A stretch of DNA of 64,000 bases from Macrostomum lignano. Taxonomy: Eukaryota. The notes beneath the pieces were generated by a model. The model was not told where the DNA came from and did not search any database. It saw only the letters and a program-made list of their open reading frames with translations. Positions 1-64,000 of the stretch are shown here, piece by piece. The translations under genes and the position numbers were made by a program. How positions within the stretch are numbered: the stretch's first letter is position 1; every line of letters begins with the position of its first letter. The stretch lies in contig NIVC01002805.1 of assembly GCA_002269645.1 (NCBI GenBank), positions 39,967-103,966 of the forward strand. Reading direction: 5' to 3'.

Positions 1-232
1 AGAGAGATGAGAGAGAGGTGTAGAGAGATGAGAGAGAGATGTAGAGAGATGAGAGAGAAATGTAGAGAGATAATAGATAGATGTAGAGAGATGAGAGAGA
101 TGTGTAGAGAGATGAGAGAAAGGTATTGAGAGATATTGAGAGGGTTTAGACAGATGTTTAGAGTGATGAGAAAGGAGTAGATGAAAAAAAAATTTATGTA
201 GAAATTCGAAGAATCTTTTTGAAATATCTTTT
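1..232. repeat. GA-rich degenerate simple repeat
   Basis: Imperfect (GA)n / AGAGAGATGT units. Confidence 0.85.
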
Positions 233-371
233 AGTTTAAAAGTGCAAAACAATTAAAGCGAAGCATTTTCCGGTATATATCGAAGTAAACTTAGCAAAGC
301 ATAAAGTACAACACGAGTTGGCATTTAGCATAGCAACATACGTTTTTATTGCAGTCCTCTTATCGTATCTT

Positions 372-372
372 T

Positions 373-434
<62 letters not shown>
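372..434. repeat. (CT)n microsatellite
   Basis: Perfect CT dinucleotide run. Confidence 0.95.
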
Positions 435-437
<3 letters not shown>

Positions 438-610
438 TCACTCTCAACTGTCATAAAAATTTGTTAAACGTTGATAAAGTCAAAAGTTTACTTCGGCAGC
501 AGTGTTCTTGTCGATCAAAAACACACGCATACAGTCAGGTAAATAAGGACATTACCGAGCCATAAAGTAGTTATTGATAATTACCGCTTGTTGCTGCTTC
601 GGGCGTTAGT

Positions 611-6447
<5,837 letters not shown>

Positions 6448-7117
6448 GCACAGATTGCAGTGTCGAGCTTGTAGTAGTGAAGAGACATGAAGAGAGACAT
6501 TTTATTTATGTAACTTGATTGATCTGATAATACTTTTCCCTGTGTAGTCATGCGTAAAATAAACAAATATTTGCGGGAGGCAAGCTAAACTTTTGAAATT
6601 CTGGTATGGTTTCAAGTTTCCAATATTAAAGTTATTAGATCACGGACTAATTACTCGTAAGTAGACGACTTACATGTACATGTATATGCTCGTAAAATAT
6701 ACCTAAATAGTCCGTGCATTAAAAATAAATGTAAACTCACCTTGAGTCGATTCGAGTACTGTGCACTCGACTTGGCAAACTGCCAATCAAGTAAAATTAT
6801 CTAGTTTTCTTTATTTTTGCCTGAGAGCTATTTGATAGCTTAGTTTATAATAGTTGTTTTCTTGTTTTCTTGTTTCAGCTTAGCCAGCGTTAATTTGAGA
6901 CACTTAAATAATAGAGACTTTAATTAGAAGGGTTTAGCAGTCATATGGGTTTATTAATAAATCTTGACTTGATCAACAGAGGTTGCATGTGACCATTAGT
7001 CAGTGTTGAGCGACAGTCGGTAGCTTTGACCGACTTCTAGCTGAGGGTAATCAGCTGGTCCGGTTTGGGTTAACTTACTCCGAAAGTGAGCAAAAGCTGA
7101 CCACAATTGCTGGTCTC

Positions 7118-7705
7118 CCTAAATCCCTGCAGTGTGTGTCCTTAGATCCTGCAGTTTGTGTCTTTAATCCTGCAGTGTGTGTGTGCTTAAATCCCTGCAG
7201 TGTGTCCTTAAATCCCTGCAGTGTGTGTCTTTAATCCTGCAGTTTGTGTCTTTGAATCCTGCAGTATGTGTCCTTAAATCCTGCAGTGTGTGTCCTTAGA
7301 TCCTGCAGTTTGTGTCTTTGAATCCTGCAGTGTGTGTGTCCTTAAATCCTGCAGTGTGTGTCCTTAGATTCTGCAGTTTGTGTCTTTGAATCCTGCAGTA
7401 TGTGTCCTTAAATCCCTGCAGTGTGTGCGTCCTTAAATCACTGCAGTGTGTGCGTCCTTAAATCCCTGCAGTGTGTGTGTCCGTAAATCCTGCAGTGTGT
7501 GTCCTTAGATCCTGCAGTTTGTGTCTTTAAATCCTGCAGTGTGTGTGTCCTTAAATCCTGCAGTGCGTGTGTCCTTAAATCCCTGCAGTATGTGCGTCCT
7601 TAAATCCCTGCAATGTGCAGTGTGTCCTTAAATCCCTGCAATGTGTAGTGTGTCCTTAAATCCCAAAATTTGTGTCCCTAAATCTCGCAGTGTGTGTCCT
7701 TAGTC
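7118..7705. repeat. ~23-25-bp minisatellite (AAATCCCTGCAGTGTGTGTCCTT)n
   Basis: Tandem imperfect copies. Confidence 0.92.
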
Positions 7706-8619
7706 TCCGTAAAGTATGTCCTTTGTGCCCTTTTGTTACTGAAATGTGCGTGTTTATTCCTTGCAGTTCACATTAGACCTCCTTAATAACTTTTGATGCT
7801 ATAGCAAAGGCTATAGTCACCATTCCTACAGTCACTCCAGACTCTGTCTAAATGACCAATTAGGTAAACATTGTTAAGAACTTGTTTCTCACGGCCTGCA
7901 ATTGTTGAACAAAGTTATAGCCAAGTCGATCGTTATTCTGTTTATTTTAGCTCGAGAATGAGGTCTGCACTGGGCGGTGTTGTAAAAATGATACCTTAGC
8001 ATGAATTATTTTAGTGACAGCCAACAACCGTGTGAACTAGTTCTTTATACTCGTAACATTTGCATTTTATTAACTGAAAAGGGCTGTCAGATAGATAGGC
8101 GTTCGACTTTTGCGCTCATATCAAATTTACAGTTGCAATAAAATATATTATCTAGCAGGACAATATGCTAAATTATGGGCCAATTTTCACAAGCAGTCTC
8201 GTGAAAATTTCAATGGAATTGCATGAAAAGCTGCAATGAGGTGGAGATATGAAAAAAATAGTTGAGTCGGGATTTTATCTGCAAAAAAAGAGTCAATTTA
8301 TCACCTGTACAATGGGAGTCAGCGTTGAGTTCGGTTTCACGACTGAACTTCCAATCAAACGAATGCCAACGCTTGAACATACATGTACATGCGCGTCACC
8401 CGGCCGAGGCACAGGCAAAGTACTAAATAGATGACGAGGCATTTAGTCATACATATAAAGTTATAGTTTCTCTTGCCGTTTACTCAAAATTACGTCAATT
8501 TTGCTGTTTCTCTTTTTTTGCTAAGTCGACTGATCGCCTAAAGTCCTCCCTAAAGAGCCCTCGCTAATTAACCTAAGGTAAGAAACTTTGAAGCCATAAT
8601 TTACAGGAAACCATGCAGT

Positions 8620-9929
8620 CTAGCTGCAAGCATCAACTGGCGCGGACGGCTGCGGCAGGAGGCGCATCAGAAAGGACGCCCGCCAACTCGGCGCGTTCGA
8701 CGACGGCTTCTTAGAGGCGTCTTCGTCGAAGTCGAACTCGCTCAGCTTCTCTTCTTCATCAGCGTCGGGCAAGTAGCTTGACTGCAGAGCCAGCAGCTGC
8801 GCCAGAGCTGAGAACCGCTCGAGTTCGAGTTCGCCTCCGGCCAGCAGCTCCTCGGCGAGCCGGCGAATCAGCGCGGCTCGGTCGCCGCCTTCAAAGCAGC
8901 CGCCTTCGCGCAGCAGGCCGCGCTGGGCCGCCTCCGGAGACGCGAATCGCCTGGAGGTCCGTCGCAGCAGAGCCAGGCAGCGGGCCGCAGACAAAACCCA
9001 ATCGACCAGCAGCCTGGCGGTAGGAGACTGGGCCGCCTCATCCGACTCAGCCAGCAGCTGCATCAGCGGCCGGCCCAGCCGCGGCTTGCTCAGCAGATTC
9101 AGCAGTTCGTCGCTGAGAACCGCTGGGTTCCACCGCCGAAGCCGGCCGACCAGTCCGCCAGCGCCGCGGCCAATCAGCACCCGGCGTCCCTCGGTGCTCA
9201 GCCGGAGTTCCATGCCGTGCTCGTCATTGTTGTTGAAGTCCAGGCTGGGCTGGTTGCCTAGCAACAGGGCAGCAACCGCTTGGGTCAGCAGCCGGAGCCG
9301 GTGCTGCCTCGAACGGAAAGCGACGTCGCTGAGCTCGGTGGTCGAGGCGCCGGCTATGAGGCGCTGGCGAGCCGCCTCAGCGGCCTCAGTCGCCTCCTGA
9401 TATTTGAGCATCGCCAGAACCTCCGGCCTGCTCAAATCTTGCCAGAGGCTGTGCAGGATGTCGCCGTCCAGATCGGCGTCCTCGGAAGGGCAGCGGCCGA
9501 GCGCCGACATCGCCGCGTCGGTGAAGGCCGTCACGAAACGGAAATCGGCGGCCAGGACGGCTTCTTCGCTCTGGTCGGCGGGTCGACGGTTTTTGGTGAG
9601 GAAAATCGCGGCGTCCGCCAGGTTGAGGACGGCCTGATCGCAGGTGAGCTGCAACAACGTCTGAATCACGTGGTTGAGCATCCGGAACAGGCGGCTGAAC
9701 TCCGGCGACGGGCAGCAGCTGTCTGGCAGCTGGTTCTCCATCATCATGAGGCTGAGCAGTCCGGCTGAGCAGCGAAGGTCGCGGCAGGCCTGAAGCATAG
9801 CGGCGCATCGGTCTGACTCGTGCAGGTCGACCAGGTTAGCCAGGTAGGACTGCAGACAGGAGTCCAGCGGACTGTGCGGCTGCTGCAGGGTCAGGTGGGG
9901 ATGTGTCTGTCTGTCTCTGTCTGTCTGCC

Positions 9930-9972
<43 letters not shown>

Positions 9973-12900
9973 GTGTCTGTGTGTCTGTCTGTCTTAGTGT
10001 CTGTCTGTCTGTCCGTCTGTCTGTCTGTCCGTCTTAGTGTCTCTGTCTTCCCCCCTGTGTCTCTCACCTGAGTCTCTCGCAGCACCATCTCCCGGAACAG
10101 GGTGGCGCAGACCTCAACCACCAGGCAGTCGTTGACATCGCCCCAGTCCCACTGACCGCCCCTGTCGTGCTGGTGCAGGCACTGGACCGGCGACTCGTCC
10201 AGCGCGGTCAGCTGCCGGGTCGCCTCCGCCTGAAGCCGCTGTCTGAGTCGGTCGCGCGTTTCGCTGAACAGTGGCGGACTGAGCCGGAAGATGCCGGCCA
10301 AGCCTGCCAGCAGGTGTCGATCGGCCACCGGCTGCAGCTGGCCGACGGTGTGGCTGAGCAGGACGATGATGTTCGCCAGCAGGCCGGAGACGTCGGCCAG
10401 CCGTCGAAAATCCGAGCGAGTCTCCGAGATCACGTGACGAGCGACTGTGTACAACGAGGCGAGGCCTTCGCGAGTGGGAACGCGCTGATTTTCGCGAAGG
10501 CAGATCACGTGACCGTAAGCGGAATAAAACACGAACTGGACAACCTCAGGTGGGCAGAGGTTCGCTTTGAGGTTCAAGATGAGGCGTCGGCCTTCTCTGG
10601 TTGGCGGGGGGGAGGGTAAAGTGAGGTTCGAATTCTGTCTGGGACAAATGGTCTTTTGTCTGCCTGTCTTAGTGTCTGCCTGTCTTAGCGTCTGCCTGTC
10701 TTAGCGTCTGCCTGTCTTAGTATCTGCCTGTCTTAGTGTCTGCCTGTCTTAGTGTCTGCCTGTCTTAGTGTCTGCCTGTCTTAGTATCTGCCTGTCTTAG
10801 TGTCTGCCTGTCTTAGCGTCTGCCTGTCTTAGTGTCTGCTTGTCTTAGTGTCTGCCTGTCTTAGTGTCTGCCTGTCTTAGCGTCTGCCTGTCTTAGTGTC
10901 TGCCTGTCTTAGTATCTGCCTGTCTTAGTGTCTACCTGTCTTAGTATCTGCCTGTCTTAGTGTCTGCCTGTTTTAGTGTCTGCCTGTCTTAGTGTCTGCC
11001 TGTCTTAGTATCTGCCTGTCTTAGTGTCTGCCTGTCTTAGTGTCTGCCTGTCTTAGCGTCTGCCTGTCTTAGTGTCTGTGTGTCAGTCTCTGCCTGTCTT
11101 AGTGTCTGCCTGTATTAGTTTCTGCCTGTCTGCCTGTCTGCCTGTCTTAGTGTCTGCCTGTCTTAGTGTCTGTGTGTCAGTCTCTGCCTGTCTTAGTATC
11201 TGCCTGTCTTAGTGTCTGCCTGTCTTAGTGTCTGCCTGTCTTAGCGTCTGCCTGTCTTAGTGTTTGCCTGTCTTAGTGTCTGCCTGTCTTAGCGTCTGCC
11301 TGTCTTAGTGTCTGCCTGTCTTAGTATCTGCCTGTCTTAGTGTCTACCTGTCTTAGTATCTGCCTGTCTTAGTGTCTGCCTGTCTTAGTGTCTGCCTGTC
11401 TTAGTGTCTGCCTGTCTTAGTATCTGCCTGTCTTAGTGTCTGCCTGTCTTAGTGTCTGCCTGTCTTAGCGTCTGCCTGTCTTAGTGTCTGTGTGTCAGTC
11501 TCTGCCTGTCTTAGTGTCTGCCTGTCTTAGCGTCTGCCTGTCTTAGTGTCTGCCTGTCTTAGTGTCTATGTGTCAGTCTCTGCCTGTCTTAGTGTCTGCC
11601 TGTCTTAGTGTCTGTGTGTCAGTCTCTGCCTGTCTTAGTGTCTGCCTGTCTTAGTGTCTGCCTGTCTTAGTGTCTGCCTGTCTTAGTATCTGCCTGTCTT
11701 AGTGTCTGCCTGTCTTAGTATCTGCCTGTCTTAGCGTCTGCCTGTCTTAGTGTCTGCCTGTCTTAGTGTCTGCCTGTCTTAGTGTCTGTGTGTCAGTCTC
11801 TGCCTGTCTTAGTGTCTGCCTGTATTAGTTTCTGCCTGTCTGCCTGTCTGCCTGTTTGTCTGTCTGTCTGTCTGTCTGCCTGTCTGCCTGTCGCCATCTA
11901 TCTAATAGTTCCTGGCTATTGAATTTCAAAGCACTCCAACTCACCTGGTCAGCTGCTTCTTGGGCGGCCACTGCCCGCTCCGGTACAGCGGCACGAAGTC
12001 GCCCATCAGAAAGGAGTGGCAGGGCGTCGTTGCCGTCCCGTTTGCAGCGTCAGCCAGCCGCAGGTGCAGGTCGACCCCGATGCCGCAGGCCTGGGCAAGC
12101 AGCAGGAAGGCGGCCTCCGGGCAGGCGGGCCGCCACACCAAGCCGCCGCCGTTGGGCACCAGGAACGGGCAGAGGCAGGCGCGGCGCCGCCGGACGGAGG
12201 CCCAGTCCACCGGCACCATCAGCACTGGCGACCAGCAGCGCACCACCGACTTGTCGGAGAGGGCCGCCAACCTGAACTGTGCCGCTCGCCACTGCGCAAA
12301 CTTGGCCAGGCCGTGTCGAATGTCGGCGTCTGGCAGGCCGCAGCCGGCACAGCCGGCCGACGCTGCGGTGGCGAACGCCTCCGACAATTGATTGACGCAC
12401 TGCTGGCCGTCACTGCAGGCTGCCTGCCGGGCAAGCATCCGGCTGCGGAGCTCGTCCGGTGCAGCAGCGGCCGTCGGCTGCGACCTGCCGCCGCTGTCGC
12501 CGCTTCTCAAGCCGAGGAACTCGTCCCGGTAGAAACTGTGCAGCATCTCAAAAGTTCGTCTGCCGCCTGACCTCTAGCTAACACCGCCCCTGGCGGTTAA
12601 ACAAAACGATGATAAATAAAGCTTCGGTTTATGATGAAAGGCCTGTCTTAACAGTTGCAACTGGTCTGCCCAGACACGCTGTTGCCGCCTGGACTGCTAA
12701 ATTTACTGTATTCTCTACTAGACTTCTTGTCCTCAGCAGACAACTCGGCTATCGTCTCTTATTGTTTAAAGTTAACAGTTGTTAGCGGTCAAAACAGCGA
12801 TAGAAATGCTCAGATAAAGCACTGGAGCATTGCAGCTTGGGAGTTGATCTGAAATAGGGTTGGACCTTAAGTAAGGGGGGTTGCGGACCCCCCCCCACCC

Positions 12901-13533
12901 CCAACCCAAAGGGAGGCTTGAGTCTCTCTAAAAACAAAACTATCAAGTAAGGGGGGTACGTAAAATGAGACGGGGGTCGAGACGAGCATTGGGGGCTGGG
13001 ACGAGATTTGAGCTGTTAATAAAAAAACTTTGCTTGTTTCAGACAGCACAGTCAACCGTTGCGCGCAGACAAAAACATTTCTCCAGGTAAACAGACAGAG
13101 AGACAGCCCTGTCTGACCTGTAGAGTCTCTCTCACACAGTGACACAACTCGCAATGACTGGTCTCTCTAATTCGTGTCTGCTTTCGAGGAGAGCAGAGAT
13201 TTGTTCTTAACAAACCGCCCTCCCCTGCCCCAAGCAGCCCAGACAGATTTCTCACTGTTCCAAAGCATTGCAATATAGCAGCAGAAATTTCCGGCCTAGG
13301 GCAATAGTCGAGGCGCTCGTTAATTGCTTTAAGCTTGTAAACAACATTTAGGAGGCGTTTAGGGTCTTCCAAGAATAATATTTTTTGTTATAAACCGATC
13401 CCAGCTGATCCCAGATCCCAGTTTGGCAGTAAACGACCTTATGGGTAGCGCTACGTTCAAAGTGAATTGCAAGGCCAGTTGGGTCAAACACATTGATAAA
13501 AGTTAAGCAGTATTTACTGCGGTTAGTAGGCAT
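8620..13533 (-). CDS. Uncharacterised, predominantly helical protein (~945 aa from ATG 13533; may extend further 5')
   Basis: Exons 13118-13533 (acceptor at 13566; needs +1 A in a 6-A run near 13381-13386), 11945-12573, 10068-10596, 8620-9882. The three 3' exons are GC-rich long ORFs with phase-consistent GT-AG junctions (LTR|EGRRL, ETQ|QPHSP). No family recognised. The AT-richer first exon is less certain. Confidence 0.65.
9902..10045. repeat. (TCTG)n intronic microsatellite
   Basis: Direct reading. Confidence 0.9.
10660..11880. repeat. 16-bp minisatellite (GTGTCTGCCTGTCTTA)n, intronic
   Basis: About 75 tandem copies. Confidence 0.95.
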
Positions 13534-13812
13534 AGTAAAAGTTTGTGCTGATAAACCTACTACTGACTGAAAGTAGAATATAATGCACAAGTCTTTTGGT
13601 AAAATCTATAGTCAGTGCAACAACACGTTTTGAAATTGAGGTGAACAGATTTTTTATTTTAGTAACGAAATATCGACACAGAATGTTTTATTGTTACGCA
13701 TCTGCTTCTGCTATAAATTCACAGGAAAATTGTCAATGAAAAATTTTAGTATACTTCGATTAGACTGAATCACCCTTGCGATTCCCGTACATCTGCGGGG
13801 AAACTTTTAAAC

Positions 13813-16800
13813 TCAAACTCGAGAAATTCTTGCAGGCATTTGCACAGGGTACTGCGGCCGCTGCCAGTGCTGGTGCTGGTGCTGGTGCTGGTGCTGGTGC
13901 TGGTGATGGTTTTGTAGCTGGTGCTCATCGGGTTCTAAATCAAATCCTGAATTGGTTCGAGCGGCCACCCTGGCAACCGATTTCTTTCTAGCCTGCATCT
14001 GAGCTACCGAGCGGGGCAGCGCTGCCGCTCGGGTTCGATTCCTGTGCAGCAGCATTCCGAGCATGGTGACGATGTGCAGGCAGAGTTCGGCCATCTCGCA
14101 CAGAGTCAACACGCTGATGCCCATGTAGAGGCCAAGGATGCCGCCGATGTCCGAGAACAGGTCGGAAAGCTCGTAGGCTGCACTCTCGTCCGTACTGACC
14201 CCAAGGCCCTGCGCGGACAGTTTTGCGGTGAAATATTTGGTTGGTTGGTTGGTTGGTTGGTTGGTTGGTTGGTTGGTTGGTTGGTTGGTTGGTTGGTTGG
14301 TTGGTTGGTTGGTTGGTTGGTTGGTTGGTTGGTTGGTTGGTTGGTTGGTTGGTTGGTTGGTTGGTTGGTTGGTTGGTTGGTTGGTTGGTTGGTTGGTTGG
14401 TTGGTTGGTTGGTTGGTTGGTTGGTTGGTTGGTTGGTTGGTTGGTTGGTTGGTTGGTTGGTTGGTTGGTACAACGGAATACCCTATGGAAAACCCTCAGA
14501 GTTGCAACCAACCTGCGAGTCACCAATGCGAAACCGCAACGCCAGAAAATTATTCGAATTTGCGCCGCTTCCGTTCAGTCGTTTGTAGGCGTCGTACAGA
14601 TTCCAGTTCGTCCGTCGAATGAACTCTTCATTGACTGACAGGTTAGCCTTGTTGGCCCCGTTCAGGTAGAACACGTTGGATTGAAGCCAACGTTGCACCT
14701 GCGGCTGTAGGAACTCGACGCTGCCCACCGGCCAGAGGTTCGGCATCACACTAGTGGAGTAGACCTTGGCCTGGCAGCTGTCCAAGCACAGCTGGTTCTG
14801 GGAATCGTTGCTAGCTATGACCCTGGAGGGAGACAGGACGTTTTCACCTGTTAGACAGGATAGTTTCATCTGTTATGCAGGATAATGTCACCCGTTAGAC
14901 AGAATAGTGTCCCCTGTTAGACAGAGTATAGTGTCACATGTTAGACAGGAAAAATTTCGCCAGAAAGGATAGTCAGAAAGGATAATTGTCGCCTGTTTAG
15001 ACAGGACGGTGTCACCTGTTAGACAGGACGGTGTCACCTGTTAGACAGGACGGTGTTACCTGTTAGACAGGACGGTATCCCCTGTTAGACAGGACGGTGT
15101 CACCTGTTAGACAGAACGGTGTCACCTGTTAGACAGGACGGTGTCACCTGTTAGACAGGACGGTGTCACCTGTTAGACAGGACGGTGTCACCTGTTAGAC
15201 AGGACGGTGTCACCTGTTACCTGGCAAATCGCAGGCAGATCTCCTGATCAAGCAGGGTGTCAAGAATCGCTGGCAGCTCCGCAGCGGTTGACACGTTGGC
15301 CCGCTTGAACACCTGGTAGATGAAGGTGATGAGGTCGGTGGGCTGCAGGGGCCGGCCGCTGGGGCTGTTGATCAGCAGGTTGGACAGATTGCCCCTCCTT
15401 GGCCGATCGCTCAGGGCCAGACTCAACGGGAGGCTGGGATCGATGAAGCCGCATTTTTGTAATAAAATTTTCTGAGTCACGTCAACGTAACAGTCGGCTA
15501 GTTGGGTTTGGTATCGCTCTGGTTGAGTCGTGCGGTTCACGATAGCCAGGTACTGCACCGACTCGTCAGACTCTGAGCAACGGTAGTTTCGCGTGTTCTT
15601 CGACGTGTACACCTGGGCGGGTTAGAGTTGGATTGGTAATTAATGAGTTGCGAGTGTAGCTGTGGGGAAAAGTTATTGGCTTTGGGTCCGTACCGGTATG
15701 TCATGAAGATTGCTTTTAGGTCAATGTGGGTCATTATGATTACTTTTAGGCCAATGTAGGTCATAAGGATTGCTTTTGGGTCAATGTGGGTCATTAGGAT
15801 TGCTTTTGGGTCAATGTGGGTCATTATGATTACTTGGGTCAATGTGGGTCATTAGGATTGCTTTTGGGTCAATTTGGGTCATTAGGATTGCTTTTGGGTC
15901 AATGTGGGTCATTAGGATAGGATTGCTTTTGGATCAATGTGGGTCATTAGGATTGCTTTTGGGTCAATGTAGGTCAATAGGATTGCTTTTGGGTCAATGT
16001 AGGTCAATAGGATTGCTTTTGGGTCAATTTGGGTCATTAGGATTGCTTTTGGGTCAATGTAGGTCAATAGGATAGGATTGCTTTTGGATCAATGTAGGTC
16101 AATAGGATAGGATTGCTTTTGGATCAATGTAGGTCATTAGGATTGCTTTTGGGTCAATGTAGGTAAATAGGATAGCCTTTGGGTCAATGTACTCGTAAGT
16201 CATTAGGATTGCTTTTGGGTCAATGTAGGTCAATAGGATTGCTTTTGGGTCAATGTAGGTCAATAGGATTGCTTTTGGGTCAATGTGGGTTATTAGGATT
16301 GCTTTTGGGTCAATGTGGGTCATTAGGATAGGATTGCTTTTGGATCAATGTAGGTCATTAGGATTGCTTTTGGGTCAATGTGGGTCATTAGGATTGCTTT
16401 TGTGTCAATGTGGGTCATTAGGATTGCTTTTGGGTTAATGTGGGTCATTATGATTACTTTTGTGTCAATGTGGGTCATTAGGATTGCTTTTGGGTCAAAT
16501 TTAGTCATTAGGATTGTTACGGGTCAATGTGGATTATTCCAATATTTTAGGCCAAAGTCAACCTGATAGCGAATATCCACGATTGTCTCCCTACTGGCCG
16601 GCGCTTCAATGCGACTTCCCAGAGTGGGATAAGTGCTTGGCTGGTGAACAAAGACCACCGCGCCGCCCTGGCCCTGCATGTTGAACCAGTCGCCAGGCAG
16701 GAGCTGCAGCGTGTCCGTGACGAGCTGGCTGGGGTGGTAGGAGTCCGTGAACAGCACCAGTCTCAGCTCGCCAAGGCTGTTAACAGAAATATTCGGCCGC

Positions 16801-18811
16801 CGACTGAGAAAGTTGCTCGGGCTGAACGTCATGCAGGACGGGAATGTTGACAGGCCGAATTCTTTGAAGTCCAGGAAGTCGCACGCGATGGAGCTGTAGG
16901 TGCAGAACAGAAGCATCTGGCGGGGCTCGGCGCTGAACCGCGACAGAAACGGAGCTCCGTAGGTGTCCCGGATGGCGAGGTCTGAGTAATGAATTGTGGG
17001 GAGCATGCATGGTGGATTAGTGCTGGGTCATGGGTGTCAGTGAGGGTCATGGGTGTCAGTGAGGATCATAGAAGGGCCGGTGGACAATCTTAGAGGGTCA
17101 GTGAAGGTTATGGAGGGTCAGTGAAGGTCATGGAGGGTCAGTGAAAATCATTAGAAGATCAGTGAGGATCATAGAGAGTCAGTGAGGGTCATGAAGGGTC
17201 ATAGAGGGTCAGTGAGGATCTTAGAGGGTCAGTGAAAATCATGGAGAATCAGTGAGGATCATAGAGAGTCAGTGAGGGTCATGAAGGGTCAGTGAGGGTC
17301 ATGAAGGGTCAGTGAGGGTCATGAAGGGTCATTGAGGGTCAGTGAGGATCTTAGAGGGTCAGTGAAAATCATGGAGGGTCACTGAGAATCATGGAGAGTC
17401 AGTGATCGGTCATAAAGGGTCAGTGAAGATCATGTAGAATGAATCAGTGATGGCTCATAGAGGATCAGTAATGGGTTATGAAAGGTCAGTGAAAATCATA
17501 GAGGTTTTGTATCAGTTTTCTTTAAGCAAGGCTGCAAACTTTGCAATAAAAAGAAACGTAGTTGTATGAACCTGCTCACAGCTGGCTCTGAGTGGCCTGC
17601 GCTCATTTCACTCGTTTTACAATTAAGTGCAATTGAAACCAGTTTCATTTGAGTGAAACTGCACAGGCCAAGGCCGCTGCTGCATTGATGCACGTCAGTG
17701 CCCTGCCCCCCTGCTCTGAGACAGTCTGTACTTAGTTTGCTGACTCATTTCTTCTAGGTCTTTCCAGCTCACTTCTCTTGCTTTAACTGTGAAAAATCTG
17801 GATGCTGCAATCGAAGCCCTTAATTACATGGAAAAGGTACATGCAGCAAATCAGTCCCGAAAGCAGACTTATGAGGTGAGATTGAGGGTCCATGATGAGA
17901 TGATTAAAGATTTCTTGCTCAGATTACATATCAGTGTAGACTTTGCTCAAGAAATTAAAAATCTGTCTCTTGAGGCAGAAAAGTCAGTTAATGAATGGGG
18001 AGATGCTATGCAAACTGAAGCGGACCAAAGGTGAAACATGTCACTCAGCTCTGGGAGACAGGGACGACGTGATCATCCTTGAGACTAGTCAAGTCGCTGC
18101 TTTGAGATCGACACTCGATAGTCGTCAGGCATGTGCACTCTCTGTGCCTTAGGGGTTGGCTCTCTTGCCTGCGAGTCGTTCAACAACAAGCCCCGGGGCC
18201 GCAGCGCTGATCTGCCAGCACTCACTGGGCAAATTATAGACACCTTCATCCTCAATCCGCAGCAGATCGGAGTCCGATTCGTAATTGCCGTAGCTAAGCC
18301 GCAGATACTTCTTGACGCTGACCTCGAGAAATTCGCGCACTTTCAGCACGCTGTCCAGCACGGGCTGGAACTCTGGGTTCACCGTGTAGTTGTCGCCAGA
18401 CTTTTCAAACAGTTTGCTAACAGCGAACATCATCCTGTTGCACACGGTGATGTCCGGCGGCGCGTAGACGCTGCCTCGCGGATTGATCTTAGTCGAGGTC
18501 GGCTCGTCCCGGTACTTCACCACCAGGATGGAAAGGTGCACAATGATTCCGACGAATGCGGCAATGATGAGCACAATCCAGCCGATTTTGAAGTACCGAA
18601 CCGGATGGTTCAAGTGGTAAAATCCATGCGCTGTGGTGTTTGCGGCGAAGGTGCGCAGCGCTCGAAAAATGTCCCGAGTCCGGATGGCTTTGATGCGGGG
18701 AACCTGACTATAGCTGGCGATGCTTCCTGTGTCGTCTTGCTGTTTCTGCTGCTGCAGTTGCTGCCTCTGCTGGTCGCCGTTAGGTCCCGCTGCTTGGCAT
18801 GGAGTCTCCAT
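13813..18811 (-). CDS. DEG/ENaC (amiloride-sensitive sodium channel family) subunit, ~700 aa, 5 exons
   Basis: Exons 18226-18811, 16563-16981, 15221-15612, 14513-14822, 13813-14208 join in frame (2103 nt). Motifs: N-terminal [11 protein letters not shown]1, PDITVCN, Cys-rich ectodomain, pre-TM2/TM2 [22 protein letters not shown] with the G-x-S selectivity belt. Confidence 0.93.
14236..14470. repeat. (GGTT)n microsatellite in the last ENaC intron
   Basis: Perfect tetranucleotide run. Confidence 0.97.
14995..15218. repeat. 22-bp minisatellite (GACAGGACGGTGTCACCTGTTA)n
   Basis: About 10 copies abutting the 15221 donor. Confidence 0.93.
15700..16530. repeat. 30-bp minisatellite (GGGTCAATGTGGGTCATTAGGATTGCTTTT)n
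   Basis: Tandem imperfect copies in an ENaC intron. Confidence 0.93.
17030..17500. repeat. ~20-bp minisatellite (GTCAGTGAGGGTCATGAAGG)n
   Basis: Degenerate tandem copies. Confidence 0.85.
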
Positions 18812-20344
18812 CGCAGCTCAAGTGAGTTGTGCCCGACCTTTTTTGCGCTAAATTTATCTCTATTTTGTGGAATCGCCAGATTGAGAAGCCGCTTTGTTGT
18901 TCCACCTCGACCCCCCCCTCCCTCTCTCGTACACCGACAACTCAGCCCGATGGTCCACTATTTATTCACTTGGACTAGATTGAGCAGAGAAATACAATGC
19001 TTCATTGTACGCGCGAATGCAAGAAGCAAAATGTACAAAGTAGCGAGAAAATCAAATAAAAGCAGCTACAGGTATTTCACAGGTCGCTATTTCTATGAGT
19101 AAAATAACAAAACGCTAAAAACTGAAAGAATCCCGACTCAAAAGATCTTATCCAGGGCCTTGCGACCATAGGTCTCGCAGAAGGTCTCAGATGCTGCTCA
19201 AACCTGTAAAAACTTGCAAACCTGAAATGAAGAGAACGTCCTGAGACGTTGAGGTCTGATGCAAAAATTGAGCTCAGCTGTCTCATACTCGTATTTATAG
19301 CTGGTGATCAAGAGCCGCGAAATCAATTGGGAATCACGCTTTAAGTGTGGAAAAAAGTTCTTACTTGGACCCGAAAGCCATGCAAGAATAGCGTGATTCA
19401 AGGTCTCAAATTAGGTTTGATTGCTGTGCATAGGGCGCGTGATTCAAGGTCGCATGCTAAATGTATTCGCAGTCACGTGCTTTTCTGTACTAAAAATAGA
19501 AGCAGGAGATGGGCATGTTTACACCATTCGGGACCAGAGTACAACACTTTGCACTTTGTACACGCGGACCATGAGTCATCGAAAAGGGTAGTAAACACTT
19601 TGCCTTAGCACAAAAAATCTTTGTTTTTCTCTACTAAATCAATCTGGCTTGAACAAAGACTTCTATGCAGCGGAACATTAAGAGCCAAGGGAAAATAGTG
19701 AAGGAGCTAATTAATAGACCTAATAATAATAAGTAGTAATAGTCAAGAAACTTGAGTAAGGAATGGAATTATCCCTCGTAGATAGAAGCTGCTACGATCA
19801 ATTTTGGAATTATCGCGGATAAGTGTGTGAATAGGTCTTGTGAACTGAGTTGATGCTTCTTAGAGTCTCAAGAAGCCTTGATACTCCCTAGGGGGAGCAG
19901 TTCACTTTTTCTAAAAGGCTGCTGCACTATTAGTAATGTTTATGATTATGACTGTTTATTCTATGCTAGAATCCATTAAGGTTTGACGAAATAGCAACGG
20001 CAATGATGCCTCTGTGCCTGGCAGAATTTGACACTCGGAGCCGTTCATATGTGAAGATTACCAAGGATTTCTATTTAGTTATGAAAACTGACGCTAGGCA
20101 CGAGATTACCTTTGTGCAGATTATGCTTTTTGACTGACTGACACGAGCTACTGCTTGAAGTAAAATCTTCAAAGTGTAGGCACTGGCTGTTTCCATTTTT
20201 TACAAGCTGATTTGAGATTGATTTTAGTTGGCAGTCTGGTTGTTCTTAGGGTCCTTTGATATTCTCAATAAAGCTGTGCTCTGAAATACTTCTTCGATGG
20301 TAGGTAAACCTGCGGCGTGCAATAAATTTGTTTCAGGGCGCCAA

Positions 20345-20674
20345 AGTATAGCACCTGCGGCGCCAAAATGAGCGCCTTCGGCGCCAAAATGAGTGCCTGC
20401 GGTGCCAAAATGAGTGCCTGCGGCGCCAAAATGAGTGCCTGCGGTGCCAAAATGAGTGCCTGCGGTGCCAAAATGAGTGCCTGCGGTGCCAAAATGAGTA
20501 CCCGCGGCGCCAAAATGAGTGCCCGCGGCGCCAAAATGAGTGCCTGCGGCGCTAAAATGAGCGCTGCAACACCGATTCTCAAAAAATTTACACGTATGAA
20601 TATAGTCATGTACCTGTACATGTAAAATTCATGGCTTTGTCCCGCCCACACTAAAATCCGTGGCGACACCCCTG
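20345..20674. mobile_element. Partial copy of a minisatellite-bearing MITE (same family as 54465-55112)
   Basis: 21-bp GCCTGCGGCGCCAAAATGAGT repeats followed by the same unique tail ending in TGGCGACACCCCTG; no left TIR seen. Confidence 0.7.
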
Positions 20675-21044
20675 GATACGCGCGCGGAGGGAACTTCTGC
20701 AATAGTGTTGTGTACTAAATACCTGTGTATACTGAAGGTGAATGTATCCTTCTTGGTTTCTGACTTCGTTAACGAATGAAAAAAGACTTATTCCATAGAA
20801 TTTAAGCAGTTTTCTTGCCATACTGGTATAATTGCAAAATGGTTTGATTTACTTATTTACAATGCTTGTTGCCATATATATTTCACATAGCTTTGTAGCA
20901 AAATCGATAATATATTAACCAAGCTAATCGGAAGCGTCCTCGATGGTGCCTCGACTGTCAACAGACGGTGGCCAGATGGTTTTGTCCATCAATTTTCGCC
21001 GAATTATCTGCAATGAATTGAAAGAGTCGCGTTAAATTTAAATT

Positions 21045-21215
21045 ATCAAGTGTCTGTAAAGACGAGACAAAGACTTATTATCAAGTGTCTGTAAGGACGA
21101 GACAGACTTATTATCAAATGTCTGTAAGGACGAGACAAAGACTTATTATCGTGTCTGTAAGGACGAGACAAAGACTTATTATCAAGTGTCTGTAAGGACG
21201 AGACAAAGACTTACT
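21045..21215. repeat. ~35-bp tandem repeat (TCAAGTGTCTGTAAGGACGAGACAAAGACTTATTA)
   Basis: About 5 copies. Confidence 0.9.
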
Positions 21216-21235
21216 ATCCAATAGCGCGCACTTAC

Positions 21236-21847
21236 TTCTCCCAAATTTTCGGGTACAACAATCTCCCTACGAGGACGCCTGATTTGGTCAGCTCGAATAG
21301 GTGGCAAAGCTCTTGGCAGCGACGAAAACGAGCGGTCCTGAGGCCAGAGTTTGTCCGACACAAGCTCCCACGAATTTAGTGACGTCACCGCGCCAGTGAC
21401 TAAGTCTGATGACTCTGGATCGCAGCCGAGGTGCATCTTGGCGTAGCGGGAGCGTCGACTCTGTTGGAGACCTACGGTCACAGTGTTCCCGGATGTATCT
21501 GCATGATTGAAATCGGAATTCCGCCTTTGAGAACCGGAAAAGAGGATGTCAGCTTTGACTCATCATGGAATGGTGAAGATTAGAGGGCCTGAGGGCCTTG
21601 GTAGTCAACATTACAAATCAAAACGCATATCCAATCAAGTAGGACGTTCGTCGACGTCAGGGTTGCTTACCGCTGCCGCGAAAGCTACGCACAGCCGCTG
21701 TTGAACTGGCTCGGTTGCCATGGTTACCACCGGGACTCGATAGCTGGGTAGGCGGCAGCCTTAGAACTGGCAGGAGTGTCTGGTAGACCACAGGTGACGA
21801 GTCTTGCTCCTGGCCCGGCTGGATGAGCCTCAGCTGAACTGCGTTGC
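21236..21847 (-). CDS. Two putative coding exons (21671-21847, 21236-21498) of an unidentified gene
   Basis: Good acceptors (tttcag, atgcag) and donors (gtaagc, gtaagt); they join in frame (SFRGS-D-TSGNTV). No recognisable domain. Confidence 0.45.
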
Positions 21848-22064
21848 CTGAAATAATCAACGATAGAATAATTGAAAACCAGTTCAAACTGGAGCTAGTC
21901 AAACTAGCAAAATAGCTCTTTCAAGCGTACTTGTAGCCTTATAAATTTTTGTTATGATAGACCAAGCTCCCGCAATTTGGTTGTTTCCGGAAGCTTAGTT
22001 GACTGATTTTCTGACTGAATTAATTGGTTATTGTTTGATCTTTTAAATTGAGAACATGGGCAAC

Positions 22065-23100
22065 GGGGACGCCAGCTACAGACCGGGGCGCCAGCTACAG
22101 ACCGGGGCGCCAGCTACAGAGAGGGTGCCAGCTACAGAGGGGGCGCCAGCTACAGAAGGGGCGCCAGCTACAGAGAGGGTGCCAGCTACAGAGAGGGCGC
22201 CAGCTACAGAGGGGGCGCCAGCTACAGAGGGGGCGCCAGCTACAGAAGGGGCGCCAGCTACAGAAGGGGCGCAGCTACAGAGGGAGCGCAGCTACCGAGG
22301 GGGCGCCAGCTACAGAGGGGACGCCAGCTACAGAGGGGGCGCCACCTACAGAGAGGGCGCTAGCAACAGAGGGGCGCCAGCTACAGAAGGGGCGCCAGCT
22401 ACAGAGGGGGCGCCAGCTACAGACCGGGTCGCCAGCTACATGTACAGAAGGGCGCCAGCTACAGAGGGGGCGCCACCTACAGAGAGGGCGCTAGCAACAG
22501 AGGGGCGCCAGCTACAGAAGGGGCGCCAGCTACAGAAGGGGCGCCAGCTACAGACCGGGTCGCCAGCTACAGAGGGGGCGCCAGCTACAGAAGGGGCGCC
22601 AGCTACAGAGGGGGCGCCAGCTACAGACTGGGTCGCCAGCTACATGTACAGAAGGGCGCCAGCTACAGAGGGGGCGCCACCTACAGAGAGGGCGCTAGCT
22701 ACAGAGGGGGCGCCAGCTACAGAGGGGGCGCCAGCTACATAAGGGGCGCCAGCTACAGATGGAGCGCAGCTACAGAGGGAGCGCAGCTACAGAGGGGGCG
22801 CAGCTACAGAGGGGGCGCAGCTACAGAGGGGCGCCAGCTACAGAGGGGGCGCCAGCTACAGAGGAGGCGCCAGCTACAGAAGAGGGCGCCAGCTACAGAG
22901 GGGGCGCCACTTACAGAGGGGCTCCAGCTACAGAGGGGGCGCCAGCTACAGAGGAGGCGCCAGCTACAGAGGGGGCGCCAGCTACAGAGGGGCGCCAGTT
23001 ACAAAGGGGGCGCCAGCTACAGACCGGGGCGCCAGCTACAGAGGAGGGGCCTGCCACATTGGGTCGCCAGCTACATGTACAGAAGGGCGCCAGCTACATT
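22065..23100. repeat. 18-bp minisatellite (GGGGCGCCAGCTACAGAG)n
   Basis: Over 50 imperfect copies; source of the GAPATE ORFs. Confidence 0.95.
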
Positions 23101-24081
23101 GGGTCGTAAGCTACAGGGACGATTAAAGTCTTCTGTTTTCCGCAAACTGTTTTCTTTATAAACTACGAGTACATTTAAAACCCGGCACATGCCTGCAGCT
23201 AGAAATCTGTCATCTCTCGGCAGCTCCCAGTGCCGCGGCTCTGGCGTGTTCCTCGGTGGTGAAGGCGTCGCAACACTTGGGTAACCTTTGTCCTGATCCG
23301 GCTGTTCAACCAGTCTGCTTCTGGTTCCGAAAGCAGCAGTCATTTTTTCGTCCAAAAATTTCCAACAAAACTTTCAAAGTTAGGAACGACCGAATTTGAA
23401 ATCTCGTGCCATTTGGTCTGTTTGAATTTTTTCTTCAACAAATTACCAGCTGAGAAGACGAATAAGAAGTCGAGTCAGTCCTGGCTTTGGGCGGAGTTTC
23501 TCTAGCTTGCTTTCTCCCTGACGCACGAGCTGCGCTATGCATAAAAAATATTCGACTTTTTCAACATGAACGCGAGCTCTTAGCAGAGCGATAAGATAAT
23601 GGCAACTGAGAATGAGCACAGACTAGCAGGAATCCGCTGATTTAATGAAGCATACAATGCAATTGGAGCACACAAAAGATGTTAGATGTCAGCCAACTGA
23701 GAGGCCACTGATTCGGGGAATTAATGATCAGAGCGTGGCGCACTAATGAAGGCTGAAGGACAGAGCATCCGACAAGTGCGCCTGAGATATGGCACTGGCA
23801 GAGATGATTTTTTTTCAATCTGAATCCGTTTCCGAGCTAATTCTACTCCCAGTGTACTTTTAGCCTCTCGTCCAATCCGGAGCTGCCCAGTGCTGCTGGA
23901 TTGAAGGATTTATAGCTCAGCTGGCGCAGCGGGAGCGCCTCATCTGCTTCAGCTGTAGGATCTCTTTTTAACTGAGAGAGCTTCCTTGCTGTCCGTCTCT
24001 TTGCATCGGATACTGAAAATCCGTCTTCTTCTCTACTTCTTTCTGTGTGAAATCCGAGCACCAATCAATCAGCAAGCCAGC

Positions 24082-29838
<5,757 letters not shown>

Positions 29839-29949
29839 GAATTTAATTTTGCGCGTCTGAGTTTGTTTTTTGTTTATTCAACGAAAGCTAATGACTTCAT
29901 TTACAGTGGGCCTCTTTTCATCATCAACTTCAATTTATCTTTTGAACAA

Positions 29950-30270
29950 GTGTAGGAATAGTGTGAAGAGGTGAAATCATAGCGTGAAGAGCTGAAATAA
30001 TAGTGTGAAGGGGTGAAATCATTGTGTGAAGAGGTGAAATCATAGCGTCAAGAGGTGAAACCATAGTGTGAAGAGGTGGGATCATTGAGTGAACAGGTGA
30101 AATCATAGTGTGAAGAGGTGAAACCATTGTGTGAAGAGGTGGGATCACTAAGTGAACAGGTGAAATCATAGTGTGAAGAGGTGAAACCATTGTGTGAAGA
30201 GGTGGGATCACTGAGTGAACAGGTGAAATCATAGTGTGAACAGGTGGGATCATTGTGTGAACAGGTGAAA
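29950..30270. repeat. ~21-bp minisatellite (GTGAAATCATAGTGTGAAGAG)n
   Basis: Tandem imperfect copies. Confidence 0.88.
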
Positions 30271-31199
30271 CTATAACTATCCGTGGAACTTTTGCTTGTA
30301 CTGTTCGCAACATGTAAGCTTTTGTTCGTAACTAAACAACAAGCATAATGAATAGAATTTGATAGGGCATATGTAACTATAGTAAAAATAAAATAAGTTA
30401 ATTATATGAACGTTCATTCGTCGCTTCTATAAATATTTTCCGCGAAATCCAACACACAAAACATGCATGTAATTATTGCGTTTTATGGCTACATTTCTGC
30501 TACATACGCATATAAATAAAGAACGCTAAGCTATCGGGATATCAGTTCACCGACTTACGCTTGGAATTTAATGGGTTTTTTTTGTTCCAAGACTGTCTGT
30601 GGTAAAAACCCATTTAATACAGTGCATTCTGCTGAAAAACGAACGTTTAAGGAACATACTTACTGTATTTTTTCAATTAATATAAACATCTTTTGAACGA
30701 ATTTTCGCATAGAAATGTCAATCTCTAAATGTGAGAAATTAACAAGTTATCACTAAATAACTGAGCAATTCCTAACTCGCTAAAAGGATCTGAAAGTTCA
30801 AGACGCAAATTGAACTTACATAAGCGGTGCCTGAAATGCACTTTTAGTTTTTGCGTTCAAATATAATGATTGCTAGCTCAGTCACAAAATTATTTTCTAT
30901 TTTTTTATCAAAGAAGATGTGGCAGGTGTGAGGAAACCGAGACTCGCACGTTGGTATGCACGAAATACTTAATAAATTTATACAACTGACCCTGAGTACT
31001 GTAGCTATGACTAACCATGCAGGTCTGCAATAAATTATAGTTATAGACTTTGAGACTAAATAAACAAACGCCCTATAGGGGGTGAGTAGCGAAGCGGCAA
31101 CTCAAAATGAATCCGTTTGATGTTGAAACTCTTTGAACCGTTGCCTTGAGCCGCTGATATACTCGTACCAGACACTGAGGCCAACCCCTTTATCAACGA

Positions 31200-31425
31200 C
31201 CACCTTTACCAAAGACAGCTTTACCAAGGACCACTTTAACCAAAGAACACTTTGCCAAGGACGACTTTACGAGTACCAAAGAAAACTTTACCAAGGACCA
31301 CTTTAACCAAAGAACACTTTGCCAAGGACGACTTTACCAAAGACAACATTGCCAAGGACGACTTTACCAAAGACAACATTGCCAAGGACGACTTTACCAA
31401 AGAATACATTACCAAGGACCACCAT
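31200..31425. repeat. ~30-bp tandem repeat (CCAAGGACGACTTTACCAAAGACAACATTG)
   Basis: Several imperfect copies. Confidence 0.85.
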
Positions 31426-32117
31426 GTAACACACTGGACAGCAGGACACAACCGCTGTGCAAAGAACAACACATACCGATTACTACTGAGATAATTTAAA
31501 AAAGAAACTTAATAAAAGTACATACGAGCTACAGATCTTAAAACTTTTCCATGGATTTAATCGAAGCGTCTATCTATAAATGTTGTCAGAAGTATTTTTC
31601 TGTCAAAATTTTTAATGAACTAATTACATTTTACTAGAAACCACAGGCTACGTTAAGGTCTCAGTCTCAGCCTTTAATATGGCATCTTTAATGTGACGAA
31701 GTAAAATTCGAGACACGCAACACCGACATTTTTATCTCTGGCTGGCATCATATGGCTATTACAGTTTCACATGAATAAATATGCATAGATAATTGCTGCC
31801 GCCCGAGCCCCAATTTCTGTGACTAATAGAACTTGACCAGAAAATTTCTTCCTGTGAATGTGAATTAGACCGCGAAAAAACTGGCTTCTGGAGCTGAAGC
31901 TGGCGCATATAATTATTATTAGTTATTACTTATGTATATGCCGGCGCGGAGGCAAGACTGAATAGGATTAGTCAATGGCATACCGAATTACAGACGGGGA
32001 GGCCGGCCCCATTGTGGCACCGTTGATCCCGGCTAGGATAAGCTCTACGTAGCTTTGTCAAAAACATTTTTTTACACAGTACTGATGTATGTACATATAT
32101 ACATAACTTGCCTGCTG

Positions 32118-33765
32118 TCTAGTGAATCTGGCGCCAAGTCTAGTGAATCTGGAGCTAAGTCTAGCGAATCTGGCGCCAGTTTAGTGAATTTGGCGCCAGT
32201 CTAGAGAATCTGGAGCCAGTTTAGTAAATTTAGCGTCAGTCTAGTAAATATGGCGCCATTGTAGTGGATCTGGCGCCAAGTCTAGTGAATCTGGCGCCAA
32301 GTCATCTGGCACCAAGTCTAGTGAATCTGGAGCTAAGTTTAGTGAATCTGGCGCCAGTTTAGTGAAGTTGGCGCCAGTCTAGTGAGTCTGGAGCCAGTTT
32401 AGTAAATCTGGTGCCAGTCTAGCGTATATCGCGTCAGTATAGTGAATCTGGCGCCAGGTCTAGTGAATCTGGCGCCAGGTCTAGTGAATATGGCGCCAGG
32501 TCTAGTGAATATGGCGCCAGTATAGTGAATCTGGCGCAAAGTCTAGTGAATCCGGCGCTAAGTCTAGTGAACATAGCGCCAGTCTAGTGAACATAGCGCC
32601 AGTCTAGTGAACATAGCGCCAGTCTAGTGAATCTGGCGCCAAGTCTAATGAATCTGGCGCCCGTTTAGTGAATTTGGCGCCAGTCTAGTGATCTGGCACC
32701 AATCTAGTGAATCTGGCGCCAGTCTAGCGTATATCGCGCCAGTATAGTGAATCTGGCGCCAAGTCTAGTGAATCTGGAGCTAAGTCTAGTGAATCTGGCG
32801 CCAGTTTAGTGAATTTGGCGCCAGTCTAGTGAATCTGGAGCCAGTTTAGTAAATTTGGCGTCAGTCTAGTCAATCTGGCGCCATTCTAGTGAATATGGCA
32901 CCAGTCTAGTGAATCTGGAGCTAAGTCTAGTAAATCTGGCGCCAGTCTAGCGTATATCGCGTCGGTATAGTGAATCTGGCGCCAGGTCTAGTGAATATGG
33001 CGCCAGTATAGTGAATCTGGCGCAAAGTCTAGTGAATCCGGCGCTAAGTCTAGTGAACATAGCGCTAGTCTAGTGAACATAGCGCCAGTCTAGTGAATCT
33101 GGCGCCAAGTCTAGTGAATCTGGCGCCCGTTTAGTGAATTTGGCGCCAGTCTAGTGATCTGGCACCAATCTAGTAAATCTGGCGCCAGTCTAGTGAATCT
33201 GGCGCCAAGTCTAGTGAATCTGGCGCCAGTCTAGCGTATATCGCGCCAGTATAGTGAATCTGGCGCCAAGTCTAGTGAATCTGGAGCCAGTTTAGTAAAT
33301 ATGGCGTCAGTCTAGTGAATCTGGCGCCATTCTAGTGAATATGGCACCAGTCTAGTGAATCTGGAGCTAAGTCTAGTAAATCTGGCGCCAGTCTAGTGAA
33401 TATGGCACCAGTTTAGTGAATCTGGAGCTAAGTCTAGTAAATCTGGCGCCAGTCTAGCGTATATCACGCCAGTCTAGTGAATCTGGCGCTAAGTCTAGTG
33501 AATTTGGAGCCAGTCTAGTGAGTCTGGAGCCAGTTTAGTAAATTTAGCGTCAGTCTAGTAAATCTGGTGCCATTCTAGTGAATATGGCGCCAAGTCTAGT
33601 GAATCTGGAGCTAAGCCTAGTGAATCTGGCGCCAGTTTAGTGAATCTGGCGCCAGTTTAGTGAATTTGGCGCCAGTCTAGTGAATATGGCACCAGTCTAG
33701 TGAATCTGGCGTCCAGTCTAGTGAATCTGGCACCAGTCTAGTGAATCCGGCGCCAGATTAGTGAT
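32118..33765. repeat. 19-20-bp satellite (TCTAGTGAATCTGGCGCCAG)n
   Basis: About 80 copies with recurring variant blocks. Confidence 0.95.
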
Positions 33766-34394
33766 TGAATTCGACATGGACATCAAAACCTCAAACCTAG
33801 CAACAGAGCATCAAATCGGGCGCCAAAACCTTAAACCCGGCGCGAATTATAACTGCCAATATCACTGATTTCAATAAGCAATGAAGACTTCAGATTAGCA
33901 GTGGCGTTGGTGCACCCCAAAAATCAACAGAAAGGGGGCAAATTTTCAAAGAAAGTTACCGCTAAAATATTCCAAATCACAGCAGCACTCGAGAAAATCC
34001 TTTCCTTACCTGAGCCGGCGGATCAGAAAAGGCAAAGCGTCATATGATTCCTTTCCTGGCAAAAATATGGCTCTCTTTTAGTAATATTGCCATGGAAAAT
34101 AACAGAAAAATTAAAAAAACCTTCTCAATTGAGTCGAACTTCCCTTTCCCCTCTGCTCCCGGATCTTCGGCCTCGGAGTCACGCGACCTCGCGCGAGGCT
34201 GAGGCGCCACGGAGGCGGCCATCGAAAAAAGACGGACTCAAATTAGGATTCCATATAAATTTTTAAAGCCGGATAAGATAAATGCGACTTTAATTCAGTG
34301 GAGTATGAATCTTAACGATGGCTGAATTAGGATTGGGATTCGGATTTCAATGATGTGGATTTTAATTTGAAGTGTGGGGATTTTGATTGGAATT

Positions 34395-34690
34395 TTTGGG
34401 ATTTCGATTAGAATCATGGGACTTTGAGTTTAATTAGGGGGTTTTGAATTTGAATTATGGGGATTTTTATTCGAGTTATGGGGATTTTGATTGGAATGAT
34501 GGGGAATTTAATTCCAACTATGGGGGTTTTTAATTCGAATTATGGGGATTCTGATTTGAATTATGGGGATTTTTTTGAATTATGGGGATTTTTATAGAAT
34601 TATGGGGATTTTTATTGAATTATGGGGATTTTTATTGAATTATGGGGATTTTGATTGGAAGTATAGGGATTTTGATTTCAGTTATGGTGA
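34395..34690. repeat. ~20-bp degenerate repeat (GAATTATGGGGATTTTTATT)n
   Basis: Direct reading. Confidence 0.8.
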
Positions 34691-35544
34691 TTTCGATTAC
34701 CATGATAGGATGAGGATTTTAACGACAATGATAGAAGAGGGTAGTGGAGGGTAGCAGAGAGGGTGAATTTACATAATGACGCACAAGATTTTGTTTTTAC
34801 ACGTTTTAGCCAAGTAAAAGAATTCTTATCTAACAGATCAGTGCATACTGTATTGGCTTATTCTTATACAGCCTACAAGAAAAGGATTAAGCACAATAAA
34901 CGATAATAATACCAACTATTGTTATAATTAACAGTAACAGAAGACATATATTGTTGGGCATTTACGCAAGCTAACAAATAGCAGACTGAATGAGATATAA
35001 TAAACATTTATTTAGTCCTCATGTTTTATAGTTGCCCTAGCAACAACGCTACGCAGGTAGATAGTTAGTCACAGCTGGGAGAAATCGGTACTAGGTAAAA
35101 GAGCCGAAGCAGCAAGTACACAATATTGTCACTCATGTTTCGCTACTCAGTCGTCACTCAGAAAAAAACTTACTTAGTTTAACATCTTTGAAGCAGTTAA
35201 ATATGAATGATAAACAAAAAGTATTAGAAAACGAATCAAGTTCTGAACAATAGAATTTTGTCTGTAGTCGAGAAGTAATACAATTACTTAAGTCTTAGTG
35301 TATTAGAAATAACTCGATATGCCACTCGCAATAAAAATTGTGAATAAGTAGAGCGTCTACTTTTTTATTCAGTAGTTTGTCTGAGCAGTAGCACATAAAT
35401 TTAAAATGGAAGCAAAAATTTCCTTTCCATTCATCTGGGTTTGCGGCCTCAGAAGTATATGGGGTGAAGAATAAACAACAAGCCATCTAACACGGTGCAC
35501 ACAAGTGAACGCAAGACGGACAAAACTCAAGGACCAATCTAGGC

Positions 35545-36062
35545 TCAGCCAATGAGAGCAGCAATGAGAGAGGACAAAGCCAGACGGACGAAACTTAGCC
35601 TAGAGGCAGGCCCAATCTAGCTCAGCCAATGAGAAAGCAGTAAGGAGAGAGGTCAAAGCCAGACGGACGAAACTCAGCCTGGGGGACAGGCCCAATCTAG
35701 CTCAGCCAATGAGAGAGCAGCAAGGAGAGAGGTCAAAGTCAGACCGACGAAACTCAGCCTGGGGGACAGGCCCAATCTAGCTCAGCCAATGAGAAAGCAG
35801 TAAGGAGAGAGGTCAAAGCCAGACGGACGAAACTCAGCCTGGGGGACAGGCCCAATCTAGCTCAGCCAATGAGAGAGCAGCAAGGAGAGAGGTCAAAGTC
35901 AGACCGACGAAACTCAGCCTGGGGGACAGGCCCAATCTAGCTCAGCCAATGAGAGAGCAGCAAGGAGAGAGGTCAAAGTCAGACCGACGAAACTCAGCCT
36001 GGGGGACAGGCCCAATCTAGCTCAGCCAATGAGAGAGCAGCAAGGAGAGAGGTCAAAGTCAT
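35545..36062. repeat. 80-bp tandem repeat with two CCAAT boxes per unit
   Basis: Period 80 (GGCCCAATC at 35609, 35689, 35769, ...), about 6.5 copies. Confidence 0.93.
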
Positions 36063-36804
36063 GCACAAGCGGGGCAAGAGGAAAGCCAAACTGTTTATCT
36101 GCGGGATGGGGCTCGCCCAACCCTTTTTTCTCTTGCTCGCGATGCTCACGCACTGGATTTGAGTTTTCAAGTTTCACTGCAATCTTTCAGTCTTAAATTG
36201 ATTTCTTTTTAAATAAGTTTCAAGTCTAAGTCAGTTTGGAGTCGGTAAAACTGAATGAAGATGCTAATTCAATGGGTCTGCTTTTTAGAAAGCTAGAGGC
36301 GACTGTTGAAACTTTAAATAACTGTAAAATTTTATCGAATTTTTAAAGCATTTCATGCGACTGACATATCTAGTTATTCCAGTATCTGTGATTATTTAAA
36401 AATGGAGATCAAACAGTTCTCTTTAGAATCCAAAGACGACAGTCAAAGTAAGATAATTGCTTTTCAAAAAATCAAAACAAGGGAAAAAATCAGATCTTCG
36501 AAGCAAACACTTCTATCTAAGGGGTAGTTAGTATTTAAGATTATATGACAAGATAACTACGTGCAATACTAGTTCTAAATTGTATTGTAAGACATACAAA
36601 GTTGGGATTCATATAAACAAACAGGGTACAAACAAATAGCAGGAATTTTGGAAACGATATTAAGGGTACAAAGCATACGCAGAGAAGCAAGCGGGCCTTA
36701 TAAAACAGATTATTTAAATAATATCAACATGTACATTCAAAGCAATTAAATTCTTTAATTTCGACTCTCAATATTTTACTGTGTACTTTGAGTATCTGTA
36801 CATT

Positions 36805-37525
36805 GAGTATGACCAAGTCTACCTTGAGCATGATCAAGTCAACCTTAGGAATGACCAAGTCTACCTTGAGCATGACCAAGTCAACCTTAGGGATGACCAA
36901 GTCTACCTTGAGCATGACCAAGTCTACCTTAGGTATGACCAAGTCTACCTTGAGCATGACCAAGTCTACCTTAGGTATGACCAAGTCTACCTTGAGCATG
37001 ACCAAGTCTACCTTGAGAATGACCAAGTCTACCTTGAGCATGACCAAGTCTACCTTGAGGATGACCAAGTCTACCTTGAGCATGACCAAGTCTACCTTGA
37101 GGATGACCAAGTCTACCTTGAGCATGACCAAGTGTACCTTAGGTATGACCAAGTTTACCTTAGGTATGACCAAGTCTACCTTGAGCATGACCAAGTTTAC
37201 CTTAGGTATGACCAAGTCTACCTTGAGCATGACCAAGTCTACCTTAGGTATGACCAAGTCTACCTTGAGAATGACCAAGTGTACCTTAAGTATGACCAAG
37301 TCTACCTTGAGGATGACCAAGTCTACCTTGAGGATGACCAAGCGTACCTTGAGTATGACCAAGTCTACCTTGAGTATGACCAAGTCTACCTTGAGTATGA
37401 CCACGTCTGCCTTGAGGATGACCAAGCGTACCTTGAGCATGACCAAGTTTACCTTGAGTATGACCACGTCTACCTTGAGTATGACCACGTCTACCTTGAG
37501 TATGACCACGTCTACCTTGAGGATG
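36805..37525. repeat. 21-bp minisatellite (ATGACCAAGTCTACCTTGAGC)n
   Basis: About 34 copies; stop-free in several frames. Confidence 0.96.
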
Positions 37526-37747
37526 ACCCCAAATCTAAATGGAATCTGATAAATAACCAGTCACGACAGAATATCGAACTTTACTTGACGTAAAAAATCA
37601 GACCAAACAAACCAGCGCATTCGATAAATACAGAAAGATAGCAAATAAAGTAAACTTATTCAAGATTTAGCTTTCAGTACATTAATCTCTGTACCTTACT
37701 AATGCCTATTAATTGTCTGTGCAATCCCGGATGCAACAAAATGAAGC

Positions 37748-37952
37748 TCAAAGCCGGTCGACTTTATTAGACAGGACCTGAGGATTGGCCTTGCGAATCT
37801 CGTGCCTGCCGTGGCTGCGATAGTCAAACGAGCAGTCGTGCTTGTCGCTGTAGCGGTGCGCTGGGCAATAGGTACCGCCGCAACGGCACTCGAAGCCTGG
37901 TGTGGGGTGGGGCAGCGGCTGGTTAGTGGATGGATGGATATATAGATAGATG

Positions 37953-37994
<42 letters not shown>

Positions 37995-38066
37995 CAGATA
38001 GATAGATAGATAGATGGATGGATAGATACATAGATCTATAGATGACAGACAGACAGACAGACAGAC

Positions 38067-38112
<46 letters not shown>

Positions 38113-38169
38113 CGACAGACAGACAGAACGACAGAACAGACAGACAGACAGACAGAAAGGCAGACAGCC

Positions 38170-38212
<43 letters not shown>

Positions 38213-38217
38213 AAGGC

Positions 38218-38260
<43 letters not shown>

Positions 38261-38294
38261 AAGGCAGACAGACAGACAGACAGACAGACAGACT

Positions 38295-38326
<32 letters not shown>

Positions 38327-38339
38327 CAGAAAGACAGAC

Positions 38340-38400
<61 letters not shown>

Positions 38401-38447
38401 GAGACAGACACACAGACAGACAGACAGATACAGACAGACAGACAGAC

Positions 38448-38482
<35 letters not shown>

Positions 38483-38501
38483 CAGACAGAAAGACACAGA
38501 C

Positions 38502-38540
<39 letters not shown>

Positions 38541-40811
38541 GACAGACAGAGACAGACAGACAGACAGACAGGCAGGCAGACAGACAGATACGTAGTAACC
38601 TTATCAGACACCCAGGTCACGCTGGCATATCCTACGGCAGCCCGCCCGCAGACGCCTCCAACTCAATAAGCTCAGCTGCCCAGAACGCACCCGTCAATCC
38701 CACCCGCTTCTTGCAGGCGTGGCACCGATTTCGCCTCTTCAATTCGCTGCTTCCGCCAACGACGCTGCCGCTTCCGCTGCCGCTGCTGGCGTCTGCAATT
38801 GTGTGTGCAGTTGCTGGTAATTAATTTATTTATTGCAACCAACATTCAAAACACTCTACTCTAAAAAGTAGCAAAACGCGCTAAGCAAGTAGCAAATATT
38901 CCAGAACTAACTCACCACAGGAAGCACCCCGAGAGGAGGCGGAGCCATCGTCCGTTGGAACGGCAAGCATAGCGGCTATGGACTGCGGCGTTGGGACTGA
39001 CAGGGGTAGGGGAAGATGCTGTTGCTGTTGTTGCTGCTGAGGCGATGCTTGAGACTCCTCAGCCGTAGGGGTTTCTGCTGAGGCTTGGGTGGAACAATAT
39101 TTTAATATTTAAAGCAGACTTAAAAGTTTTGATTAGCGCTATATAAATTTACAGAAAAATTTTAGGTATGGGAGGCTGGCCCAGCAACTGACGATCTGGG
39201 AGGCTGGCTCAGCAACTGACGATCAAGGATGGTAACCCATCAACTTGGGATCTGAGAAGGTAACGAAACAACTGAGGATCTGGGGATCTGGAAGGCTGGC
39301 ACAGCAACTGAGGATCTGGGAGGCTGGCACAGCAACTGCGGATCTGGGAGGCTGGCCCAGCAACTGCGGATCTGAGAGGCTGGCCCAGCAACTGACACTC
39401 TGGGAGGCTGACCCAGCAACTGAGGATCTGGGGATCTGGAAGGCTGGCACAGCAACTGAGGATCTGGGAGGCTGGCACAGCAACTGCGGATCTGGGAGGC
39501 TGGCCCAGCAACTGCGGATCTGAGAGGCTGGCCCAGCAACTGACACTCTGGGAGGCTGACCCAGCAACTGAGGATCTGAGAGGCTGGCCCAGCAACTGAC
39601 ACTCTGGGAGGCTGACCCAGCAACTGAGGATCTGGGGATCTGGAAGGCTGGCACAGCAACTGAGGATCTGGGAGGCTGGCACAGCAACTGCGGATCTGGG
39701 AGGCTGGCCCAGCAACTGCGGATCTGAGAGGCTGGCCCAGCAACTGACACTCTGGGAGGCTGACCCAGCAACTGAGGATCTGGGAGGCTGGCCCAGCAAC
39801 TGAGGATCTGGGAGGCTGGCCCAGCAACTGGGGATCTAGGAGGCTAGCCCAGTAACTGGGGATCTGGGAGGCTAGCCCAGTAACTGGGGATCTGGGAGGC
39901 TAGCCCAGTAACTGGGGATCTGGGAGGCTGGCCCAGCAACTGCGGATCTGGGAGGCTGGCCCAGCAACTGACACTCTGGGAGGCTGACCCAGCAACTGAG
40001 GATCTGGGAGGCTGGCCCAGCAACTGAGGATCTGGGAGGCTGACCCAGCAACTGCGGATCTGGGAGGCTGACCCAGCAACTGCGGATCTGGGAGGCTGGC
40101 CCAGCAACTGAGGATCTGAGAGGCTGGCCCAGCAACTGAGGATCTGGGAGGCTGGCCCAGCAACTGAGGATCTGAGAGGCTGGCCCAGCAACTGAGGATC
40201 TGGGAGGCTGGCCCAGCAACTGAGGATCTGGGAGGCTGGAGGCCTAGCAACTGAGGATCTGGGAGGCTGGAGGCCTAGCAACTGAGGATCTGGGAGGCTG
40301 GAGGCCTAGCAACTGAGGATCTGGGAGGCTGGAGGCCCAGCAACTGAGGATCTGGGAGGCTGGCTCAGCAACTGAGGATTTGGGAGGCTGGCTCAGCAAC
40401 TGAGGATCTGGGGGGATAACACATCAACTGAGGATCTGGGGGGATAACACATCAACTGAGGATCTGGGAGGCTGGCTCAGCAACTGAGGATTTGGGAGGC
40501 TGGCTCAGCAACTGAGGATCTGGGGGGATAACACATCAACTGAGGATCTGGGAGGATAACCCATAAAAGGAGGATCTTGAATCCCAGTTACCAATAGAGG
40601 AAGCTGTCGCAGAAGCCACATCATCAGCAGACGCGGCACCAGCCGCACTGACAGTGACAGAAACAGCTGCTGCGGCATCTCCAGCAGCTGTAGCCTTGAA
40701 GCAGACGCTGCACATGCCATCAAACTGGGCCGAGGCATAGAATCCGCAGCCGCATTTGCAGTAGGTTGGCGCCAAAGTTGCCGGCTGGTTGCTGCCGCTC
40801 TCCTCCGACAT
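37748..40811 (-). CDS. ZFAND5/6: A20/AN1 zinc-finger protein (ZFAND5/ZFAND6-like), 212 aa, 4 coding exons
   Basis: Exons 40592-40811, 38916-39083, 38691-38792, 37748-37896 join in frame (639 nt). A20 finger: [22 protein letters not shown]1 finger: [38 protein letters not shown]...ANP. Confidence 0.95.
37930..38590. repeat. (GATA)n / (GACA)n intronic microsatellites
   Basis: Direct reading. Confidence 0.95.
39165..40560. repeat. 28-bp minisatellite (ACTGAGGATCTGGGAGGCTGGCCCAGCA)n in ZFAND intron
   Basis: About 50 imperfect copies. Confidence 0.95.
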
Positions 40812-43800
40812 TCTTAAATAACTGTGCTTGGCTGTAGGAGGGGTTGAGAGATTTATAAGAGTTCGCCTAATGATAAGTAGCAAGAAAAGAATATGAAGCG
40901 AATATTTTATAAGTGTCTGACACCCATAGATGAGGTCTTGGCTTGGCTCAGCAGTTAAAATCATTAAAAAGTTATTCTTGGGCAGCATTATCTTCTGATG
41001 TTTATGACAATATGTATTTAATATTGCATGTATTTTAAAATCTTATGATCATATCAATGTTTCAGACTGCTTAGTTACAATATAAGCATTTCTTAGTAGA
41101 AATAGCAAAGTAGGCATATTGAGTAGGCAAAGTAGCTAAGTGTCATAGTGAATAATTTTATAATTTAATGCATAATTATATTTTAGCAATATGCACATAT
41201 ATTTATAAGGGCATGTCAACTAAAGCTCATAAAGTGGAGCCCAAGTAACCATGTACACTAATGATACGTTATTCTGCTCAGAGACACCAGAAGGCAGGGT
41301 TTGGCAAAAAAGTGACAAAAATTAGACTTTGGAGAAGAAGCACGAGGATAATTAGGCACTATTATGTTAACTTGAGCTGATAAAGTAGAGTCTCTATAAT
41401 TATCCCCTTATGCTTGTTCTCATCTTTTCTCCCAAGTCCAATTTTTGCCACTTTTGCTAAACCCAGCTTCCTAGTATCAGAACATGTTAACTCTTGCACA
41501 AAATACAGGCATAGTACTAATTAGATGATGAAGAATTTAGCTTTATTAAGATGGTCATAGTTACTCTTGCTGTTTGCCCAAAACTGCACCCACCCTGCTA
41601 CACTACCTACTTTGACTCCAGCTGCAATGCACCACCAGAATTTGTCCAGAAAATTTCAAAATTGTGATGGACAGTTGGATGCCTTTTGTCCACTTACTCC
41701 AATAGGGTATACAAGACCATACATGCATACAACCTCTCCCTTTGATTTACACAGGCCATATAACTTAATTTTGAACAAAAATGTGACTTACCTATGAAAG
41801 AAACCTAAACGAAATTGAGATTTATTTTGTTTTGTTGCAAAATTAGCTAACCCAAGATAGTAGGGTTGGCTAATTTTGGGTAAATGGCATGAGTAACTAT
41901 AAGGGGTGTCCCAAAAGTAGTGTTACTTTCATTATATCTCTCATTCTGCTGATCCAAATAACATAATTTTGCACAATTTTTTAGTGGCAACTCTTTTTCA
42001 TATTAACTTTAAAATCATTAAAACTGACAATGGAAACAAAAGCTATAAACTATAATGTAGCAGGACCTCAACCATAAACTTCAGTAAGTAAACAAAATAA
42101 CAAATTTCAAAGTGGTAGCTGACAAACGGGTAACTAGCTGTAGTGAATACTGCAAAATGACTGTAGTAAATGACTGCTAAGATCCATGAGCCAATGAAAG
42201 TTGAGCATGGATCTTGGTTCAACTGTGCCCCATCCTTCAAAGGGTGTATAACACACTCCTCTAAGCATTTTACATGCATTTTCCTTATTAGATTGTCATA
42301 ATTTTAATTTTCTTAATTTTTTATAGTAAAAAACAACAATCATTTTAATGACAAATTTTGTATAAAACTAGCATTATTAAGGCCTACCTAATTAATTATC
42401 TAGCTGTTTTCAGTGGTGGATTTAGAGGGGGTGGCCCCTCCCCCTTTGTTGAGTTAGATTTTTCTACAATTGGCTATCTTAGGAATAGGGGCATAGCCAA
42501 GGGGTAGACACTAGAGACATGTTTCCTTCCTAGGAGGGGGGGATTTTACTGCCTTTGTATTTCACTTCTATTACTTCTATTAGAGATGGAATTATAAGCA
42601 GAAAATTATCCCCACGGTACCGTTGGAATAAGACAGAAATTATTCCTACGGTACCGTGGGGATAAGCACTGCCATATCTTTTTCCCTCCATTTGATGTGA
42701 CTCCTGGCTATATACCTACTAGGCTACTTCTAGGAATATACTATTTGAGAAAAACTTAACTATTTTTAGCTTTCCTTTGTAGACTATTGATTTGTTGTTA
42801 TTATAAACTTATAAAAGATGGTTAATTAATTTTTTTAATTAGCAATTTGATTAGAACATGAAAAATATATAATAAAAAATATAGTATTAGGCCTAGCTTT
42901 AATGTTTCTAATTTAGGTTTATTTATAAATGATTTTTTAATTTGTGATTTCTTTAGATATTAGGGCCTAAGCTTAGAAAACAAAAAAAAATTGTTGCATT
43001 TCTCAATTTGCTCTGTATATGCTTGGTTTAAAAATCATATATAAAATGCTTTAATGCTTAGTTTCTTGACAAAGAAACTGCATGTATTGTCAATGGCTAT
43101 TGTTTTACTAATAAATTATACTTACTAAAATTTGGCAAATTTGGCAAAATGGCTAGGCATTAGCAAAACAAATTTTCTTGAAATTTCCTTATCGGCCCTT
43201 CATCTCATTTTTAAGAAAGTCAAGTGAGTAGCATCACTTCACTTCATGTCTTCACTCTTCGGTACCTTACTCACAATGTCAAGAAGTCTGCCTTTATCCT
43301 TATTAACTCCAGGCCTAGTCTAGGATGCAATTATGTTCATTTATTTCATTTTCATGGGCCTAGTCTATGCAAAGGAGGGGCACCCCCCTCCCTTGTCTTT
43401 ATCCGATCACCGGTCTCCAGTCTACAGCTGCAGACGCGGCTTGGTTATGGTGATGGTGGAAGGAAAATTATTATCAGCTACGCAAACAGCAGACAGAGGG
43501 CCTTTTCATATTGCTTGTTCTGGTTCCAGAACCAGAACAAATTTGTGAAGTATAACTTTTTGTCTCCATAACTAGAGGGAGATACGTGCTATAAAGTTTT
43601 TATTATTGAATGACAATCGCCAAGAACAAAGTGAAAAATTGTTCTAAGTGAGGTTGTTAAGGCAGTCAAACATTCAACAGAATTAAATAGTTATACTGCT
43701 GTTTTTCTTGGAAGATCCGAACCGATTCTGATTCTGGAATTTGTAATATGAAAAGCCTCAGACAGCAGACCGCGGCCGTAATCAGAGATTAGAATTTTGC

Positions 43801-44123
43801 CTCAATAATTTATGAGTAGCTGCAAAGTTTCTACTATCTGTTATTTGCAATTTAACACTAGCTGAAACCAAGATTTACATTTCTGAGATAAAATATAAAA
43901 ATAATATCTGTGTTTGTTTTGCTACATTACACAACAAACGTTAAAAAACGTATTTTTCAGGATTATTAAATATAGTTAATCTTGTAAATCTTGGTTTCAG
44001 CTAGTGTTAAATTAGTATAGGCCTGCCTAGAGGCCTGGCCTTCCTTTTTGTATAGATAGACAAAGAGCAAAACAGTCAGGCCTCGAATATTGAAGTCCCC
44101 AGGCCTATTCAAATGATACCTGC

Positions 44124-44348
44124 CAGGGGCGTAGCCAGGCATTTCCTATGGGGGGATACACGAAGGTGCATTTTCTACGGGGGGATACACCAAGGTAAAA
44201 GTGCTATGACAGAGTCACATTGTAGGGGCCTAGCATGTATAGCAACAAAGGGCAACAAAAAAGTTTTTTTCAGGCTTTTTGGAATTTTGGGGGGATACAA
44301 CAACAACAACATCCCCCTATCCCCCCTCCTTAGCTCCCTATACCCCTG
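44124..44348. mobile_element. hAT-like MITE, 225 bp
   Basis: Ends CAGGGG...CCCCTG flanked by an identical 8-bp TSD ATACCTGC (44116-44123 and 44349-44356); 8-bp TSDs are typical of hAT. Confidence 0.8.
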
Positions 44349-45447
44349 ATACCTGCATAGGCCTAATTTTTTATTTTTCAGCAATTTAACTTTCTGAGTT
44401 CTCAATTGAAATTTGAAAGAATGAATATTTTATAATTGATAGAAATAGGCCTATCAATGTTTTAAAGAAATTTCTTTTAGGCCTATGTTTTCAACAAAGA
44501 AGCTAGTAGTAGTAGGCCTATTAGTAGTACAATATATCAAGACAAACAAAACATAATAATATCATGATTCTGTAGACTATAGAGTAGGCCTAATTTTGAA
44601 AAAAAAATTACCTATGCTATTTTAGGCAATGGCTAGAGTTCTGGAACCAGAACCTGTTTTCTAATGGATAGGCCTATGGATCTGGCAATGCCATATAGAA
44701 CTTATAGAATAGAAGTATATAAAAAAGACTAATAAGAACATATATATTTAAAAGTCTAAACATTAGTAAGTATCTCATTTGAAATCTTGACTCATCATTT
44801 GGTCTTGAATCTTATCTAAACAAAATCTCAATATCTGCCACCTATAGAAAAATAATGTTCCTGCTATAGTATTATAATGGCCCTGCCAGATCTATAGCCT
44901 TGAAAAATTAGTTCTAATGCTGGAACTCTAGCCATTGCCATTATAATGGCATTATTTTATGTCCTCACTAGACTAGGCCTGCCTACTGCCTAGGACCTAT
45001 GTTATGCTAGGTCTAGGGTTGAAAACATGGTTCTCAATGTCAGTTTTTCTTTTGCTTTTAAGTGGCTTGTTGCCCTTTTAAGTTAGAAGACACTTTTTGT
45101 ATTACTTTTAACTAGGCTCTAATGAATGGCTTAATGCTTTTAAATGATTCAAACTTTAATAGGATCTAAGAGACTTTGCCAAGTAAATGACTTTCTATTA
45201 TCTCTACCTATAAAAATGAAAACTCTATGTCTCAGTGTCTCTCTGTGGACAATTTTGTTCACTATGGACTCCTAAACCACTTAACCCAGTTAACCAAATT
45301 ATACCAGATTTTGTACCCACCCTAAACTCACTACGGTCTACGGAAAATGTCTTAGGCTACTTTAAAATCTCCTAAACTTGAGTCTTCCTATCTAATTAAT
45401 CTAAAAGTGCAAAAACTGCTCAAAATATGCAATTTTTTTACTAAATC

Positions 45448-45900
<453 letters not shown>

Positions 45901-46879
45901 TCAAAGGATCCAAGGGACATAGGGAGAGTCAAAGGCAGAGGCCAGAGTTTACCAATATGTTTTAGAATCAAACAGACATTGCCCAACATTCTGCGCAGCA
46001 TCCCAGCCAACAAAATCAATGTTTGTCTCAAATCCTAATTTTACATGAATGTACTCCATTTTATGTTTGCCTCTATCCTACTAACTATTAACAAGTTTTT
46101 TTTGTGATGACTTTAGATTTTAGAACACAGGCAAAATAGTTCCAGGGATTAGAATTCCACGGGTTCAAAATCTGTAGGTTTCAACAGCTTGTCATTTATA
46201 AATATATATTGTTTAAACTAAATAAATGCTAGAGGAGAGAAGGCTACAGTGGCAGTGGCTAGGCCTAAGTGTAGAAAGTATAAGCCTAATTATTATTATA
46301 TAGGCCTATATTAACAATTTCAAATGCTTCTAAATTGGAAAATTTTTAGTTAAATTGTACAAATTTAAAGAAAATTTGTTGAGCTATTTTTGCTAAATTT
46401 GATCACATATATGCCTAATATTAATATACCTATAATATGAAAACTTTTTTAATATATTAAGACAAACAATCTGGTTTGAATAAACTGAGCCAACATGGGA
46501 CTTTACTTGATTTGCAATTTTGCCTAATAATGTCATCTTTTCCTGTGCCTCTCTCAAGGTGTTCTGTCATTAAAAGATTTTGCATTACTGTTTAGATGTA
46601 TCCTTATCAAGGCAAGCTATGCAGAAATATGTGTTCCTATGCCAGAATGTAGTCTTGAAATAAATTTTATATAATATTTTTCCCTCATGACATTCTATAC
46701 TTAGCATTTATAGCATTGGTAATTAAACTTATTGTTTTAATTATTCAAAAGGCAGTTTTGTTTTAATTTTTTACTGCCTAATATTGCATGAGCTGGTCAA
46801 ATCTTGACTTGGTAAAAAGCTTTCTACAGGAAAACAAAGTTAAAAGTGAGTTATATTTATATAATCAAACTGTCAGAAC

Positions 46880-47107
46880 CCTCTAGATCATCTAGGCTAG
46901 AATCCTCCAGATTTCTAGACCAGCCTCCCAGATCCTCAGTTGCTGGGCCAGCCTCCCAGATCCTCAGTTTCTGGGCCAGCCTCCCAGATCCTCAGTTGCT
47001 AGGCCAGCCTCCCAGATCCTCAGTTGCTAGGCCAGCCTCCCAGATCCTCAGTTGCTAGGCCAGCCTCCCAGAGTGTTAGTTGCTAGGCCAGCCTCCCAGA
47101 TCCTCAG
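46880..47107. repeat. 28-bp minisatellite, inverted copy of the 39.2-40.6 kb array
   Basis: (CCTCCCAGATCCTCAGTTGCTGGGCCAG)n, ~7 copies, is the reverse complement of the ZFAND-intron unit. Confidence 0.93.
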
Positions 47108-47407
47108 TTGCTTCACTCCCTTCACTCCCTGAAGGCTAAGCTGTCCCACCCCGCCCCTGCAGTCCAGCCCGAGGCGGCCCGGCAGTGCAACGAGCTCATT
47201 CGCCTGTTCGCCGAAGAGTGCGCGGTGAGGGCGGCCGGAGCCGCCAAAGCCAGATTGGCAGTCGCCGAGACCAAGCAAAAGCAGCAAAAGAAGAAGAATA
47301 AAGAAGACGAATTTGATGAAGCTGAGCCCTCCGATCCAAAAGTTGTTGAAGTTCGACTATCTGATCTCGAGTCTGAATTAGTTCAGCTCTGGTTGGATTT
47401 TATTTAA
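47108..47407 (+). CDS. CENPX: CENP-X / MHF2 (STRA13)-like histone-fold protein, main exon
   Basis: AARQCNELIRLFAEECAVRA...EVRLSDLESELVQLWLDFI* parallels the CENP-X pattern (..ELLKVFVVEAAVR...VDVDQLEKVLPQLLLDF), with a Lys/Glu-rich insertion. Probable acceptor cctcag|47108. The start exon is unresolved; 43748-43777 (ATG..GCC|gtaatc) is one candidate. Confidence 0.75.
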   Translation: MLHSLHSLKAKLSHPAPAVQPEAARQCNELIRLFAEECAVRAAGAAKARLAVAETKQKQQKKKNKEDEFDEAEPSDPKVVEVRLSDLESELVQLWLDFI

Positions 47408-47411
47408 TTTA

Positions 47412-50400
47412 ATGTCCTCATCAACACCCGATCGGCATCTCTTGGTGCTGGTGCTGGACCTCAATCCGGCTTGGTGGGGGCTCCAAACCGACACTGACGT
47501 GTGTCGGATGCTGCAGTCGGTGCTCACCTTTGCCAATGCTCACCTCCTGGTACAGCCGGGCAATGAAGTTGCTTTGTTAGGCGTCTGTGGAGAGCAGGTA
47601 TGGAAATTTGCTAGTTGTTGACCAAATAGTGAGCACCCCCAAAGCTTTCATGTTCATCCTTTCCTTTAGTAAATCTCCATTGCAATCTGCTAGATTTCCA
47701 TCAGATCGAAATCTCAACACCCCTTATGCCCATCCCATAGATCCACTTTCTAATCTCCCAGAGCCCAACATTAATCTGGTCTCATGCGTATCTATTAGAT
47801 CCCCATTCTTATCCATCAGATCCCCATCCTTATCCCCCACCCAGATCTCCATCCTTATCCCTCAGATCCCCATTCTTATCCCCCACCCAGATCTCCATCC
47901 TTATCCCTCAGATCCCCATCCTTATCCCCCACCCAGATCTCCATCCTTATCCCTCAGATCCCCATCCTTATCCCCCACCCAGATCTCCATCCTTATCCCT
48001 CAGATCCCCATCCTTATCCCCCACCCAGATCTCCATCCTTATCCCTCAGATCCCCATCCTTATCCCTTCACCCAGATCTCCATCCTTATCCCTCAGATCC
48101 CCATCCTTATCCCTTCACCCAGATCTCCATCCTTATCCCTTCACCCAGATCTCCATCCTTATCCCTTCACCCAGATCTCCATCCTTATCCCTTCACCCAG
48201 ATCTCCATCCTTATCCCTCAGATCCCCATCCTTATCCCTTCACCCAGATCTCCATCCTTATCCCTCAGATCCCCATCCTTATCCCCCACCCAGATCTCCA
48301 TCCTTATCCCTCAGATCCCCATCCTTATCCCTTCACCCAGATCTCCATCCTTATCCCTTCACCCAGATCTCCATCCTTATCCCTCAGATCCCCATCCTTA
48401 TCCCTTCACCCAGATCTCCATCCTTATCCCTTCACCCAGATCTCCATCCTTATCCCTCAGATCCCCATCCTTATCCCTTCACCCAGATCTCCATCCTTAT
48501 CCCTTCACCCAGATCTCCATCCTTATCCCTCAGATCCCCATCCTTATCCCTTCACCCAGATCTCCATCCTTATCCCTTCACCCAGATCTCCATCCTTATC
48601 CCTTCACCCAGATCTCCATCCTTATCCCTCAGATCCCCATCCTTATCCCTTCACCCAGATCTCCATCCTTATCCCTTCACCCAGATCTCCATCCTTATCC
48701 CTTCACCCAGATCTCCATCCTTATCCCTTCACCCAGATCTCCATCCTTATCCCTCAGATCCCCATCCTTATCCCCCACCCAGATCTCCATCCTTATCCCT
48801 CAGATCCCCATCCTTATCCCCCACCCAGATCTCCATCCTTATCCCTCAGATCCCCATCCTTATCCCTCAGATCCCCATCCTTATCCCCCACCCAGATCTC
48901 CATCCTTATCCCTCAGATCCCATCCTTATCCCCCACCCAGATCTCCATCCTTATCCCCCACCCAGATCTCCATCCTTATCCCTCAGATCCCCATCCTTAT
49001 CCCCCACCCAGATCTCCATCCTTATCCCTCAGATCCCCATCCTTATCCCCCACCCAGATCTCCATCCTTATCCCTCAGATCCCCATCCTTATCCCCCACC
49101 CAGATCTCCATCCTTATCCCTCAGATCCCATCCTTATCCCCCACCCAGATCTCCATCCTTATCCCCCACCCAGATCTCCATCCTTATCCCCCACCCAGAT
49201 CTCCATCCTTATCCCTCAGATCCCCATCCTTATCCCCCACCCAGATCTCCATCCTTATCCCTCAGATCCCATCCTTATCCCCCACCCAGATCACCCAAAT
49301 CCCTATTCTTATCCCTCATATCCCATACTTGTCCCTTAGATCCCCATCCTTATCCGTCAGATGAAATCCCATGGTACATTGCCTGATCCAAAATCTTCAT
49401 GCTAATCATTAATGTCTCTATTCTATTTATATATATTATATAAATTTATTATATATATAAACATAAATATTACATTATATATATATCCACTCAAACTCCC
49501 AAATCCCATAATTTTCACCTGGATTTGTATGCTTATTTATCCACAAAGTTCTCAATTGCATTGTAGTTAAATTAGTTTTCTTTTCCTTTCCCGCAGACTC
49601 AGTTCCTCTACCCCGCTGCTCAGTCGCCACCTGGCGGAGTGCCCCTCAGCCAACAGGGCCCGGCTCAAACCGACGGTGCCAAACTGGAATGCTTCACCGC
49701 AATGAACGACTGCGTGAAAGATGCCGCTGATTCTTTAATGCGCTCAGTGCAACCCGAGAAACTGCGCCTGTCAGTCTGCATGGCCGGCTGCTTAGTAAAG
49801 GCTCTGTGCTACATTGCCAGACGGGAGCGAGAAATACAACCCGGCGTACGGCTGGCTTCCAGGGTGCTGCTTCTGCGCGGCTGTCGCGACGAGGCCTCCC
49901 AGTACATGGCGCTGATGAATGCGGTGTTCGCCGCGCAGAAGCGTCAGATTCCTATTGACGCGTGCGTTATATCTGTGAGTCTTATTTATTAATTTTTGTG
50001 TTGTTTAGGCATGTTACGTCATTACTTACGTGTTTGAACAAATTTAAAACGATTTAGGCTTTCAAGCTACTTTCAATAGAAATATATAAATATTTAGCTA
50101 AAAAATACAAAAAATAACTAACTAACTAACTAAATAAGTAACTCCGGCGCCTCAGCCATTGAAATAGGCTCTTACGCCACTAGATATAAATAAGTTTCCT
50201 GAATAGGGAGTGTACTAATGTACACTAAAAGCCAAGTTAGACTATAGAGGACTGTACAGGGCAAAATCATAAAAACCAAACCTCCCCGGGGGACAGTAGC
50301 GGTTCGACGAACCAGTCAGGAGCCCGTGCCCAAAAACCAGGTTAGATACCCCTCAGCCTATTAGGAAGGCCCGAAGGCCAAGAGCCGTGGCATCCATGCT

Positions 50401-51499
50401 GGGGCCGACCGCCCCTCTACCCCCGGGTACAAATCATAAACCTCCCCGAGGCCCGTGGGGGTTGAGAGAACCAATCAGGGAAGCCCGTGCCTTCTCCTGG
50501 GTTAGTAAAGCCAAAACACCGGTCAATTGACCGCCCCCACGGCCGTGGCAACCCGAAGGAGCCTCCCCCCCCAACTAAACCCCGGGTACTCTTGCCAGAC
50601 AGTCTCTTATCTTTGAAGCGGCAGGAGGGCTATTCGCCGGGACTGTTTCACCCTTTGCTTCGCCAACCCGCCATTTCTATAGTGACCGTGCCAACGGTCT
50701 CGTCCTGCTCAGACTCAGTCCTGGTTCTGGCACACTCCAGCTTTAATAGGGTCGCTGGCTGTACGCTCAGAGGGCACTTGAGGGAGACCGTCAGAGCACC
50801 TTGGTACAGGTATAGGCCTGCCTTCCTATACAGCTACCCACAGCCCTTCCCGATCCACTATTACCCTCCAACCCAGCCTACTCACTCATTACAAGCTTTC
50901 AGCCAGGCAGAGACAAGTTTCACAGGAGTGACTGCGGTTAGGCGTCTCTATGCGAGACAAAACCAGCTAAAAAATACAAAAAATAATCTTATTAAGTAAG
51001 AATTAACTAATCTAGAAAAATCGTTTGGAATTTTCATTGATGAATAATTTTCTGTATTTAAGCTACTATTAGTAGGAATTCGAAATTCTTTGCTTCATTT
51101 TATTTCCAGTCGGATTCCACGTTGCTTCGCCAGGCCGCTGAGCTGTCTGGCGGTTTCTATCTTCGCCTGCCCCGGCCCAGCGCTCTGCTGCAGTGCCTGC
51201 TCAGCCTGTTCTTAGCCGAGCCGGCCGTCAGGCAGGCCTCCTTAACTTTGCCACCATCGTTGGGGCCGAGCGACTCTCGGCCGGCCTGTTTCTGCCATAG
51301 AAAGCTGGTGTCAATCGCTCACGTCTGCTCCATCTGCCTGTCCGTGTACTGCAGTTACACTCCGCTTTGCACAACTTGCCATGCCACTTTTCCCAAGCCT
51401 CAGCTGCCGGCTTACTTCAATGCTGCCAGGGCGCCTGGCAAGGGCGGCGGCGGCGGCGGCGGCGGCGGCGGCAAGTCAAAGCGGAACAGCAAGCCTTGA
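47412..51499 (+). CDS. GTF2H3: General transcription factor IIH subunit 3 (p34/Tfb4), 317 aa, 3 exons
   Basis: Exons 47412-47597, 49597-49974, 51110-51499, all phase 0 (954 nt). VWA-like LLVLVLDLNP..W, QYMALMNAVFAAQK.. IPIDAC, LRQAAELSGGFY, C-terminal zinc finger ACFCHRKLVSIAHVCSICLSVYC..CTTC. Confidence 0.96.
47815..49290. repeat. C-rich minisatellite (CCAGATCTCCATCCTTATCCCTTCAC-type, mixed 19-26-bp units) in GTF2H3 intron 1
   Basis: Direct reading; source of the spurious 599-aa ORF. Confidence 0.95.
50118..50964 (-). mobile_element. 847-bp non-coding retroposed element (non-LTR-type insertion) in GTF2H3 intron 2
   Basis: Flanked by a 22-bp direct repeat AGCTAAAAAATACAAAAAATAA (50096-50117 and 50965-50986). 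(CTAA)n at the left end reads as a (TTAG)n 3' tail on the minus strand. Much more GC-rich than the flanks. Confidence 0.8.
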
Positions 51500-51577
51500 T
51501 TGGAATTTTGTTTTGTTGCGGCTGAATGAATTTCTTGGAATTCTGACCTGTTTGGTACGAACGTACATGGATTGATG

Positions 51578-52043
51578 GGTTAGTTTACTAGTTGATTGGG
51601 TGGTTGATTGATTTATTGGCTGATTGATTGATTGGCTGGTTGATTGATTGATTGATAAATTGGCTGGTTGATTGATTGATTGATTAATTGGCTGGTTGAT
51701 TGATTGATTGATTGATTGATTGGCTGGTTGATTGATTGATTGATTGATTGGCTGGTTGATTTATTGATTAATAGATTGATTGATTGGCTGGTTGATTGAT
51801 TGATTGATTGATTGGCTGGTTGGCTGATTGATTGGCTGGTTGATTGATTAGCTGGTTGATTGATTGATTGATTGATTGATTGGCTGATTGATTGATTGGT
51901 TGATTGATTGGCTGGTTGATTGGCTGGTTGATTGATTGGCTGGTTGATTGGCTGGTTGATTGATTGGCTGGTTGATTGGCTGGTTGATTAATTGGCTGGT
52001 TGATTGATTGGCTGGTTGATTGATTGATTGATTAATTCGCTGG

Positions 52044-52075
<32 letters not shown>

Positions 52076-52455
52076 CTGGTTGGTTGATTGATTGATTGGC
52101 TGGTTGATTGATTGATTGATTAATAGATTGATTGATTTGTCTGGTTGATTGATTGATTGATTGATTGGCTGGTTGGCTGATTGATTGGCTGGTTGATTGA
52201 TTGATTGGTTGATTGATTGGCTGGTTGATTGATTAATTGATTGGCTGATTGATTGATTGATTAATTGGTTGATTGGCTGGTTGATTGATTAATTGATTGG
52301 CTGATTGATTGATTGATTAATTGGTTGATTGGCTGGTTGATAAGTTGATCGATCGGTTGGTTGGTTGATTGATTAGTTGATTGGTTGGGTGGTTGATTGG
52401 GTGGTTGATTAGTTGATTGATTGATTGATTGACTGGCTGGTTGATTGATAGATTT
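51578..52455. repeat. (ATTG)n/(TTGGCTGG) compound microsatellite
   Basis: Direct reading. Confidence 0.93.
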
Positions 52456-52929
52456 TTTTTAATCATTTGGATGACTAAGCAGCTGATCAAGCTGTGTTGA
52501 CGAATTGATTGATCAGACGGATTGCCTAATCGATGGGATAATCAGTTAATCTGAATCCCACAGATTATTGGCCATGCCCGCCAATCTGGGGGCATCAAAG
52601 CTGCTCATGCTAATACCGGTTCTGTTATCCATTTTCATTCGTTAGATCAAAGTAAATCAATGCCTCTGTGCTATATGTGACCTAGTTGTGTGCAATGTGC
52701 TCGTGTGAGGTTGCACATCATGCCACCCTGTTGCATTCAAGTTCATGTACCGTAAATTCCTGATATTCCCATTACTTACTAAGTAGTATGTTAAAAATTA
52801 AACCAGCGTTTTTTAATGCGCCTATGGTGGAATTCTTTGCGGCATTTTTTCTGTGCGTTATTACAATTTCTGCCTTTTTTTACTTATTAAAAAGTTACAA
52901 TTAAGATTCTTTAATGATCATATCGTTTT

Positions 52930-53950
52930 CTTAGAATAAGCGCCCCAGTTTTTTTGGAATAATCGCCCCGGATTTCTTGGAATAATCGCCCCAGATTTCT
53001 TAGAATAAGCGCCCAGATTTTTTGAAAAAATTGCCCAAGATTTTTTGGAATAATTGCACCATATTTGTTAGAATAATGGCAACCGTTTTCTTGGAATAAT
53101 CACCATAGTTTTTTGGAATAATCGCCCCGGATTTCTTAGAATAATGCCCCAGATTTCTTGGAATAATCGCCCCAGATTCTTGGAATAGTCGCCCCCAGAT
53201 TTCTTAAAATAATCGCCCCAGATTCTTGGAATAATCGCCCCATATTTCTTGGAATAATCGCCCCATCTTTCTTGAAATAATCGCCCCATCTTTCTTGAAA
53301 TAATCGCCTGTTTTCTTGGAAAAATCACTCAAGATTTCTTGGAATAATTGCACCATATTTCTTAGAATAATAGCAACCGTTTTCTTGGAATAATCGCCCC
53401 CGTTTTTTAAGGATAATCGCCATATTTTTTTGGAAAAATCGCCTCCGTTGTTTGAGTAAGTCTTCAGCTTTCAAGATTAATCGCCCCCGATTTCTTAAAA
53501 TAATCGCCCCAGATTTCTTGGAATAATTTCCCTAGTGGAATAATCGCCTAGATTTATTAAAATAATCGCCCCAGATTTCTTGGAATAATCGCCCATATTT
53601 ATTGGAATTATCGCCCCAGATTCTTGGAATAATCACCCAGAATTCTTGGAATAATCGCCCCAGATTCTTGGAATAATCACCCAGAATTCTTGGAATAATC
53701 ACCCAGAATTCTTGGAATAATCGCCCCAGATTCTTGGAATAATCGCCCCATATTTCTTGGAATAATCGCCCCATATTTCTTGAAATAATTGTCTCATATT
53801 TCTTGGAAAAAATGCCCAAGATTTCTTGGAATAATTGCACCATATTTCTTAGAATAATAGCAACCGTTATCTTGGAATAATCACCATAGTTTTTTGGAAT
53901 AATCGCCCACGATTTCTTAGAAAATCATCATAGTTTTCTTGGAATAATTC
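52930..53950. repeat. ~23-bp minisatellite (TTGGAATAATCGCCCCAGATTTC)n
   Basis: Tandem imperfect copies. Confidence 0.92.
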
Positions 53951-53984
53951 CTCGGCAACCCCGCAGCACCAGCAGCAACCGAAC

Positions 53985-54293
53985 ATGCCACTGTGCGGAG
54001 GAACCGGAGAGGCTCGCCAGCCGTCACCCGAAGAGGTCGAACTCCTAGTTGCCATGCGACCCCATGTTGAGTCCCGCCTCGGCCGTTCGGTCGAACAATT
54101 TGAGCCTCGCCTAGTTGCCACCCAGGTGGTGGCCGGAACCAACTACTTTGCCAAGGTGCACATTGGCAGCGATTCGTTTGTCCACATCCGCGTGTTCAAG
54201 CCGCTGCCGCACACCAACGAGCCGCCGGCTCTGCACGGCATTCAGGCCGAGAAGTCCGCTAGCGATGAGCTGGCATTCTTCAGCTCCGAGTGA
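53985..54293 (+). CDS. Type-1 cystatin (stefin, cystatin-A/B-like), 102 aa, intronless
   Basis: N-terminal Gly (LCGG), hallmark QVVAG, GTNYFAKV, VHIRVFKPLP; no signal peptide. Confidence 0.95.
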   Translation: MPLCGGTGEARQPSPEEVELLVAMRPHVESRLGRSVEQFEPRLVATQVVAGTNYFAKVHIGSDSFVHIRVFKPLPHTNEPPALHGIQAEKSASDELAFFSSE

Positions 54294-54464
54294 GCGAGCA
54301 CCTTAATTACCTGCTAATTGGTCTGGGGGGGGGGGGCTGATTTCAATACAAACTAAACAATAAAATTGATCGGAGCCCAGTTTGATTGCTGCAAAATCCC
54401 AATTATATTATTCCGTTTTTTACCACTGCTTGCTACTGACCAGCAGTGCGTAGTAGTGTGTTGA

Positions 54465-55112
54465 GGGGCGTCGCCACCGGGGGGGGGACAAGGAGGTTAT
54501 GTCCTGCAAGTAAAAGCTATGGGGGGTGGGGGGACATGCCAATGTTTTGTCCCCCCACCCAACCTTCTAACCAGAAATCAATAATCAATAATTTTGCGTT
54601 AAATTGAGTGTCTGCGGCGCCACAATGAGTGTCTGCGGCGCCACAATGAGTGTCTGCGGCGCCACAATGAGTGTCAGTGGCGCTAAAATGAGTGCCTGCG
54701 GCGCCACAATGAGTGCCTGCGGCGCTAAATTGAGTGTCTGCGGCGCCACAATGAGTGCCTGCGGCGCCACAATGACAATGAGTGTCTGCGGCGCCACAAT
54801 GAGTGTCTGCGGCGCCAAAATGAGTGTCTGCGGCGCCACAATGAGTGCCTCCGGCGCCAAAATGAGTGCCTGCGGCGCCACAATGAGTGCCTGCGGCGCC
54901 AAAATGAGTGCCTGCGGCGCCACAATGAGTGCCTGCGGCGCCAAAATGAGTGTCTGCGGCGCCACAATGAGTGCCTGCATCGCCACAATGAGTGCCTGCG
55001 GCGTTAAAATCAGCGCTGACAACACCGATTCTGAAGAATGTACATTTACAATTGTACATCTAGAATTCTTGGCTTTGTCCCCCCCCCACCATAAAATCCA
55101 TGGCGACGCCCC
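54465..55112. mobile_element. MITE-like element with internal 21-bp minisatellite
   Basis: Perfect 12-bp TIR GGGGCGTCGCCA / TGGCGACGCCCC. Internal (GTCTGCGGCGCCACAATGAGT)n. Shares repeat and tail with 20345-20674. No clear TSD. Confidence 0.75.
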
Positions 55113-55374
55113 AGTCTTGGTAAATTGTGTCGATTTTTTGTTTAATTTCTCATTAGCAATATCATGATTTTTTTCTATTTATTCTCGCGATTAATCGATC
55201 GATTTTTTTACTGTAAATCGGCACTCTAAACGGTAATAAAAGTATGCAACTTATTCAGTACCTCAACTATTATATGAGGCATCCTTATAAATCAAATCCT
55301 TGTCTCGAGTTCTCTCAATGATAAATTGCCTATTTTTTTCATTTTCTCATCCTTCGCAATCGGGAGTTGGGTAA

Positions 55375-55610
55375 TCGATCAATCAATCAATCGATTGCAC
55401 CCAAGTCGTTGGGATTAGTTTTCAAGATCTCTGCTAGCTTCGGGCACTGTGCCATTTTATGTAACTAAAGCTGTGGGATCTTATATTTTGTTTCTTTTTA
55501 TCTGAGCATTGCCGTGGCAAAATTTAGCGCACACAAGTCCCGAATATTTGTGGGGCCGCGCAGGGAATCGAACCAAGAAACCCTTTGACTGCTGAGCTGC
55601 TCTGCCTTCC
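55375..55610 (-). mobile_element. Possible degenerate tRNA-derived SINE (second family)
   Basis: Minus strand has a B-box GGTTCGATTCC and a (GATT)n tail; the rest is poorly conserved. Confidence 0.35.
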
Positions 55611-55659
55611 TCCAATTAAATTTTCTAAATGTCCATCACGTCGGTCGCAACTACGAGCG

Positions 55660-56572
55660 GATCTATCAATCCATCTATCCATCTATCTATCTATCCACCT
55701 GTCCATCTATCTATCCATCTATCCACCTGCCCATCTATCTATCCATCTATCCATCTATCTATCTATCCACCTGTCCATCTATCTATCCATCTATCCACCT
55801 GTCCATCTATCTATCCATCAATCCACCTGTCCTTCTATCTATCCATCTGTCCATCTATCTATCTATCCATCTATCTATCTATCTATCCATCTTTCCATCT
55901 ATCTATCTATCCATCCATCTATCCATCTATCCATCTGTCCATCTATCTATCCATCTATCCACCTGTCCATCTATCCATCTGTCCATCTATCCACCTGTCC
56001 ATCTATCTATCCATCTATCCACCTGTCCATCTATCTATCCATCTATCCATCTGTCCATCTATCTATCTGTCCATCTATCTATCCATCTATCCACCTGTCC
56101 ATCTATCCATCTGTCCATCTATCCACCTGTCCATCTATCTATCCATCTATCCACCTGTCCATCTATCTATCGATCTATCCACCTGTCCATCTATCTATCC
56201 ATCTATCCATCTGTCCATCTATCTATCCATCTATCCATCTGTCCATCTATCTATCCATCTGTCCATCTATCTATCCATCTATCCATCTACCTATCTGTCC
56301 ATCTATCTATCCATCTGTCCATCTATCTATCCATCTGTCCATCTATCTATCCATCTATCCACCTGTCCATCTATCCACCTGTCCATCTACCCATCTGTCC
56401 ATCTATCTATCCATCTGTCTATCTATCTATCCATCTGTCCATCTATCTATCCATCTATCCACCTGTCCATCTACCCATCTGTCCATCTATCTATCCATCT
56501 GTCCATTTATCTATCCGTCTATCCATCTGTCCATCTATCTATCCATCTGTCCATCTATCTATCTATCTATCT
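55660..56572. repeat. (ATCT/ATCC/ACCT) compound microsatellite
   Basis: Direct reading. Confidence 0.95.
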
Positions 56573-56994
56573 GCACAGCATGCTAGCTATTTTCAGATAT
56601 GCAAGAACGGCTGCAGCTCATTCATCTCGTTCTTGTGATATAGGCAGTTCAGTTTTGTATTACAAAAGATTATTTATGCGATGCGATTGACGGATTCGCT
56701 CCCGAACATCCGGGATTACTGAAAACCTGTCAAATTTTGCTTTAGCTCGTAAAACTCGCATCGATCTGAAAGGCCTTTCAGCGCCTCATGAAGCGTCAAT
56801 GGCGCAGCACAGGCGCGAAGCAATCACACACTGCTGTATAGAATACTCTCTATACTCTACATGTATTTTGGCAGCCCCTGACAGTGTCCACAGAATTTGG
56901 GTTTGAAGCAAGCAATATAAACAGTGTAACAGTGCGTTAGCTATAGATCTACACGACGCCAAGCACTTGATCAGCAGGTGTAAATAAATATTTG

Positions 56995-57562
56995 CGTGTG
57001 TACACAGACAGAGAGCGCTGTGTGTACATAGACAGAGCAGGTGTGTGTACACAGACAGAACAGGTGTGTGTACACAGACAGAAGGTGTGTGTACACAGAC
57101 AGAACAGTTGTGTGTACACAGACAGAACAGTTGTGTGTACACAGACAGAACAGGTGTGTGTACACAGACAGAACAGGTGTGTGTACACAGATAGAACAGG
57201 TGTGTGTACACAGACGGAACAGGTGTGTGTACACAGACAGAACAGGTGTGTGTACACAGACAGAACAGGTGTGTGTACACAGACAGAACAGGTGTGTGTA
57301 CACAGACAGAACAGGTGTGTGTACACAGACGGAACAGGTGTGTGTACACAGACAGAACAGGTGTGTGTACACAGACAGAACAGGTGTGTGTACACAGACG
57401 GAACAGCTGCTGTGTGTACACAGATAGAACTGGTGTGTGTACACAGACAGAACAGGTGTGTATATACAGACGGAACAGGTGTATGTACAGACAGAACAGC
57501 TGTGTGTACGCAGACAACAGGTGTGTGTACACAGACAGGACAGCTGTGTGTACACAGACAGA
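56995..57562. repeat. 23-bp minisatellite (ACAGGTGTGTGTACACAGACAGA)n
   Basis: About 24 copies. Confidence 0.95.
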
Positions 57563-57964
57563 ACCACCATCACCACAATTTGGAGTTGCATAGCGTCGCA
57601 GAGCTGCTGTCCAGCCCTGTTGCAGGCCAACTTGCACTTGCGCAGAGATATTCAGCAAAATTTCCGATTGTATTGCAACGAGCCTGCAGTAGCCAGCTGC
57701 GATATAAATATAGACAGGATTCCCGCTTCTATCATAAATTTCATGCTCCTAAATCAACAGCTGACAGTGGCAGTCTGCTTATCCATATTTGTCTATTTTG
57801 TATGTAATGATCATACGCGTGTACTTCTGTGAAATATTTCTTAGGATATTCTAGCTACAGTGTCCAAGTAATCAATGCAGTCTGAGTGCATGAGAATACG
57901 AAATGAGTTAAAAGAAGGATGGTTCTGGTAGACACCTAATGATCATGCTACAGTATATTCCAAA

Positions 57965-58745
57965 TTGATCTGGTAGACTCCACAGTCATCTGGTAGACTC
58001 CACAGTCATCTGGTAGATTCCACAGTTATCTGGTAGATTCCACACTTATCTGGTAGCTTCCACAGCCAGCTGGTAGATTCCACACTTATCTGGTAGCTTC
58101 CACAGCCATCTGGTAGATTCCACAACCATCTGGTAGATTTCAAAGCAATCTGGTAGATTCCACAGCCATCTGGTAGATTTCAAAGCAATCTGGTAGATTC
58201 CACAGCCATCTGGTAGATTCCACAGCCATCTGGTAGATTCCACAGTCATCTGGTAGATTCCACAACCATCTGGTAGATTTCAAAGCAATCTGGTAGATTC
58301 GACAGCCATCTGGTAGATTTCACAGCCAGCAGGTAGATTTCACAGCCATCTGGTAGATTCCACAGCCATCTGGTAAATTTCAAAGCAATCTGGTAGATTC
58401 CACAGTCATCTGGTAGATTCCACAGCCAGCAGGTAGATTCCACAACCATCTGGTAGATTTCACAGCCATTTGGTAGATTCCACAACCATCTGGTAGATTT
58501 CAAAGCAATCTGGTAGATTCCACAGTTATCTGGTAGATTCCACAGCCAGTTGGTAGATTCCACAGTTATCTGGTAGATTCCACAACCAGCTGGTAGATTC
58601 CACAGTTATCTGTAGATTCCTCAGTTATCTGGTAGACTCCACAATCATCTGGTAGATTCGAAAGTTATCTGGTAGATTCCAAACTCATCTGGTAGATTCC
58701 AGTCATCTAGTAGATTCCACAGTCATCTAGTAGATTCCACAGTAG
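57965..58745. repeat. 20-bp minisatellite (CATCTGGTAGATTCCACAGC)n
   Basis: About 38 copies. Confidence 0.95.
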
Positions 58746-59449
58746 ATTCATCTCGTCGACACCCCGGTGCTCTGGTAGATCGGTTTCCATTCAAAGGCAT
58801 AAGTTTCCAAGAAGCAGAAAAATACCCGTCATTCCAACCCCAGAGCCATCTACGGTTTCCAAGTAGGCGAACTGCCCATCCAGCTTTAATTATCAACCAG
58901 CTTGAAAGCTAAAGGTGCAAAAATGCAGTACAAGTATTTTTTCTATCAGCTTCGCTAAAAGCAGCACTGTAATTAAGGAATTAATGGCGCAAGAAATGGA
59001 CCCGTGTAGAAATCGCGGAAGGACAGCAACAGAAGTTGCGCAGGCAGAGCGTTTAGAAATCAAGCCATAAAAGTAAGCTGCAGGTCTGCATGCGTTCGTC
59101 GAACTGCCTGCCTGCTTCCCCCAGACAGCATGGCCGACTTTCCTGCAGACCGCAAGTTAACCGCGATCTCTTGGCTCTCTGTTAATAAACGGAAAGTTCT
59201 GGACCACTGGCCAGGCCTATACATCTACATGATATGTATATACGTTAGGTACAGGAACAGACTACTGGTAGAAGCTGAAGAAATTTTCTAAAACGCAATA
59301 AATTCCTAATTTTACTCTCCTTAATTCCGTCCTCAAAATTTTTGGTCCGCTGGCACGAACGCACACAGGGCATCATTCGTAATTAGGTGTGACCAGGTTG
59401 TGGTGACAGCTCCTCTACAATCCACGTATATATTAACCTGCTCAAAGCT

Positions 59450-61345
59450 ACCTTCCGATCGAGACATTCCTTTGAACCTACAGACCTTCTGATTGAGAAA
59501 TCCTTTAAACCTACAGACCTTCTGATTGAGAAATCCTTTAAACCTACGGACCTTCTGATTGAGAAATCCTTTAAACCTACGGACCTTCTGATTGAGAAAT
59601 CCTTTAAACCTACGGACCTTCTGATTGAGAAATCCTTTAAACCTACAGACCTTCTGATTGAGACATTCCTTTAAACCTACAGACCTTCTTTCTGATCGAG
59701 ACATTCCTTTAAACCTACAGACCTTCTGATCGAGACATTCCTTTGAACCCACAGACCTTCTTTCTGATCGAGACATTCCTTTAAACATACAGACCTTCTG
59801 ATCGAGACATTCCTTTGAACCTACAGACCTTCTTTCTGATCGAGACATCCTTTAAACCTACAGAACTTCTGATCGAGACATTCCTTTGAACCTACAGACC
59901 TTCTTTCTGATCGAGACATTCCTTTAAACCTACAGAACTTCTGATCGAGACATTCCTTTGAACCTACAGACCTTCTTTCTGATCGAGACATCCTTTAAAC
60001 CTACAGAACTTCTGATTGAGACATTCCTTTGAACCTACAGACCTTCTGATCGAGACATTCCTTTAAACCTACAGAACTTCTGATTGAGACATCCTTTAAA
60101 CCTACGGACCTTCTGATTGAGACATTCCTTTGAACCTTGCAGACCTTCTGATCGAGACATTCCTTTAAACCTACAGAACTTCTGATTGAGACATTCCTTT
60201 AAACCTACAGACCTTCTGATTGAGACATTCCTTTAAACCTACAGAACTTCTGATTGAGACATTCCTTTAAACCTACAGAACTTCTGATTGAGACATTCCT
60301 TTAAACCTACAGAACTTCTGATTGAGACATTCCTTTAAACCTACAGAACTTCTGATTGAGACATCCTTTAAACCTACGGACCTTCTGATAGAGACATTCC
60401 TTTAAACCTACAGACCTTCTGATTGAGACATTCCTTTAAACCTACAGACCTTCTTTCTGATCGAGACATTCCTTTAAACCTACAGACCTTCTGATCGAGA
60501 CATTCCTTTGAACCTACAGACCTTCTTTCTGATCGAGACATTCCTTTAAACATACAGACCTTCTGATCGAGACATTCCTTTGAACCTACAGACATTCTTT
60601 CTGATCGAGACATTCCTTTGAACCTACAGACCTTCTTTCTGATCGAGACATCCTTTAAACCTACAGAACTTCTGATCGAGACATTCCTTTGAACCTACAG
60701 ACCTTCTGATCGAGACATTCCTTTAAACCTACAGAACTTCTGATTGAGACATCCTTTAAACCTACGGACCTTCTGATAGAGACATTCCTTTAAACCTACA
60801 GACCTTCTGATTGAGACATTCCTTTAAACCTACAGAACTTCTGATCGAGACATTCCTTTGAACCTACAGACCTGATCGAGACATTCCTTTAAACCTACGG
60901 ACCTTCTGATTGAGACATTCCTTTGAACCTTGCAGACCTTCTGATCGAGACATTCCTTTAAACCTACAGAACTTCTGATTGAGACATTCCTTTAAACCTA
61001 CAGACCTTCTGATTGAGACATTCCTTTAAACCTACAGACCTTCTGATTGAGACATTCCTTTAAACCTACAGAACTTCTGATTGAGACATTCCTTTAAACC
61101 TACAGAACTTCTGATTGAGACATCCTTTAAACCTACGGACCTTCTGATAGAGACATTCCTTTAAACCTACAGACCTTCTGATTGAGACATTCCTTTAAAC
61201 CTACAGAACTTCTGATCGAGACATTCCTTTGAACCTACAGACCTGATCGAGACATTCCTTTAAACCTACAGACCTTCTGATCGAGACATTCCTTTAAACC
61301 TACAGACCTTTCTGATCGAGACATTCCTTTGAACCTACAGAACTT
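59450..61345. repeat. 33-38-bp minisatellite (GAGACATTCCTTTAAACCTACAGACCTTCTGATT)n
   Basis: About 55 copies over 1.9 kb. Confidence 0.96.
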
Positions 61346-61367
61346 CAGGGTATACTTCTATGCACAA

Positions 61368-61650
61368 GGGGCTGTAGCCCAGTGGGTAAAACGTCAGACT
61401 CACGACTGAAAGGTCGGGGGTTCGATTCTGGGCTCAACTCGAAACAGTTTGTGTCCTTGAGCAAGACACTTAACTCTGCATTGCTTCAGCTTACCCAGCT
61501 GTAAAATGGGTGCCAGCATTAGCTGGGGTAATTGAGGGTGCCCAGTCCTTGGACTGAACAGCCGTACGCAGCCTTCAGATGCGCCGCGCAATAGCTGCGG
61601 CTGAGCTGTCGGTTGCACATCTGCCCATTAGGGCAGATGTATAATTAATT
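61368..61650 (+). mobile_element. tRNA-derived CORE-like SINE, copy 3
   Basis: Same head, B-box, core and 3' region as the 5778 copy, with a short internal deletion and an AT-rich tail. Confidence 0.88.
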
Positions 61651-63292
61651 AATAACTATGCTTTACAGACCTTCAGGAACCACTCGTAAACTGAATGTGT
61701 ACACATGCACTACCACAAACCCCTTTAATGTATATTTGTAGAAGTTTTATGTTGGACTTTTCAACAGAGTCGCTGCTTTCAGTAAATCACCCTACGGCTA
61801 CTGCATTTTCTGGCACAATGACGAATTGTTTTCTGTTAGCAAGAATGCGAGCGGCAATTATTACAAAACCGGACTTAAAGTTCAATTATTTTTGTTCCAG
61901 AAACTTTTTTGTTTTGTTGGCCTGCCGGCTTTCTGCTGTAATGCCAGTACGAAATTCCACCGGACCAAGATGAAGAATGATGACGTCTGAAATGAATTTG
62001 CACTAATTTGTACTATTGAGGCTGGGCCCAGTTCGGCTAGCTAATGGTTATAGTGAGTGTCTGCACTGCTTAGACAGGCTTTGTGCTACACTACGATAGT
62101 GAAGAGATATATGGCGCTAAGCTACATGTATGCATTTAGTTGCAACAGTCTGGTTCAGTTAGACGTTGGATGCATCTTCGTGAAAAGTCGACGGTACCGT
62201 AACCTATATTTGAATGCCCATCATTTATCATTATCTGACAGTAAGTCCAGTCACTTGATTGCAAGGAAGCTGCAGATGTTTGCGAAATTGTTTTTTTTAT
62301 AAACTTTTATTAATCCAATTTGAAATTAATATAGTTATGCATTTAGTTATTCATGGATGTCGCCATGGATGTTTTATAATCAATTTGTAACGATTGGGTC
62401 TTACGGAGGCGTCTTTCGGAGCTGGCGAAACCCTTTGAAAATTGCATGTAGAGATCGTAGCAACATGGTAGAATTCCCCTCAGGGGATTCCTGAGTGCGA
62501 ACTCAAACAGACACTGGAGTATTTTTCGGGTAGCTAATAGTAGTCCTTGGGGATAGTCTGCTGTATCAATTTGAAGATAAAATAGATGAACTGCACCCAA
62601 AGTCCAAAAAAGAAGCATTCAATCAATTTTATTAAACGCAGAAGTTTTCAACAAGAGTCTGTTGAACTCAGTCTGCAAAAAAGTACATTGATTATCAGTA
62701 TTTCAGTAGATAGTTAATCTACAATTTATGAGTGAATTCTGCAAGCTTGGAATTCCATGTCTTCGAAATCGTGTGAGTTGTGAGCTATCAAAAGTGGTTA
62801 GTGACACTTTTCGAGCTTGTGAACTTGATTCGAGCTTGTTACGTTTCGAGGTTGCGAAACGCTCCTAGTGGGGATTAAAAGTTGGCAATTTTTTCTCGAG
62901 TGTAACGCCCTATAGCGACCACTAGAAGCTACCATGCTCCCGTTGAGATCGTCATAAAAAGCAAAACTTCGCTCCCCCTGCGGTTGTATTTCAATTTGCT
63001 TTAGCAGGTCAACAGCTGATTGAGATTGGTCACCAGTGCAGTACTCTCCTCCCTATTCCGGCCATTTCTTCCCTAGCTTTGGATCTGCAGGCCACTCAGC
63101 GTTCGCCAAAAGCTCGGCTTATGCAGCTGCCGAGCCCAATGCGGGTGGGCAAGGCGGACTGTTTTATATACGATGCAGGCCCCGTCGCAGCAGCCGCGGT
63201 CTGAAATGCTTCTCCCTGCAACCAGATCTATAATAATAAAAAGAACCTTTGAAGGTGCGAAAGAGCATCGCGAAAAAAAGGGTAGCTGAGCC

Positions 63293-63871
63293 ATGACTTT
63301 CCACGAAGTTTTCCAGCAGTTCTGCAGCAGCACTTCGCTGCGCGGAGCCGGTCGGCTTGTGTGAAAGCGCCAACTCGACATCTGCGGGCGATCTGGGCTG
63401 GCTACCTCTGCCTGATGGCGGCCGCCTCATCGCCTGCGTGTGCTTCATCGCCAAGGACTACCTGCAGTACAAGACCATCTCCAGACCACTATCGTCCTGA
63501 ACGACCCCACCATTGCGATACGGCCGTGACCGTCTGCAATCACTACCCATTCTCGAAGACGGCGGCGACTCTGTGGAGCAGCGGACAGGTTCTCTCGCCA
63601 ACGAATTTCTCGCACGAACTGCGTCGCCACAGCGTTTCAGCTGTTTAATTCGAGCGAGTTCTGATGGCGGAGAACGTACTGGCGAGCGACACCAAGAAAG
63701 TCTATTACCAGTCGCTAGAGCACAACGATGCCGTTAATCTCAGCTTCTCTGTGCCGCAGTTGTTCATCTTCTGCGTACGGTGTCGGGCCGTTCGTCGAGA
63801 TCAGCAATTGGAAAGACTGCAGCCTGCTGTTGAAGCGAGTCAGCCTGCCGTCTTACTTCAACTGCTATCAG
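63293..63871 (+). pseudogene. Frameshifted DEG/ENaC-family 5' exon (pseudogene or assembly-error-laden gene)
   Basis: Stitched frames give MTFHEVFQQFCSSTSLRG.. RAIWAGYLCLM.. LIACVCFIAKDYLQY.. TTIVL.. VTVCNHYPFS.. SFSVPQLFIFC.. LPSYFNCYQ|gt, colinear with the ENaC N-terminus, TM1, the TVCN motif and the CY motif. At least 5 frameshifts plus stops. Confidence 0.75.
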
Positions 63872-64000
63872 GTAGTTTGATTGCAGATCGCCTATACATG
63901 TGGCTGTTACACACCTGTGGCATGAGGTCGTAAATTCACCTGGAGGGAGCGAACGGCGGGAACTGAATTACAGACCGCCCGTGTGCATGTAATAAATTAA

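What the first reader, a model, noticed from the sequence alone, without database searches (positions are those of the whole stretch)
47108..47597. CENP-X-like ORF ends 4 nt before the GTF2H3 start codon (TAA-TTTA-ATG): candidate bicistronic or operon-like unit
Seen: the stop TAA at 47405-47407 and the GTF2H3 ATG at 47412 are separated by only TTTA, leaving no room for a 3'UTR, poly(A) site or promoter. Established: CENP-X/MHF2 works in kinetochore and Fanconi-anaemia (FANCM) repair, and p34 in TFIIH transcription and nucleotide excision repair; both are normally separate genes. Inference: one mRNA may encode both proteins via termination-reinitiation or leaky scanning. Alternatively, GTF2H3 mRNA is produced by cis- or SL trans-splicing to an AG inside the CENP-X CDS (e.g. 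gttcag|47387), making the two products mutually exclusive. I know of no described CENPX-GTF2H3 coupling.
Basis: partly seen in the sequence, partly recalled or inferred. Interest (0 to 1): 0.8.

Follow-up and report, generated by a model that had tools for sequence, protein, structure and literature searches.

The report
Flatworm CENP-X–TFIIH p34 tight operon junction
Two unrelated housekeeping genes (CENP-X and the TFIIH subunit GTF2H3) lie only 4 bases apart in the flatworm Macrostomum lignano, most likely as neighbours in one of its many spliced-leader operons; the gap is so small that the two messages must overlap.

Summary
A complete two-exon CENP-X gene ends at TAA 47405-47407. A complete three-exon GTF2H3/Tfb4 gene starts at ATG 47412. 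Only TTTA lies between them.

The window is 100% identical to Macrostomum lignano assembly Mlig_3_7, contig NIVC01002805.1. In this flatworm about 30% of genes are spliced-leader (SL) trans-spliced and about 15% sit in operons. The same junction occurs in a second, diverged genomic copy.

Public annotation fits one transcription unit, CENP-X, then GTF2H3, then a cystatin gene:
- The deposited CENP-X model is named "g1".
- The second copy of the cystatin is named "g3".
- Two UniProt models wrongly fuse CENP-X and GTF2H3 through an impossible 16-nt intron.

The unusual detail is that no AG lies between 47387 and the ATG. Any SL acceptor for GTF2H3 must therefore sit inside the CENP-X coding exon. 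Any CENP-X message must run into GTF2H3.

The most likely mechanism is either/or processing of one precursor RNA. Coupled translation of a bicistronic mRNA, or an internal promoter, is not excluded. No read-level RNA data could be examined.

Verdict: a new member of a known kind, with an extreme junction and moderate interest.

The parts
46788..46845 (+). CENP-X exon 1, encoding MSWSNLDLVKSFLQENKVK plus the first base of the next codon. The ATG is at 46788-46790.
   Evidence: Read from the sequence. It matches the deposited RNA-seq-derived model PAA55129.1/P0001, 'SWSNLDLVKSFLQENKVKIQPEAARQ...'. It is 100% identical in the second genomic copy L007 at 5074-5131.
46846..47162 (+). CENP-X intron (GTGAGT...CTGCAG). 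It holds 7.5 copies of a 28-bp satellite at 46902-47112.
   Evidence: The splice is required to reproduce P0001.
47163..47407 (+). CENP-X exon 2 including the stop TAA at 47405-47407. Bases 47163-47284 are GC-rich (67%) and bases 47285-47407 are AT-rich (37% GC).
   Evidence: Pfam PF09415 scores 38.4 bits on the spliced protein. PDB best hits are CENP-X chains. Composition shift.
47405..47414 (+). The junction: TAA (CENP-X stop), TTTA spacer, ATG (GTF2H3 start).
   Evidence: Identical in the second copy L007 at 6254-6263.
47385..47386 (+). Candidate SL trans-splice acceptor AG (ttagttcAG|CTCTGG). It is the AG closest to the GTF2H3 ATG, 20 nt before the CENP-X stop. Use of this site would give a 25-nt leader in which the SL's own AUG opens a 7-codon uORF, MLWLDFI*.
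   Evidence: It is the acceptor that the chimeric UniProt models use for their 16-nt 'intron'. It partly fits the published acceptor motif [T/C]TNCAG. Its use is inferred, not shown.
47283..47284 (+). Candidate SL acceptor AG (aaaagcAG|CAAAAG). It coincides with the 3' end of the deposited 'g1' CENP-X model and with the GC-to-AT composition break.
   Evidence: P0001's coding sequence ends at 47284. Composition. uORF consequences. The cut could instead be an oligo-dT internal-priming artefact on the A-rich stretch 47285-47306.
47161..47162 (+). Cis-splice acceptor of CENP-X exon 2 (cTGCAG|). It is also a possible shared cis/trans acceptor.
   Evidence: It fits [T/C]TNCAG perfectly. Both UniProt chimeric models start exactly here. 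Sharing of acceptors between cis- and trans-splicing is common in flatworms (PMC12582326).
47412..47597 (+). GTF2H3/Tfb4 exon 1 (62 codons, MSSSTPDRHLLVLVLDLNPAWWG...).
   Evidence: Pfam Tfb4. 100% identical in L007, where the deposited coding sequence starts at the equivalent ATG.
47598..49596 (+). GTF2H3 intron 1. It is filled by a 1.5-kb tandem repeat at 47797-49292, which creates a spurious 599-aa ORF.
49597..49974 (+). GTF2H3 exon 2 (126 codons).
   Evidence: The model reproduces UniRef A0A1I8GS65 at 100% identity.
51110..51499 (+). GTF2H3 exon 3 with the zinc-binding cysteines and the stop TGA at 51497-51499.
53967..54293 (+). Cystatin gene, the probable third cistron. The deposited model starts immediately after the acceptor cccgcAG (53965-53966).
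   Evidence: Its second-copy homologue is named BOX15_Mlig030572g3. The distance from the GTF2H3 stop is about 0.6 kb once the two tandem arrays are subtracted.

Best explanation
CENP-X, GTF2H3 and probably the downstream cystatin gene form one SL-trans-splicing operon of Macrostomum lignano, transcribed from a promoter upstream of CENP-X exon 1. GTF2H3 gets its own capped 5' end by addition of the 35-nt spliced leader at an AG inside CENP-X exon 2. Candidate sites, most to least likely, put the first exon base at 47387, 47285 or 47163.

Every such acceptor lies upstream of the CENP-X stop codon, so a precursor that is trans-spliced there can no longer yield a CENP-X message. CENP-X must therefore be translated, as the 5' ORF, from precursors that escape trans-splicing and still carry at least part of GTF2H3. 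Each precursor molecule gives one product or the other.

Shown: gene identities, exon structures, the 4-nt spacing, the absence of an AG in the last 25 nt, conservation in a second genomic copy, and the species.

Inferred: co-transcription, the use and position of the SL acceptor, and the 3' end of the CENP-X message.
For: 1. Species. L001, from GCA_002269645.1, is 100% identical to window 36791-57284.
2. SL biology of the species. [quoted passage not shown] Deposited gene models were 'cut' from transcription units at experimentally mapped SL and poly(A) sites (PMC8629364; PMC5730564).
3. Deposited names. CENP-X is Mlig014280 'g1'. The second copy of the cystatin is Mlig030572 'g3'. In that second locus the only coding sequence called between them is GTF2H3, starting at the equivalent ATG.
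4. The cystatin model begins exactly after an AG acceptor. This shows that model ends in this annotation do mark SL sites.
5. Two independent gene models (A0A1I8GS65 and A0A1I8JGG5) fuse CENP-X exon 2 to GTF2H3 through a 16-nt GT..AG 'intron'. Such chimeras are what mis-annotated flatworm operons typically look like (PMC12582326).
6. The closest GTF2H3 relative found, a transcript contig 45% identical, starts with a flatworm-type leader ending ...CATTGCATG. SL trans-splicing of this gene therefore has precedent.
7. Sequence constraints. There is no AG in 47387-47411. The only AATAAA in 46700-52000 lies inside the CENP-X CDS.
8. Both CDSs are conserved between the two genomic copies: 3/303 and 8/927 differences, against about 3.4% in non-repeat non-coding sequence.
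Against: - No RNA read, SL tag or poly(A) tag was seen directly, and the public genome-browser tracks were not available.
- The GTF2H3 model is missing from the deposited annotation of this copy. The 'g2' name for GTF2H3 in the other copy could not be confirmed, because the exact-sequence look-up failed.
- None of the three candidate acceptors has a strong polypyrimidine tract.
- The 3' cut of 'g1' at 47284 may be an internal-priming artefact rather than an SL site.
- The 5' cut at 46791 is not preceded by an AG. It is probably an artefact of a genomic 9-mer identical to the SL 3' end. The deposited boundaries are therefore not all reliable.
- With an SL ending in AUG, each candidate site except 47382 puts one or two uORFs ahead of the GTF2H3 AUG.
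Confidence: 0.6

Rival explanations
1. True bicistronic translation. The mature mRNA carries both ORFs. GTF2H3 is translated from it either by leaky scanning past the two upstream AUGs or by termination-reinitiation across TAA-TTTA-ATG.
For: The stop and the start are 4 nt apart. Only two AUGs precede the GTF2H3 AUG in the cis-spliced mRNA, and both have a U at -3 (tattgcAUGa, aatttgAUGa), a weak context. No canonical poly(A) signal separates the ORFs. About 7% of assembled M. lignano transcripts carry two or more ORFs (PMC5730564). The stop/start region lies in an unpaired stretch between two predicted stem domains, and the 151-nt fold has z = -3.1.
Against: The upstream ORF is 100 codons long, well above the length that allows efficient reinitiation (established knowledge). 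No UGGGA/TURBS-like motif occurs within 160 nt upstream. The GTF2H3 AUG context is no better than the upstream ones. The species has a dedicated, widely used way of resolving such units, namely SL trans-splicing. The multi-ORF transcripts were interpreted by their authors as precursors.
Confidence: 0.1
2. Overlapping but independent transcription units. GTF2H3 has its own promoter inside the CENP-X gene (intron or exon 2), and CENP-X mRNA is polyadenylated at a non-canonical site inside GTF2H3 exon 1 or intron 1.
For: Nothing in the sequence forbids it. The AT-rich second half of CENP-X exon 2 (37% GC) could hold initiation sites. In parasitic flatworms some SL acceptors are thought to be fed by internal promoters (PMC12582326).
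Against: The genome is large and repeat-rich, with no pressure for compaction. Operons are common in it. The chimeric models and the g1/g3 naming indicate RNA continuity across the junction. No recognisable poly(A) hexamer follows the CENP-X stop for several hundred bases.
Confidence: 0.15
3. The CENP-X reading frame is a decaying relic, and this sequence now serves only as outron or 5' leader of GTF2H3.
For: The last 40 codons have GC3 of 0.2-0.4, against 0.7-1.0 in the preceding 40 codons. The protein carries a roughly 30-residue lineage-specific Lys/Glu-rich insertion. Pairwise similarity to solved CENP-X chains is weak (E 0.18). No other CENP-X relatives of this sequence were found in the protein database.
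Against: The ORF, the GT-AG intron and the conserved C-terminus are intact in both diverged genomic copies. There are only 3 differences in 303 nt, against about 3.4% in non-coding flanks. Pfam CENP-X scores above its curated threshold over nearly the full profile. The exon 1-exon 2 splice is in the RNA-seq-derived deposited model.
Confidence: 0.08
4. A CENP-X-GTF2H3 fusion protein made by splicing out 47371-47386, as in UniProt A0A1I8GS65 and A0A1I8JGG5.
For: Two database models predict it. The 16-nt segment has GT..AG ends.
Against: A 16-nt intron is far below the minimum for animal spliceosomal introns (established knowledge). Both models are 5'-partial. The deposited Mlig_3_7 model of the second genomic copy starts GTF2H3 at the ATG. 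Both proteins end and start exactly where their orthologues do.
Confidence: 0.02

Closest known systems
SL-resolved operons of Macrostomum lignano and other flatworms (Ustyantsev & Berezikov 2021, PMC8629364; Wudarski et al. 2017, PMC5730564; parasitic flatworms, PMC12582326)
   Same: Same species, same strand, and functionally unrelated housekeeping genes. A downstream gene with a mapped SL-type acceptor (the cystatin). Chimeric gene models of the kind typical of mis-annotated operons.
   Different: The published mode of repeat-adjusted intergenic distance in M. lignano operons is about 100 bp. In S. mansoni all 45 analysed pairs had at least 5 bp between the poly(A) site and the SL acceptor (median 99 bp). 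Here the two coding sequences themselves are 4 nt apart. No 3'UTR, poly(A) site or acceptor can lie between them.
Intercistron-less operons: C. elegans SL1-type operons and most Ciona intestinalis operons (Satou et al. 2006, PMC1488885)
   Same: No intercistronic DNA. The expected consequence, discussed explicitly for Ciona, is that one precursor can yield either the upstream or the downstream mRNA but not both. The canonical AAUAAA is often absent.
   Different: In those operons the upstream gene keeps a 3'UTR, and its poly(A) site abuts the acceptor AG. Here the nearest AG lies 20 nt upstream of the upstream gene's stop codon. The acceptor is therefore inside the coding sequence, and cleavage at it would give a message with no stop codon.
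Dicistronic eukaryotic mRNAs with coupled translation (viral termination-reinitiation with TURBS; Drosophila dicistronic genes) — from general knowledge
   Same: The stop and the start are within a few nucleotides of each other, with two complete ORFs in series.
   Different: No TURBS-like motif is present and the upstream ORF is long. The host also has SL trans-splicing, which makes translational coupling unnecessary.
CENP-X/MHF2 (Pfam PF09415) and TFIIH p34/GTF2H3/Tfb4 (Pfam PF03850)
   Same: Both proteins match their families above the curated thresholds, over essentially the full profiles.
   Different: The CENP-X carries a roughly 30-residue charged insertion before the last helix. No linkage of the two genes was found in abalone or in a tunicate, and no paper describing one was found.

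Membership tests
SL-resolved operon (flatworm type) | The organism performs SL trans-splicing and has operons | tested here: met
   The window is 100% identical to M. lignano Mlig_3_7. SL and operon statistics come from PMC8629364.
SL-resolved operon (flatworm type) | Neighbouring genes on the same strand at very short distance | tested here: met
   4 nt between the stop and the start. The third gene lies about 0.6 kb downstream after subtracting repeats.
SL-resolved operon (flatworm type) | Co-transcription as one precursor | tested here: inconclusive
   Indirect only: the g1 and g3 names of the deposited models and chimeric models spanning the junction. No reads were examined.
SL-resolved operon (flatworm type) | The downstream mRNA carries the SL at an AG upstream of its AUG | not testable with these tools
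   Candidate AGs are listed. A related species' GTF2H3 transcript has an SL-like 5' end. No M. lignano reads or cDNA were available.
SL-resolved operon (flatworm type) | An intercistronic spacer between the upstream poly(A) site and the downstream acceptor | tested here: not met
   Only TTTA separates the two CDSs, with no AG and no poly(A) hexamer.
Intercistron-less operon (C. elegans SL1-type / Ciona) | The upstream poly(A) site directly abuts the downstream acceptor AG, downstream of the upstream stop codon | tested here: not met
   The last AG before the ATG (47385-47386) lies upstream of the CENP-X stop at 47405-47407.
Intercistron-less operon (C. elegans SL1-type / Ciona) | Either/or processing of a single precursor | not testable with these tools
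   It follows logically from the geometry if the SL is used. It needs long-read RNA data.
Translationally coupled dicistronic mRNA | Stop and restart codons overlap or lie within a few nucleotides | tested here: met
   TAA-TTTA-ATG.
Translationally coupled dicistronic mRNA | A short upstream ORF or a reinitiation-promoting element (TURBS UGGGA motif) | tested here: not met
   The upstream ORF is 100 codons. No TGGGA occurs in 47250-47411.
Translationally coupled dicistronic mRNA | A mature capped, polyadenylated mRNA holding both ORFs, with both translated | not testable with these tools
   No transcript or ribosome-profiling data were available.
CENP-X / MHF2 (PF09415) | Profile match above the curated threshold over the histone-fold region | tested here: met
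   38.4 bits against a 25-bit cut-off, profile positions 7-74 of 74. Five of the six PDB hits, including the top four, are CENP-X chains, but all are weak (E 0.18-1.1).
CENP-X / MHF2 (PF09415) | Histone-fold heterodimer with CENP-S/MHF1 | not tested
   No structure prediction was run and CENP-S was not searched for in this genome.
TFIIH p34 / Tfb4 (PF03850) | Full-length profile match including the C-terminal Cys-rich zinc-binding motif | tested here: met
   239.8 bits, profile positions 2-273 of 273. The invariant residues C248, C250, H251, C261, C264, C275 and C278 are kept in the alignment with five orthologues.

The most novel reading that the evidence does not exclude
CENP-X and GTF2H3 are both translated from one mature bicistronic mRNA. 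Ribosomes reach the GTF2H3 AUG by leaky scanning past two weak-context AUGs, or by reinitiation 4 nt after the CENP-X stop. This would be an animal nuclear mRNA with genuine prokaryote-like translational coupling, in a species that can be made transgenic.
Probability: 0.1. Interest if true: 0.7.

Novelty: new member of a known kind. Interest (0 to 1): 0.38.

Why it matters
Operons resolved by spliced-leader trans-splicing are well known in this flatworm, so the pairing itself is ordinary. The geometry is of some value. With only 4 nt between the coding sequences and no AG in the last 25 nt, the acceptor for the downstream message has to lie inside the upstream reading frame.

That makes this locus a clean natural test case for a question left open since the SL1-type operons of C. 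elegans and the intercistron-less operons of Ciona. Are upstream and downstream mRNAs made from the same precursor molecule, or is it one or the other? And how is the ratio set?

M. lignano has working transgenesis. Both candidate acceptor AGs in the second half of the exon sit in CAG (Gln) codons, which can be changed silently to CAA.

The locus also flags two chimeric UniProt entries and one truncated GenBank model that should be corrected.

Tried and rejected
- **Transcript contigs.** I looked for contigs of either M. lignano protein in the large protein and contig collection. There were none. Only genome-derived and UniRef models exist, and exact look-ups of my spliced models failed.
- **Supplementary tables.** I searched the supplements of three papers for Mlig014280, GTF2H3 and CENPX and found nothing.
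- **Literature.** I searched for any CENPX-GTF2H3 link and found only co-mentions in DNA-repair gene lists.
- **Conservation in other flatworms.** Two GTF2H3 searches returned no other named flatworm genome. Only a mollusc (Haliotis) and a tunicate (Clavelina) could be checked. Neither has CENP-X within 10 kb of GTF2H3 by annotation or tblastn. Sensitivity for such a short, intron-split gene is low. The Lineus isoform was not on record.
- **SL relic at the CENP-X start.** The 9-mer TATTGCATG at 46782-46790 is identical to the SL 3' end. Such near-matches occur at chance frequency in the window (7 found, 5.6 expected), so I treat it as coincidence. It probably misled SL-read trimming in the published pipeline.
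- **Fusion protein through the 16-nt 'intron'.** Rejected as an annotation artefact.
- **TURBS-like motif.** Absent.
- **Structured RNAs.** No Rfam family matched in 40000-56000.
- **RNA fold around the junction.** z = -3.1. The second genomic copy is identical here, so covariation cannot be tested. I do not use this as evidence.
- **Apparent frameshift in the ML2-derived CENP-X (AREGGRS in P0036).** It is not present in the Mlig_3_7 second copy, so it is probably an assembly error rather than decay.
Full report
**What is in the sequence**

The junction reads GAA TTA GTT CAG CTC TGG TTG GAT TTT ATT TAA | TTTA | ATG TCC TCA. The TAA is at 47405-47407 and the ATG at 47412-47414.

The upstream frame is not a free-standing ORF starting at 47108. 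It is exon 2 of a two-exon gene:
- exon 1, 46788-46845, with the ATG at 46788;
- a GTGAGT...CTGCAG intron, 46846-47162, which carries 7.5 copies of a 28-bp satellite;
- exon 2, 47163-47407.

The splice reproduces the deposited protein PAA55129.1 (P0001...NKVKIQPEAARQ...). The spliced 100-aa product scores 38.4 bits (E 1.6e-9) on Pfam CENP-X, covering profile positions 7-74 of 74, against a 25-bit cut-off. Its best matches among solved structures are CENP-X chains, although these are weak (E 0.18). It ends LVQLWLDFI*, where human CENP-X ends LPQLLLDF. It carries a roughly 30-residue Lys/Glu-rich insertion before the last helix.

The downstream gene has three exons: 47412-47597, 49597-49974 and 51110-51499. 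The 317-aa product scores 239.8 bits on Pfam Tfb4 over profile positions 2-273 of 273. It is 100% identical to the GTF2H3 part of a UniRef M. lignano entry. It keeps the invariant zinc-binding cysteines. Its N-terminus has the usual length: nine residues precede the LLV motif. Both genes are therefore complete, and each ends or starts where its orthologues do.

**Where the window comes from**

A 20.5-kb locus fetched from GenBank assembly GCA_002269645.1 (Macrostomum lignano Mlig_3_7, contig NIVC01002805.1) is 100% identical to window 36791-57284. The window is the last 64 kb of that contig.

M. lignano is a free-living flatworm with a single 35-nt spliced leader (SL) ending in AUG. [quoted passage not shown] The acceptor motif is [T/C]TNCAG, and the mode of repeat-adjusted intergenic distance in operons is about 100 bp (PMC8629364). 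The deposited gene models were made by cutting RNA-seq 'transcriptional units' at mapped SL and poly(A) sites and numbering the pieces g1, g2 and so on (PMC5730564).

**Evidence for one transcription unit**

- The deposited CENP-X model is BOX15_Mlig014280g1.
- A cystatin gene lies 2.5 kb downstream of GTF2H3, or about 0.6 kb once two tandem arrays are subtracted. Its deposited model begins exactly after the acceptor cccgcAG at 53965-53966. This shows that model ends in this annotation can mark SL sites.
- The nearly identical cystatin in a second locus is named BOX15_Mlig030572g3. In that locus (L007) the only coding sequence called upstream of it runs from the equivalent GTF2H3 ATG to the equivalent stop, 321 residues. 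The simplest reading is g1 = CENP-X, g2 = GTF2H3, g3 = cystatin. I could not confirm the g2 name.
- Two UniProt entries built on the older ML2 assembly (A0A1I8GS65 and A0A1I8JGG5) start at the first bases of CENP-X exon 2. They run into GTF2H3 by removing 47371-47386, a 16-nt GT..AG 'intron' that shifts the frame. Such an intron is not credible. Chimeric models of this kind are what a 2025 survey found to be mis-annotated operons in parasitic flatworms (PMC12582326).
- The closest GTF2H3 relative in the databases is a 1.2-kb transcript contig with 45% identity. It begins with a flatworm-type leader (...GTTGTAATTCATTGCATG) followed by a 129-nt 5' leader.

**The junction is not an artefact and is under constraint**

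The second locus L007 (contig NIVC01003527.1) differs from the window by about 3.4% in non-repeat non-coding sequence, plus many indels. The CDSs differ far less: CENP-X by 3/303, GTF2H3 by 8/927 and the cystatin by 5/327. Bases 47285-47597, which include the junction, are identical between the two loci. CENP-X is intact in both copies. The three differences are one synonymous and two conservative changes (V53A, T56A).

**Why the junction is unusual even for an operon**

There is no AG between 47387 and the ATG. The only AATAAA between 46700 and 52000 lies inside the CENP-X CDS at 47297. Consequently:
- an SL acceptor for GTF2H3 can only lie inside CENP-X exon 2;
- a message encoding full-length CENP-X must extend into GTF2H3.

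I see four candidate positions for the first exon base after SL addition.

| First exon base | Acceptor context | Consequence |
|---|---|---|
| 47387 | ttagttcAG\| | Nearest to the ATG; 25-nt leader. The SL's AUG opens a 7-codon uORF, MLWLDFI*, in the CENP-X frame. |
| 47382 | gaattAG\| | The SL's AUG would be in frame with GTF2H3 and add 11 residues. |
| 47285 | aaaagcAG\| | Coincides with the 3' end of the deposited g1 model and with a sharp composition break. Codons 21-60 have GC3 0.7-1.0 and codons 61-100 have GC3 0.2-0.4. That cut may instead reflect oligo-dT priming on the A-rich stretch. |
| 47163 | cTGCAG\| | The exon-2 cis acceptor itself, a perfect motif match and the start of both UniProt chimeras. 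|

Published operon classes do not cover this geometry:
- C. elegans SL2-type operons and the S. mansoni operons analysed have a spacer between the poly(A) site and the acceptor. In S. mansoni it was at least 5 bp in all 45 pairs (median 99 bp).
- C. elegans SL1-type operons and Ciona operons have none, but their acceptor still follows a 3'UTR.

The Ciona authors already argued that spacer-less operons may give either the upstream or the downstream mRNA from each precursor. Here that conclusion would be forced.

**Most likely mechanism (confidence about 0.6)**

One precursor is transcribed from upstream of 46788. Molecules that receive the SL inside exon 2 become GTF2H3 mRNA and lose CENP-X. 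Molecules that escape are cis-spliced only. They serve as CENP-X mRNA, with GTF2H3 as a mostly silent downstream ORF.

**Rival mechanisms**

- Genuine translational coupling on the bicistronic RNA (about 0.1). It is favoured by the weak contexts of the only two upstream AUGs. It is disfavoured by the 100-codon upstream ORF and the absence of a TURBS-like motif.
- An internal promoter (about 0.15).
- CENP-X as a relic (about 0.08), disfavoured by its conservation.
- A real fusion protein (about 0.02).

**Comparison outside flatworms**

GTF2H3 loci of an abalone and a tunicate have no CENP-X within 10 kb. In humans the two genes are on different chromosomes (from my own knowledge). No paper links the two genes. 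Other flatworm genomes could not be reached with the available searches, so the age of the linkage is unknown.

**Verdict**

The operon-like interpretation is supported in kind, but the mechanism is unresolved. This is a new member of a well-known class, with an extreme overlapping-cistron geometry that is worth a simple check against existing SL-read and 3'-end data.

Noticed in passing
window 46782-46790 (and L007 5068-5076): The nine bases ending in the CENP-X start codon (TATTGCATG) are identical to the 3' end of the M. lignano spliced leader. The deposited model PAA55129.1 starts at 46791, right after them, so it lacks its ATG, and no AG precedes that point. This is probably SL-read trimming fooled by a chance match. 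Near-matches occur at chance frequency in the window (7 found, 5.6 expected).
   Followed up: partly
window 47371-47386: UniProt A0A1I8GS65 and A0A1I8JGG5 ('General transcription factor IIH subunit 3') are chimeras of CENP-X exon 2 and GTF2H3. The two parts are joined by a 16-nt GT..AG pseudo-intron. Both entries should be split.
   Followed up: yes
window 53960-53990: The cystatin model starts directly after the acceptor cccgcAG. The SL's terminal AUG would be in frame with it (M-HQQQPN-MPLCGG...). The SL AUG could therefore act as initiator and add seven residues. The deposited coding sequence is marked 5'-partial.
   Followed up: partly
window 46902-47112 (+) and 39209-40555 (opposite orientation): The same 28-bp satellite (ATCCTCAGTTGCTAGGCCAGCCTCCCAG) sits in the CENP-X intron and, inverted, about 6.5 kb upstream. 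The two arrays bracket the A20-zinc-finger gene (40536-40988, minus strand) and CENP-X exon 1.
   Followed up: no
window 47797-49292: A 1.5-kb tandem array (26/46/73-bp units) fills GTF2H3 intron 1 and creates a spurious 599-aa ORF (47587-49386). The second genomic copy has a much shorter intron 1 (716 nt). This may explain why GTF2H3 is annotated in that copy but not in this one.
   Followed up: partly
window 50118-50964: About 850 bp in GTF2H3 intron 2 is absent from the second genomic copy L007. It is probably a mobile-element insertion. The 170-aa ORF at 50487-50999 lies almost entirely inside it.
   Followed up: no
window 47285-47407: The last 40 codons of CENP-X switch to AT-ending codons (GC3 about 0.3, against about 0.8 just before and 0.69 in GTF2H3). 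This stretch has no substitution between the two genomic copies. That fits an extra, non-coding role such as outron or leader, but it is not proof.
   Followed up: partly
window 47330-47480: The predicted RNA fold is more stable than shuffled sequences (-49.6 kcal/mol, z = -3.1). The candidate acceptor at 47385-47386 sits in a small hairpin, and the stop/spacer/start lies unpaired between two stem domains. Covariation cannot be tested because the second copy is identical here.
   Followed up: no
L002 1-160 (Logan SRR26183987 contig): A GTF2H3 transcript from an unidentified organism, 45% identical to M. lignano GTF2H3, starts with a flatworm-type SL-like sequence ending ATTCATTGCATG. The AUG of that leader opens a 32-codon uORF ahead of the main AUG.
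   Followed up: partly
L004 and L008 (NIVC01004766.1, NIVC01004563.1): Two further contigs carry the downstream part of this locus. L004 runs from GTF2H3 intron 2 through exon 3 onward, and L008 from exon 3 onward; both hold the cystatin and an ASC/ENaC-type channel gene. L004 is 99.6% identical to the window. L008's best pieces are 82-89% identical, similar to L007 over the same stretch, so it looks like another copy of the L007-type locus. This fits the known duplicated state of the DV1 line assembly. Both contigs end before the CENP-X/GTF2H3 junction.
   Followed up: partly
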